A stretch of 64,000 nt of DNA. It comes from Pontiella sp. Lineage in GTDB: Bacteria > Verrucomicrobiota > Kiritimatiellia > Kiritimatiellales > Pontiellaceae. Below, one piece after another: positions 1 to 64,000 of this stretch. Where the stretch lies: positions 32,001 to 96,000 of the forward strand of contig JBNKHE010000006.1 of the NCBI GenBank assembly GCA_050290185.1, given 5' to 3'. The stretch's first letter is position 1; each line of letters starts with the position of its first letter. The notes below the pieces were generated by a model, which saw only the letters and a program-made list of their open reading frames with translations, did not search any database and was not told where the DNA came from. The translations under genes and the position numbers were made by a program.

Positions 1-60
1 AACACTAGGGCAATTGATTTCGCAAGGAACTGTAAACCAAACAAGACGCAGGAGAATAAA

Positions 61-261
61 ATGAGTATTGCAGCATTAGGAGCAGGATTGGTGACTATCG
101 GCGCAGGTCTCGGCATCGGTTTGATCGGCGCAGCGGCCATGAACGGCATTGCCCGCCAACCGGAAGCGGCCCCCAAGATCCAGACCGCCATGTTGATTGC
201 GGCGGCCCTGATTGAAGGGGTGGCCCTGTTTGGCGCGGTCATCTGCTTCCTGGCCAACTAA
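61..261 (+). CDS. atpE: F0F1 ATP synthase subunit c
   Basis: GxGxGxG helix, ARQPE loop, LIEGVALF with the conserved Glu; RBS AGGAG upstream. Confidence 0.97.
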   Translation: MSIAALGAGLVTIGAGLGIGLIGAAAMNGIARQPEAAPKIQTAMLIAAALIEGVALFGAVICFLAN

Positions 262-285
262 ATCCCACAACGAACGGTATTAACC

Positions 286-849
286 ATGGCTGACACGCAA
301 CTTCACGCCGAGCCCTCGCACGATCTCACGGCCACCACCCAGGTGCCGCACGACGCGCATGCGGAGGTCGATCCCATGGCGATCTCGGGCCAGATGGTCA
401 TCTGGACCTGGGTCGTCTTTGCGATCCTGCTGGCCGTGCTCTACAAGGTGGCCTGGAAACCCATCCTGGCCAAGCTCGACGAGCGCGAGAAGGACATCCA
501 GGACTCCATCGACCACGCCACCCAGCTACGCGAGGAACTGGCGGCCATCGAAGAGGTTCGGGCAAAAACCATCGCGGAAACCGACGAAAAGGCCCGTGCC
601 ATTCTAGACGTTGCCCGCCGCGGTGCGCAGGAACAGGCCCGCGCCATCGAGGCCAAGGCGCGCGAAGAGGCCCAGATCATGGTGGAGAATGCCAAACGTG
701 AAATCGATAACAGCCGGGCCAAGGCGGAAGACGCCCTACGCATCGAAAGCGCGGCCTGGGCCCGCGAGCTCGCCGGCCGGTTGCTCGGAGCCAATCTGGA
801 CGACGAGAAAAACCGGGTGCTGACCGACAAATTCATCCAGGAGCTGTAG
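286..849 (+). CDS. atpF: F0F1 ATP synthase subunit b
   Basis: Single TM followed by AWKPILAKLDERE and a long coiled coil; operon position. Confidence 0.95.
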   Translation: MADTQLHAEPSHDLTATTQVPHDAHAEVDPMAISGQMVIWTWVVFAILLAVLYKVAWKPILAKLDEREKDIQDSIDHATQLREELAAIEEVRAKTIAETDEKARAILDVARRGAQEQARAIEAKAREEAQIMVENAKREIDNSRAKAEDALRIESAAWARELAGRLLGANLDDEKNRVLTDKFIQEL

Positions 850-857
850 GAACAACG

Positions 858-1436
858 ATGGAGACGCCTTCCGTAGCCAACCGATATGCCCGCACCCTCT
901 TCGCCTATGCCGTCGAAGAGGACGCGCGGGATGCCGTCCGCGCGGACTGCGGGGCCATCCGGCAGTTGATCGGAAGCTCCCCGGAATTTGCGGCCTTTAT
1001 CGAAAACCCGACCATCCCGGCGGATACCGCCCGGCAGGCGATGGCGACGCTGTTCGAAAAAGAGGCCCACCCGGTGACGCTGCGGTTTCTCGCCTTCCTC
1101 GCTTCGCGCACCCGCCTGTCCCTGCTGGAAACCATCTGCAACGTCTATGAACAGCTGGTCTGCGGGGAGCTCGGCCTTCTCAAGGTGGCAATCACGGCCG
1201 CCCACGAGCTGTCCGACGCCCAACTCGCGGCCATCAAGGAAAAGCTCCACCAGCAGTATGGCAAGACGATCCTGGCGGATGTCGCAGTCGATGCCTCGCT
1301 GATCGGCGGTTTTAAAATCCGGGTGGGCGACCAGATCCGCGATTTCAGCCTGCTCGCAAAACTCGACCTCTTTGAAAAAAGCGTGACCAACGCAAAGCAT
1401 GAACACCCCAAGTATAAGGCAAAATCATGGCGATAG
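858..1436 (+). CDS. atpH: F1 ATP synthase subunit delta
   Basis: [11 protein letters not shown]-terminus and [22 protein letters not shown]-terminal motif. Confidence 0.95.
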
Positions 1437-2941
1437 ATATCAGACCCGATGAAGTGTCATCCATTCTAAAACAGCAGCTGAAAGACTTCACCGGTAGCGT
1501 GACGGCCTACGAGGTTGGCACCGTGCTCAGCGTGGGCGATGGAATCGCCCGCGTACATGGGCTGGCCAACGTCATGGCAGGCGAGCTGGTTGAATTCTCC
1601 AACGGCATGAAGGGCATGGCGCTCAACCTCGAAGAGGACAACGTCGGCGTGGCCATCTTCGGTCCGGACACCGGCATCAAGGAGGGCGACCAGGTCAAGC
1701 GCACCGAAACCATCGCTTCCGTGCCTTCAGGCGACGGCCTGACCGGCCGCGTGGTCGACGCGCTCGGCAACCCGATCGACGGCGGCCCCGCGCTGCATCC
1801 GACGGTGGACCGCCCGATTGAACTCAAGGCCCCCGGAATCATCGACCGCAAGGACGTACATGAGCCCATGCAGACCGGCATCAAGGTGATCGACGCCCTC
1901 ACCCCCATCGGCCGCGGCCAGCGCGAACTGATCATCGGCGACCGCAAGACCGGCAAGACGGCCCTGGCAATCGACACCATCATCAACCAGCGCGGCGAAG
2001 ACGTGCACTGCTTCTATGTGGCCATCGGGCAAAAGCGTTCGACCGTGGTCCAGGTGGCCGAAACCCTGAAGAAGCATGGCGCGATGGAATACACCACCAT
2101 CATTGCCGCCACCGCTTCCGATCCGGCCCCGATGCAGTTCCTCGCCCCCTTCGCCGGCACAGCGATGGCCGAATACTATCGCGACAGCGGCAAACATGCG
2201 TTGATTATCTACGACGACCTGACCAAGCAGGCCCAGGCCTACCGCCAGCTTTCGCTGCTGTTGCGCCGCCCGCCCGGCCGCGAGGCGTATCCCGGCGACG
2301 TATTTTACCTACACTCCCGCCTGCTCGAGCGCTCCGCCAAGATGAGCGACGCCAAGGGGGCCGGAAGCCTGACCGCCCTGCCGATCATCGAAACGCAGGA
2401 CGGCGACGTATCGGCCTACATTCCGACCAATGTAATTTCGATCACCGACGGCCAGATCTTCCTCGAATCGGACCTGTTCAATTCGGGACAGCGCCCGGCG
2501 ATCAACCCCGGCCTGTCGGTATCCCGTGTCGGCGGCGACGCCCAGATCAAGGCCATGAAGCAGACGGCGGGCACGTTGCGCCTCGACCTGGCGCAGTATC
2601 GCGAGCTGGCGGCCTTCTCGCAGTTTGCCTCCGACCTCGATGCCTCCACGCGCAAGCTGCTGGACCGCGGCCAACGCCTGATGGAGGTGATCAAGCAAGG
2701 GGTGCACGTACCACTCGAAGTCGCCAAGCAGATCGTGATCATCTTTGCGGGCACCAACGGCTATCTGGATGACATTCCGGTCGCCACCGTCGGCCGCTTC
2801 GAGCGCGAACTGAACGAAGCCCTCGACTCCCGCTATGCCGACGTGGTCAAACGGATCAAGGAAGAGAAGGCGTTGAGCGACGAGTTGAAAACGGCGATCA
2901 AGGAAACGCTGGAGGAATTCAAGCGTACTTTCGAGGCCTAG
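1427..2941 (+). CDS. atpA: F1 ATP synthase subunit alpha
   Basis: [15 protein letters not shown] Walker [22 protein letters not shown]. Confidence 0.99.
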
Positions 2942-2959
2942 TTTTATTCGGTAAAAGAT

Positions 2960-3835
2960 ATGGCGAGCATCAAGGAATACAACCGCAAGCTAAGCAGCTT
3001 GAAGAATACGGTGAAGATCACCAAGACCATGAAAATGGTCTCGGCGAGCAAGCTTCGTCGCGCCCAGGAAACAGAAGGCCGCGCCAAGGACTATGCGCAC
3101 CAGGTCAACAACCTGATCTACCGCATTGCCGGCTCGGTCGATCAGGAGATGCATCCCCTGTTGACTCCGCGGGCGCAGGTCCGCCGGGTGCTGTTGCTCG
3201 TCTTTTCCTCGGACAAGGGCTTGTGCGGTGGCTTCAACAACAACCTGATCAAGTTTGTGCGCAACAAGCGCACGGAGCTTGAGGCGGCGGGCAAAGAGGT
3301 TGCTCTCGCCTTCTGCGGACGGCGCGGATACCTCTATTTCGCCAACCGCGCGACGGTACACAAGAACTTCCCCGACGTCACCGCCGCGCCCAACTCACGC
3401 AATGCTTCCGAGATCGCAGACGATCTGATCGCCGCCTTTTCCGATGGGCAGTTCGATGAAGTGCACATGCTCTACAACCACTTCGTCAGCCCGCTTTCGC
3501 AGGTACCGCAGATCGACCAGCTGCTGCCGCTTCCGCTGGTGACCCTGAAGGATCACGATCCGGTGGAGGCGATCAAGGAAGACGATTTTATCGCCGAGCC
3601 CCCTCTGGAGGAACTGCTGCCCCGCCTCGTTCCCATGCTGGTGGTGTTCAAGGTGTTCTACGCCCTGCTGGAAAATTCCGCGGGCGAACACGGCGCGCGC
3701 ATGACCGCCATGGACAACGCCACAACCAACGCCGGCAAGATGATCGACGAATACACGCTGCTGCGCAACCGCGCCCGGCAGGCGGCCATCACCACCGAGC
3801 TGATTGAAATCATTTCCGGCGCCGAGGCGCTATAG
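2960..3835 (+). CDS. atpG: F1 ATP synthase subunit gamma
   Basis: KITKTMKMVSASK, SDKGLCGGFN, RQAAITTELIEIISGA. Confidence 0.99.
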   Translation: MASIKEYNRKLSSLKNTVKITKTMKMVSASKLRRAQETEGRAKDYAHQVNNLIYRIAGSVDQEMHPLLTPRAQVRRVLLLVFSSDKGLCGGFNNNLIKFVRNKRTELEAAGKEVALAFCGRRGYLYFANRATVHKNFPDVTAAPNSRNASEIADDLIAAFSDGQFDEVHMLYNHFVSPLSQVPQIDQLLPLPLVTLKDHDPVEAIKEDDFIAEPPLEELLPRLVPMLVVFKVFYALLENSAGEHGARMTAMDNATTNAGKMIDEYTLLRNRARQAAITTELIEIISGAEAL

Positions 3836-3856
3836 CCCTTTTAATTCGATTTTTAG

Positions 3857-5293
<1,437 letters not shown>

Positions 5294-5295
5294 CC

Positions 5296-5595
5296 ATGCC
5301 CTCCTTCCACCTCCATGTTACCACACCCGAAGGCAACATCTGGGACGATGATGCCGAAGCGGTTGTCGCATACGGCGTCGAGGGCTCGATGGGCATCCTC
5401 GCCAACCATGCGCCGATGATCACCGCACTGCAGCCCGGCGTGCTCAAGGTGCAGGGTGCGGACAAGACGCAGTATTATGCCGCCGGCGAAGGGATTCTTG
5501 AAGTGCGCACCGACAAGCAGGTCGTTCTGATCATCGACTATGCCGAAGCCTACGACACCGAGGCCGAGGCCAAGAAGCACCTCGATCCGGAGTAG
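5296..5595 (+). CDS. atpC: F1 ATP synthase subunit epsilon (short, 99 aa)
   Basis: VTTPEG and GILANHAPMITALQPG beta-sandwich motifs; follows atpD. Confidence 0.93.
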   Translation: MPSFHLHVTTPEGNIWDDDAEAVVAYGVEGSMGILANHAPMITALQPGVLKVQGADKTQYYAAGEGILEVRTDKQVVLIIDYAEAYDTEAEAKKHLDPE

Positions 5596-5603
5596 GCTTC
5601 GCC

Positions 5604-6449
5604 CTATTTCACGGTCTTGCGAGTTTTCTGCACCAGCGTCTTCCACAACGCTTCCGGATCGTTGGCGGCAGCCAACAGGGCATCGCGCGCCTCCTTTTCG
5701 CGGAAGGTCTGCGACAGGCCGGACAAAAGCTTCAGGTAAAACGCGCTGGTCGCGGTCGGGATCACCATGAAGAAAAAGATCCGGGTGAGCGTACGGCCGG
5801 GACCGCCGAAGTTGATGCCCTTCTTATGGATACCCAGCGCCATGGTCAAACCGCCGCCTTCCACCCCGCGCACATGCGGGAAGGCCAGCCCGCAGTCCAC
5901 CGCCGTGCTCACGATGGCTTCGCGCTGCATGGCGAGGTCGAACAACTGGTCGGCGCTGACGACAAACGATTCCTGCTGCATGCGCTCGCACATTTCCCGC
6001 AGCACCTCTTCCGGCGTTGAGCCGGTCAGCGGCGCAACCATCAGCGACGGCGCCGAGAAGCGGGCAATGCCCATTTTCTGCTTTTCGCCATAGACGCGGC
6101 TGGTGCGTTCGCGGGCGACCACCTCGGAAGGAATGTAGAGGAAGCGGGTGCAGTTGCGGCAACGGTTCAGTTCGTCGGCGCGCAGCACTTCGTTGACCTG
6201 GCTTTTGGGCAGCTGGATGCCGCAGCCGGTGCAGTGGTCGTCGATGATCGGCACGACGGCTTCGGGATGCTTTTGCAGGAGCCGGTTGATATGCGTCTTG
6301 ACCGGTTGGGCGAGATCCGACCCCAACAGGGCGATGCTCTTTTCGAGCGCATCAAGCGGTGCCTTGGAGCGGGCGGCCTTGGTCTGCATGCGGGCCACGA
6401 TGAGTTCCTGCAACTGGATCAACTGGTTGATGGTTTTTCGGTTAGTCAT
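5604..6449 (-). CDS. C4 zinc-ribbon (CTGC...CRNC) + PTS EIIA (Fru/Ntr-type) fusion protein
   Basis: AVVPIIDDHCTGC...LNRCRNCTRFLY resembles the zf-RING_7/DUF164 ribbon; C-terminal REAIVSTAVDCGLAFPHVR EIIA motif. Confidence 0.85.
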   Translation of the reverse strand: MTNRKTINQLIQLQELIVARMQTKAARSKAPLDALEKSIALLGSDLAQPVKTHINRLLQKHPEAVVPIIDDHCTGCGIQLPKSQVNEVLRADELNRCRNCTRFLYIPSEVVARERTSRVYGEKQKMGIARFSAPSLMVAPLTGSTPEEVLREMCERMQQESFVVSADQLFDLAMQREAIVSTAVDCGLAFPHVRGVEGGGLTMALGIHKKGINFGGPGRTLTRIFFFMVIPTATSAFYLKLLSGLSQTFREKEARDALLAAANDPEALWKTLVQKTRKTVK

Positions 6450-6451
6450 GG

Positions 6452-8131
6452 TTATCCCTCCTCTACAATTTCCGATTGGTTTTCAATGATCGAACAGGCC
6501 CGAGCCAAGGCTTCGTCGATGCTTGGGCAGAAGTTTTCCGAACCGACAGCCTGAAGAAACCCGGATTGCCTGAAGACGGACATGGGCTGTTTCGTGACAC
6601 CGGAAAAGATCAGCCGCGTCTTCTGTCGCCAGCACTTTTGGTGCAACTCTTCGAGTACGTGCAGGCCGGTGGCATCGATGGTCGGCACGTTGCGGATGCG
6701 GATGATGAGCACGGAAACATTGTGCTCGACCTGATGCAGCGCATTCCAGAAGGTATCGGCCATGCCGAAAAAGAAGGGGCCCTCGACTTCGTAGACCTCG
6801 ACCCCCGGGGGAACGTCTCTGGTGGTAATGGACATCGGATCGAATTCGGGATCCTCGTCGCCCTTCAGATTGTTGGTGATCATGCTGACGTTGGCGATTT
6901 CGGACATACGGCGCATAAAGAGTAGCGACGAGAGCACAATACCGACTTGCACCGCCAAAGTAAGGTCCACGAGAACGGTCAAGCCAAAGGTGAGCAACAA
7001 AACCAGCTGATCGCTACGGGGTCCCTTGAGAATCGAGGCAAAGTGGCGGTGCTCGCTCATGTTGTAGCTTACCACCACGAGGATGCCGGCCAGCGACGCC
7101 AACGGAATTCGGGCCGCAACAGGAGCACAGAGCAACAAAATCAAGAGAAGCACACCGGCGTGGATCATGCCGGCGACCGGCGTCTTCGCACCGCTCTTGA
7201 CATTCGTAGCCGTGCGGGCGATTGCGCCCGTAGCTGGAATACCGCCAAAAAATACCCCGCCGATGTTGGCCAGTCCCTGCGCGATCAGTTCCGTATTCGG
7301 GCGGTGTTTACCGCCGATCATCCCGTCGGCAACCGTAGCAGACATCAGCGATTCAATGGCGGCGAGCAGCGCTACGGTGAAGGCTGCCGATACCAGCCCG
7401 CCCATCTGCCCGATATCAAGCGAAGGCAGGCCGGGCGATGGCAACATACGCGGTAGCTGGCCGAAGCGCCCGCCGATGGTTTCGACATCAAGGTTGAATA
7501 CTGCAACGGCGACTGTGGCCAGCACCATGGCAATCAGCATCCCCGGCAGGCGCGGAGCCAAGTGGTGCAGCAGGGCGATTATAAAAACCGTGCCAAGTCC
7601 GATGGCCGCAGTTGACGCGGAGAAGGATCCAAATGCGTGGAAATAGGCTCCCCACTTCGGGATGAATTCGGCGGGGACTTCGGCCATGCGCAATCCCAGG
7701 AGATCCTTGATCTGCGTGGAAAAGATGACGACAGCAATACCGGAGGTAAAGCCGGTGGTGACCGGGAAGGGAATGAAGCGGATCATGCCGCCGAGCTTGA
7801 AGACCCCGAAGAGAATCAGTATGACGCCGGCCATCAGCGTACACCAGGCGAGGCCGGCATAACCGTATTGCGCGACAATGCCGGAGACGATCACCACAAA
7901 GGCGCCGGTCGGCCCACCGATCTGGACCCGGCTGCCGCCGAGGAAGGCAATCAGAAATCCGGCAACGATGGCAGTGAACAGGCCGCGTTCGGGCGGCAGG
8001 CCGCTGGCGATGGCAAAGGCCATGGCCAGCGGCAGAGCTATGACGCCGACGGTCAGGCCTGCGATGCCGTCGGCGAGTAGCGTCTTAAGATTATAACCCT
8101 TTAGTAGCGTAAAGAGCTTGGGCTTGAACAT
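6452..8131 (-). CDS. SulP/SLC26 family anion permease with STAS domain
   Basis: ALPLAMAFAIASG, GGSRVQIGGPTGA, GAIARTATN, C-terminal GPFFFG...IDATGL STAS. Confidence 0.95.
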   Translation of the reverse strand: MFKPKLFTLLKGYNLKTLLADGIAGLTVGVIALPLAMAFAIASGLPPERGLFTAIVAGFLIAFLGGSRVQIGGPTGAFVVIVSGIVAQYGYAGLAWCTLMAGVILILFGVFKLGGMIRFIPFPVTTGFTSGIAVVIFSTQIKDLLGLRMAEVPAEFIPKWGAYFHAFGSFSASTAAIGLGTVFIIALLHHLAPRLPGMLIAMVLATVAVAVFNLDVETIGGRFGQLPRMLPSPGLPSLDIGQMGGLVSAAFTVALLAAIESLMSATVADGMIGGKHRPNTELIAQGLANIGGVFFGGIPATGAIARTATNVKSGAKTPVAGMIHAGVLLLILLLCAPVAARIPLASLAGILVVVSYNMSEHRHFASILKGPRSDQLVLLLTFGLTVLVDLTLAVQVGIVLSSLLFMRRMSEIANVSMITNNLKGDEDPEFDPMSITTRDVPPGVEVYEVEGPFFFGMADTFWNALHQVEHNVSVLIIRIRNVPTIDATGLHVLEELHQKCWRQKTRLIFSGVTKQPMSVFRQSGFLQAVGSENFCPSIDEALARACSIIENQSEIVEEG

Positions 8132-8147
8132 AGTTCTCCTGAGTGCA

Positions 8148-9590
8148 CTACATGAAGAATCTTACGTACAGATAGATGTGGGCCACGACCAGCGAGACGA
8201 GCATGAACGGGAATCCATATTTGGTGAATCCCATGAAGCTGATCTTGCAGTTATTACGATTGGCAATCTGCGAGATCACGACGTTAGCCGACGCACCCAC
8301 CAGCGTTCCGTTTCCGCCCAGACAGGCCCCGAGCGCCAACGCCCAAAGCAAGGGATTGTCAGCGCCCATCGCGAATCCCAGTTCAGGACTGATGCCCCTC
8401 ACCAGCGGAATCATGGCCATCACCAAAGGAATATTATCGAGGATGGCCGAAGCAATCGCGGCGAACCAAAGCAACGTCAACGCGGTTTTCTGCGGGTCTC
8501 CATCGCAAATGGTCAGAATGAATTCTCCCATGGCCTCGAAAACACCATGATGCTCCAAGGCGGCAATCATCATGAACAGGCCGGCAAAGAAGAGAATGGT
8601 GTTCCATTCCACATGCATCAATGCATGGTGAATATCCTTTTTACAAACCAGTACCATAACCATGCTCCCGGCCAGCGCAATAATGCCCGGCTCAATATGC
8701 AGAGCGTGCCCCGCAAAGAATCCGGCAAGCACCAGCCCGAAAACCACGAGCGCTTTCTTCAACACTACGGGTTCCAGAATCGCTTTTTCCGGGCGGGAGG
8801 CTTCAACACGCTTTCGGGTGGCATCGGTCGTCTTGATCGACCTGCGGAATAGCAGGAACATCACGCCCAGCAGGAGCACCATCATAATAAGAACAGGCGG
8901 TCCGAGGTTAACCAGGAAATCATTAAAGGTCAGGTCACTCCCCGAACCAATCAGGATATTCGGAGGGTCACCCACCAGGGTGGAGGTGCCACCGATATTG
9001 GAGAACACCGCTTCCATGATCAGAATCGGCGGCGCCGGCATCTCCAGGAGTTGACAGAGCAGGATCGTAATCGGCGCCATCAGAATGACGGTAGTTACAT
9101 TGTCAAGGAAGGCGGAGAGAACCGCGGTCATCACCATAAAGAAAATGGCAATGACCATGCCGTTGCCTTTTGCGAGACGTGCCAGCTTGATGGCCAGCCA
9201 TTCGAACACGCCGGTGTCGGTAAGCGTGTTAACAATCACCATCATACCGATCAACAAAAACAGTACATTCAGGTCGATGGAACCGAGAGCCCCTTTGGGA
9301 ATGTAATCTGCTTCAGCCGCCGATTGCTGCTCCGCGACGGACACGGTCGATTCCGGATGCTCCACCGTTACATGCTCTGCAACCGGGGTATCATGATCGA
9401 TCATCTGCTCGATGGCAACCGGGGCCGAAGCGTGATGATCCGCCGCCTGCTCTGCGGTATAAGGCACCAGGCCGAGACCAATCATCACAGCAGCGCCAAT
9501 GAGAGAGGCGATGGTTTTGTCGAGCAGTTCCGTGGCAATGAAAAAATAGACCACAAGGAACACGGCAATGGGTAAAATCATATCATGCAT
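8148..9590 (-). CDS. ArsB/NhaD (IT superfamily) transporter
   Basis: LSAFLDNVTT, NIGGTSTLVGDPPN, LGGNGTLVGASAN repeats; many TM helices. Confidence 0.92.
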   Translation of the reverse strand: MHDMILPIAVFLVVYFFIATELLDKTIASLIGAAVMIGLGLVPYTAEQAADHHASAPVAIEQMIDHDTPVAEHVTVEHPESTVSVAEQQSAAEADYIPKGALGSIDLNVLFLLIGMMVIVNTLTDTGVFEWLAIKLARLAKGNGMVIAIFFMVMTAVLSAFLDNVTTVILMAPITILLCQLLEMPAPPILIMEAVFSNIGGTSTLVGDPPNILIGSGSDLTFNDFLVNLGPPVLIMMVLLLGVMFLLFRRSIKTTDATRKRVEASRPEKAILEPVVLKKALVVFGLVLAGFFAGHALHIEPGIIALAGSMVMVLVCKKDIHHALMHVEWNTILFFAGLFMMIAALEHHGVFEAMGEFILTICDGDPQKTALTLLWFAAIASAILDNIPLVMAMIPLVRGISPELGFAMGADNPLLWALALGACLGGNGTLVGASANVVISQIANRNNCKISFMGFTKYGFPFMLVSLVVAHIYLYVRFFM

Positions 9591-9605
9591 GGGGAAACCT
9601 ATAAA

Positions 9606-10523
9606 TTAGAAGTTGATCACGTTGTCGAGCACGACGCTCTTGTCGATGACGCCGATCCAGCGGCCCTTTTCGTCGACGACATAGAGCTTGGTGAAATTCC
9701 GGATCGCGAGATCGAATACGATTTCCATAATGGTGTAATCCACCGGAACAGTCTTGGCGCTGGATTCCATCATGTCGCGCGCCAAGGTGTTGCGTTCGTC
9801 TTCGAAATATTTTTCAAAGGGATCGAACTCGGCGATGAAGGAGACACTCTTCAGCTTGGAAAAGAAGTCTGGCAGGCCGTAGCGGAAAAGCCGTTCTACG
9901 GTGATTTCACCGAGAATTTCGTGATTTTCATTGATGACGGGAATCGCCATCAGGTTGTTCACGCTCATCGTATGCGTGCATTTCGAGACGGGTTCGTCCT
10001 CGCGAATGCTGAAGCGCGGCGGCCGCATGATGTCGCGAGCTTCGATGACCTTGTCGATCCGTGGATTGTGTTGCTTGACGATATTACGCAGTGCCTCACC
10101 ATCCTGCGCCGAGAACACTCCATCGCGCACGTCGGAATCCATCAGCAAGCGGGAAAGCTGCGCCATCAGCTTGAGCGAGATGGAGGCATCGGAAGCCGGC
10201 ACCAAAAACAGGCAGACGATCTGCACGGGATTCTCCTCGAACATGACCGGTTCGTCGAAGGTCGCGACGGCGACCAGCGCCTGCGAGAGGTGTTCGAGCC
10301 GGGCATGCGGAAAGGCGATTCCCTCGCCGACTGCCGTACTGCGCTGCGATTCACGTTTGACCAATGCGGCGACAATGGTCTCGTGCGTGAGTTCGGGATT
10401 TACTTCGTAGAATTCACCGGAGCACAATGTTTGTACGACTTGCTCCAGAGCCTGGTTGCGGGAACCGGCTTCCAGTTTCGGCTGCCACGATTCCTCGCGG
10501 CGGGTGTAGTTCATTACATTCAT
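9606..10523 (-). CDS. PTS EIIA + tandem CBS domain protein
   Basis: RESQRSTAVGEGIAFPHARL EIIA motif; ARDIMRPP/IPVINE..GEIT and ARDMME/LYVVDE..GVID CBS pair. Confidence 0.88.
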   Translation of the reverse strand: MNVMNYTRREESWQPKLEAGSRNQALEQVVQTLCSGEFYEVNPELTHETIVAALVKRESQRSTAVGEGIAFPHARLEHLSQALVAVATFDEPVMFEENPVQIVCLFLVPASDASISLKLMAQLSRLLMDSDVRDGVFSAQDGEALRNIVKQHNPRIDKVIEARDIMRPPRFSIREDEPVSKCTHTMSVNNLMAIPVINENHEILGEITVERLFRYGLPDFFSKLKSVSFIAEFDPFEKYFEDERNTLARDMMESSAKTVPVDYTIMEIVFDLAIRNFTKLYVVDEKGRWIGVIDKSVVLDNVINF

Positions 10524-10536
10524 GGATTAGACTCCG

Positions 10537-11022
10537 TTATAGGTTGCTCTCGCCTTTCGCCTGCAGATAGTGGGAAAGTATGTTCTTGGCCTCGAGGGTA
10601 CCGACAATCCGCCCGCCCTCATCCACCACGGCGATCTCACGGATATGGTTCTGTTCCATCAGCTCCAGCACGTTCTTGAGCTGCGTGTCGGCGACCACGG
10701 TCACCGGCGGCTCCGCAAGATCCTGGCCGGTCTGGGCGTTAAGCGCATAGGCAATAGCGGGCAGCATGTCCTCCGCCTCATCCTTCTGCCGGGAAAGTTC
10801 CAGCACTTTCACGGCAATGTGCTTGGCCTGAATGACCCCGGCTAACTCGCCCGCTTCGTTTTCGAGATAGACCTTGTAGCGGTCCGATGAGCAAAGCACG
10901 TTGGCCAGCTTTTCGAGCGGCGTATCGCTCGGCGCCCGCAGGCAGGAAGATTCGATCAGATACGCGAGGTCCTTAACGGTTGTATTTTCCAGATTCTTTT
11001 TCACCCATCCCCTCTCATTCAT
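10537..11022 (-). CDS. Stand-alone CBS-pair protein
   Basis: LAGVIQAKHI and IREIAVVDEGGRIVGTL CBS motifs. Confidence 0.85.
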   Translation of the reverse strand: MNERGWVKKNLENTTVKDLAYLIESSCLRAPSDTPLEKLANVLCSSDRYKVYLENEAGELAGVIQAKHIAVKVLELSRQKDEAEDMLPAIAYALNAQTGQDLAEPPVTVVADTQLKNVLELMEQNHIREIAVVDEGGRIVGTLEAKNILSHYLQAKGESNL

Positions 11023-11025
11023 AAA

Positions 11026-12699
11026 TCAGGCTGCCGCGGTTTGGCGGCGCACGAGTTCCGCGCCGACCTTGCGCCGGGCGGCCCGCTGGTCGAGTATGCC
11101 CAGCAACTTTCCGCTCTCCTCGCTTTCGATGACCGGCAAGGCTTCCACTTGCGTATCGTGCAGCTCGCGCAAGGCCTCGGCCAGATTCATATTGGCCAGC
11201 AGGCGATCGTGCAGCGGTTGCATTACATCGCCAACCACCAGCCACAGCCAGGTATCGCGGTCGATCAAAACCTCTTTGAGCATGTCGAACGTCAAGACCC
11301 CGACAATGGTACCTTCCCCGGTAACGACGGGATACACGAGAGTGTCCTGCTCGGCAAAGTGCTGCACCACTTCGGCCAGCGGCGTACCCTCTTGCAAGGG
11401 TACGATGCCGGTATCAACAACATCCGACACCTTCAGCTCGGCCATCACGTCTTCTTCGGTCACATTACGGCCAATTTCCCCCGCCTTCTTGATCGCCAGC
11501 TTGGCAAACGCGGGGCCGATCAGCTGGACGCACAGGGTGGTTGCCGTGACGGTGAAGATGATCATGTCGCCCAGGCTCATCCCCTCGACCACCTGGATAT
11601 GCTGGAGGTTCTGGCTGGCGACGATCGACAGACCAACCGCCACGCCGCCCTGCGCGAAAAGAGCCATACCCATATAATTCTGGACCGGCTTTTCGGCCTT
11701 GGAAATGCGGGCGCCCAGGTAGGACCCAACCCATTTACCGATACTGCGCATCAGCACATAGGCCACCACCAGTCCCCAGAGCCAAGGCGGCATGTTGCCC
11801 AGCGAAAGACGCGCGCCAACGAGCACGAAGAAAATAATGTAGATCGGCGTCGAAAAAGACCGGATGACCTCGAACAACTGCTTACTGCGCTTGGGCGCCA
11901 GATTGATCAACACAATGCCGACCGACATCGTAGCCAGAATGACATCCATGCCGAAAGCCACCGCCAAACCGATGCACAGCAGGATGATGCCAATCGAAAT
12001 CCCCAGTCGTTTTTCTGTCTGGGGCATATAGTGCATCATGGCGTTAAGCACAAAGCCGGATGCGACCCCCAGAACGATGGCGCCACCGAGTTCGATCAAG
12101 GTGTGAAGCATGGTTAGCCCAACCGATTCGCCGCCACTGTTCGCCAGAATCGAGGCGATGCTGGTGCCCAGTCCGTAGAGCGTCATGGCCAGGGCGTCGT
12201 CGAGCGCCACGATGGCAACGATGGCGGTGGTCAGCACCCCAGCGGAGCGGTATTCCCAGAGCACGTCGATCGTCGAGGCCGGGTCCGTGGCCGAGGCAAT
12301 CGCCCCGAAAACGATGCCGGCCGCAATCGCCATGATCCAGTCGTGACCGACAAAATAGACGATCACCGTCGATGCAATCCCCACCAGAAAGAACGCCGCC
12401 AGCCCCTCGCCCAGCAGAATGGCCGTGAACTGCTTGCCGTATTTTTTGAAGATGCTTCCACTCAGCTCGCCGCCCACCAGAAAGCCGATCAGCCCCAGCG
12501 CAAAGTTGTTGAAGGGCCGCAGCGCTGCGATGTCTCCGGGATGCAGCAAGCCCAGTCCGGTATCGCCAATCAGTACGCCGACGACAATGTAGCCGACAAC
12601 CTGTGGAATGTTCAGGCGCTGGAAGATCCATGCGCCAACCACTCCACCGGCCACGCAAATGCCCAGCACCGCTAAAACGCCAAGGTGGAAATCAGGCAT
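11026..12699 (-). CDS. Cation:proton antiporter (CPA family) with C-terminal CBS pair
   Basis: IPQVVGYIVVGVLIG, ASATDPAST, VALDDA, QGGVAVGL; C-terminal YPVVTGEGTIVGVL and LPVIESEESGKLLGIL CBS motifs. Confidence 0.92.
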   Translation of the reverse strand: MPDFHLGVLAVLGICVAGGVVGAWIFQRLNIPQVVGYIVVGVLIGDTGLGLLHPGDIAALRPFNNFALGLIGFLVGGELSGSIFKKYGKQFTAILLGEGLAAFFLVGIASTVIVYFVGHDWIMAIAAGIVFGAIASATDPASTIDVLWEYRSAGVLTTAIVAIVALDDALAMTLYGLGTSIASILANSGGESVGLTMLHTLIELGGAIVLGVASGFVLNAMMHYMPQTEKRLGISIGIILLCIGLAVAFGMDVILATMSVGIVLINLAPKRSKQLFEVIRSFSTPIYIIFFVLVGARLSLGNMPPWLWGLVVAYVLMRSIGKWVGSYLGARISKAEKPVQNYMGMALFAQGGVAVGLSIVASQNLQHIQVVEGMSLGDMIIFTVTATTLCVQLIGPAFAKLAIKKAGEIGRNVTEEDVMAELKVSDVVDTGIVPLQEGTPLAEVVQHFAEQDTLVYPVVTGEGTIVGVLTFDMLKEVLIDRDTWLWLVVGDVMQPLHDRLLANMNLAEALRELHDTQVEALPVIESEESGKLLGILDQRAARRKVGAELVRRQTAAA

Positions 12700-12703
12700 C
12701 GCT

Positions 12704-13354
12704 TTACCCCTCTGCCATTAGTTGTGAATAGATGAAGGCGGGATCGTCGGAAGCAATGATCTTCTCGCGAGTGGCGCCATCCTTCAGACGACTGCTCACC
12801 GCCGAGAGTGTCCGGATATACTTGGTGTGCTGGTCTTGGCGGGCTGCCAGCATACAGACAATCTGCACCGGTTGGTTGTCGAGCGAGGAATAGCCGGAAA
12901 TGGGTCGCTTGCTGACCGCCACCGCCATGACCAGATCAGACACGGAATCGATGCGCACATGCGGCACGCCAATGCCAAAGCCAATGCCGGTGCTCATCAG
13001 TTCTTCTCGGGCAAAAATGCCGTTAAGCAGCTCGTCCCGGTTGTGCACCAACGATGAGGTTGCCAATAGATCAACCAGTTTCGTCAACACAGTCTTCTTG
13101 TCCACCTCTTCGAGAATGGAAATTCGTTCCGGGGTCAACAGGGAGGATCCGCCCTTACCAGTCGAAGCAATCGCAGGAGCCGACTTGCTGGAAAGCCGTG
13201 TGTTGACCCAGTTTTCCACATCCTCGCGCTTGAAGCGCCAAGTCGTACCCAGCTTACCACCGGGCAGGTCACCCTTTTGCGCCCAGTCATACACCGTTCG
13301 CTCAGAAACCCGCAAATATGCGGCCACTTCCTCAATTGTCATGATTTCGTGCAT
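12704..13354 (-). CDS. Excisionase-type HTH (HTH_17) + PTS EIIA fusion protein
   Basis: MTIEEVAAYLRVSERTVYDWAQKGDLPGGKLGTTWRF HTH; REELMSTGIGFGIGVPHVR EIIA; start set at ATG 13354 with GGAGGG RBS. Confidence 0.92.
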   Translation of the reverse strand: MHEIMTIEEVAAYLRVSERTVYDWAQKGDLPGGKLGTTWRFKREDVENWVNTRLSSKSAPAIASTGKGGSSLLTPERISILEEVDKKTVLTKLVDLLATSSLVHNRDELLNGIFAREELMSTGIGFGIGVPHVRIDSVSDLVMAVAVSKRPISGYSSLDNQPVQIVCMLAARQDQHTKYIRTLSAVSSRLKDGATREKIIASDDPAFIYSQLMAEG

Positions 13355-13506
13355 ATACGCATCCCTCCGTGAATATTCGCGGGAAATTACATCATACCGC
13401 ACTGTATGCAACATAAATGTTGGGTTTGTTTCGAACTGCACTTTATCCTGTTCATTGTCCTCGCTGGATTTTATCTTGCCCTTTTAACCGTTGAGGGTCG
13501 ATTTCC

Positions 13507-16500
13507 GTGAGTAAAGTGCCGTTTTGCCATCTTCATTTCCATACCTGCTACAGCCTGCTGGACAGTGCTGTGAAGATTAAGGATGCCGTCAAGGCGGCCA
13601 AGGACATGGGGATGGATTATCTGGCAATGACCGACCATGGCGTGCTGTATGGCGCGGTCGAATTCTATAAAACCGCCCGGAATGCCGGCATCAAACCGAT
13701 CATCGGCTGCGAGGTCTACGTGGCGCGCCACGGAATCGAGGAGCGAAGCTCCCAGCGCAACAACCTGCACCTCGTCCTGCTGGCCGAAACGCAGGAAGGC
13801 TACGAGAATCTCGTCAAGCTCGTATCCCATGCCCACCTCGAAGGCGTATACTACAAACCACGCATTGACAAGGAATTGATACGAAAACACAGCAAAGGAC
13901 TCATCGGCCTCTCCGCCTGCCTGCGCGGCGAGGTGAATGAGGCCTGTATGAATGGCGATATCGACAGGGCCGAGGAGCTGGCCCGGGAATATTCCGACAT
14001 TCTGGGTGAGAACAACTTTTTCCTCGAACTGCAGGACCATGGAATTGCCGATGAAAAAACGGCCCGGAAGAACATGCTGGAGGTGGCCAGACGCACCGGC
14101 TTGCCGCTGGTGGCAACCAACGATGTCCACTATGTAAGGAAAGAACACTCGGAAGCACACGATGTGCTGATCTGCCTGCAGCGCGGCGACCTCGTCGCCG
14201 ATCCAAACCGCCACCGCTACGAAGCCGGGCAGTTCTATATGAAAAGCGGCGAAGAGATGGCCGCCCTCTTCCCCGATCAGCCCGAAGCCATTGCCAACAC
14301 CATCGAAATCGCCAAACGCTGCAACGTGGAATTCTTCTTCCCCGAAAAAGCAGAGGACCTCCACTTTCCAAAATTCCCGTTGCCGGATGGCTTTAAGCAC
14401 GACAAAGACTACCTCATCCACCTTGGTAAAACGGGCCTGAAAAAGCTCTATGATATCGAAGACCTCGACCATCCGAAGGACCAGCGCGAGCAGGAAATCA
14501 AGGAACGCTTCGACTACGAAGTCGGCGTCATCGAGAAAACCAACTACATCAACTATTTCCTCGTGGTGGCCGACTTCATCCAGTACGCCCGGCGCGACGG
14601 CGTTCCAGTGGGCCCCGGCCGCGGTTCGGGTGCCGGCTCGCTACTGGCCTACTCGCTGGAAATCACTACGGTCGACCCGCTCAAGTACAGCCTGATCTTC
14701 GAACGCTTCCTCAACCCCGAACGCGTCTCGCCGCCCGACTTCGATATCGACTTCTGTCCGACCCGGCGGCAGGACGTGATCAAATATGTACGCGACAAGT
14801 ATGGCGAGGACTGCGTGGCGCAGATCATCACCTTTGGAACGCTCGGCGCCAAAACGCTGATGCGCGATCTGGGCCGCGTGCTCGAGATTCCACTGCCCTA
14901 CTGCGACCGGCTCGCCAAGATGATTCCCGAAACCCCCGGAACCACCCTTGAGAAGGCGCTGGCCGAAAGCCCTGATTTCAAAAAAGCCACGGAAACCGAG
15001 GAGGATGCGCGGCGCATCATGAAGTATGCCCGCGTGCTCGAAGGGTTGCCGCGCCATACCGGTATGCACGCCGCCGGGGTCGTGATTGGTGAAAAACCGC
15101 TGATTGAGATCATCCCGCTGACGCGCGAGCCCAAGGAAAAGCTCATCGTTGTGCAGTTCGAAAAGGGGCCGACCGAAGAGATCGGCTTGCTTAAAATGGA
15201 CTTCCTCGGGCTGAAAAACCTGACGACGATTTACGAAGCCTGCGCGCTGATCAAGCGCAACCACAACATTGCACTCGATCCGGAAAAGCTGCCGATCGAC
15301 GATACGAAAGCCTTCGAACTGCTGGCGCGCGGTGATACGGTCGGCGTGTTTCAGCTGGAATCCGGCGGCATGCGCGACACACTCCGGCAGGTGGCTCCCG
15401 ACTGCATTGAGGACATTATCGCTATTCTGGCGCTCTATCGCCCCGGCCCGATGCAGTTCATTCCCACCTTTACCAAGCGCAAGCATGGGCTGGAAAAGGT
15501 CGAGTACGACCACCCCCTGCTCGAAGAGATCCTGAAAGAGACCAACGGCATCATCGTCTATCAGGAACAGATCCAGCAAGCCGCACAGAAGCTCGCCGGC
15601 TTTTCGTTGGGGCAAGGGGATATCCTGCGGCGCGCCATGGGCAAGAAAAAGCCGGAGGTCATGGCCGAACAGCGCGGCAAGTTCGTCGAGGGCTGTAAAA
15701 CAACCAACAACATCGACGCCAAGCTCGCCGGCATCATTTTCGACAACATCGAGAAGTTTGCGCAATACGGCTTCAACAAGTCGCACTCGACGGCCTACGG
15801 TTTCGTCACCTACCAAACTGCCTGGCTGAAGGCGCACTATCCCGCCGAATTCATGGCCTCCCTGCTGTCGGGAGAAATGGGCAATTCCGATAAGCTGACC
15901 GGATTCATCGGCGAAGCCAAGGAGATGGGCATCGACGTCATGCCGCCCTGCGTCAACGAATCCATCGCTCGCTTCAATGCCGTCCCCGACGGAAGCGGAA
16001 TCCGTTTTGGCATGGCTGCCGTCAAGGGTGTTGGAGAAGGCGTTGTGGCGGACATCGTGGAGGAACGCGATGAAAACGGCCCCTACTCAGGCCTGATGGA
16101 TTTTTGCTCCCGTGTGCCGGGAGCCAGCAAGAAAGTGCTCGAAAGCCTGATCCGGTGCGGAGCATTCGACTTCACCGGCATCCACCGCGCACGGCTGTTC
16201 AACGGAATTGATACGGCCATCGGCCGTGCGGCCGAAGCGCTGAAAGACAAGCGGTCCGGCCAATGCTCCATGTTTGATATGATGGGTGGAGACGAAGACA
16301 GCCCTGCGGATTCCGACGAGGAGCTGGACGATGTAAAACCGTGGTCCGAGTCCGAAATGCTGGCGGCGGAGAAAGAGTTGATCGGTTTTTTCATCTCGGG
16401 ACACCCGCTGGCGCGCCATGAGTGGGCGCTCGATCGGTTTGCCCTTACACGGATTAAAGATATCCAGAAGCTCCCGGCAGGCGCCCGTACCCGCGTTGGC

Positions 16501-17049
16501 GGCATGGTGACCGAAATGCGTAAACTCTTTACCAAGAAGGATCAAAAACCGATGGCCACCTTCCGCATCGAAGGCTTGGAAGGCTCGATCAATGCCATCA
16601 TCTTTCCCAATCCATTCGAGCAATACGGCCTCCTTATCGAAGAGGATGCCACCCTGATGTTCGGGGGCATTATGATGGAAGAAGATAGCGGTGATCTTAA
16701 GTTTCAGGTGATGGAAATCTTCCCGTTGGAACAGGCCTCCTCATTGTTTTGTGATCGCGTCAGCATCCACCTGCCCGAAATGGGGGTGAACGAGCACGTG
16801 ATGGAAACGTTGCGCGATGTGGCAACGGAATTCCGCGGCAGCATCCCATTGCACCTGTGCATCGAATTTGTCGATGGCCCGAAGGTATTCATCAATGCCG
16901 ACCACGCCTTCAAGGTGCGTCCATGCCCGGAACTGGAACACAAAATCGAACAAACCATCGGCGAAGATCTCGTCTACATCGCCGCCAAGTCGGATCCGTT
17001 GCGCAATCCGCCGCCAGAGCGGAAATGGCAGAATAGAAATCGGCAATAG
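13507..17049 (+). CDS. dnaE: DNA polymerase III alpha subunit
   Basis: [45 protein letters not shown] fold. Confidence 0.99.
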
Positions 17050-17062
17050 GCCATACGACTCC

Positions 17063-17959
17063 ATGAAATACCAATCCAAACATGTCCTTGAATACAGCCT
17101 GCTCGTTCTAATGAGCGGCTTAATCCGCATCCTTCCGTTACGCGTCGCGCTGGCGCTGGCATGGCTTGCTGCCGCAGCAAGCCATTTTATCGGACGGGTT
17201 CATGTGGAGCGCACCCGTCAACGCGTGCGACAGGTGCTTGGCCCGGGCGCCTCCGAAAGGCGGATCCGTCATATTGCCTGGATAGCCTGGAGGAACCTGT
17301 TCTTCAACGCGATCGATGGCTTCCGCTTCACCAGGCTGACACCGGAAAAGATCCGCAAAATGCCGCTGGCCCATGTTGAATCCGATCTGAAACAAATTCA
17401 AAACGAATGCGAAAACGGATTCATTCTGGCGACGCCGCACATGGGCAACTGGGAAATCGCGGGGATTGCGGGCGATCTGCTCGACTTCCCGCTTTTTGTC
17501 ATTGTCCGGAAACAGAAAAACCCGCTGATCAACAACTACATCAACAAGATGCGCCGTTCGTTCACTCTTGAAGTGCTGCACCGGGAAAGCAAGATATGGA
17601 AGGGCGTCGCCGACCGGATCAAGCAAGGAAAGATTTTGGCGATCCTGCCGGATATCGGCGTCCGTGCGCGGGGTATAAACGTGGACTATCTCAACGGCAA
17701 AGCAACGATTGCACCCGGAACAGCCCACTTCGCCCAGCTTGCCAACTGCCCCATCTATCCCATCTTTGTCCGGCGCATAGGCTGGACGCAGCACGACGTT
17801 GTACTGCTTGATCCGATCATGCCGGATCCATCGGCCGACCGCGACGAGGACCAGCACCGGATCATGCAGGAAATCATGACCGCGTTCACCTCGGAAATCC
17901 TGAAGACGCCGGAGCAGTATTTCTGGCATAACAAACGCTGGGTACTTGATGCAAATTAG
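17063..17959 (+). CDS. Lipid A late acyltransferase (LpxL/HtrB family)
   Basis: TPHMGNWE motif and C-terminal PEQYFWHNKRW; start moved to ATG 17063 after the dnaE stop. Confidence 0.88.
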   Translation: MKYQSKHVLEYSLLVLMSGLIRILPLRVALALAWLAAAASHFIGRVHVERTRQRVRQVLGPGASERRIRHIAWIAWRNLFFNAIDGFRFTRLTPEKIRKMPLAHVESDLKQIQNECENGFILATPHMGNWEIAGIAGDLLDFPLFVIVRKQKNPLINNYINKMRRSFTLEVLHRESKIWKGVADRIKQGKILAILPDIGVRARGINVDYLNGKATIAPGTAHFAQLANCPIYPIFVRRIGWTQHDVVLLDPIMPDPSADRDEDQHRIMQEIMTAFTSEILKTPEQYFWHNKRWVLDAN

Positions 17960-17974
17960 GAAAGGAGCACTGCC

Positions 17975-18295
17975 ATGTTCATTGTCCATGTTTTCATTCA
18001 CGTGAAACCTGAATGCGTTGCCGACTTCAAGACGGCCACTCTCTCAAACGTGCAAAACTCCATACAGGAAAAAGGCATTGCCCGGTTCGATTTTATCGAA
18101 CAGCTGGATGACCCAAACCGCTTTGTGCTGGTGGAGGTCTACCGCCACCCCGACGCGGCAGCCCGACATAAGGAAACAGCACATTATATGGTGTGGAGGG
18201 ATACCGTGGAACACATGATGAAGGAACCACGCTCCAGCATAAAGTTCACGAATATTGCGCCGGAGGATCGCGGCTGGGATTCTGCAAACGCATAG
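17975..18295 (+). CDS. ABM monooxygenase / LsrG-like protein
   Basis: RFVLVEVY...[18 protein letters not shown] pattern; AAGGAG RBS. Confidence 0.85.
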
Positions 18296-18355
18296 TAACT
18301 GGCGGATAGCCAGCTTGTTGTGCAATTTAGGCATGTTAATTGCTATTCTCTGATC

Positions 18356-19198
18356 ATGATGATTAGGAAATACAATATGTTGAGTGTACCGTTTTTTGCG
18401 TTTTTCTCAAAAAAGGCCTATCGGGAGGTCGGAAAAAACTGGCGGGGCGTAAATCTGGGATATCTATTCCTCCTGCTGGCCGTTTGCTGCCTGCCCCCGG
18501 CACTCATCTGGCGCAACCACCTCATCCAATCACTGGAAAGTAATCAGACCCATCTACTCAACCAGCTTCCGGATATCCAGATTTCCAATGGTCAGGTGAT
18601 CGTTGATCAACACCAACCCTATTACATTACACGGAAAGACGGGACACCAGCCGTCATCATTGATACCACCGGAAGCATGAACTACATCGCCGACCCGCAT
18701 GTAGTAGCCCTGCTTATGGAATCGTCGCTGATCGTTCGAAGCGGTAAAAACACCTTCAACACCATTGACCTCTCCGGCGTAACCGATTTCCATCTCACTA
18801 AAAATATTGCCGCCGGCTGGATCCAGATGACTCACGATGCGCTGGTCCCTCTCTCCTATGGCCTGCTACTTCTGCTTTCGTACATTTTTGCGGTGATCGT
18901 GATGGTTCTGGCAGCTGTGTTCGGCCTGATTCTGGCCAAGGTGATGCATGGCACCATGCGTTTTACCAGTGCCTTGCGGATTGCCACGGTTGCGGCGACG
19001 CCATCGATTATCTTTATAACCATTTCGGCCGCGCTGGGTGTTGGCATTTCCCTAGGGATCCACCTAGCGGTTACGTTGATTTATTTGGTGGCAGGAATCA
19101 AGGTATGCGCCCAGCCCCTTGACTCAACCGACGAAGCGCACGTTGACCTGACGGCCTGCCTGCATGAAGAAGCGGTCGAAACCCGGCATGCTGCGTAA
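18356..19198 (+). CDS. DUF1189-like membrane protein (start uncertain)
   Basis: N-terminal YLFLLL TM, LPDIQISNG soluble domain, three C-terminal TMs with ATP motif. Confidence 0.65.
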   Translation: MMIRKYNMLSVPFFAFFSKKAYREVGKNWRGVNLGYLFLLLAVCCLPPALIWRNHLIQSLESNQTHLLNQLPDIQISNGQVIVDQHQPYYITRKDGTPAVIIDTTGSMNYIADPHVVALLMESSLIVRSGKNTFNTIDLSGVTDFHLTKNIAAGWIQMTHDALVPLSYGLLLLLSYIFAVIVMVLAAVFGLILAKVMHGTMRFTSALRIATVAATPSIIFITISAALGVGISLGIHLAVTLIYLVAGIKVCAQPLDSTDEAHVDLTACLHEEAVETRHAA

Positions 19199-19243
19199 GC
19201 GGATTATTTGTGATCCCGTTTCCCTAACGGAGAGGGATAGCGG

Positions 19244-20518
19244 TTACGCTTGTTTTTCCAGACGCTTCAACCCGCCCATATAAGGCCATATCGCTTCGGG
19301 CAGATCGATCGACCCGTCGGCGTGCTGGTTGTTTTCCATGATGGCGATCACCAGCCGCGGCAATGCGACACCTGAACCATTGATGGTATGCACGAAACCG
19401 GGTTTCCCCTCTTCATTGCGGTAGCGGATATTGGCCCGGCGCGCCTGGTAATCCTTAAAGTTGGAGCAGGAAGAAACCTCCAGCCACTTATCCTGCGCCG
19501 GCGCCCAAAGCTCGATATCGTAGCATTTCGCCGCACTGAAGCCCAGATCCCCGGTACACAGCTCGATCACACGATAATGAAGGCCCAGCTTCTGCAGCAC
19601 TTTTTCAGCATCCAACGTCAGCTTTTCATGTTCTTCCTCCGACGTTTCGGGTGTGGTGAATTTCACCATTTCCACTTTGTCGAACTGATGAACGCGCAGC
19701 AGGCCGCGGGTATCCTTGCCGGCGGACCCGGCTTCGCGCCTAAAGCAGGGCGTATAGGCCGTGTGGCAGATCGGAAGCTCCTGGTCGAGGATTTCGTTGC
19801 CATACATGTTGGTCACCGGCACTTCCGCCGTAGGGATCGGATAGAGCTCATCCAACGTGACATTATACATATCTTCCGCAAACTTGGGCAGCTGGCCGGT
19901 GCCGGTCATGGCGGTGGCATTGCACATGAACGGCGGGGCGATTTCGGTATAGCCGTTTTCCTCAGTGTGCAGATCCAGCATAAACTGGATCAGCGCCCGC
20001 TCCAGTTTCGCGCCGCGCCCCGTGAAGAGCGGGAAGCCGGAACCGGAAATCTTTGCGCCACGGGCCAAATCGAACAGGCCAAGCTCCTCGCCAAGCTCCC
20101 AATGGGGAACAGGTTCGAAATCGAACGTCTTTTTTTCGCCCCATGAGCGTACAACCGGGTTGGCGGTTTCGTCCTTTCCAACCGGAGTCGTGTCCGAAGG
20201 CATGTTGGGAATATATAGCAGGGCTTCGCGCATTTGGGCATCGATACCGCGCAGCTCTTCGTCGTAGGAAGAGATCTTATCGCCCATTTCACGCACCTGC
20301 GCCTTGATTTCTTCAGGATCTTTTCCCTCTTTGATCATTTGGCCGATGCTCTTGGAAATGCGGTTCCGCTCTGCCTTCAGTTCCTCGGCGTCGGAGACGA
20401 GCGCACGGCGCCGGCTATCGAGCGCCAGTACGGCATCGATGTCGACTTCGGCATTCCGGTTGGCCATGGCGACCGTCACGGCATCGGTATTTTCACGAAT
20501 AAAACGGATATCCAGCAT
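19244..20518 (-). CDS. serS: Seryl-tRNA synthetase
   Basis: MLDIRFIREN, GTGQLPKF, PTAEVP, FRREAGS, RVHQFDKVE, NGSGVA. Confidence 0.99.
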   Translation of the reverse strand: MLDIRFIRENTDAVTVAMANRNAEVDIDAVLALDSRRRALVSDAEELKAERNRISKSIGQMIKEGKDPEEIKAQVREMGDKISSYDEELRGIDAQMREALLYIPNMPSDTTPVGKDETANPVVRSWGEKKTFDFEPVPHWELGEELGLFDLARGAKISGSGFPLFTGRGAKLERALIQFMLDLHTEENGYTEIAPPFMCNATAMTGTGQLPKFAEDMYNVTLDELYPIPTAEVPVTNMYGNEILDQELPICHTAYTPCFRREAGSAGKDTRGLLRVHQFDKVEMVKFTTPETSEEEHEKLTLDAEKVLQKLGLHYRVIELCTGDLGFSAAKCYDIELWAPAQDKWLEVSSCSNFKDYQARRANIRYRNEEGKPGFVHTINGSGVALPRLVIAIMENNQHADGSIDLPEAIWPYMGGLKRLEKQA

Positions 20519-20824
20519 AACTCGCCCCTTTGGGAGCGGCCAAGCCGCTCCGGTTCTTGGTTGTTTGTTGTTGGTTGATGCAGATGCCCGAATAACGATC
20601 TCTCATCAACTTATCAACTGAATCAGCACAGCAGATCAAAAAACGGTTCGTATTATTCGCCGAACCCAGGGCTTTTTGGAAGCGGGAATTCGTATTTTCA
20701 GCCAAAAATCCCTTTCCGGGAAGCGGACAAACGGCTCGCTCCGATTTTCCTGCCAATGAACTATGCGCTTTTATTTTCAAAAGAGCTTTCGTAAGATTTA
20801 TTTGAATCGAATGAGGGAAGCCCC

Positions 20825-21430
20825 ATGAATGTTTCTGCCGCCATCCAAAGCCGCCGTTCCGCCAAACACTTTGACGCTGACCATAAAATGAGCAAGAAGG
20901 AGATCGAGAAGCTTCTCTCGCTCGGAATAAAATCGCCGACGGCATTCAATATCCAGAACTGGCGTTTCGTTGTCGTGCAGGATCCGGTACTGCGTAAAAA
21001 GATCCGGGCCGCCTCGTGGGATCAACCGCAGGTCACCGACGCCTCGCTGCTAATCATTCTTTGCGCCGATCTTAAGGCATGGGAAAAGGAACCGGTCCGC
21101 TATTGGCGGTCTGCGCCCGAACCGGTGCGCGAATTCATCATTCCGGCCATACGCAACTATTATGAAGGGCTTGATCAGGTTCAGCGCGATGAAGCCATGC
21201 GCTCCTGCGGCATCGCAGCCCAAACCCTGATGCTCGCCGCCAAATCCATGGGCTACGACTCCTGCCCCATGGATGGGTTCGACTTTGATACCGTCGCCGA
21301 TCTGATCCATCTTCCGGACGATCACGCCATCTGCCTTTTCGTCGCCATTGGCAAATCCATCGACGAGCCATCTCCTGACACCAAGGACACGCTTCCCTTT
21401 GACGAGGTGGTCATCAACGACACCTTTTGA
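20825..21430 (+). CDS. Nitroreductase family protein
   Basis: RRSAKHF, SPTAFNIQNWRF, GYDSCPMDGFD. Confidence 0.93.
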   Translation: MNVSAAIQSRRSAKHFDADHKMSKKEIEKLLSLGIKSPTAFNIQNWRFVVVQDPVLRKKIRAASWDQPQVTDASLLIILCADLKAWEKEPVRYWRSAPEPVREFIIPAIRNYYEGLDQVQRDEAMRSCGIAAQTLMLAAKSMGYDSCPMDGFDFDTVADLIHLPDDHAICLFVAIGKSIDEPSPDTKDTLPFDEVVINDTF

Positions 21431-21502
21431 TAGCGAACGACTACCGACAAACCAGCATTCTTCCATCGGCATTCTGTAGTAGATTCTGCTACATTCCGGT
21501 GT

Positions 21503-23311
21503 ATGCAGAATAAACCTGTCATCCAGTTGCTGCCCGACCAGGTGATCAACAAGATTGCCGCCGGCGAGGTCGTTGAACGCCCTGCCTCCGTCATGAAGGA
21601 ATTGTTTGAAAACGCGCTGGATGCGGGCTCGACGCAAGTTGATGTTGAGGTGATTCGTGGCGGGCAGCAGTTGATTGCCGTGACTGATAATGGCTGCGGG
21701 ATGGATCATGATCAGGCCCTGCTCAGCATCGAACGGCACGCCACCAGCAAGATCCGCACGGAAGCGGACATTGAAAATATCCACACCCTTGGTTTCCGGG
21801 GCGAGGCATTGGCGGCCATTTCCTCCGTTTCGCGCTTCACGCTCATCACCCGCCCCAAGGAACAACTGGCCGGAACGGAAATCCAGATAGCGGGAGGCAA
21901 GATGCTCGGCGTCGAAGATATCGGCTGTCCGGTCGGCACGCGCATCGAAATCCGCAACCTGTTTTTCAACGTGCCTGCGCGGCGCAAATTCCTGCGGGCC
22001 GAGCAGACGGAACTGGCACATATCCGCCAGCTTTTTATTGTCCACGCGCTGGCTCATCCGGCGACCGGCATGAGCCTGAAGGTGGATGAACGCATGGTCT
22101 ATAACCTGCCTATGGCCGGAAACATGGAGGACCGGATTTCCGAACTCTACAGCGCCGGCTTCTTCGCACAGCTGTTACCGATCAATCATGTGGCAGACGG
22201 CTACACCATCACCGGTTACACCGGTCTTCCACAAACGGGACGGAAAGACCGGCAGGACCAATACCTGTTCGTCAACGGCCGGCCCGCCGCCGCTCCGGTG
22301 GTCTACCACGCCCTCAACGAAGCCTACCATTCGCTCATGGCCAAAGGGCGCTATCCCGCCGTCTTCCTTTTCATCGAGATGGAACCTTCGCTCGTCGATG
22401 TCAATGTCCACCCGACCAAGAAGGAGGTGCGCTTCCGCCACCCCAATTCCCTGCGCGATGTGATCATTGCATCTATAGGCAAGGCTCTGACGCCCCATGC
22501 CATTGACGGGTCTGTTGAGATGGAAGATGCCGAACCGATAGTGCTGCCCCCCCCTATGCCGGTTCGTCCGAAATTTGAAACCCAAAAACAGATGGATGAA
22601 TTACTGGTTCGTCCGGAGGCGGTGGAATCGCGAATTTCGAAAAAGGATCCCCGATCATCGCACGAAAATCCCGCCCCTCCCCCCGAGGCCTCCTCTCCCC
22701 CGCAATCCACGGAATCTTTAGCGAAAAGCCCGTGGGGCTGGTGCCGCATTATCGGGAAGATTGGCGGAAACTATATTGTGCTGGAAACCGAAGACGGGTA
22801 TGTGCTGATGGAACCCCGGGCCGCACACGAACGGGTGCTGTTCGAAAAGTTCATCCGGGCGGTACAGGAACATGCCGTTCAAAAACAAGGCCTGCTCGCT
22901 CCTGAAACGGTTGATCTGCTTCCCGGAGATGCCATGGTCGTCCGCGACCATCTCGAAATCCTGCAGGAACTGGGCTTTGGCCTTTCAGAATTTGGCGGCG
23001 ACACATTTATCATCGATGCCCTCCCGGTCTACGTGCAAGAGGGGCCGGCGGAATCGCTGTTGGTGGAAATCGCGCACGAACTGGAAAAAGCGGGCAAGCA
23101 GCGCGGCGAGCGGGAGATGGTCTGTGAACGAATCGCCCAGGCCGCATGCCAAACTGCGGTACGCACCAAGGATCAGCTATCCGGCCGGGAGATTGAAAAT
23201 CTGGTTGCGGACCTGGCCAAAACGGAAATGCCCTATACCTCACCGCGCGGAAGACCGACCTTGATCTATACGAGCTTTACCGAACTCGACCGGAAGTTCA
23301 ACCGGAACTAA
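21503..23311 (+). CDS. mutL: DNA mismatch repair protein MutL
   Basis: IAAGEVVERP, DNGCGM, GFRGEAL, DVNVHPTKKEVRF; C-terminal dimerisation domain. Confidence 0.98.
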   Translation: MQNKPVIQLLPDQVINKIAAGEVVERPASVMKELFENALDAGSTQVDVEVIRGGQQLIAVTDNGCGMDHDQALLSIERHATSKIRTEADIENIHTLGFRGEALAAISSVSRFTLITRPKEQLAGTEIQIAGGKMLGVEDIGCPVGTRIEIRNLFFNVPARRKFLRAEQTELAHIRQLFIVHALAHPATGMSLKVDERMVYNLPMAGNMEDRISELYSAGFFAQLLPINHVADGYTITGYTGLPQTGRKDRQDQYLFVNGRPAAAPVVYHALNEAYHSLMAKGRYPAVFLFIEMEPSLVDVNVHPTKKEVRFRHPNSLRDVIIASIGKALTPHAIDGSVEMEDAEPIVLPPPMPVRPKFETQKQMDELLVRPEAVESRISKKDPRSSHENPAPPPEASSPPQSTESLAKSPWGWCRIIGKIGGNYIVLETEDGYVLMEPRAAHERVLFEKFIRAVQEHAVQKQGLLAPETVDLLPGDAMVVRDHLEILQELGFGLSEFGGDTFIIDALPVYVQEGPAESLLVEIAHELEKAGKQRGEREMVCERIAQAACQTAVRTKDQLSGREIENLVADLAKTEMPYTSPRGRPTLIYTSFTELDRKFNRN

Positions 23312-23316
23312 CCGTT

Positions 23317-23910
23317 CTAGCCACGCATAAACCTGCGGAAGATCGAGGGTTTCCGACTGGCCGGGCGAGCTTCCTTGACGAGTTGCATGAAATGCGCGCG
23401 GGCCTTGTGGTAGCGCATGTTTTCTTCATCGCCAGCATTTTTGCGGTTTTCCATTTTCAGGTTTTCGAACGGTTCTTGTGCCAGCTTCAATGTATTCTCA
23501 ATTGAACGTACAATGTCGTTGGCCCGCCGCTGGTATTCTTCCGCCTGTAAGCCGGCTGAAGCCTGATTGACACCGAGAAAGCTGAAGGAGGATCCCTGCT
23601 CATTTACTACCATGCCTTTAAGGTTGATCATGGAGAGCACCGCCTTCACGTTGCCGGCCAGCAGATTAATAAAGGAACTGAATTGTTCGTCGTGCCCATT
23701 CCTACCGGCGTTCCGTATGGAAAAAAGGGCGTGCTTGCGGGCGGTCCGGAGCATAAAGAGGATCTCTTCATAGGCATCGGCATGCGACTTGCCATTTTGC
23801 ATCTGCTGCCGGGAGAATATCAGTTCTGCCGCTTTTTCAAAATAGACGTCTCGGCGAGCCAGATGAACAGGCCGGTTCAGTTCAAAATGATTTATCGGAG
23901 TCACACCCAA
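23317..23910 (-). CDS. Hypothetical helical protein
   Basis: 197-aa ORF filling the gap convergent with mutL; no family recognised. Confidence 0.6.
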   Translation of the reverse strand: MGVTPINHFELNRPVHLARRDVYFEKAAELIFSRQQMQNGKSHADAYEEILFMLRTARKHALFSIRNAGRNGHDEQFSSFINLLAGNVKAVLSMINLKGMVVNEQGSSFSFLGVNQASAGLQAEEYQRRANDIVRSIENTLKLAQEPFENLKMENRKNAGDEENMRYHKARAHFMQLVKEARPASRKPSIFRRFMRG

Positions 23911-23984
23911 AAGGTATCAACTACGTCAAAGGTTTCGAGCTTTTTAACACGGGATTTTAGGATACGGCCCGCTCACCATTCACC

Positions 23985-24251
23985 CTACCTGTAGCGGTCA
24001 TGCCAAAGATGGGTGAACCACATGCGGCCCGTTGAGATAATGACCAGCAAACCGGATACAACGATGGAGACTGCCAGAGCTAGATTGGCCCTGTTGTGAG
24101 CCGGAATATCACCGGGATCCCGATGTCCCTCAAAAAAGAAAGAAATGCCAAGTAACAGCACCACGGCGGCTGCGACAAGGGTTCCCCTCTGCGGTTTCAT
24201 TTTAAACATGGGAACTTTTCCGTGGGTATTCATAATCCCTTCCGCTATCAT
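23985..24251 (-). CDS. Small two-TM membrane protein (start uncertain)
   Basis: Two hydrophobic segments; C-terminal RMWFTHLWHDRYR. Confidence 0.6.
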   Translation of the reverse strand: MIAEGIMNTHGKVPMFKMKPQRGTLVAAAVVLLLGISFFFEGHRDPGDIPAHNRANLALAVSIVVSGLLVIISTGRMWFTHLWHDRYR

Positions 24252-24357
24252 TTCTGAAGTGTTTTCAGCTTATTTCAAAGCTATGAAGAAGGCGATCATT
24301 ATTGCACCCGATATCTAGTAATTATTAATAGCAGACATCCATGGAGACCGAAACCCG

Positions 24358-26292
24358 CTAGGAATATTCCTTCAGGATGGCAAGGATATCTTCCTGGTGA
24401 ACCGGCTTCGAAAGATAGCCGTCCATCCCCTGCTCCAGGAATTTTTCGCGATCGCCCTTCATGGCGTGGGCCGTAATCGCAACAACCGGGATATGGGATT
24501 CGGAATCTTCCTGCGCACGAATCATCGCTGTGGCGCGCAACCCATCCATAATCGGCATCTGCACATCCATGAAAACAAGGTCATATCGAGGACGTTCCTC
24601 TACCGGAAGGGAGAGTTTCAGCATCGCCAGTGCCTCGCGACCATTCGCAGCAACATCGACACGGCACCCCAGCTTCTCCAACATTTTAGTGATCACCCGT
24701 TGGTTGAGTTTATTGTCCTCGGCCAGAAGAATATAGCGGTTAAACATCTCTCCCTTTATGTCTTGATGATCCCTCTGACTCTGTCTGGCAGATCCTGCCT
24801 CCATGTTTACGGTGACATTGAAGCTGAACTCCGCGCCCTTGCCCGGCTCACTGGTGACATAGAGGCGACCGCCCATGGTCTCTACCATTTTCTTTGAAAT
24901 GGACAACCCCAACCCGGTTCCGCCGAACTCGCGTGTGTGGGACCCATCGGCCTGCGTGAACTCCTGGAATATCACTTCCTGCGCTTCTTGGGAGATCCCG
25001 ATCCCCGTGTCGATGACACGGAAGCATAGCGTACATTCGTTCCCTGTCATGCCCAGGCAGCGGACGCCGACTTCCACATGGCCTTTCTGGGTGAACTTTA
25101 CGGCGTTGGCCATGAGATTGATCAAGATCTGCCGGAGGCTGCCCTCGTCCGCACGGACCAAGGGGAGGTTGTCCGGGCAGTCAACCTTCAGATCCAGTCC
25201 CTTGCTTTTGACGGAAGGAGAAAAGAAGGTATCCAGCTCATTCAGCATTTTGGACAGATCCACCGTATCAATATTGAGGTTGAACTTGCCCATTTCTATG
25301 CGCGACAGATCGAGAATGTTATTGATGATCTTCAGGAGATTCTCGGCGGAAGCGGAGATCGTGTTGATGTAATCGCGTTGTTCTTCTGTCAGTTCCGTAT
25401 CCATCACGAGCTGGCTCATGCCGAGTACGCCGTTCATGGGCGTTCGGATTTCATGACTCATGTTGGCAAGAAACTCGCTCTTGGTGCGGCTGGCCTTTTC
25501 GGCATCATCCTTTGCGACCTTCAATTGCATGGAAAGTCGGTCCTGCTGATTTCGCCGGTGCGCCAGTTCGTCAACCGTTTCATTAACACCACGGCCCAAC
25601 TGCCCCAACTCGTCCTTGGATTTTATCTGGGATACGCGCACCTCCAGATCGCCCTGCTTCACCGCGTTCAGGCAGTTCAGGACGTCACGCAACCGCGGGG
25701 TCGTCAGGTGATGCACCAGCAGGGCGCCCACCGCAGTGATGAGAATTATACAGACCAGAGAGGCCGCTAGAACCCACATCGAATATACATGCTTTCTGGT
25801 AATGGCATGGCCCATTCCCATCTTCATGTGAAAATTGCCCAGCCAGTTTCCCTCAGAATAGAGCGGCGTGGAAACCAGCAGGTACGGATCTCCTGCTTCG
25901 TGTATCTGCGAGACCGTCGAATTGTCTTCGTTAAAATGAATCTCCTTCGCCTCCTCGTGCGGCCCAAGAATATCTGTGATATCATCCCCTTCGAGCTCGG
26001 GAGCACTGCAGAAATAAATGGTTTGATCCGGCTGGGTCACGGCCGCAAAAAGAACGTCCTCTCCCACCAGCCGCGACAGGGCGTTTCTATCGCGGACTAT
26101 CGAGTAGGGAATATGCTGTTGCATCATGAGCCGCCCGGGAATCTGAGCCTTCAGGAACAGCCCTTTATCGATTTCCCGTGCAAAGTTGAATGCCAGGATA
26201 TTTTCAAGGCAGGCAAGCAGGATCGCGGTAATCAGGAAAGTACCCAGCCCGATTTTGAATGCCAAGGAGTAAAAATCCTTTCTCATACCCAT
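24358..26292 (-). CDS. Hybrid sensor histidine kinase (2 TM, HAMP, HisKA, HATPase, REC)
   Basis: [39 protein letters not shown]...FMDVQMP...SKP. Confidence 0.96.
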
Positions 26293-26297
26293 TCCTT

Positions 26298-27701
26298 TTA
26301 TTGCCTTTCTTCTGCCGGAGAAGGCCCGTCATATAAACGCGCCAGAGTATCAAACAGCAAATCCTGATCCACAATCAGCTGCCTGGTTTGCGGATCTTCA
26401 TAGAACATACGCGGGTCCAGCTGCGGAACCCTCCCCTCGGAGGTAAGCCGCTGCTGATAATCCGCATAAACATCCCGGCCAAACCTGGGATCATAAAGAT
26501 TTCCCTTCAGTCCTGTTGGGCACTTGGTATACCGGACCCATCGTTCAGCAATGCTCGGACGGATCCAGTATTTCATCAACTCAATACCTTCGTCCCGTCC
26601 CGGCGCATTCTTGAGGACGGCCCATGTCGGCATATATCCCCCAATCACATGGCGCCCCCCATCGGCAAATTCCGGCATATGCGCAAGCCGCAGCTTCTTC
26701 AACCCCTCCGGATCGATCTTTTCAAATGCGCAATAGCGCCAGGTTGCATCGGAAAAAAACAACACCTTCCCGTCCATTAGAGCATGGGCAGCATCATTCC
26801 AAGAGTCAGCGGTCAACATCGGTGCGGGCGGCCTCACGTTCCCCATTTCCTGAAGAAAGGCGATACTCCGCGCGGCCGCCGACTCCAAGGCATCTCCATC
26901 GGGGCGGGAAACACCATCATGCCAGGCCGACAACAGAAGGCTGTAGAAGAGACGGAAGAGCGATCCGGTTCCTTTAAAATCAACAAATGCCGAAACCGGC
27001 TCAGAGGTCTGCTGGTTGTAGGTATGGAGCTGCTTCATATAGCCCAACAAATCCTCCGCGGTCATCCCGTCTTCCCGGATCGAAATACCTAGGCGATCAG
27101 CCAGGTCCTTGTTGTACCAAAGCGCGTAGTAGAATCCCTCGATATACGCCCCCGTAAAAACCCCTCCAGTATGCTTATGCGCATCCGGCCCCTCTACCAG
27201 AGACGGCTTGTGGCACTCGCGAAAACCATCAATTTCGGAAAAGTCCACCAAATACTTGCTCCCCCAGTTCCAGTCATCCAGTTCCTGGGAAACATAATAG
27301 TAAATCAGCGGATCGAGCCAGATGACATCCCATTCAAGGTTCCCCGAACGGATCATTTCGGCGATATAGATCCCCGCCGCGCGCTGGCTGTTTTCCGGAA
27401 GGATATCCGCCGCAAACTCCAACTCGACATCGACTTGAGGATGCGTGAACGCAAACTCTTCCAACACTTCGCGGACCAGCTGTTCGCGTCGCCCTTCACC
27501 TTTCCAGTGCCCCATCCAACGCAAGGATTTATGCGGAGACTCCTCACTGGCAGCCCCAGCATCCTGCCTGGCGGCATCATTTTCAGCGAAAGACTCGGGC
27601 TCCTGCCGGGAGCAGGCACTCAGCAGCAATAGCAATGCGCCAAGACAACACAGGAGTTTACCCCCGTTCCATAACCCACCACCTATAGACCTCGAATACA
27701 T
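26298..27701 (-). CDS. Extracellular solute-binding lipoprotein (ABC sugar-binding-like)
   Basis: Lipobox [21 protein letters not shown] and [11 protein letters not shown] motifs; start uncertain. Confidence 0.8.
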
Positions 27702-27883
27702 CGCTTTGAGATTAGGTAAAGAGCCTCGGCACAACAACACACAATCTGCGTTATTTCCTTATCGTTATAAAACCGCCTCCACCTGACCGCGCCCTCTCCA
27801 CGGCCCTCGTATCTAGCCGTTCCAAGCTCGACAAAATCTCGGACGGCAGGTAGATTACAAGCGAAGAGAAGGAGGTGATTGCA

Positions 27884-28288
27884 ATGATCTCGGCAAAACA
27901 TTGTAAAGAGGTCTCCGTCAGGGTTCTGAACGATATCGGCATCCTTGCCCAACTGACCAAAATCGTGGCCGACAAGGGCGTGAATATCTGCGCCGCGGCC
28001 GCATGGGTGGAAAACGACAACCAAGGAGTTGTACGGCTGATAACCGACGACAACCTCAGGGCAACGGATGCCTTGCGCGCCCATAACTATTCCCCCACGG
28101 AAATCGATTCGGTCGCAGTGATGATGCATCACTCGCCCGGAATGCTTAGCAGCATCTGCGAGAGACTGAGCAACAGCGGCATCAACATAAAATACCTTTA
28201 TGCCAGTGCTCCGGTTTCGGAAGAAACTTGCCTGACAATCCTTTCGACCGACAATAACGAGCGGGCTCTCGTGCTGCTGAACGATTAG
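27884..28288 (+). CDS. Tandem ACT-domain protein
   Basis: NDIGILAQLTKIVADKGVNI and HSPGMLSSICERLSNSGINIKYLY; AAGGAGGT RBS. Confidence 0.88.
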   Translation: MISAKHCKEVSVRVLNDIGILAQLTKIVADKGVNICAAAAWVENDNQGVVRLITDDNLRATDALRAHNYSPTEIDSVAVMMHHSPGMLSSICERLSNSGINIKYLYASAPVSEETCLTILSTDNNERALVLLND

Positions 28289-28383
28289 TAAAGCGCATCC
28301 GGAACCAGAAATAGCTGGATAAAAGGCGTCAACCGCGGGAAATCAGGTTCCCTGCCCTAACTGTAGGAGGATGTCATACCACC

Positions 28384-28758
28384 CTATTCCCTACAGAAAG
28401 CGGCCAAGTGCTCGGGACGCATATGTTCCGGATTCCATGGTCGCTCTTCCGCTATATGCCTCCAGTGTTCTGCAAGCAGATAGACTTGTGCAACAGCATC
28501 GCCGACCTGTACTTCCACACGGTCATACGCTTCGCCCTCGAACCGGTCGAGATGCCGGAAATCGGCATCGGTCAGTCCCGTGTAGAGAATGCCCTCCACA
28601 TCTTCCCGCTCCGCAGGAACAATGGCCGGATAGAGTTCACCCGTGACGCGCAGCCGCAAATAGCCATGAAGGGTTGCAGGAACTCCTTCCATACAACGCC
28701 CAATTACGACCTCCAGCACCTCCGGCCACATCAGTGTTCCATAGGCGAGTAGGTTCAT
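28384..28758 (-). CDS. Gamma-glutamylcyclotransferase (AIG2-like) family protein
   Basis: AYGTLM, YPAIV, LDRFEG..YDR. Confidence 0.9.
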   Translation of the reverse strand: MNLLAYGTLMWPEVLEVVIGRCMEGVPATLHGYLRLRVTGELYPAIVPAEREDVEGILYTGLTDADFRHLDRFEGEAYDRVEVQVGDAVAQVYLLAEHWRHIAEERPWNPEHMRPEHLAAFCRE

Positions 28759-28808
28759 TCCGATATTTTCCGTGTATTCGTTCTCATTCGCGGTTAACAA
28801 TCGTCCCG

Positions 28809-29192
28809 ATGAAACGAGTGGAAATCCAGCCAGATTTTTGGAAATACGACCTCCCGGACGGCTTCGAAGCCCTGGCCGGAAAAACGGATGCCGACAACGA
28901 TCTGCTCAGTCTGAAGGTCGCGGCCCCCAACGATCTATGGTTCCATGCCCGGAGTCTTCCCGGCAGCCATGTAATCCTGCGCCACCCCGACGGCGAAACC
29001 CCGGACAACGCCACCATCAAACTCGCCGCATCCATTGCCGCATGGCACTCGAAAGCACGCCATGCCGGAATAATACCCGTCTGCTATACCGAAGCCAAAC
29101 ACGTTGGGAAACCACGTGGTGCCAAGCCTGGCAGCGTAACGATCAAGCGCGAAAAAGTCGTCAAGGTACGCCCGGCCCTGCCTGTAGTTTAG
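28809..29192 (+). CDS. Stand-alone NFACT-R (DUF814) RNA-binding domain protein
   Basis: GKTDADNDLL, DLWFHARSLPGSHVIL, AAWHSKAR, KPRGAKPGSV. Confidence 0.9.
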   Translation: MKRVEIQPDFWKYDLPDGFEALAGKTDADNDLLSLKVAAPNDLWFHARSLPGSHVILRHPDGETPDNATIKLAASIAAWHSKARHAGIIPVCYTEAKHVGKPRGAKPGSVTIKREKVVKVRPALPVV

Positions 29193-29514
29193 TCAAATTC
29201 CGGCAGAAGGGATGGACCAAGAAAATGCCAATGCCTGGAATTCATCCGGGGTATCCAATTACTGATTTCCGCTGAACCAGCGGCGGAAAGCCCCGGGCGG
29301 GAACCACAATGCCACCTGCGGTGTTACGCAAAATGTGTAATTGAATCCCAACGTGCATGGAATTCCTGCCTCGTCCGAATTTACATCCTGCATATGGTGG
29401 ATATGCGGCCTTTAGGTGCGTTCCCGGCAACCCCCGTTCGCTAAAAGTTGAAGATGAAACTTTCAATACCCTCTCTATCCGCTATTCCATGTTTCCGGAT
29501 TTGGAGAGGGATGC

Positions 29515-30471
29515 ATGGATTACGTTTTACAGGTTTTATTCATTCTCGTACTGATGGCGATCGGTTTCATTGCCCGGAAACGCGGGGTGGTGAGCGCGGT
29601 AGGTACCAGCGAAATGGTACGGGTGCTGATTGCCATCATCTATCCCTGCCTGATTTTTTCCTCGGTAACCCGCCTCAACGCGCGGGAGCTGGGGGCCAAC
29701 TGGATCATGCCGGTCATGGCCATGGCGATTGCCGGAACAGGACTGTTGCTGGGCCTGATTGCCCTGCGCTGGATGAGGAATGTCGACCATCAGCGGGCCA
29801 GTGCCTTCCTGTTTCAAAACACGATCAACAACTATCTGTTCCTGCCGTTGCCCCTCGTCATGCTGCTCTGGAAGGAAGAAGGCGTAGCCCTATTGGTGTT
29901 TGCTTCGATGGGCTTCGAGTTGACGGTCTGGACCGTCGGAGTGTTCCTGTTCAATCGCACCAGTAAGCTGTCGGAGGGCATCCGTATGATGTTCGGGCCG
30001 CCGTTGATGGCGCTGATCTTTTCCATCGGCTGGGTCTGCTTACGAGATCTCGTCCATCCGGAACTGCCGGCTTCCGGCTTCTTTCCCGATCTGATGCGCC
30101 GCCTGCTGGATCTCTTTTCTTTCGGGGCCGGCACCATCGGCAAAGCGACCGTTGCCGTCTCAATGATCATTTCGGGAAGCCGCATTGCGGCGCTCGATGT
30201 CAAGGCGGCATTCGATCCGCATGTATGGGTCGTCTCGGCCATGAGACTGGTGATCACGCCGGTGATTTTTATCCTGTTGCTCCAACTGATCCCGATGGAT
30301 GAAATGGCCTATGGAATTCTCTGCGTTGTAGCAGTCATGCCGGCAGCAGTGGCCAGCCTGGTCTTCAGCGAACGTTTTGGCGGCGATTCGGACTTTATTG
30401 CCAGCACCCTGCTGATCACGCATCTTGCGGCCGTGGTGACCATCCCCTTATTGCTGGCCTGGGCGCTTTAG
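29515..30471 (+). CDS. AEC (auxin efflux carrier) family transporter
   Basis: PCLIFSS, NYLFLPLP, MPAAVASLVFSERFGGD; about 10 TMs. Confidence 0.9.
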   Translation: MDYVLQVLFILVLMAIGFIARKRGVVSAVGTSEMVRVLIAIIYPCLIFSSVTRLNARELGANWIMPVMAMAIAGTGLLLGLIALRWMRNVDHQRASAFLFQNTINNYLFLPLPLVMLLWKEEGVALLVFASMGFELTVWTVGVFLFNRTSKLSEGIRMMFGPPLMALIFSIGWVCLRDLVHPELPASGFFPDLMRRLLDLFSFGAGTIGKATVAVSMIISGSRIAALDVKAAFDPHVWVVSAMRLVITPVIFILLLQLIPMDEMAYGILCVVAVMPAAVASLVFSERFGGDSDFIASTLLITHLAAVVTIPLLLAWAL

Positions 30472-30477
30472 CCGCTC

Positions 30478-31050
30478 CTAGTTCAACTCCACGACCCCTG
30501 CGTCGTCCTGATCGAGCAGTTTGTTTTTCCATTCGCGGGTCTTATCTGTAATAATAGGTCGCGAAAGGTGGGGCCGTATTCGGGGGACCAGTTGGTGAAC
30601 CACAAACCGGCCGGTGTAGGACTTAAGCCGAAAGTTTTCCTCTATTCGCTGGGGGCCGAGCATTACGATAAAAATCATAACCAGCAAAGCCGCCAACCCC
30701 CCGCGAACTGCTCCCAGAACCAAACCAAAAACGTGGTCTGAACGCTCCGAGATCTGCGACTTCATCAGACTCGCAAGTATTTTAGTGAGCCCTATGAATA
30801 CAAAGAAGGAAAGCACAACCAATCCCGCCATGAGCAGCCACATGATGACCTCTTCATCAATGCTTCGGAAAACCCGCCCGAGAAAGCCATAGATGTAGGG
30901 ATAGGCAAAAAACAGCAGTATGCCCAGAATCAGGAAGGTCAGGACATACGCCACCTGACCGGCAAAACCCTTTTGGAAGCCTCCCCACGCAAAAAGCAGG
31001 ACAGCCAGCACAAAGGCAAGATCGATAAAGCTAAGCCAGTTTGGAATCAT
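30478..31050 (-). CDS. CvpA (colicin V production) family membrane protein
   Basis: IDLAF...GFQKGF and DHVFGLVLGAVRG motifs. Confidence 0.85.
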   Translation of the reverse strand: MIPNWLSFIDLAFVLAVLLFAWGGFQKGFAGQVAYVLTFLILGILLFFAYPYIYGFLGRVFRSIDEEVIMWLLMAGLVVLSFFVFIGLTKILASLMKSQISERSDHVFGLVLGAVRGGLAALLVMIFIVMLGPQRIEENFRLKSYTGRFVVHQLVPRIRPHLSRPIITDKTREWKNKLLDQDDAGVVELN

Positions 31051-31181
31051 TTTAATCCCCGGTTGTTATGAATAAAGTATGCCCCCTATAGTAAGCAATT
31101 TGGAAGCCACATTGTGCACTAACATACGCGTCCCAGCTATTTTTCCGGGAACGGTAAAAAACAGGCCTAAAATTCCATAAA

Positions 31182-31197
31182 CCACAATATATTGTGC
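31182..31197. promoter_or_regulatory. NrdR box upstream of nrdD
   Basis: Palindrome CACAATATATTGTG (31183-31196) matches the NrdR consensus acaCwAtATaTwGtgt; lies just before TTGACA at 31205-31210. Confidence 0.85.
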
Positions 31198-31299
31198 CTC
31201 ATTCTTGACAGCAACACATTAGATAGAATAGCTTTCACAATTGCATGACAGCAAGGAAGTTGCTTATCGCATAAACCATTGATGCAAAGGGGGAAGACC

Positions 31300-34020
31300 A
31301 TGTCGGGAGGGAAGGCCCATCTAAATGCCGCATTTGACGGCTTCCAGAAGCGCTCAGGACTCGTTGTTCCATTTAGCTGGCAAAAAATCGAACTGGCCAT
31401 CGACCGCGCGGTCGATGACGTCGCCCGCAAGCATCAGCTCGCCAAAAATGAAGGGTTGGCTTCCAAGGTGACCGATCAGGTACTCCAGCAGCTCAACACC
31501 CCGCAAAGCGAGTTCTACGTTCATCCCGACGATAACAAAAAACGCATCCCGAAAATCGAGGACGTTCAGGATCTGGTCGAAATCGTTCTGGCCGAACAGG
31601 GTGAAACCCTGGTCGTGGCCTCCTACAAGCGCTACCGCAAGCAACGCGAAATAGCCCGCCGCAATATCCGGGTCCGCGGGAACCGCACCAGGAGTAATGT
31701 CGACGTAACCGATGCCAGCCTGCTGCTGGTTGAATCCTCCTCCAACAACATCAACCTGCCCTGGGACCGCAAACGCATCGTCAAGCAGATCCTCGACAAG
31801 ACCGACCTCTCCGTTGAAGTCGCCATCAATGTGGCCAAGTCCGTTGAAAACCGCATTATCGCAAGCGACCTATCGGTCATTAACACCACGCTCATTCGTG
31901 AACTCGTTAACAACGAACTGATGGAACGCGGCTACTCCCAGCAGCTGCGCGATCTCTCACTGTATCGCGTTTCCAAGGACTATATCGAAAACCTGATGTT
32001 CACCAAATCGACCGAAAACTCGAATATCGTGAACAACAATCCCGAAGCCGTGAACCTCGGCGTCGCCGAACTAGTACTGAAGCAATGGGCGCTCGACACC
32101 ATCTTCAGCCCGGAAGTCAAACGCGCGCACGACACCGGTGCAGTCCATTTGCACGATCTCGGCTATCCGACACGGGTTTACTGTTCGTCACACTCGATCG
32201 AATACGTCAAAAAATATGGCCTGACCGGCCTGATCAACCTCAACACCACGTCTAGCCCGGCCCGTTCCGCCTCCGTACTGACCGGCCATCTCAACACCTT
32301 CCTGGCCTCAATGCAGGCCAACTATGCCGGCGCACTCGGCATCGCCTACATCAACATCCTTTATGCCCCGTTCCTTGTCGGCATGAGCGATGGCGAACTT
32401 CACCAGGTAGCACAGGAACTCATCTTCAACGGTTCGCAGAACGCATTCTCCCGCGGCGGCCAAACCCTGTTTCTCGACTTCAACATCCACACCGGTGTTC
32501 CAAGCTACCTTAAAACGGTACCGGCCATCGGTTCCGGAGGACACTACCAGCTCCGGCTTAAAGACGGCACCATCGTCGAGCTGGAAGAAGAACTTCGCGA
32601 TGAAACCGATGCCGCCGGCTATAAACTGATGGAACTCTACTACCATGATCCTGTGCTGGGCAAACGCTTGGTCCTGCGCGAGTTGGCCGATGAAAAAGAC
32701 GGCACCATCTACGACCCCGAAGTCCAGGCTATGCTGGAGGATAACGCAGAAGCGATTGTCACCTACAGCGACTATACCCAGGAAGCACAGAGCTTCTGCC
32801 GCGCCCTGCTCAAGGTATTCGGCGAAGGCGATGCCAACGGCCGCATCTTCGAATTCCCGAAGTGCGACTTCCACGTCTCCGACGAAACCTATGAGGACCC
32901 GGCCCAGTTCGCCATCTTCCAGGAAGCCTGTGAACTCGCATCCAAAAACGGATCAACCTACTTCATCTTCGACCGCGATGAAGTCACCCTGTCCGCCTGC
33001 TGCCGCCTGCGTACCACCATCAGCGACAACCGGATGCTCAAGCACCCCGAAAGCATGCGCTTCTGCGGATTCCAGAATGTAACCATCAACATCCCGCAAG
33101 CCTCCTACCGAGCCGCGCGCACCGGAGGAGACATCATTAAAAACTTCTTTTCCGAGCTCGATCGCACCATGGAACTCGCGGTCGATGCCCACCTGCAGAA
33201 GAAGGCCAAGGCCGCCGAAATGCTCAGCGGCCCGGGACATCCGCTCTGGCAGATCGGCAAAACAGCCAACGACGGCAAACCCTATGTCGACCTTGAAAAC
33301 TGCACCTACATCCTTGGCCTGATCGGCGTGAACGATGCCGTCAAATTCCTCATCGGACAGGAACTGCACGACAGTACGCAGGCACAACGCTTCGGCCTCC
33401 GGATCGTTGCGCACATGTATTCCAAAGCCAAGAAACTGGCTGCGAAGTACAATCTCAAGTTTACCCTCGAGGAATCCCCCGCCGAGTCGGCCGCCCGCCG
33501 TCTGGCCAAGTCCGACATGATCTACTTCGCCGAAGAGTCGAGGGACATCGTCAAGGGTCCGGTCGATGCCGAATACTACACCAACTCGATTCATCTTGCC
33601 GCCGAGGCAGACGTCTCGCTGGTCGACCGCATTGTCGAGCAGTCGAAATACCACAGCATGATCGAATCCGGCGCCATTACCCACTGCTTCATCGGCGAGG
33701 AGCGTCCGGATGCCGATTCCATTGCCCACCTGATGACCGAAGTGTTCTATCGCACCCAATCCGCACAGGTTTGTATATCGCCGGAATTCACCTTCTGCGA
33801 CCGTTGCCACCACCAGACCCGCGGCCTGCTCACCGCCTGCCCGGAATGCGGCTCCACCGAGGTGGTCGGCGAAACCCGCGTGGTCGGCTACTTCAGCAAG
33901 GTGCAGAACTGGAATAAATCCAAACGCTACGGCGAACTGCTGGCCCGCCATGCCGGCAGGTATAATGTCACCACCGCCGATGCCGAAGGCGTTGAACAAA
34001 ACCTCGTAACCGCAAAGTAA
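31300..34020 (+). CDS. nrdD: Anaerobic (class III) ribonucleoside-triphosphate reductase with two ATP cones
   Basis: HLHDLG..RVYC, ACCRL finger loop, PAES, YTNS, CxxC..CxxC Zn site, RVVGYF glycyl-radical motif; start 31279 or 31300. Confidence 0.96.
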   Translation: MSGGKAHLNAAFDGFQKRSGLVVPFSWQKIELAIDRAVDDVARKHQLAKNEGLASKVTDQVLQQLNTPQSEFYVHPDDNKKRIPKIEDVQDLVEIVLAEQGETLVVASYKRYRKQREIARRNIRVRGNRTRSNVDVTDASLLLVESSSNNINLPWDRKRIVKQILDKTDLSVEVAINVAKSVENRIIASDLSVINTTLIRELVNNELMERGYSQQLRDLSLYRVSKDYIENLMFTKSTENSNIVNNNPEAVNLGVAELVLKQWALDTIFSPEVKRAHDTGAVHLHDLGYPTRVYCSSHSIEYVKKYGLTGLINLNTTSSPARSASVLTGHLNTFLASMQANYAGALGIAYINILYAPFLVGMSDGELHQVAQELIFNGSQNAFSRGGQTLFLDFNIHTGVPSYLKTVPAIGSGGHYQLRLKDGTIVELEEELRDETDAAGYKLMELYYHDPVLGKRLVLRELADEKDGTIYDPEVQAMLEDNAEAIVTYSDYTQEAQSFCRALLKVFGEGDANGRIFEFPKCDFHVSDETYEDPAQFAIFQEACELASKNGSTYFIFDRDEVTLSACCRLRTTISDNRMLKHPESMRFCGFQNVTINIPQASYRAARTGGDIIKNFFSELDRTMELAVDAHLQKKAKAAEMLSGPGHPLWQIGKTANDGKPYVDLENCTYILGLIGVNDAVKFLIGQELHDSTQAQRFGLRIVAHMYSKAKKLAAKYNLKFTLEESPAESAARRLAKSDMIYFAEESRDIVKGPVDAEYYTNSIHLAAEADVSLVDRIVEQSKYHSMIESGAITHCFIGEERPDADSIAHLMTEVFYRTQSAQVCISPEFTFCDRCHHQTRGLLTACPECGSTEVVGETRVVGYFSKVQNWNKSKRYGELLARHAGRYNVTTADAEGVEQNLVTAK

Positions 34021-34058
34021 GGACCGGCCTCGTGCCTACCCCGCTAAAGGAGAAAGCA

Positions 34059-34454
34059 ATGGCTGCTAAATTCCAGATCAGAGTGTTCGGAAAAAAGGGC
34101 TGCGATAAATGCCAGACCCTTAACCAGCGCCTCGACAAGCTACTGGCCAAAGATGGCTTCAATGCCTTTGAGAAGCTCTATTGCGACATCGAAACCATTG
34201 ATGGCCTGGTTGCATTCGCAGAAGCTGAATGCATCAATCCATCCCGCATCCCGGCCATGCTCGTTACAAAATGGAACGAAGAAGCAGGCGAATTCGAACC
34301 GCTGCCCGTAGATGAGCCCGGCACGGCCGATGCCGTCTGCAGGAAATCGAAGCTCTACCAATATCTCGGATTGCAAACCGACTATTCTGATACCGGCAAG
34401 GGAGTCATCTCGCCAAAGATGATCCAGTCCATCCTTGCCGAAGTGCCGGAATAA
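34059..34454 (+). CDS. Thioredoxin/glutaredoxin-fold CxxC protein (NrdH-like)
   Basis: IRVFGKKGCDKC and RIP (cis-Pro-like) motif; AAGGAG RBS; lies between nrdD and nrdG. Confidence 0.75.
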   Translation: MAAKFQIRVFGKKGCDKCQTLNQRLDKLLAKDGFNAFEKLYCDIETIDGLVAFAEAECINPSRIPAMLVTKWNEEAGEFEPLPVDEPGTADAVCRKSKLYQYLGLQTDYSDTGKGVISPKMIQSILAEVPE

Positions 34455-34571
34455 TCGATTATCACCCGGCCCGCCAGGCGCGCACCTCCTCCCCTGCGCC
34501 TGGCGGGCCACCCTTGCAAAACAATGCTGTCGCAGACCGAAAAACCGGAAGTAAGCAATTGGAAACCGGAA

Positions 34572-35267
34572 ATGACTTCCATTTATGCTCACCTTGAAAA
34601 GCCCTCGATGGTGGACTACCCAAAACACTTTGCAGCCGTATTCTTTACCAGCGGATGCAATTTTGGATGCGGCTTCTGCCACAACGCCACACTGATGGGG
34701 CATAAGCAGGCCGGACTGACGTGGAAGCAGCTGGAGACGGCCAGCACAAAGTTTAAGAAGGACTGGGTCAACGGCGTCGTCATCAGCGGAGGAGAGCCCA
34801 CCTGTTCGGACGATCTCCTTGAATTGATCCGCTTCTTCAAAGCGCGATTCGGCTTTGCCATCAAGCTCGACACCAATGGATCAAATCCCGATTTGCTGGC
34901 AGAGTGCCTGCCATATGTCGACTATGTCGCGATGGATGTCAAATGCGGCTTATCGGCCTACGCCGATGTCGTCCGCTTCCCCGATACCGAGAAGATTCAG
35001 CAATCCATCGATCTCATCCGCGCCGAAGCCAGAGATTATGAATTCCGAACGACCGTTATCGAATCCATCCATACGGATGAGCAAATGGACGAAGTGCGGC
35101 ATACCATACACGGCTCAAGGCGCTACGCCCTGCAAGCGTTTATTCCCCGCAACGAGCTCCCCGACAGACAATTGCGCCGCCAGCCCCGCACCACCGCCGC
35201 CCGCCTCCATGAACTCCGCGACCGTATGGCCGGCTGCGCCGACGAAATCCTTCTCCGCGGCGCCTGA
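34572..35267 (+). CDS. nrdG: Anaerobic RNR activating enzyme (radical SAM)
   Basis: SMVDYP, GCNFGCGFCHN, ISGGEPT, KLDTNG, EFRTT; start uncertain (34524 or 34572). Confidence 0.92.
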   Translation: MTSIYAHLEKPSMVDYPKHFAAVFFTSGCNFGCGFCHNATLMGHKQAGLTWKQLETASTKFKKDWVNGVVISGGEPTCSDDLLELIRFFKARFGFAIKLDTNGSNPDLLAECLPYVDYVAMDVKCGLSAYADVVRFPDTEKIQQSIDLIRAEARDYEFRTTVIESIHTDEQMDEVRHTIHGSRRYALQAFIPRNELPDRQLRRQPRTTAARLHELRDRMAGCADEILLRGA

Positions 35268-35268
35268 A

Positions 35269-35784
35269 CTAGGCAATCGGATCGGGGCAAACATCACGGC
35301 GTTTGCAGGTGTCGCAGCACGATCCCATCCAAATTTCATCAAACTGCTCCATAACCCCCGAAACGATGTCCGGTTCGTCGGAAACGATCCCTGATTCAAA
35401 GTTGCGGCGGTCCTTGCTTTTTGCCCCCATGCCGGCGCCGGTCAGGTTGGCGCTGCCGAGATAGACCATGCGGCCATCTACCACGACCGTTTTCAGGTGA
35501 ACGCGCGGACAGATATTGCGCTCCAGCCCATCGATCAGTCCCGGATAGTGGTCAAAGTCTTTGCGGAAGTTCGGCCCGGGTTCCTTGGCGTGCAATAGGC
35601 GGATTTCCACACCTTCGGCAACCAGATCGGCCAACACGCCGAGAAAAGGCCGGAAACGCCCGTTGCCATCAACGTGCAGATCCTTGATGTCCGCCGTGGC
35701 GATCCAGACGAATCGCTCCGCATCCGGCACAAGCTTCTGGATCACCGCTTCGTAAATCCTTCTGTTCTTTACAAACTCGATCAT
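35269..35784 (-). CDS. Single-HKD phospholipase D/nuclease family protein
   Basis: HLKTVVVD...GSANLT...NFESG; C-terminal CX2CX5C. Confidence 0.88.
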   Translation of the reverse strand: MIEFVKNRRIYEAVIQKLVPDAERFVWIATADIKDLHVDGNGRFRPFLGVLADLVAEGVEIRLLHAKEPGPNFRKDFDHYPGLIDGLERNICPRVHLKTVVVDGRMVYLGSANLTGAGMGAKSKDRRNFESGIVSDEPDIVSGVMEQFDEIWMGSCCDTCKRRDVCPDPIA

Positions 35785-35785
35785 T

Positions 35786-36430
35786 CTAGCGTGCGTAGGC
35801 GTAGAGCTTGAGAGTTTTGGATTCCGTGAGACCCGGCGGAGGCTCGGTGGCAATACGAATTACTGAACGAGCGTTTTTTACTTCGGGGCGGCGTGTTACA
35901 ACAACTTCATATTCGAAACCATCGCGAATGGTTTTGAGTTCAGCCGGCAGGGCCGCGTGCGACGACGTAATACTCAGCAACCTGATGGGCATGGCGTTGG
36001 GATTGTGCAAGTGAATCGTCTTTCCCCCGGAGGAGTCCTCTCTATTCCACTGAACCAGCGGTGAACTGATCTCGTAGGCCTTGGGGATGTCGGCCACAAG
36101 CGTCAGCACCTGCTCACCGCCGTCTCCCGTTCTGACCATGACCGTCTTTCGCAGTTGCCCGCCCCGCCCCTGCAGGTTGAGCCCGATCGTCAATGTTCCT
36201 TCTTCGCCGGGGGCATAGGATGGTTTGGTTGGCTTCGCCGACAGGCATCCGCAATTAATAACGACGTCGGAAATGGAAACGGGATCGTCTCCCGTGTTCG
36301 TAAAATGGAAAACCGCCTCTGCGGCGATCTGCGTCGGATGCACCGGAATGACCACCTCAACCTGCTCCCACTTAATTTCGGCCACTGCCATAACCGAAAT
36401 CATCCATGCACATAAAAGGAATTTTCTCAT
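35786..36430 (-). CDS. DUF1573 Ig-like exported protein
   Basis: Signal peptide; FHFTNTG..CGC..APGEEG motif. Confidence 0.85.
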   Translation of the reverse strand: MRKFLLCAWMISVMAVAEIKWEQVEVVIPVHPTQIAAEAVFHFTNTGDDPVSISDVVINCGCLSAKPTKPSYAPGEEGTLTIGLNLQGRGGQLRKTVMVRTGDGGEQVLTLVADIPKAYEISSPLVQWNREDSSGGKTIHLHNPNAMPIRLLSITSSHAALPAELKTIRDGFEYEVVVTRRPEVKNARSVIRIATEPPPGLTESKTLKLYAYAR

Positions 36431-37647
36431 CCCGACTCCAGTAGCTTCCGCAGGTTGAATCCTACCAGACAGACATCATCCGCAAACTGTTTGTTTTTGG
36501 CGAATTCAAGGGCGGCATTTTCAAGTCCGCGGAAGATGCGGCCAAGCGATTTGCCGCTCATTTCCTGGGCAGCATGAAGCAAACGTTTCTCGCAAAACGG
36601 TTCTTCCTGCGCACTCATGAGCGTGAAAAGTCCGTCGGTAAACAAAACCACCGAATCGGCAGGCTGCAACTGGCAGGTGATGGTTCGGAATTTTGCCTTG
36701 GGCTCAGCGGCCAACGCCGGTCCGCGCAGCACCAGATTTTCGAATAGCCACTTGGCCGGTTGGCCCGGCCTGAAATGCAGCGGCAGTGGATGGCCGGCAC
36801 TGGCAAGCCGTGCCTGTCCGGTGGCTACATCCAGCACCATGTAGCAGGCTGTGATATCCAGCAGCAGGGCGTCGGGATGCAGCAAGGGATAAAGCTGCTC
36901 ATTCAACCTTCCCAGATAGGCGGAAGGATCCTCCGCCATCGCATAGATATCCTGCATAATCCCCCGGACCAGCGATGCGCCAAGCGCTGCGCGTGCGCCG
37001 GATCCCAGCACATCGCACAATAGAATAGCGACCTGGGTTGTCGAAATGCGCCGGACATAGCAATAGTCCCCGCTAACCAGATTGCATTTATTAAAATGGT
37101 GGAGGAATTCCACGCAGCTATCTTCAGGGTTCACTCCTTCAGGAAAGACCGGGTACTCCGACAGAAAGAAACTGCGCTGCAGCTTACCGGCCATGCGCGC
37201 ATCGTCTTCCATCAGATCCTTGATGGCCCGAACCTGTTCTGCATACTGTTGTGCTTTGAGCTGGGCTTCCTTCTGGGCAGTGATATCCCGCGAGATTCCG
37301 AAAATTCCGACAATTTCCCCGCGATCATTGCGAATCGGGACTTTGGAAGAGGAAACCCAGGTCACCCGACCATCGGGCCATATCTCTTTTTCTTCAAGCC
37401 CCCGCAGAATTTCGCCGGTTGCAATAATATGCTGTTCGTCAACGTAGGTTTGACGGGCATGCTCTTCGGCAAAAACATCGAAGTCGGTCTTTCCAATCCC
37501 CTCTTCCGGCGTAGCCCACCCATGCTTGGATGCACAGGCATGGTTGCACAGGACAAAGCGGGACCGGGCATCTTTGAAGTAGATGACATCCAGGGAACTG
37601 TGCAACAACTGCTCCAACAGATATCCGTCATCTGGCAAGTTATTCAT
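36427..37647 (-). CDS. PAS + PP2C/SpoIIE phosphatase (paralog 2)
   Basis: IYFKD...WVSSSKVP..G.SRDIT PAS/PAC; SGDY, CDVLGSG, AGHP, FTDG, DDV. Confidence 0.92.
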   Translation of the reverse strand: MNNLPDDGYLLEQLLHSSLDVIYFKDARSRFVLCNHACASKHGWATPEEGIGKTDFDVFAEEHARQTYVDEQHIIATGEILRGLEEKEIWPDGRVTWVSSSKVPIRNDRGEIVGIFGISRDITAQKEAQLKAQQYAEQVRAIKDLMEDDARMAGKLQRSFFLSEYPVFPEGVNPEDSCVEFLHHFNKCNLVSGDYCYVRRISTTQVAILLCDVLGSGARAALGASLVRGIMQDIYAMAEDPSAYLGRLNEQLYPLLHPDALLLDITACYMVLDVATGQARLASAGHPLPLHFRPGQPAKWLFENLVLRGPALAAEPKAKFRTITCQLQPADSVVLFTDGLFTLMSAQEEPFCEKRLLHAAQEMSGKSLGRIFRGLENAALEFAKNKQFADDVCLVGFNLRKLLESG

Positions 37648-37705
37648 AAGCCCTGTACTTTTCCGCCAATCCTGATCCAGGCCGGCCTGGTCGTTGAAAT
37701 CGCGG

Positions 37706-38923
37706 TCACACCATGGAATGTTTGAAATGCAATCCAACCATGCAGACATCGTCATCCAGACCGCCATGCCCTGCAAAATCGCTGGCATCCTTGGCTAAAG
37801 CAGGGAAGAGATCCGGGAGCGGCAGACGGGCCAGACGTTGGGCCGCCTCTTGCATGCGTTCCTCACCGAATTCCTCGCCGTCATCGCGCTCAACCTCATA
37901 AAGACCATCGGTGTAGATCATCACCGAGTCCCCCGGTTGCAGTTGCTTCTCTATGGTCTGGTAGGTTGCATCCTCGGCAATCGCCAATGCGCAACCGCGC
38001 AATGCAGAATCGCCCATCAGCCATGCCGCCGTTTCCCCGCCGTCCTTGAAATGCAGGGGATCAGGGTGTCCGGCATTCGCCATGGAAAGTTTCCCGGTCG
38101 AGGCATCGAAAACAATGTAGCAGGCTGACGCAAAGAGCAGCATGTCCTCTTGTCGAAGCATGGGAAGCAACAGTTGATTCATCCGTTCCAGAAACCTGCC
38201 CGGGTCCGTGGCCACCGGAGCCAATTCCTCCACTATGGCACAGATCAGCGCAGTACCGAGGGCTGCGCGCACCCCATGCCCCATGACATCGCATTGAAAG
38301 ATTCCCGCCTGGGTATCGGACAGACGCCGCACCGTGCAGAAGTCTCCGCTTACCATGCCACTGGCATTGTAGTAGTGGCTGAATTCAACACAACTTTCCG
38401 ACGACGAAACGCCGGAAGGGAACACGGGGTAGTTTCTCGGAAAGAAGGTCTTCTGCAACTCGGCCGCCATCCGGACATCTTCCTCCATGCCCTCCTTGAT
38501 GCGGCGAACCTGTTCCGCAAAATAGGCCGCCCGCAGCTCGGCCTCTTTGTGATCGGTAATATCGCGTGACACCCCGAATGTGCCGATGATCTTTCCTTCG
38601 GCACTTCTTAGCGGCATCTTGGTCGTGGACACCCACGTAATACGTCCGTCCGGCCAGGTTTCCTTTTCCTCCACACCGACCAGCGGCTCGCCCGTGGAAA
38701 TAATGCGTTGCTCGTCATCATAGGCCTTCTGGGCGTGCGACTGGGCAAACAGATCGAAGTCGGAATGGCCAACCACGGCATCCGGGTTGAGTCCGGTCCA
38801 GTCACAAAACGACTTGTTAACCATAATAAACCGGGATTCAACGTCCTTGAAATAGATGTTGTCCGGCATGTTTTCCATGAGATTCTTCAGTAGAAACCGG
38901 GTATCATTCAGATCGTTGCTCAT
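37706..38923 (-). CDS. PAS + PP2C/SpoIIE phosphatase (paralog 1)
   Basis: IYFKD...WVSTTKMP PAS/PAC; SGDF, CDVMGHG, NAGHP, YTDGLYE, DDV; GGAG RBS. Confidence 0.93.
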   Translation of the reverse strand: MSNDLNDTRFLLKNLMENMPDNIYFKDVESRFIMVNKSFCDWTGLNPDAVVGHSDFDLFAQSHAQKAYDDEQRIISTGEPLVGVEEKETWPDGRITWVSTTKMPLRSAEGKIIGTFGVSRDITDHKEAELRAAYFAEQVRRIKEGMEEDVRMAAELQKTFFPRNYPVFPSGVSSSESCVEFSHYYNASGMVSGDFCTVRRLSDTQAGIFQCDVMGHGVRAALGTALICAIVEELAPVATDPGRFLERMNQLLLPMLRQEDMLLFASACYIVFDASTGKLSMANAGHPDPLHFKDGGETAAWLMGDSALRGCALAIAEDATYQTIEKQLQPGDSVMIYTDGLYEVERDDGEEFGEERMQEAAQRLARLPLPDLFPALAKDASDFAGHGGLDDDVCMVGLHFKHSMV

Positions 38924-39032
38924 GCACTTCTCTCCTAAACCGCAACTATTGTTATGCCAACCCCTTGGATGCATCAACGCAAAAGCAGATGAATCAACTC
39001 CCCATTAACCGTACATCTGCTAAGTTTCCAGA

Positions 39033-39230
39033 ATGGAAGAGCGTATAAATCAACTCGAAAGCTTGACGGCATTGCAGGATAACACCCTCGCACAGCTCAA
39101 TAACGAAGTGTTCCGCCAGCAACAGGACATCGCCCGGCTCCGGCAACGCATTGAAGCGTTGGAGAAAAAACTGGAGCAAATAGACCAACCGGACGAAATT
39201 GCGGGCAATGAAAGGCCGCCCCACTGGTAA
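39033..39230 (+). CDS. slyX: SlyX family protein
   Basis: ERINQLE...LNNEV..QQ coiled coil ending ERPPHW. Confidence 0.85.
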   Translation: MEERINQLESLTALQDNTLAQLNNEVFRQQQDIARLRQRIEALEKKLEQIDQPDEIAGNERPPHW

Positions 39231-39300
39231 ATTTTCGCTATTGATACTAGCACCTGCGTGTCAATCTGCTAAAAGCGTCGCCGCCAAAACAAAGGAAACC

Positions 39301-40725
39301 ATGCGAAGCAAGCAAACGAAAATTATCTGTACCATTGCGGGAAACCGCTGCGAACCCGACTTCATTCGGCAACTCGTCGATAGCGGAATGAACGTGGCCC
39401 GTCTCAATACCGCCCACATCAGCACCGAAGAAGCCGAAGTGATCATCGCCAACATTCGGTCTGTCTCCGAACACATCGGCATCCTGATCGACACCAAGGG
39501 TCCCGAAGTTCGCACCTGCGAAATCGACGAGCCCATCCAGCTCAAAACGGGCGACTCCGTCTGCATTGCCTCCGACCGCGTTCCCGAGGGAGGCTTCAAG
39601 GTCAACTATGAAGACTTTGTCGAGGAGATCCCCAAGGGCAGCGTAATCCTGCTCGATGACGGCGAAATCCAACTTACCGTAACCGGCAAAACCCCCGTCA
39701 CGCTCACCTGCGTTGCCGACAACGACGGCACCATTAAAAACCGCAAGAGCGTCAACGTCCCCGGCATCAAACTCAACATGCCCGCGCTCACCGAAAAAGA
39801 TGCGGAATTCATCGACTGGGCCACCCGAATGGATATCGAATTCATTGCCCATTCCTTCGTGCGCAGCCGCGACGATGTCATGGCCGTTCAAAGCATTCTC
39901 GACATGCGGAAAAGCCCCATGAAGATCATTGCCAAGATCGAAAACCGCGAGGGGGTCGACAATCTCGAATCCATCCTCGATGTCGCCCACAGCGTCATGG
40001 TCGCACGCGGCGATCTCGGCATTGAAATCCCGGCCGAAGAGGTGCCGGTCATCCAGAAGCAGATCATCAAGACCTGCATCCGCCGCGTGAAGCCGGTGAT
40101 CACCGCCACGCAGATGCTCCACTCCATGATCGACAACCCCCGCGCAACCCGCGCCGAAGTGTCCGACGTGGCCAACGCCATTTACGACGGCACCGACGCC
40201 GTCATGCTGAGCGGCGAAACCGCCTACGGGAAATACCCCAGTGAAGCGGTCCAAACCATGGCCGATATCGCCCGCAATGTCGAAGCGCAGAAACTTTCGC
40301 TCAGCTACAAGCTCCCCGTCGTTCAACAGGCGGAAGATTTAATGCCGCGCAACCATCTGGCCAAATCCGCCGTCGCGATGGCCGCGATGCTTCCCGCAAA
40401 AGCGATCATTACCAGCACCAAGTCCGGCGACACCGCGCAAATCTGCGCCTCCTACCGTGGCCGGACCCCTATCATCGCCCTCTCGTCCAGCATGCGCATT
40501 GTGCGCGAACTTTCTCTGAGCTACGGAGTGTACGCCGAACGCCTCGACATTCCGCCCACCACCGACGAGCTGGTCAAAACCGCGCTGCAAAAACTGCTGG
40601 TAGAAGGCCACTTTGAAAAAGACGACCTCGTCGTCTTCATCGGCGGCGGACAGATCTACTCCGCCCGCACCAACTTCCTGCAGGTCGACACCCCCGCCAC
40701 CCTGCTCAAAAACGCGCAGACTTAA
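39301..40725 (+). CDS. pyk: Pyruvate kinase
   Basis: TKIICT, GMNVARLN, DTKGPE, AKIE, MVARGDLG, TRAEVSDVANA, MLSGETA. Confidence 0.98.
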   Translation: MRSKQTKIICTIAGNRCEPDFIRQLVDSGMNVARLNTAHISTEEAEVIIANIRSVSEHIGILIDTKGPEVRTCEIDEPIQLKTGDSVCIASDRVPEGGFKVNYEDFVEEIPKGSVILLDDGEIQLTVTGKTPVTLTCVADNDGTIKNRKSVNVPGIKLNMPALTEKDAEFIDWATRMDIEFIAHSFVRSRDDVMAVQSILDMRKSPMKIIAKIENREGVDNLESILDVAHSVMVARGDLGIEIPAEEVPVIQKQIIKTCIRRVKPVITATQMLHSMIDNPRATRAEVSDVANAIYDGTDAVMLSGETAYGKYPSEAVQTMADIARNVEAQKLSLSYKLPVVQQAEDLMPRNHLAKSAVAMAAMLPAKAIITSTKSGDTAQICASYRGRTPIIALSSSMRIVRELSLSYGVYAERLDIPPTTDELVKTALQKLLVEGHFEKDDLVVFIGGGQIYSARTNFLQVDTPATLLKNAQT

Positions 40726-40734
40726 AAAGGCACG

Positions 40735-40759
40735 AAAAAAGCGAACCCTCTGGTTCGCC
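40735..40759 (-). terminator. Intrinsic terminator downstream of ppnP
   Basis: GCGAACC-CTCT-GGTTCGC hairpin preceded by A6 (a U-run on the minus strand). Confidence 0.65.
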
Positions 40760-40788
40760 TAGATCGTTATCCGTCGGTGGAGTTGCCC

Positions 40789-40838
40789 TGGAGGGGCATT
40801 GTCCTCGATGCCCGGTCGGCGCGAACGCCGACCCTCCA
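40789..40838. repeat. Inverted REP doublet (GGAG-type), copy 1
   Basis: TGGAG-GGGCATTG-TCCT-CGATGCCC / GGTCGGCG-CGAA-CGCCGACC-CTCCA. Confidence 0.75.
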
Positions 40839-40845
40839 CCACGGT

Positions 40846-41163
40846 CTATTCCTCAACATACGAACAGCAGTAGTCTGCGTATTCCTTCACAACCAGATCA
40901 AACTTCGAGTTCGCCGGCACATCGAACGACTCTCCCGCCTTGAAGGTCTTCCAGTGGGTCGAGCCCGGCAGGCGTACATCCATTTCGCCGCCGAGCATTT
41001 CCATCACTTCGGCCGCCGCCGTATCGAACGAATATTCGCCCGCCAGCATGAAACCCAGCGTCTTGCGCGCGCCGTCCGCAAACCTCACCGTCCGGCTCGT
41101 CACCTTGCCGTCAAAATACACATTCGCCTCGCGCACCACCGTCACATCATTGAATTCCGACAT
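40846..41163 (-). CDS. ppnP: Pyrimidine/purine nucleoside phosphorylase (YaiE/DUF1255)
   Basis: [38 protein letters not shown]. Confidence 0.93.
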
Positions 41164-41212
41164 CGTTTTCTCCTGTTTGTATCTTACAATTCGTTTCAAC
41201 TCTCTTATACAC

Positions 41213-42592
41213 CTACAGTTGCTTTAGATCCTTAACGATATACAGTTTCCCGTTTTCATACAGCTTCAACCGTTTCTTGAACTCCGCATACCCGGATCGA
41301 TTCCTGCCAACGACCTTTTCAAATCGACGCAACGCCATTCTTTGGGTCGCCACCGCCAGATCAAACTGATTATTGGCGGCGTAAGCGCGTGCCATAAGAT
41401 CCAGTAATCGCCGATCTTTTTCGTCCTTTTCCAGCGCCATCTTGGCATGCTCCACGGCCTTGGTGCCGTTGCGCACCGAAGGATCATTGGAGCAGGCATA
41501 AAGCATTACCAAAGACCTGCGTATTCCACACGGATCTTCTTCTCTCACCGCCATCTCATACCACGCCACCGCTTCCGACAATAGCCCGAGACTTTTGCAC
41601 GTGGACCCCATGTATGCTGCGGTGCCTCCACTCGTATCAAAGCTGGCATTGTAGAAAAACCTAACCCCGTCATTCAGCTCACGCACTTCTTCAGAGCTGA
41701 GCTCATGTTCAAACTGTTTGCGAACTGCTTTCATCCATTCAGACTGCTGTATGGCAGTTTCCGCCTTGCCACGCTTTTTGACCTCGTCCAGCGGCATCAC
41801 TTTCTTTTCCGATCGCGGTGGCTTCATATTTGAAAATGAAAAACCATCTTCCAACGCGGGGAGCTTATCATCCCAACTTACTAAACCATCCAGGCTTTCT
41901 GGATCGCAGATATCACGATACGTCGGCACGCCGCCAACGGAGGGTCCATGGATGCGGATCCAAATGCCCTTTATCCTGCATTCCCCCAATGGATCAGTAT
42001 CCTGGAAGACGTATTCATTCCCATTTTCGTCATAGAGCTTTTGCGGCCTATAATTATTGAATTCCTGAAAATCCCGTACGGTTCTAGTCCTCAGCTTCTG
42101 CTGGCTCTGGTCTTCCAATTGACCTGAATTGAGATGCCCGCCAACCACCCGCATTGAATCCTCAATCTCTGTGCGGCTGCTGGATAGTTCCATAAAATAG
42201 CGATACTCGATCTGCAATCCATCGATAGGCCCGCCGGACTGGTTCCATAACTTGATCTCATAGGACACAAATTCTGTATCGGCTCCAGCGCTTTGGACCT
42301 TCTTCTCTAGGCACACGCGCAGGGAACGTTCCGAGAGAATCCTATCGGCCTTGATCCATTCAAGGATATAGGCGCGATCGGCTTCGGAAAAAACATCGGG
42401 AGCCACCCAGACGCTTTGCCTGTCGCGCCGTTCGATTTTCAACAGCTTCCGATCCCGATCATACTCGACAATATTCGCGTCAATCATCCGGCCATCGACA
42501 CTTGTGAAGGTGTGGTATCCATCAATACCCGCAGCCTGCTTACCATATGCGAGCAAACCAAACATCATCATGGCGAGTGGCAACTTTTTCAT
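41213..42592 (-). CDS. Exported protein with SHD1-like N-terminus and C-terminal TPRs
   Basis: Signal peptide; FTSVDGR...[19 protein letters not shown]...ARAYAA..FDLAV..Q...RLKLYE. Confidence 0.7.
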
Positions 42593-42677
42593 GCATTCCC
42601 CCTGGGACTAATTCCAAAAACCGCGGGAAAGCATTGCACGATCAATCGATGCCTTCCAGACGCTTTTCGCCAAATGC

Positions 42678-43556
42678 TTATCTCCCGTATTCCCGTGCGA
42701 GGTCGTCGACGAGCTCGAGCATGAGGTCGCGGCGGACGGAGGATTTTCGCCAGAAGAGCGCGATGGTGCGTTCCGGGCCGCCGCCTTTGATTTTCAGGTA
42801 GTGGATGTGCGGATTGCGTACCGCAACACACTCGGGAATCAGGGAAACCGCCCGATTCATGGAAACCATCTGCAGCAGGGTTTCCATCGATGTGGCTCGA
42901 AAATCGAGCACTTCTCCCAAACCGACACTGGAACAGTAGTCGAGGGTCTGCCCGCGCAGGCAATGTCCCTCTTCGAGCAGTAGTAGTTTTTCCTTCCCCA
43001 GCCGGGAGGCATCGATGCTCTTCCGCTTTGCCAGCGGATGCTTTGGGGAAACTCCCACAAAAAACTCTTCGGAAAAAACGGCGCCGTGATCCAGATTGGG
43101 CTGGGCAACGGGTAGCGCAAGGAAGGCGGCATCTACAGAACCCGCCGTTAGACGCTCCTCGAGGATATGGGTCTTTTCCTCAACCAGGTTAAACTGCAGG
43201 TTCGGATAGGCATCGGTAAAATGGTCGATGATCTTTGGGAAGTAGTACGGCGCCAGCGTCGGAAAGGCCCCGATGGAAAGCTGCCCCGAATAGGGATCGT
43301 TCCAAAGCTCCGCCAGGTCTTCGATTTCACCCACCTGCTGCATGATGGAACGCGCGCGTTTCAGCACCTCTTCCCCGGCGGGTGTAAAGAAGAACTCCTT
43401 ATGGCCGCGCTCCAGCAATTGAATCCCCAGCTCATCTTCGGTTTTCTTAATCTGGATGCTCAATGCGGGTTGGCTGACGTTGCACGCTTCCGCCGCACGG
43501 TGGAAACCGCCGTGTTGTTCCAGCGCCAGCAGATACTCGAAACTCCGTAGATTCAT
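42678..43556 (-). CDS. oxyR: H2O2-sensing LysR regulator OxyR
   Basis: LysR HTH; PTLAPY; LLEEGHCLRGQTLDYC with both redox Cys; divergent from ahpC. Confidence 0.95.
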   Translation of the reverse strand: MNLRSFEYLLALEQHGGFHRAAEACNVSQPALSIQIKKTEDELGIQLLERGHKEFFFTPAGEEVLKRARSIMQQVGEIEDLAELWNDPYSGQLSIGAFPTLAPYYFPKIIDHFTDAYPNLQFNLVEEKTHILEERLTAGSVDAAFLALPVAQPNLDHGAVFSEEFFVGVSPKHPLAKRKSIDASRLGKEKLLLLEEGHCLRGQTLDYCSSVGLGEVLDFRATSMETLLQMVSMNRAVSLIPECVAVRNPHIHYLKIKGGGPERTIALFWRKSSVRRDLMLELVDDLAREYGR

Positions 43557-43569
43557 TCGCGAATGATCG

Positions 43570-43606
43570 ATAACTTATATTAATCATTCCAGTAAATTCT
43601 ATAAAT
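43570..43606. promoter_or_regulatory. Putative OxyR operator in the oxyR-ahpC divergent region
   Basis: ATAA-N7-TAAT-N7-GTAA-N7-AAAT; spacing matches ATAG-N7-CTAT-N7-ATAG-N7-CTAT, sequence match only partial. Confidence 0.55.
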
Positions 43607-43679
43607 TTTACAACATTCCGGTTCTGCGGCACATTTGTGCGTATCGAAAGAAACCAAGTAACAAACCAAGGAGATAAAA

Positions 43680-44243
43680 ATGATCAAGATTGGACAGGAA
43701 GTCCCCGAATTCAAGATGGCCGCATTTCAGAATGATGAGATCAAAGACATCAAACTGTCGGACTACAAGGGGAAATGGGTGGTCGTGGTGTTCTACCCCG
43801 CCGACTTTACCTTCGTCTGCCCGACCGAGTTGGAGGAAGTTGCCAACCTCTACCCGCAGTTCCAGGCCGCCGGCGCGGAAGTCATCTCCGTCAGTACCGA
43901 CACGGCCTTTGTGCACAAGGCTTGGCACGACGAGTCGCCGGCCATCGGCAAGGTCGACTACCTGATGGGTGCCGATCCGACCGGAACGGTCAGCAAGCTG
44001 TTCGGCGTCTACATCGAAGAAGAAGGTCTGGCCCTGCGCGGCACCTTCATCATCGATCCCAACGGCGTACTGAAGACCGCCGAAGTACACGACCTCGGTA
44101 TTGGCCGCAGCGCTGCGGAAGCCCTCCGCAAGCTGGAAGCCGCCAAGTTTGTGCATGAACACGGCGACCAGGTATGCCCGGCCAACTGGCAACCCGGTGC
44201 CGATACGCTCAAGCCCGGACTGGATCTGGTCGGAAAAATCTAG
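43680..44243 (+). CDS. ahpC: Alkyl hydroperoxide reductase C (2-Cys peroxiredoxin)
   Basis: FYPADFTFVCPTE and VCPANW. Confidence 0.98.
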   Translation: MIKIGQEVPEFKMAAFQNDEIKDIKLSDYKGKWVVVVFYPADFTFVCPTELEEVANLYPQFQAAGAEVISVSTDTAFVHKAWHDESPAIGKVDYLMGADPTGTVSKLFGVYIEEEGLALRGTFIIDPNGVLKTAEVHDLGIGRSAAEALRKLEAAKFVHEHGDQVCPANWQPGADTLKPGLDLVGKI

Positions 44244-44256
44244 AAAAACCAAAAAA

Positions 44257-44308
44257 TGGAGGGACAGCGTCCTCGCTGTCCACGGCCGCCGAGGACGGCG
44301 GCCCTCCA
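44257..44308. repeat. Inverted REP doublet (GGAG-type), copy 2
   Basis: TGGAG-GGACAGCG-TCCT-CGCTGTCC-AC-GGCCGCCG-AGGA-CGGCGGCC-CTCCA; two perfect 8-bp stems. Confidence 0.8.
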
Positions 44309-44330
44309 TTTTTCTCTCAGGAGAAGACTC

Positions 44331-48163
<3,833 letters not shown>

Positions 48164-48196
48164 ACAGGCGGACAGCAGCAACGGAATAAGCGAACG

Positions 48197-49678
48197 CTAC
48201 CGCATCCCATAGCGGTAGCGTTCCATTTCGCTGAAGAAATGTTCCATGACCCGCATGTAGCAGAGCTTTCCCAAATGGTGGTCTTCGATGCCTGAGTCGA
48301 TATTGGGATTATCGTTGACCTCGATGACGGTAAAGCGGTCTCCACTCTGCTTGATATCCACGCCATAGAGCCCATTACCGATCAGGCTGCACGCCTTGAC
48401 CGCCAGCTTGATAGCTTCGGCCGGGGCCTGCTCAATCGCCATGGTCTCGAAACCGCCAGAGCGTTGAGAGCTTTTGGCCGAGTGGTTGTAGATCTGCCAG
48501 TGCCCGGTCGACATGAAATATTTGCAGGCGAATAGCGGCCGCCCACCCAGCACACCGATCCGCCAGTCAAAATCGGTGTACATGAACTCCTGCGCCAGCA
48601 CGAGAACCGACGACAGGAACAATTCCTTGGCTCGCACTCTCATTTCATCCATTGACGAAGCCTTGTATACGCCGCGTGAAAAGGAGCCGTCGGGAATCTT
48701 AAGGACCAGCGGAAAACCCAGCAGGTCGGCAGCGCGTTCCAAGGCGGAGCTCTGGTCGCGGTAGAGAATTTCCGTTCGCGGTGTAGCCAGTTCGTTTTCG
48801 CGCAGCAGTTCAGCCAGATATACTTTGTTGGCGCACTTGAGGATCGAGTTGGGATCATCGATGACCGGCATGTGAGCGAATTCGGCCTTTTGAGCAAACT
48901 GGTAGGTGTGGTGGTCGACCGCCGTGGTTTCGCGAATAAACAGTGCGTCGTATTCCGTCAGGCGCGGATAATCCCGCTTAGCGATGATTTCCGTATCGAT
49001 CCCGACCTGCCGCCCCGCTTGCACAAAGTTTTCGAGCGCCTTTTTGTTGCTGGGCGGGAACGCCTCCAGCGGATCAACCAGCATGGCAAGATCGTAGGCG
49101 AAGCGTTTTTTACGACGGGGACGACGCCAGACCTTGCCGCTGAAATGGTCGAGTGCAGCGGCAAATTCGTCCTGTTGCATCCCTACCAGCTGATGGATCG
49201 ACAACGGCTTCACGCTTTCGATGGCCCACGTTTCCTGTACGCGCTTGAAACCTATTTTCAGGATCGGGCAGGCAAAGAGTTCGAATACTTGTCGGGCCAG
49301 CCCCTGCAGCTCCTCTACCGAAGTGGTTCCGAAATAGATCTGCAGATCGTATGTATCGAGCGCAACCAGTCCCATCGTCTTCTTTTTCTGCAGCATTTTA
49401 TCAAGCGCCGAGAGGCCCAGCGTATACATGCGCCGCCGGCTCAGGTCGTTGATGGTGCGGACCGACGGAATCACACGGTCGCCGCGCGCTTCCGCCAGCA
49501 GCGAGCAGTAATAGCCTTTGCCAAGATATTTGTAGTCCCGGCACAGATTGATTACCTGCGTCGGAAGATCCGGGCAGGGATCGGAGCCGAGGTATTCCTC
49601 GGCCGAGATAAGATTGTCGCTGGGATAGTACGGACTCCAGTCTTCAACCTGATCGACCACGATGAATGGCGTCGACAT
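48197..49678 (-). CDS. RimK-family ATP-grasp ligase with N-terminal RLAN domain
   Basis: INLCRDYKYLGKGYYCSLLAEARG; LKIPDGSFSRGV, QEF, YGVDIK, IEVNDNPN. Confidence 0.9.
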   Translation of the reverse strand: MSTPFIVVDQVEDWSPYYPSDNLISAEEYLGSDPCPDLPTQVINLCRDYKYLGKGYYCSLLAEARGDRVIPSVRTINDLSRRRMYTLGLSALDKMLQKKKTMGLVALDTYDLQIYFGTTSVEELQGLARQVFELFACPILKIGFKRVQETWAIESVKPLSIHQLVGMQQDEFAAALDHFSGKVWRRPRRKKRFAYDLAMLVDPLEAFPPSNKKALENFVQAGRQVGIDTEIIAKRDYPRLTEYDALFIRETTAVDHHTYQFAQKAEFAHMPVIDDPNSILKCANKVYLAELLRENELATPRTEILYRDQSSALERAADLLGFPLVLKIPDGSFSRGVYKASSMDEMRVRAKELFLSSVLVLAQEFMYTDFDWRIGVLGGRPLFACKYFMSTGHWQIYNHSAKSSQRSGGFETMAIEQAPAEAIKLAVKACSLIGNGLYGVDIKQSGDRFTVIEVNDNPNIDSGIEDHHLGKLCYMRVMEHFFSEMERYRYGMR

Positions 49679-49681
49679 TGT

Positions 49682-50149
49682 TTAGAGCAACTCTTTCCGC
49701 ATCACGAAAGCATGCGCGCCGTCATCATAGTAGCCGGGCAGTACCGCCGTGTCAGTGAACCCGAGATGTTCATAGAGACGGATGGCAGGGATGTTGTCCA
49801 TGCGCACTTCGAGCCGCATGCGCTCGCACCCCCGCATCCGGGCTTCTTGCTCGGCCTTGACCATCATTCGGCGGCCAATCCCCAGCCCTCGCGCCTCAAC
49901 CGAAACCGCCAGCGAATAGACCCGCGCCGAACGCGAGTTGCTCTTGAACAGGATCACCATGCTGCCCACAAGCTCGCCGCGCTGGTATGCTCCCACGCAA
50001 TAGGCGCTGGGCGAACGCAACAGGTTGCGCAGGTTGCGCCGGCTTATCTTGTCCGTGGTAAAACACGCCTCTTCCAAGGCGAGCAGGTCATCGGTTCGGT
50101 TCAAGCCAACACGGCGTAAAACCGCATCGGCACATAGGGTCGGGCTCAT
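49682..50149 (-). CDS. GNAT acetyltransferase (RimI-like)
   Basis: RVYSLAV..RGLGIG, LEVRMDN..AIRLYE.LGF, YYDDG. Confidence 0.92.
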   Translation of the reverse strand: MSPTLCADAVLRRVGLNRTDDLLALEEACFTTDKISRRNLRNLLRSPSAYCVGAYQRGELVGSMVILFKSNSRSARVYSLAVSVEARGLGIGRRMMVKAEQEARMRGCERMRLEVRMDNIPAIRLYEHLGFTDTAVLPGYYDDGAHAFVMRKELL

Positions 50150-50329
50150 GGATTCCTGGATTTTAAAATTCAGTCGCTATATAGCTCCAACCCGCACCGC
50201 TGTATACATAAATTGAGTGGAATTTTACCTCTTGCCTAAATGCCCTGAAAAACCGTGGTGTCCGCTAATGTGGACGAGGTTTCCAGCCTCGTTGGTTATG
50301 ATCAAAAGGAAGATGCTCCGCCTACCCTC

Positions 50330-50360
50330 AAAAAAAGGCGGCCCGTTTCCGAGCCGCCTT
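50330..50360 (-). terminator. Intrinsic terminator downstream of yebC
   Basis: AAGGCGGC...GCCGCCTT hairpin with an A-run on the plus strand. Confidence 0.7.
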
Positions 50361-50388
50361 CTCAATGCCAACCTAACTCCCGAATATG

Positions 50389-51144
50389 CTATTCCGCTTC
50401 GAGCTGCGCGGCGATTTCGTCGGAAATATCAAAGTTGGTATAGACGTCCTGCACATCGTCCAGTTCTTCGAGCGTTTCGACGAACTTCATGATGGACTGG
50501 GCCTGGCCGATCTCGGTGACCTCGACCACCAGATCGGGGATCAGGGTGATCTCGGATTCGGCCATGTCGATGCCCGCATTGGTAATGGCATCGGAAACCG
50601 CATCGAAATCATTCGGATCGGTGATGACTTCGAATTGATCTCCATCCGTCTTCAAATCCTCGGCACCGGCATCAAGCGCGAGCTCCATCAGGGTTTCCTC
50701 ATCGGTTTTGTCCTTGTCGATGAAGATCTGACCCTTGCGCTGAAACATACGGCTGACTGCACCCTGATCGGCCATGTTGGCATTGGCCTTGGTAAAAGCG
50801 TGCCGTACTTCGGCAATTGAGCGGTTCTTGTTGTCGGTAAGCACCTTGACTACCACGGCAATGCCGCCGGCAGCGTACCCTTCGTAGGAACCCTCCTCCA
50901 GCTTTCCGCCTTCGAGTTCGCCCGTCCCCTTCTTAATGGCGCGCTCGATGTTTTCCTTCGGCATGCTGACGCCTTTGGCTTTCTGCACCAGCGCGCGCAG
51001 CGTGATGTTGTCGTCGGGATTGCCGCCCCCTGCAGATGCCGCCACCATGATTTCCTTGGCGATCTTACTGAAAACCTTGCCACGGGCCGCATCGGCTTTG
51101 CCCTTCTTATGCTTGATGTTTGCCCATTTACTATGTCCTGCCAT
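50389..51144 (-). CDS. yebC: YebC/PmpR family protein
   Basis: MAGHSKWANIKHKK, YEGY, TDNKNR, DDVQDVYTN. Confidence 0.97.
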   Translation of the reverse strand: MAGHSKWANIKHKKGKADAARGKVFSKIAKEIMVAASAGGGNPDDNITLRALVQKAKGVSMPKENIERAIKKGTGELEGGKLEEGSYEGYAAGGIAVVVKVLTDNKNRSIAEVRHAFTKANANMADQGAVSRMFQRKGQIFIDKDKTDEETLMELALDAGAEDLKTDGDQFEVITDPNDFDAVSDAITNAGIDMAESEITLIPDLVVEVTEIGQAQSIMKFVETLEELDDVQDVYTNFDISDEIAAQLEAE

Positions 51145-51204
51145 TGTTCTAAACCTCCATATTGCTTGCGTGAAACGTGATTTCCACGCATCACGGCTCA
51201 ATCG

Positions 51205-52419
51205 TCACTTTTTAATCGCTACCTTCGCGAAGCCGCGCTTTCCGGAACGGATGATCATGCCGTCTTCGGGAACGATCTCTGCGCGCTCATCGCTGATTTT
51301 TTCGTCGTTAATCCTTACCGCGCCCTGCTTAACGAGACGGCGGGCCTCGCCATTGCTCTTGGCGAGCTTTGCCAGCACCATTAAATTCAAGAGACCGATC
51401 ATCTCCACGCCGGCAGGCACGTCCACTTCCGGAATATCATCCGGAAGTTCCTTCTGCGCAAAGATGCGCGTAAATTCTTCCGAGGCATTTCGGGCCTCTT
51501 CCGCACCAATGAAGCGGCTCACGACTTCCTGGCCGAGCATATCCTTAACGGCGCGCGGATGCAGTTCGCCGCCAGCCACCTTGGCGTGCATGTCCTGCAC
51601 CTTTTCCTTCGGCCAGCAGAGGATGTATTCAAAATATTTCCACATCAGGTCGTCCGGCACGCTCATGAGCTTGCCGTACATATCGCGCGCGGACTCGTTG
51701 ATCCCGACATAGTTGTTGAGGCTCTTGCTCATTTTCTGGACGCCGTCGAGGCCTTCGATGAGCGGAAGCGTCAACACGCACTGCGGCTCCTGCCCCATCA
51801 CCTTCTGCAACTCCCGGCCGAGCAGAAGATTGAAGAGCTGGTCGGTGCCACCGAGTTCGATGTCGGCTTCGAGCATGACGGAGTCGTAGGCCTGTACGAG
51901 CGGATAGAGAAACTCCACGATCGAGATGGGCTGGTTGGCGGCATAGCGCTTGGAAAAGTCGTCGCGCGCAAGCATTTGCGCCACGGTGACATGCGCGGAG
52001 AGGCGGATGACGTCCTCGAACGACATCCGGGCACACCATTCGGAATTAAAGCGGACTTCGGTCTTTTCCGGATCCAGAATCTTGAAGATCTGCTCCTGGT
52101 AGCTCTTTGCATTGACCTGCACCTGCTCGCGGGTAAGCGGCTTGCGGGTTTGCGAGCGCCCGGAGGGATCGCCAATCATGCCGGTAAAGTCGCCGATCAG
52201 AAAAACGACGGTATGGCCGGCGTCCTGAAATTCGCGCAGCTTGTTCAGCCCGACCACATGGCCCAGATGAATGTCCGGCGCGGACGGATCGGCGCCGTAC
52301 TTGATCCGAAGGCCGCGACCCTCGGACTGCGCCTTTTCGAGCTTTTTCTTAAGATCGTCGCGGTTAATGAAATCGACCGCGCGCGCCGAAAGAAAATCGA
52401 GTTGTTCTTCAATGTTCAT
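51205..52419 (-). CDS. tyrS: Tyrosyl-tRNA synthetase
   Basis: [24 protein letters not shown]-terminal S4 domain. Confidence 0.98.
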
Positions 52420-52495
52420 TGCAATCATCCTGCTATTGGCCCTTGAGCCCGATTGAGAAAGCGGATATTGAGCCACAGAACCGCTGGAAAGTCAC

Positions 52496-52529
52496 AAAAA
52501 AACCTGCCCGGAAATCGGGCAGGCTTTTT
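52496..52529 (-). terminator. Intrinsic (possibly bidirectional) terminator downstream of rpsA
   Basis: A7-CCTGCCCG-GAAAT-CGGGCAGG-C-T5. Confidence 0.8.
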
Positions 52530-52546
52530 CGCTAAAGAAGTTAAGG

Positions 52547-54280
52547 CTATTCGCCGCCCTTCTTGTCGCCGGGATGCCATTCTTCGAGGGCATCGCCAAA
52601 GGCGTTGTCGAATGCAGATCCGAGATCGACGAGCTCGGAACCGGGTTGCAGCCCTTCGAGCATGTCTTCGCGGACTTCAAACTCGTCGTCTTCGACCTTG
52701 GCAGCCTTGACGCTGAGTCCGATGCGGTGTTCGACCGGATCAACCTTTACAACGCGGGCTTCGATGGTGTCGCCGACGTTCAGGACATCCTTGACACGCT
52801 CTACGTGCTCGTCGGAGATCTGGCTGATATGCACGAGGCCATCGATGCCTTCCTCGATTTCAACGAATGCGCCGAACGAGGAGATCTTCGTAACGATACC
52901 GCTGACCTTGGCGCCGATCGGATAACGATCGACAATACCGGCCCACGGATCGTCCTGAGCCTGCTTGAGGCCGAGGCTGATGCGCTGGTTGTTGGAGTCG
53001 ATTTCGAGAACAACGGTTTCGACTTCGTCGCCCTTCTTGAGGACTTCGGAAGGATGATTCACCTTGCGGGTCCAGGACATGTCGGACACGTGGATCATGC
53101 CGTCAACGCCTTCTTCCAGTTCGACGAATGCGCCGTAGGAGGTGAAGTTGCGGACCTTGCCGGTAACCAGCGATCCGATCGGATACTTGCCAGCCACGAC
53201 TTCCCACGGGTTTTCTTCGGTCTGGCGCATGCCGAGCGAGATTTTCTTGTCGTCAGTACTGACCGACAGAACAACGGCATCGACTTCGTCGCCAACATTG
53301 AGGACGTCGGCGGCGCGCTGAATGCGCTTGGTCCAGGACATTTCGGATACGTGAACCAGACCTTCGACGCCTTCTTCGAGCTCAACAAAGGCTCCGTACG
53401 GTGCGAGGTTGACCACCTTGCCGTGTACGCGGGCTCCGATCGGATAGCGGGCTTCGATTTCTTCCCACGGATTGTCCATGGTCTGCTTGAGGCCGAGGCT
53501 GATGCGTTCCTTTTCGAGATCGATATCGAGGATCATCACTTCAAGTTCATCGCCCACCTTCAGCAGTTCGGAAGGATGGTTGATGCGGCCCCAGGTCATG
53601 TCGGTGACATGCAGCAGGCCGTCGATGCCGTCGAGGTCAACGAAGGCACCGAAATCGGTGATGTTCTTGACTTGTCCCTTGCGGAGTTCGCCAACCTGGA
53701 TTTCCGCCAGGATCTTGCGGCGGGATTCGCGGCGGGACTCTTCGATGAGTTCGCGGCGGGAAACGACGATATTCTTGCGCTCAAGGTTGATCTTGAGAAT
53801 GCGGAACTGATAGGTCTTGCCCATGTGTTCGTCGGGATTGCGGACCGGAACGACGTCCAGCTGTGAGCCGGGAAGGAACGCGTCCACGCCGACGTCGACA
53901 ATGAAGCCGCCCTTGACGATATTCTTGATGGTTCCTTCGACGAGGCTGCCTTCGGAGCATTCGTTGACTACGTAGTCCCACGCACGCTGCTGCTCTGCAC
54001 GGCGCTTGCTGATGACGATCATGCCGTCGCGATCCTCGAGCTGTTCGAGGAATACTTCGACTTCCTGACCGATCGGATCTTCTTCGAGATCCTTGAATTC
54101 CTGAACCGGCACGATGCCTTCGGATTTGTATCCGATGTCGATGAGCACGTCGCCATCGTGGACACTAAGGATTTTGCCGGAGACGATGGACCCTTCGGTG
54201 AAGTTCTTGAGGGTTTCGTCGTACATTGCTTCCATGGCTGCGTTATCCACACCCAGGTCTGTGTTGGTTGTTGATTCCAT
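52547..54280 (-). CDS. rpsA: 30S ribosomal protein S1
   Basis: Six S1 repeats (DIGYKSEG, FGAFVD..GLLH, GAFVELEEG). Confidence 0.98.
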   Translation of the reverse strand: MESTTNTDLGVDNAAMEAMYDETLKNFTEGSIVSGKILSVHDGDVLIDIGYKSEGIVPVQEFKDLEEDPIGQEVEVFLEQLEDRDGMIVISKRRAEQQRAWDYVVNECSEGSLVEGTIKNIVKGGFIVDVGVDAFLPGSQLDVVPVRNPDEHMGKTYQFRILKINLERKNIVVSRRELIEESRRESRRKILAEIQVGELRKGQVKNITDFGAFVDLDGIDGLLHVTDMTWGRINHPSELLKVGDELEVMILDIDLEKERISLGLKQTMDNPWEEIEARYPIGARVHGKVVNLAPYGAFVELEEGVEGLVHVSEMSWTKRIQRAADVLNVGDEVDAVVLSVSTDDKKISLGMRQTEENPWEVVAGKYPIGSLVTGKVRNFTSYGAFVELEEGVDGMIHVSDMSWTRKVNHPSEVLKKGDEVETVVLEIDSNNQRISLGLKQAQDDPWAGIVDRYPIGAKVSGIVTKISSFGAFVEIEEGIDGLVHISQISDEHVERVKDVLNVGDTIEARVVKVDPVEHRIGLSVKAAKVEDDEFEVREDMLEGLQPGSELVDLGSAFDNAFGDALEEWHPGDKKGGE

Positions 54281-54913
54281 ATTCAAAGCGGGAACACGCG
54301 CTCCCTGACCTTTTTCTTTTTGTTTATAACAGTTAGAGAAAGCGTCCAGCCACTTGCCGGAGACACACCTTCCCTTAAATGAGCGCGTCATAATAGACGT
54401 ATCCACCTGTCATGCAAGGGATAAATGGATGAAAACAACGGCCGTTTTAGCCCGGATGTATTCCGTAAAGCCGAACCTAATCGGGAAGAAGGGATCGTTT
54501 TTCCCTGCATCTGTATTGAGCGGGAGTGGATCGATGGAGCTAGGCAAGGAGAAGGAGAGTTTGCCAGAAGGCTTGCGGTCTTTAACGGCCCTGCCCTTCC
54601 GCGCCCGGAAGCTAGGCGGCGGCAAAGACACCAGACCGGCCCAGAATATCGTTGATGATCGTTGGGCAGCCAGGAATCAGAACCGTCACGACCGAACTGC
54701 AACGGCAACACCGTTCACAACCTTCGCAATCATCCACCTTCCTTTGAGGATCATTCCCGTAAAACCTATGTGTTGGAGCTTATACATGAGCCTCAATGGG
54801 TTCTAAAAAAAAACTTCCCCCCGGAACCCACACGCTATGCATGAACCAATTCTATTGACCGGAAGCATGGCATTTCTCATACTTTGTTCGAAAACCTACC
54901 GGGGAGAAAAATC

Positions 54914-56782
54914 ATGCTCACATTTAAACTGATTCGTAAAATTGGAAAAATCCTGCGTGGCGGCGCAGGCCGAAAAGAAATCATGCTGGGCACTTTGTGC
55001 GGCGTCTTCATCGGCTTCAATCCCTCGTTCAGTTTCACCCTGACCCTGGCCATTCTGCTGACCCTGCTGCTCAATGCAAACATCAGCTTTACCGTGCTGG
55101 GCGTAGCGGCAGGGAAATTGCTCAGCTTCATACTCGCCCCCCTCAGTTTCCATACGGGCTTCTTCATTATTCACAACCTGGGTATGGAAGATCTTTTCCG
55201 ATCGCTCTGCAACGCTCCCATCACTGCACTCATGAAGCTTAATGTCTACGCTATGATCGGAAGCCTGCCGTATGCGCTGGTCATCGGACTCGCCCTTGGA
55301 GCCCTGCTGGGAACAGCGGTTATCCGGATACGGAAAAAGATGCTCGAAGCGGATCAGCATGAAATCATCGGGAAGACTTTCGGCAACAAGTTTTCCCGTC
55401 TTCTGCTTCGGCTGGCATTTGGGAAGAGCAAGCTTTCGCTGGACGAGGAAGTCGTTACGAAAGCCCCCTGGATGCGCAAGTCCGGACTTATTCTGGTCGT
55501 GTCTGTCGCCGTAATTGGAGTGGTCTTTGAATTCTTCCTGCTAGATGTCATCGTCCGGAAAGGTCTTGAGACATCTATCTCCTCCTCCACCGGGGCAGAA
55601 GTCAATATTGCCGAGGCCCATCTCTCCATGGCCAAGGGAGAACTCTCCATACATGGACTTGAGGTCACCGACCCCGACAAGCCTACCCATAACCTGATCC
55701 AGATCGACACCCTTGCGGCAGATATCAACGTCAGCGAGCTGCTTAGCCGGAACTACGCAATCGACCTGCTGGCCTGCAGCACACTGAAAAGGGATGTCCT
55801 GCGCTCATCGCCCGGAGCAGTCTATGAAGAAACGAAAGAACCCGAAGAGGTAGAGCCGGCCAAAAACGAGCCGGGTAAATCGCTGGAAGACTATTTTGCC
55901 AAGGCCAGGGACTGGGAGAAATATGGGAAAAAAGCCTACGACTATCTGAAAACGCACAAGGAGAATGCGAAGAGCGAAATGGCGGAAGAAAAGCCCGCCG
56001 CCAGCAAGGCAACCGCCCTAGTGAGTGCCGAGAAGCTGGGCTATCTCAAGGCATTCGCGGACCTTGCGGCCGATCATCCGGCATGGCTTATACACAAGAT
56101 CCGAGTAGAACAGGTTAATCTTGGCAATGGTTTCCCAGAACAGGTATTCATCGCGTCGGAGGTTAGCAGCCACCCCGAACTGAACCGAAAACCTACGAGT
56201 TTTGCCATGTTTCCCATCGGGAGTTCCGACGCCTCCCTCAAGGTCGTTCTGCGCTTTGACGATCCATCCGCGTTGCATGCCGTCGACATTAACCTGCAGG
56301 GCATTCCTATCGGTGATGCGGTTGAAACGAGTGACTCCTTCCCGGTTGATATCCATGACGGCACAGCGGACATCCGGGCATCGGGCCGGTTTTCTGCCGA
56401 TGACCTTGCTATTCCCTTCACCCTTCTCATCCATGAGCTCAAGGCCAATGTTGAGGACGGGGAACAGGTCATGGGAATGGATGCCGACACCGCATCCGAA
56501 GTGTTTAGCTCCATGGAACAGCTTGAAATCAACGGAGCACTTGGGGGTTCCTTGCTGTTGCCTCGCGTATCTATCGACTACGAAAAGTTAACGGCAAACA
56601 TGAAGAATGCGCTGGTATCTGCCGGCAAGAAGGAGCTGTCTAAACGGGCTAACGCCGAGATGGACAAAGCGAAGGATGAGCTAAAGAAGCAAGCCGGCGA
56701 AGAGGTCAACAAGCTTCTGGGGGGCGATGAGGGCGAGTCGACCGGAGATAAAGCCAAGAATGCCCTTAAAAAACTCTTCTAG
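54914..56782 (+). CDS. TIGR03546-like membrane domain fused to a TIGR03545/AsmA-like domain
   Basis: Hydrophobic N-terminal ~170 aa, then a TM and GAEVNIAEAHLS...GLEVTDPDKPTHNL beta-rich region. Confidence 0.65.
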   Translation: MLTFKLIRKIGKILRGGAGRKEIMLGTLCGVFIGFNPSFSFTLTLAILLTLLLNANISFTVLGVAAGKLLSFILAPLSFHTGFFIIHNLGMEDLFRSLCNAPITALMKLNVYAMIGSLPYALVIGLALGALLGTAVIRIRKKMLEADQHEIIGKTFGNKFSRLLLRLAFGKSKLSLDEEVVTKAPWMRKSGLILVVSVAVIGVVFEFFLLDVIVRKGLETSISSSTGAEVNIAEAHLSMAKGELSIHGLEVTDPDKPTHNLIQIDTLAADINVSELLSRNYAIDLLACSTLKRDVLRSSPGAVYEETKEPEEVEPAKNEPGKSLEDYFAKARDWEKYGKKAYDYLKTHKENAKSEMAEEKPAASKATALVSAEKLGYLKAFADLAADHPAWLIHKIRVEQVNLGNGFPEQVFIASEVSSHPELNRKPTSFAMFPIGSSDASLKVVLRFDDPSALHAVDINLQGIPIGDAVETSDSFPVDIHDGTADIRASGRFSADDLAIPFTLLIHELKANVEDGEQVMGMDADTASEVFSSMEQLEINGALGGSLLLPRVSIDYEKLTANMKNALVSAGKKELSKRANAEMDKAKDELKKQAGEEVNKLLGGDEGESTGDKAKNALKKLF

Positions 56783-56791
56783 AAAAAGCTG

Positions 56792-57307
56792 TTACTCCGT
56801 TTTTTCCCTTTCCTTAGGGGCCACATCAACTGGAGTAAACTTAAGAGAAGCTGAGTTGATGCAATAACGCAAGCCGGTCGGCGGAGGTCCGTCGGGGAAT
56901 ACATGCCCAAGATGAGCCCCGCATTTACTGCAAGTTACCTCCGTCCGGATCATTCCGTGCGAGGTATCCTTGTGTTCGATAATGACATCCTCAGTGAGCG
57001 GCTTGAAATAGCTGGGCCATCCACAACCGGCATCAAATTTCGTATCGGAAAGGAACAGGTCCTGCCCGCAACATACACAGGAATAAATCCCGACATCCTT
57101 CGTGTCCCAATACTCACCTGTAAACGGCCTTTCAGTACCTTGCTGACGGGTTACATAGTATTGCATTTCCGTCAGTTGCTCCTGCCACTCTGCATCGGTC
57201 TTAACCATCTTGTTGGTCATGGTTGATTCCTTTTCCTCTCCCTCATCTGCTGCACAGGCCGTCAGCACAAGTGACAGCATAATCATGATTGCCGGTATCG
57301 TTCTCAT
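56792..57307 (-). CDS. msrB: Methionine-R-sulfoxide reductase with lipoprotein-like signal
   Basis: [32 protein letters not shown]-terminal LVLTAC. Confidence 0.96.
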
Positions 57308-57475
57308 AATCACTCCTTGCCAATGAAGACACCCTTATTGACTCTGCGTTCAATCATCACCCACCAGTACACAAGGCGCCAACACATTAACGATGCACCC
57401 GGTATAATCATCGTACGCTTTGATTGATTTTATGGCAGGTGGGCATTAGGTTGCCCTTCCAAAACGGAGCAGGCT

Positions 57476-57790
57476 ATGTCCGACGACTGGATTGACATCA
57501 AAAAGGATCCCAAGCATGTTGCGCGGGAGCGCACGAAAGCCAAGGAGCTGCGCAAAAGTGCCTGGTGGAAACAGCAGCTCGCCCATGGAACTTGCCATTA
57601 TTGTGGAAAAGCCTTCCCGGCAGACGAGCTGACCATGGACCATATCCTGCCGGTTGTGCGAGGAGGCAAAAGCTCCAAAAGCAACTGCGTCCCCTGTTGC
57701 AAGCAGTGCAACAACGAAAAAAAATACCTTACCCCCGCCGAGATCATCCTCCGGGAGCTAGAAAACAAGGATACTCCACCTTCCGGCTAA
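57476..57790 (+). CDS. Small HNH endonuclease family protein
   Basis: CHYC...TMDHILP..RGG...NCVPCCKQCNNEK. Confidence 0.9.
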   Translation: MSDDWIDIKKDPKHVARERTKAKELRKSAWWKQQLAHGTCHYCGKAFPADELTMDHILPVVRGGKSSKSNCVPCCKQCNNEKKYLTPAEIILRELENKDTPPSG

Positions 57791-58785
57791 TCGGCTTTAA
57801 CGATATTAGCCAGTTCTTCACCATTTTCATAGGCCGTAATATTTTCCAGCGTCGTCTGGGCAATGCGGGCAACCGCCTCTTGGGTAAAGTAGGCCTGATG
57901 GCCTGTAATCACCACATTCGGGAAGGTGGTCAGGCGAGCAAAAACATCATCGGTCCTGATTTCGAAGGTTTTATCTTCAAAGAACAGCTCTTCCTCTTCC
58001 TCATAGACATCGATTCCAAGGTATCCGATCTTTTCCGATTTCAACCCCTCTACGGCCGCACGAGAATCGATTAACGCTCCACGACTGGTATTGATGATCA
58101 TCACGCCCTTCTTCATCTTCGCAATGGCATCCATACCGATCAGGTGATAGGTCTCCGTAAAGAGCGGGCAGTGCAGGGAGATGATATCGGATTGTGAAAA
58201 CAAGGCATCAAGGGATACATATTCCACCCCGAATTTATCCTGGCAAACCGGATTCTTGAACTTGTCGTGTGCAATAATTTTGCAGCCAAAACCGTGGAGG
58301 ATACTGGCGACACACTCTCCGATCTTGCCGGTCCCCACCAAGCCTACCGTACGCCCGCGCATATCGAACCCAAGTAGTCCATCGAGTGAAAAGTTCCCTT
58401 CCTTGACGCGGGAGTTGGCCCAGTAGACTTTCCGGTTGAGCGCCAGCATCAGCCCAACGGTATGCTCTGCCACAGCGTAGGGCGAATAGGCGGGTACACG
58501 TACCACAGAAATGCCCAGCTCTTTGGCACTGTTGATATCGACATTATTGAAACCGGCACACCTCAGGGCAATCAGACGCGTTCCCTGCGCCGCCAAGGCA
58601 ATCAGGACCGATGCATCAAGCTGGTCGTTCACGAATGCGCACGCACACTCATACCCCTCAGCCAGCTTTAGTGTTTGGCGGGTTAACCTGGTTTCAAAGT
58701 AGGTAATTTCGTGACCGGCTTGCTTATTGGCCTCGTCAAAAAATTTGCGGTCGTAAGGTTTGGTGCTGAAAAAAGCTATTTTCAT
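57787..58785 (-). CDS. ldhA: D-lactate / 2-hydroxyacid dehydrogenase
   Basis: LRCAGFNNVD, RVPAYSPYAVAEH, GTGKIG, INTSRG, DVYE, TGHQA. Confidence 0.93.
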   Translation of the reverse strand: MKIAFFSTKPYDRKFFDEANKQAGHEITYFETRLTRQTLKLAEGYECACAFVNDQLDASVLIALAAQGTRLIALRCAGFNNVDINSAKELGISVVRVPAYSPYAVAEHTVGLMLALNRKVYWANSRVKEGNFSLDGLLGFDMRGRTVGLVGTGKIGECVASILHGFGCKIIAHDKFKNPVCQDKFGVEYVSLDALFSQSDIISLHCPLFTETYHLIGMDAIAKMKKGVMIINTSRGALIDSRAAVEGLKSEKIGYLGIDVYEEEEELFFEDKTFEIRTDDVFARLTTFPNVVITGHQAYFTQEAVARIAQTTLENITAYENGEELANIVKAD

Positions 58786-58808
58786 TATCGATCCTGCGTA
58801 TTGTGGGG

Positions 58809-59417
58809 TTAGAATAGATCCAGTTGGTCCGGTTGCTCAACAAACTGCGGGAAGCGCATCGCCTCCTTGCCGGTCATCCTGACCAGATCTTCCTCAGCTA
58901 TGGATTCGCCACGAAGTTCAAGCGTCTCAATAAGTTTGGCAAACAAGAGACCGCAATAGGAACTATCCTCCTCGGCCCGATGAAACGTTCCACTGGGAAA
59001 ATTGAAATGACGCACCAGCGTCCAAAGCTTGTAGTTTGGGAGTCCAGGAAAGATCTTGCGCGCCATCGGCAAGGTATCCAACACCACGCCCGTTGGGGCC
59101 TTGGAACGATGGGTTTTCACGTCATCCAATAAAAATTTAAAATCAAAAGGTGCGTTATGCGCCACGAGGGGAAGATCGCCGCAAAATTCCGCGAACTCGC
59201 CCAGAACATCCCCTATCCGGCGCTTTCCATGCACCATTTCATCCGTAATGCCGTTTACCGCCGAAGCATCCAGAGGAATCGGTCGACCAGGATCAACCAG
59301 CGTTCCATAGGTCTTAACAGGACGGCATCCATCAAACAACACCGCTCCTATTTCAACAATCATGTCTTCCTGCGGTTTTGTTCCCGTGGTTTCCAAATCA
59401 AATGCAATGAATTTCAT
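58809..59417 (-). CDS. DEDDh 3'-5' exonuclease (DnaQ/epsilon-like)
   Basis: FDLETTG, AHNAPFD, HRAEED; C-terminal QLDLF. Confidence 0.92.
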   Translation of the reverse strand: MKFIAFDLETTGTKPQEDMIVEIGAVLFDGCRPVKTYGTLVDPGRPIPLDASAVNGITDEMVHGKRRIGDVLGEFAEFCGDLPLVAHNAPFDFKFLLDDVKTHRSKAPTGVVLDTLPMARKIFPGLPNYKLWTLVRHFNFPSGTFHRAEEDSSYCGLLFAKLIETLELRGESIAEEDLVRMTGKEAMRFPQFVEQPDQLDLF

Positions 59418-59762
59418 AATATAGTACCAATATCGGATGGTTTTACTAAGCGCCACACTAATTGTTAATTAAAACCCAACTAGAATCACCTATCGGCATG
59501 TTCGAAATAGTTCTGCACAGAACTACATAGGCGTCTGTTGGATTCAAAAAAGTCCTATTTCCCGGCGACGCAGGGCTTAACGGTGGGCGATGAAGTTCCT
59601 GCACCTCCGAAACTCGGTACTCGACCTTGTCCTGGAGAAACAAGATGTCGAGGCCAGCATCGATCTTGCGTCGGAGAATATCGACGTGAAAGAGCTCGTC
59701 GGTACGAATGAACCTCCACTCCGATTGATCGGCTGTCTTTCGTTTTATCAGAACTGATAGTA

Positions 59763-59794
59763 AAAAAGCTCCGGAGTAATCTCCGGAGCTTTTT
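59763..59794. terminator. Bidirectional intrinsic terminator
   Basis: AAAAAGCTCCGGAG-TAAT-CTCCGGAGCTTTTT perfect inverted repeat downstream of the secretin gene. Confidence 0.85.
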
Positions 59795-59846
59795 CGACAG
59801 TCTTGAACCCGCCTGTGAGGCGGATTTTTACACGTAGAGCAATAGT

Positions 59847-62039
59847 TTATTTAGCAATCGCTCTGCGGGCATTCTCACGATCAATGCGAGTCATACCTTT
59901 TTCGTCAACCTGAGTAGCCTTAACGAGAATTACGAGGTTCTTCTTCGCAGACCGGCTTCCTTCACTCCGGAAGAAACGCCCAACATATGGAATGTCACCG
60001 AGAATCGGAACCTGATCACGGAATGTTTCAGTGGTTTCGTCAACCAAGCCGCCCATCATCACAGTGCTTCCGTCAGCCACGGTTACTCGAGTCTGTACAG
60101 AGCGGGTTTCAAAGAACGGCATTTCGGCAAACAGTTCCGTACCATCACCTCTGATTCTTTCATCATAGGTGGTACCGGCATCGTATGCATTGTCGGCTAC
60201 ATGGTAGCCATCAAAGCCTTTGAACTTGCGGATTTCCGGATTCAGCTCAAGCTTGATCGTGTTGCTTTCAGCATCCACCTCAGGCGTAACGCGCAAAACA
60301 ACACCCAAGTCGAAGTCTTCCCAGTCCTGTGGCTTTACAACCGGAGCGGTACGCTGCCCGGTTTCAACATCCCAGTCCTGCGGGAAGCGATGGATTTCAG
60401 TAACGCGAATAACCGCTTCATAACCACTTTGAGTGGTTACCTTCGGAGCGGATAGAATATCGGCAGTACCGTTCTGCTCCAATGCGGATAGATTCAGGTC
60501 AACCGTACCATTCGAGAACAGCATAGAAGGTGCGGCTCCGCCCATTTTTGAGAGAATCCCCGATGTTACGGCATCAAATACAGTCTCGTTTCCGCGCTGT
60601 CCACCGGCAAAAAGGGATTGTCCGCCATTGGCGATTTCCGCGAACCCGTTGATGGGATTATTGTAGAGTACTGAGCCGTTGCTCATGTAGTCCAAAGGAC
60701 CGAAAGCACTAACGGAATTGCCGCCGGTGCTCACCGCAAATTTGTACTGGGTGAGGTCGCCATTAACTCGCGTAGCGCCCGCATAACCACTGTCAGGTCC
60801 ATAATGGGTTCCAGCCAGCTGGAATCCAGCTGCACTTCCACTACCGTATACGTTCCAGTCGAATCCAAGCTCTTCGAGGCTACCTTCACTGAATTCTACA
60901 AACTTGGCTTCGATCTCGACCTGCGAAGACCGACGAGCAATTGCTTCGTCTTCCAGATCATCAACGATGTTTTGAACCTTGCGGATATTTTCGTGGGTAT
61001 TCTTCACGATAAGCTTACGGAAGCTCGGATAGTAGATAGCCGAAGAACCTTCGGGCCAGAGTACAATCGAGAAATAGCTGGAAACATCAATCGGACCGGA
61101 ATCCGAGGACATGGATCCGGAGTCGCCGCCACCGAAGAGATCGTCCATCGAATCTCCGGAGTCGCCGCCGCCTGTCACGGCACCGAGTTCTTCACCCACC
61201 TCGGGAATAACCGAAATGGTTTCCATTTCGACTTCAATCGAACGGACATAGTTAACCGGCATGATCATAACCATATTGGAATCAACAACGAATTTGAGCG
61301 AGGCCATTTCAGTAATCACCTGCAACGCATCGTAGAGACTCATGTCACGAATGGAAATCGTGATATTGTTACCTTCATCCATATCCATGGAATCGCTGGA
61401 AGCCAGCCCAAGAAGAATCATATTGACCCCCTTGCCGGTGCTATCCATACGGCGGCAGGTTTCGGTCAGGAATAGAACAACATCCTTGATGTTGGCATCG
61501 CGGAAGTCGAGCGAAGGGATTTGGATCTGTTTGAGATGCGCCGTCATCTTTTGTACGCCAACCGGAACCTTGATGACCTCAACCTTTTTTCCTAGCTCCA
61601 AAGCAGCCAAAGAATCGCTAAAGTCAGGAGTCCAGCCCTTCTTCACATCTGCGAGCGCCTCGGCACGCACGGTGTCAGTTTTGCGAGCTTCAAGAGCCGC
61701 GATCTTGGCAGCAACCTTGCTCAGGTAACTCATCGCCTTCTTGTTGTAAGGCTCCTTAGCCAGCACAGCCTCAAATACGAGACGGGCTCCGTCATAATCG
61801 CCTGCTTTGAAGGCCTTGATTCCGCTACTCATCAGACCTTCGGGAGACGTATCTATCCCGGTTGTGCCAGCATCGTTTTCAACCGCTGCGGCCATTGCCT
61901 CATCAACAGATGCAGCCGTCTGCATTCCATCGCCTGAATCTGTGGCCATCAAAGCATCAAGCTCCGTATCCTGAGCCCAAATCGCCTGTGCTCCAGCCAT
62001 AAGCACAACCAAAAGAGACGAGATGTAGGTTTTCTTCAT
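59847..62039 (-). CDS. Type II/IV secretin (GspD/PilQ; Amuc_1098-like) with N-terminal TPR
   Basis: Signal peptide; QVEIEAKFVE..LEELGFDW, ILSAPKVTT, GVVLRVTPEV, VPILGDIPYVGRFFRS, NLVILV. Confidence 0.9.
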   Translation of the reverse strand: MKKTYISSLLVVLMAGAQAIWAQDTELDALMATDSGDGMQTAASVDEAMAAAVENDAGTTGIDTSPEGLMSSGIKAFKAGDYDGARLVFEAVLAKEPYNKKAMSYLSKVAAKIAALEARKTDTVRAEALADVKKGWTPDFSDSLAALELGKKVEVIKVPVGVQKMTAHLKQIQIPSLDFRDANIKDVVLFLTETCRRMDSTGKGVNMILLGLASSDSMDMDEGNNITISIRDMSLYDALQVITEMASLKFVVDSNMVMIMPVNYVRSIEVEMETISVIPEVGEELGAVTGGGDSGDSMDDLFGGGDSGSMSSDSGPIDVSSYFSIVLWPEGSSAIYYPSFRKLIVKNTHENIRKVQNIVDDLEDEAIARRSSQVEIEAKFVEFSEGSLEELGFDWNVYGSGSAAGFQLAGTHYGPDSGYAGATRVNGDLTQYKFAVSTGGNSVSAFGPLDYMSNGSVLYNNPINGFAEIANGGQSLFAGGQRGNETVFDAVTSGILSKMGGAAPSMLFSNGTVDLNLSALEQNGTADILSAPKVTTQSGYEAVIRVTEIHRFPQDWDVETGQRTAPVVKPQDWEDFDLGVVLRVTPEVDAESNTIKLELNPEIRKFKGFDGYHVADNAYDAGTTYDERIRGDGTELFAEMPFFETRSVQTRVTVADGSTVMMGGLVDETTETFRDQVPILGDIPYVGRFFRSEGSRSAKKNLVILVKATQVDEKGMTRIDRENARRAIAK

Positions 62040-62631
62040 TATCCTTCCCCTCACTTCTATTTCAAAACGCTGTATCACCCACGAGTTCGTCAGGGTCCGT
62101 GGACAGCATTCACCAAACAACTATCACCCTATTTTTCAATTCCTATGAAACAGGCCATACAATCCCGCTCCAATTACCAACCAATTTTAAACACTTCTCG
62201 GTTCACAGCAGCCGCATAATTCCTGTTACAGCATTAGCGGTAAGCCGTATGCACGTAATAACGCACAGATAATAACGCGCACATAGTACCTACTTCGGTG
62301 CAGTGATCAAGTATATTAATCAACTCAACTATACTTTCTGGATCGATGGGTATCCGCTGTCTCTACATGCCGGAATTCCGCGTCTCGCAGGCGCCTTTCG
62401 ACCCCGCCAGAACAGCACTGTAATACGTAGATGAACAACCGCTTACAAACATGATTGTTTTTCAACAGCCAACACACCGAGCCAGGTTGATATATTTATT
62501 GCTTATTAAACCCAACAACACCATGTCCTGATTCTGAAAAAATATCCCAGATCAAAAGAGGCGCGCATGAGATGCCGATGCAACAGGCGGGAAGAAAATC
62601 AAGCGTCGTCATCCAGCCACCGGCACCGCAT

Positions 62632-63405
62632 TTATCCGAGCAGTTTCGCCGCGGCGATTCCCGGATCAGGTTCGCGCAGCAGACTTTCGCCCACGAGAAT
62701 CGCATGAGCGCCAGCCTGCTTCAGTTGTGCTACGTCTTCCGGCGTCCTGATACCACTTTCACTTATCAGCGTACATGTCCCTGGCGCCAGAGGCGCAAGC
62801 TCAAAGGTGGTGGCCAGCGTTGTGACGAATGTTTTCAGGTTGCGGTTATTGATGCCTATGCAATCGGCTCCTGTATCAACAGCTCTGAGCATCTCCTCCC
62901 GATCATGCACTTCAACCAGCGGCTGAAGACCCAGATCTCGGATTTCAGCAATAAAGGCCGCCAGTTCAGCATCGGTCAGTGCGCCAACGATCAGCAAAAC
63001 AGCCGACGCCCCTATCGTTTTTGCATGGGCGATCTGCCAGGAATCAATGACAAACTCCTTGTAGAGCATTGGGAGAGCAACGGCATTGCGCACAGCGGAA
63101 AAATCTTGTTCCCCGCCCCCAAAATACTTGTGATCCATCAGACAGGATATGGCGCTGGCCCCGTTGACCTGATAGCCCTGTGCAATTTCAACCGGATCGA
63201 AAGGGTCGCGGATCAGTCCGGCCGACGGCGACTTACGTTTGACCTCGGCAATCAAGCCCATCGGCACACTGCGCAAAGCCGCAACGAAATCCGGCTGCGC
63301 CTTTGCGGCCGGATTTTTCGCCAGAAGCTCCGCACGGCTGCACCGCATTTTGCGTTGCGCCACCTCGATCCGTTTATCGGCAATGATCTGTTCTAGAATA
63401 TTCAT
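62632..63405 (-). CDS. trpC: Indole-3-glycerol phosphate synthase
   Basis: IAEVKRKSPSAG, LVEVH, IGINNRNL, ISESGI, LVGESL. Confidence 0.98.
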   Translation of the reverse strand: MNILEQIIADKRIEVAQRKMRCSRAELLAKNPAAKAQPDFVAALRSVPMGLIAEVKRKSPSAGLIRDPFDPVEIAQGYQVNGASAISCLMDHKYFGGGEQDFSAVRNAVALPMLYKEFVIDSWQIAHAKTIGASAVLLIVGALTDAELAAFIAEIRDLGLQPLVEVHDREEMLRAVDTGADCIGINNRNLKTFVTTLATTFELAPLAPGTCTLISESGIRTPEDVAQLKQAGAHAILVGESLLREPDPGIAAAKLLG

Positions 63406-63414
63406 CTCTGGCAG

Positions 63415-63915
63415 TTATTCCGACTCCCACTCACGAACCGTGGGCATTGCGGTTGTTCGGGTGAGCATGTTTTCAATAGGCTTCCCTAGGTCGGCGTTTT
63501 CCCACCACCGTTCCTTCTCGGAGTTTTCCAGGCCAACTTCGTCGCCCCGGTAGGTTGCCACCACGGCATAAATGCCGTCCCGGGGATTGATACACTTCTT
63601 TATGTTCTGCGCCAGAACAACCCCGCTTGTATAGCCCGACTCCTCTTCGAGAAAGCGGTGAATCGTGCGGCAGTGGAAAAACTGAGGGCCCATTTCCTTA
63701 TCACGAGCCTCCAGCAAAATGTAGAAATCCAGGCAAAGCTCATCGAACATGTCTTCCCGCTTTACATCGAATGTCGCAATCAGTGAGAGGCTGGATTCCA
63801 CGCCCATCATCCCCTCAAAATCAACATCCCGCAGACGGATCTCCGACGGCTTCGTTTCGGCCAAGACCGCGCCCGCCATTCCTAGCAAAACAGCAACCAA
63901 TATTATCCTTTTCAT
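63415..63915 (-). CDS. Exported hypothetical protein (possibly Amuc_1102-like)
   Basis: Signal peptide MKRIILVAVLLGMAGAVLA; beta-rich body with DEL...FYILL and a late WW. Confidence 0.6.
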   Translation of the reverse strand: MKRIILVAVLLGMAGAVLAETKPSEIRLRDVDFEGMMGVESSLSLIATFDVKREDMFDELCLDFYILLEARDKEMGPQFFHCRTIHRFLEEESGYTSGVVLAQNIKKCINPRDGIYAVVATYRGDEVGLENSEKERWWENADLGKPIENMLTRTTAMPTVREWESE

Positions 63916-64000
63916 CGCGACCATCCTTTCATTGGGTTTATTCATCCCTACCGGCTTTTTTTAAGATACGCTTCGATGAAAGCATCCAGATTCCCGTCAA

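Follow-up and report, generated by a model that had tools for sequence, protein, structure and literature searches.

Seven genes on one strand of a Pontiellaceae genome bring together three EIIA domains, three CBS pairs, and three transporters. Do these genes form a single regulatory system, and on what do the EIIA domains act?

Layout of the String

Within the window (the whole stretch of 64,000 nucleotides that was analyzed), the string consists of seven ORFs, all on the minus strand, with intergenic gaps of 4, 3, 13, 15, 16, and 2 nt (Table 1). It is bordered by a convergent atpC, whose stop is 8 nt away, on one side and by a divergent dnaE on the other. ORF coordinates and Pfam matches agree with the common orientation, the 2-16 nt gaps, and the domain order given in the preliminary description, and the CBS pairs in three proteins were likewise confirmed by Pfam; all named domains in the seven proteins exceeded the Pfam cut-off. 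The EIIA domains scored 73-94 bits against the PF00359 cut-off of 27. As had been noted, each retains the phosphoacceptor histidine (GVPHVR, AFPHAR, AFPHVR); each also has an RE motif upstream, and the resulting RE..PHxR pattern aligns with RE..PHGR of PtsN (3URR). The EIIA proteins fall far short of the PtsN family cut-off, scoring 60, 61, and 36 bits against the TIGR01419 value of 138.7.

The ATP synthase operon adjoins the string in the window and in loci L070, L071, and L124, lies within 5 kb of it in L035 and L055, and was otherwise not seen. Many close relatives have an extra ORF of ~105 aa between CPA-CBS and the stand-alone CBS gene, so the uninterrupted spacing of 2-16 nt has probably arisen secondarily.

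We consider it moderately probable that the string holds two stacked pairs, modules A and B, in each of which the EIIA is likely phosphorylated by EI-HPr and likely binds and gates the neighboring transporter.

Table 1. Features of the string, with positions in the window.
Feature	Position	Strand	Length	Domains and assignment
HTH-EIIA	12704..13354	-	216 aa	HTH_17 (excisionase/BldC-like) + PTS_EIIA_2 (Pfam); module A regulator
CPA-CBS	11026..12699	-	557 aa	Na_H_Exchanger + CBS (Pfam); C-terminal CBS pair; module A transporter
Stand-alone CBS pair	10537..11022	-	161 aa	CBS (Pfam)
EIIA-CBS	9606..10523	-	305 aa	PTS_EIIA_2 + CBS (Pfam); EIIA (Ntr/Fru-type) fused to CBS pair; module B regulator
IT permease	8148..9590	-	480 aa	CitMHS/ArsB (Pfam); ion-transporter (IT) superfamily, ArsB/OCA2-like type; module B transporter
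SulP-STAS	6452..8131	-	559 aa	Sulfate_transp + STAS (Pfam); SulP/SLC26 anion transporter; variable add-on
Zn-ribbon-EIIA	5604..6449	-	281 aa	Zn_ribbon_9 + PTS_EIIA_2 (Pfam); C4 zinc ribbon (CdsZ/CT398-like); variable add-on
Predicted promoter + direct repeats	13372..13411	-		Candidate operator for HTH-EIIA

EIIA-CBS and Its Neighboring Transporter

A survey of gene neighborhoods across phyla, which the preliminary description had proposed, found the adjacency of EIIA and transporter strongly kept, with the pair of EIIA-CBS and IT permease spanning three phyla. The permease directly follows EIIA-CBS at 105 of 121 selected genome loci and at 64 of 69 metagenome loci; the same order occurs in four Hydrogenedentota-named loci and in Fusobacterium vincentii. 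Even where the transporter fold has changed, a transporter lies directly downstream of EIIA-CBS (118/121 loci). At the remaining three loci no transporter is adjacent, and one of these genomes yielded no IT permease.

Residues R57, H73, R75, P218, and G291 of EIIA-CBS were invariant in all 121 genome-derived homologues, among which pairwise identity falls to 19%; PHxR was present in 139 of 150 library representatives and missing in 11. In the AlphaFold model (pLDDT 91), the EIIA half best matches PtsN (1A6J), and a conserved insert (residues about 216-245, with low confidence at 221-240) lies between the two CBS motifs. Distances between EIIA-CBS proteins correlate with those between the permeases (r = 0.89 over 146 pairs), although this is no proof of contact because adjacent genes share history anyway. 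Where a genome has paralogues, each stayed with its own permease in 24 of 28 tests. The predicted complex of EIIA-CBS with the IT permease scored 0.08 against a mark of 0.32, which is evidence neither way. The EIIA-CBS tree was calculated with a quick IQ-TREE run, using SH-aLRT only, and was midpoint rooted.

At 13 loci, all in one genus, a ClC without CBS domains replaces the IT permease beside EIIA-CBS, and an IT orthologue was found in none of the 5/5 genomes of this genus searched. The swap is a single evolutionary event in one clade. The EIIA-CBS clade concerned is the other one, and its permeases have different residues at two of the four OCA2-like positions listed below. CBS-less ClCs of the swap lineage also occur without an adjacent EIIA-CBS (L161-L163, L165-L167, L169, L171), and several of these genomes had no EIIA-CBS that we could find, which places the loss of the CBS domains from the ClC before the pairing. 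Fusions and other arrangements were also encountered: in protein P0186, EIIA-CBS is fused to the Mrp subunit MnhG, a solo EIIA lies 3 nt upstream of a ClC-CBS, and the window's genome also encodes CPA-EIIA and APC-EIIA fusions. A weak search for longer fused forms of EIIA-CBS returned three CPA-EIIA fusions only and no EIIA-CBS-IT fusion. We found no published study of either gene pair; PTS reviews may note part of the picture, and those of Barabote and Saier in 2005 and Deutscher in 2006 and 2014 reportedly discuss EIIA fusions to non-PTS transporters.

Identity of the IT Permease

The permease had been labeled 'ArsB/NhaD'; this holds for the superfamily, whereas membership in the ArsB and NhaD families does not, since the scores lie far below the NCBIfam cut-offs. 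An arsenic pump was rejected at 116 bits against the ArsB cut-off of 457, with no ars genes in the string or nearby, and NhaD at 45 against 80 and 42 against 577 bits. The best NCBIfam match was MamN, below the cut-off, as was the match to DASS. The fold is that of ArsB, the nearest structure being 10TP (19% identity, TM 0.76/0.84). N164, V165, N198, and N211 are spaced like the conserved hairpin residues N442, V443, N476, and N489 of OCA2 (PMC10372470, excerpt), a comparison made through the residue numbers in that paper rather than an OCA2 alignment. As cargo, an inorganic anion such as chloride is our first, still tentative, choice. Clusters of look-alike permeases occur most often in Bacillota and Actinomycetota, and an EIIA partner is probably not obligatory for such permeases.

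Module A and the Promoter Region

HTH-EIIA is followed by CPA-CBS in 8 of 12 HTH-EIIA loci, the CPA neighbor being absent from 4/12. The best PDB matches of CPA-CBS were to NapA (4BWZ/5BZ2), and its relevant residues are A137-T-D-P140, I163, D167-D168, and K322, the last aligned to the GK of NapA. Electrogenic CPA2 proteins lack Glu at motif position 5 and have Asp-Asp at positions 6-7, Lys at 8, and non-polar residues at 1 and 4 (PMC6181914). CPA-CBS follows these rules for the NapA/NhaA type and is predicted to be an electrogenic, NapA-like Na+/H+ antiporter of the CPA2 group. Two nearby residues, E98 and R318, could imitate the electroneutral NHA2 type.

Upstream of HTH-EIIA, whose ATG is preceded by GGAGG, a -35 hexamer (TTGCAT, 13411-13406) and a -10 hexamer (TAATTT, 13389-13384) are separated by 16 nt, and alignment showed this promoter-like site to be kept in relatives. 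Four imperfect direct repeats with a 9-10-nt period overlap the hexamers. Their score of 22/24 was reached by 0/200 shuffles and by 7 of 2792 other upstream regions of the genome; the motif is a post hoc one and shares bases with the promoter hexamers. A palindromic operator was considered and set aside, as direct repeats fit more of the conserved bases; both readings are post hoc. A promoter and terminator scan gave counts at chance level and missed the conserved site that the alignment found. The HTH domain had no match in the PDB, so its presumed BldC-like binding mode rests on weak NCBIfam scores. Of the transcriptional arm proposed earlier, the conserved promoter-like site with its direct repeats stands, as a candidate operator.

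These observations bear on a rather unlikely alternative, in which the genes form a salt and pH homeostasis cluster that is co-regulated without contact, and the EIIAs act on DNA or other targets. HTH-EIIA does have a DNA-binding output of its own and a candidate operator, Zn-EIIA is widespread and mostly found away from transporters, and look-alike permeases are common in phyla outside the partner survey. However, EIIA-CBS has no DNA-binding domain and yet almost always precedes a transporter, and covalent fusions of EIIA to CPA, APC, and MnhG exist.

CBS Pairs and Completeness of the Set

The preliminary description had proposed one integrated system: the CBS pairs would bind adenylates or c-di-AMP and, together with the PTS state, gate three transporters. 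The tight spacing and the single conserved 5' promoter-like site fit this proposal, as does the company of the core in close relatives: CPA-CBS and HTH-EIIA each accompany it at 16/17 loci and the stand-alone CBS gene (best full-length PDB match TM0935, 1O50) at 18/18 loci with room for it, although the latter is missing from most distant loci. The set of seven was nevertheless complete in just 5 of the 13 close relatives whose loci are fully covered. SulP occurs at 12/18 and Zn-ribbon-EIIA at 8/16 close-relative loci, and no link between any EIIA and SulP was found. The SulP-STAS protein belongs to SulP (TIGR00815, 393 vs. 380 bits; STAS 56 bits) and falls below the DauA and BicA cut-offs. 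A Zn-EIIA gene is present in 111 of 121 class genomes, mostly as a single copy and nearly always elsewhere than in the string; the copy in the string, which has a CT398 match and a 66% paralogue on contig C4, is a family-specific duplicate. Two older modules and two add-ons are stacked in the string, which is not a single ancient system. The Pontiellaceae would have recruited SulP and Zn-EIIA at a later stage, and the two may have no functional tie to the other genes.

All six CBS motifs in the window lack the ribose-binding Asp of G-h-h-T/S-x-x-D, which we take to be the ribose-phosphate motif of nucleotide-binding CBS domains, and among the EIIA-CBS homologues no more than 45/121 and 12/121 retain this Asp. 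The motif is not known to be a requirement for c-di-AMP binders. Against the CbpB profile (cut-off 125), the CBS proteins of the string scored 16-20 bits. Their fold matches, at 13-20% identity, include c-di-AMP-binding structures but cover all kinds of CBS proteins. A diadenylate cyclase, which had been suggested as a check, is encoded once in the genome and also in 11/14 control genomes. Gating by adenylates or c-di-AMP is left without motif support, and we regard the integrated system as improbable. Within the explanation by two stacked pairs, which we favor by a moderate degree as a whole, the CBS pairs would be mainly coupling surfaces.

The Phosphorelay of the Genome

Genome-wide searches placed no HPr, EI, or EIIC match inside the window, as first described; both EI and HPr are present elsewhere. 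An EI gene lies beside HPr and HprK on contig C3, and the genome also has a second, GAF-type EI, 6 HPr-like genes, and 8 EIIA domains. Both EIs were identified by TIGR01417 matches above the cut-off, the GAF-like N-terminus of one being read from its sequence. The PTS permease families PF02378, PF02302, PF03613, and PF13303, to which the search for EIIB, EIIC, and EIID extended (other EII families being outside it), gave 0 matches in this 95.5% complete genome. Because EI, HPr, and HprK are present yet no PTS permease was found, the EIIAs of the genome are likely regulatory.

The annotation as 'PTS sugar transporter subunit IIA', like the intact His, might suggest that an EIIA hands its phosphate to a substrate brought in by the IT permease. 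This is very improbable given partners that are CPA, ClC, Mrp, and ArsB-fold proteins and a string free of sugar-catabolic genes, and the sugar-PTS reading was dropped on this gene context and the missing EIIB, EIIC, and EIID matches in the families searched.

Comparison with Known Systems

The closest precedent is E. coli PtsN (EIIA-Ntr), which in its unphosphorylated form binds and inhibits the CPA protein YcgO/CvrA (PMC11808508, excerpt) and also controls K+ transport via TrkA and KdpD (PMC13104625, excerpt). The EIIAs of the string share with PtsN the fold, the active-site His and Arg, and a relay in which no permease was found, and, as in PtsN-YcgO, a likely target is a CPA antiporter whose regulatory tail is cytoplasmic. 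Unlike PtsN, each is a dedicated protein whose gene neighbors that of its likely target and which carries a fused CBS, HTH, or Zn-ribbon domain; they score only 36-61 bits against 138.7, and their likely targets include a CPA2 protein and an IT-fold permease, whereas YcgO is a CPA1 protein with RCK/CorC domains.

CBS-gated transporters include MgtE, CorB/CNNM, and OpuA (PMC10710835, excerpt). As in these and in ClC-CBS, a CBS pair is tied to a transporter, through fusion in CPA-CBS; in module B, by contrast, the pair is carried in trans, on the EIIA, and a conserved insert separates its two motifs. The CBS domains of the string also differ in lacking the presumed canonical nucleotide-binding Asp. 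In LacS, a fused EIIA-Glc-like domain regulates the transporter via HPr-dependent phosphorylation, and the excerpted review calls this the sole example of such control by a PTS domain (PMC10710835). Direct regulation of a secondary transporter by a PTS domain is what we propose for the string, although the EIIA fold of LacS is another one and its cargo is a sugar. The cytoplasmic domain of the anion transporter SLC4 (band 3) is regulatory and has an EIIA-Ntr-like fold (PMC5608694, excerpt); being eukaryotic and fused, it resembles the string by structural analogy only.

Proposed Mechanism

In the two stacked pairs, phosphate would pass from PEP to EI, HPr, and finally the EIIA histidines (His73 in EIIA-CBS, its counterpart in HTH-EIIA). 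The state of the EIIA would reach the transporter through a CBS pair, which in module A is fused to the transporter itself and in module B is part of the EIIA protein. By analogy to PtsN-YcgO, the unphosphorylated EIIA would keep the transporter shut, and ion flux would therefore track the carbon and energy state. HTH-EIIA may in addition repress the shared promoter via the direct repeats. Our best reading is that EIIA(-CBS) may serve as a transporter subunit that is portable and switched by phosphorylation, much as E. coli PtsN acts on YcgO.

An extended version is doubtful: EIIA-CBS, a phosphohistidine switch joined to a CBS pair, would dock on the unrelated folds of ArsB/OCA2-type, ClC, and Mrp transporters and gate them according to the PEP state, with a bacterial OCA2-like chloride transporter as its usual partner, and in most Pontiellaceae the module would also stand under a signal-bearing leader peptide with a new arrest motif, W-x-x-P-L-R-I-stop. 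No leader ORF of the W-x-x-PLRI type was found in the window's genome.

Implications

Many bacteria retain EI, HPr, and several EIIAs without a PTS permease. To our knowledge, the targets of such a permease-less relay are largely unknown outside Proteobacteria, and this locus offers concrete, testable ones. For the OCA2/ArsB branch, whose cargo remains debated, the permease offers a bacterial relative that can be expressed, and its replacement by ClC is a genomic hint toward chloride. The seven-gene string is a handy experimental kit rather than a new type of system, and it may point to a general scheme, with EIIA, CBS, and transporter being shuffled as a single regulatory unit.

The string and its conserved core

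ORF calling and Pfam searches of the window bore out the seven minus-strand genes of the preliminary description in order, strand and domain content: HTH-EIIA, CPA-CBS, CBS, EIIA-CBS, IT permease, SulP-STAS and Zn-EIIA. The gaps between them are 4, 3, 13, 15, 16 and 2 nt; on one side a divergent dnaE lies 152 nt from the start of the string, and on the other the stop codon of a convergent atpC lies 8 nt from its end. All three EIIA domains do carry the reported phosphoacceptor His, within an RE...PHxR motif; in alignment, this motif falls on the PtsN (3URR) active site. The closest named homologues are from Pontiella or Pontiellaceae, at no more than 86% identity, so we take the genome to belong to Kiritimatiellales.

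We surveyed 21 distinct loci of close relatives, counting each gene only where the flank was long enough. The IT permease was present in 21/21 and the CBS gene in 18/18; CPA-CBS and HTH-EIIA were each found in 16 of 17, SulP in 12 of 18, and Zn-EIIA in 8 of 16. Of the 13 loci covered in full, 5 had the complete set, so that the neighborhood is not conserved as a whole string; the step from EIIA-CBS to the IT permease is conserved (105 of 121 loci).

This pair (module B) is the old core of the string. The 121 EIIA-CBS genes are a non-random set: 100 regions around EIIA-CBS matches, picked for diversity with two genera sampled more deeply, plus further loci and the window, minus two duplicates. 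Where the IT gene is not next, a ClC gene follows in 13 loci and neither in three. The 121 proteins show no variation at R57, H73, R75, P218, or G291. We also looked at 80 metagenome loci, 69 of them with 300 nt or more of downstream sequence. Among these 69, the IT gene came after EIIA-CBS in 64, before it in two, and was uncalled in three; at one of the three, the beginning of a frameshifted IT gene can be seen. At four metagenome loci the EIIA-CBS proteins belong to clusters named Hydrogenedentota. In Fusobacterium vincentii EIIA-CBS is followed by two IT genes; this 2.1-Mb record (L180, NZ_CP084075.1) is filed as a plasmid and carries chromosome-type genes. Named EIIA-CBS proteins, their neighbors unseen, also come from Planctomycetota, Myxococcales, and Ca. 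Tritonobacter, and Atlas clusters add Lentisphaerota, Cloacimonadota, and Spirochaetota.

EIIA-CBS and IT distances correlate because of shared history (146 pairs, r = 0.89; maximum of 500 shuffles, 0.06). What is informative is that very old duplications left the pair together: in genomes with two to four pairs, cognate partners were kept in 24 of 28 tests, and most paralogues there are only 21-30% identical.

The F1Fo ATP synthase operon adjoins the module in two lineages (locus L124 of genome G291, L070, L071, and the window, 5296-5604). It is convergent in the window and co-oriented in L124, where the module lies 104 nt after atpC. The operon stands between EIIA-transporter genes, with an APC-EIIA fusion on its far side (Table); one APC-EIIA gene comes after Zn-EIIA in L029.

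Partner exchange and the cargo of the IT permease

In genus g32, ClC follows EIIA-CBS in 13/13 loci. These ClCs end shortly past the linker and have no CBS domain; no IT orthologue was found in the five g32 genomes searched (four gave best E-values of 1e-10 to 1e-14, and the fifth gave no match). In a quick tree the g32 EIIA-CBS proteins group as a single clade on a long branch, placed among IT-paired proteins, and the swap was therefore a single event. CBS-less ClCs of the same lineage also occur without an adjacent EIIA-CBS; therefore, ClC lost its CBS pair before the pairing. At L162, L163, L165-L167, L169, and L171, none with an adjacent EIIA-CBS, ClC is truncated right past the linker, beyond which relatives have a CBS pair. 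Other arrangements are a fusion of the Mrp antiporter subunit MnhG to EIIA-CBS (P0186, 418 aa), a solo EIIA lying 3 nt before ClC-CBS (L170), and CPA-EIIA fusions located after the EIIA-CBS/IT pair (L032, L225, L229).

The IT permease has an ArsB/DASS-like fold. It scores below the ArsB, NhaD, DASS, and MamN cut-offs. N164, V165, N198, and N211 have the same spacing as N442, V443, N476, and N489 of OCA2, residues that PMC10372470 assigns to the putative pore and ties to chloride conductance. Second-clade permeases differ at two of these positions (E for N164 in 42/155, G for N211 in 41/155). A search of the window's genome gave no ClC match. The OCA2-like spacing, the lack of a ClC match, and the ClC swap favor an inorganic anion as cargo, an assignment we make tentatively; Na+/H+ exchange or carboxylate transport remain as alternatives. 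The window's permease has a low-confidence, His/Glu-rich stretch of some 45 aa inserted (Table), which it shares just with the closest relatives.

Features and their locations (G000, the window's genome; C numbers, its contigs; L numbers, compared loci)
Feature	Locus	Window	G000
Zn-EIIA (CdsZ-like zinc ribbon + EIIA)		5604-6449	
Zn-EIIA paralogue			C4:218206-219051
APC permease + degenerate EIIA (PHLL) fusion	L008		C6:27705-29564, ~2.4 kb before window start
Insertion in IT permease, residues ~46-94		9309-9455	
Six HPr-like genes			C3:304395, C7:72596, C4:6928, C2:9415, C4:301661, C1:693793
W-x-x-P-L-R-I ORF	L029, L030, L031, L033, L034, L071, L072, L075-L077, L079, L080, L083, L236, L239, L243, L246, L250		

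Flanking genes and candidate leader ORFs

CPA-CBS follows HTH-EIIA (module A) in 8 of 12 loci, window included; for related solo EIIAs, 6 of 13 have a CPA gene next, both in the window's class and in a second class of the same phylum. The best solved relatives of the antiporter are NapA. Its A-T-D-P, D167-D168 (Asp-Asp kept in 31/33 homologues), and K322 fit the electrogenic, Na+-type residue pattern given in PMC6181914. A conserved promoter-like site upstream of HTH-EIIA is overlapped by four direct repeats of 9-10 nt, scoring 22/24 in the window, a score reached by 0/200 shuffles and 7/2792 genome upstream regions. Scores of at least 22 occur in 11/22 homologous upstream regions, the motif being derived from the very sequences it was scored on. 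Autorepression by HTH-EIIA is a lead, not a result.

Of the class's 121 genomes, 111 carry Zn-EIIA, with varied neighbors; family f25 mostly lacks it (2/10). Each of the four genomes from the window's family has two full copies, and almost all the rest have one. The string copy is therefore likely a recent duplicate. The CxxC pairs look invariant and PHVR is present. Zn-EIIA looks like an uncharacterized core regulator of Kiritimatiellia.

In 18 distinct relatives, the CBS or EIIA-CBS gene is preceded, at a distance of about 90-155 nt, by an ORF of 95-124 aa. Its N-terminus is hydrophobic, and its ending, W-x-x-P-L-R-I-stop or a sequence close to it, is written in differing synonymous codons; the two tested had no Pfam match. 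Leaders at paralogous loci of another class (L095, L114, L120, L121) have RAPP, RAGP, or RSPP near the end. RAPP/RGPP leaders carry localization signals according to the accessible part of PMC12992588, in which "PLR" does not occur. The W-x-x-P-L-R-I ORF is a candidate for a new translation-arrest leader. The window and three close relatives are without it, with gaps of 3-41 nt there; as it is missing from the window and present in relatives, the seamless spacing is probably derived.

Proposed gating and the phosphorelay

By analogy with PtsN and YcgO, we think it reasonably probable that relay-phosphorylated EIIAs gate the adjoining transporters through CBS pairs. Phosphate would pass from PEP through EI and HPr to the EIIAs, and each EIIA would then gate its neighbor via the CBS pair. 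Unphosphorylated PtsN inhibits YcgO (PMC11808508 and PMC13104625).

Between its CBS motifs, EIIA-CBS has a segment that is strongly conserved inside each clade and goes with the permease type. PxFF-type proteins are paired with non-DEV permeases in 91/91 cases (88 DNV), and DEV permeases with PxH/Y-type proteins in 36/36. This segment is the least confident part of the structure model, as would fit a docking surface. We regard as unlikely a co-regulation of the string genes without contact between EIIAs and transporters.

The Asp of the ribose-phosphate motif G-h-h-T/S-x-x-D is absent from all six CBS motifs in the window, EIIA-CBS having R211 and V297 instead, and is retained in 45/121 (first motif) and 12/121 (second motif) EIIA-CBS homologues. 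CbpB scores of the window CBS proteins are far below the cut-off; fold matches of the CBS pair are to all CBS types. The proposed binding of adenylates or c-di-AMP thus has no motif support. One nucleotide-gated seven-gene system is quite doubtful; the genome has one diadenylate cyclase.

The genome (95.5% complete) does encode the relay partners EI and HPr. One EI clusters with HPr and HprK; a second has a GAF-like N-terminus. There are eight EIIA_2 domains. Of the five outside the string, two are transporter fusions (CPA, APC), one precedes a CPA gene, one is the Zn-EIIA paralogue, and the last is on a contig of 534 nt. The His of G-x-H-x-R is kept in all six HPr-like genes, five of which stand apart from other PTS genes. 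Together they make up an expanded regulatory PTS, for which no permease turned up: the genome has no match to PF02378, PF02302, PF03613, or PF13303, the four families searched. Unorthodox PTS uptake is highly improbable.

Our literature searches brought up no account of the EIIA-CBS fusion or of its IT pairing. We regard EIIA-CBS/IT as a genuine and widespread variant of transporter control of the EIIA-Ntr type, one that has apparently gone unstudied.
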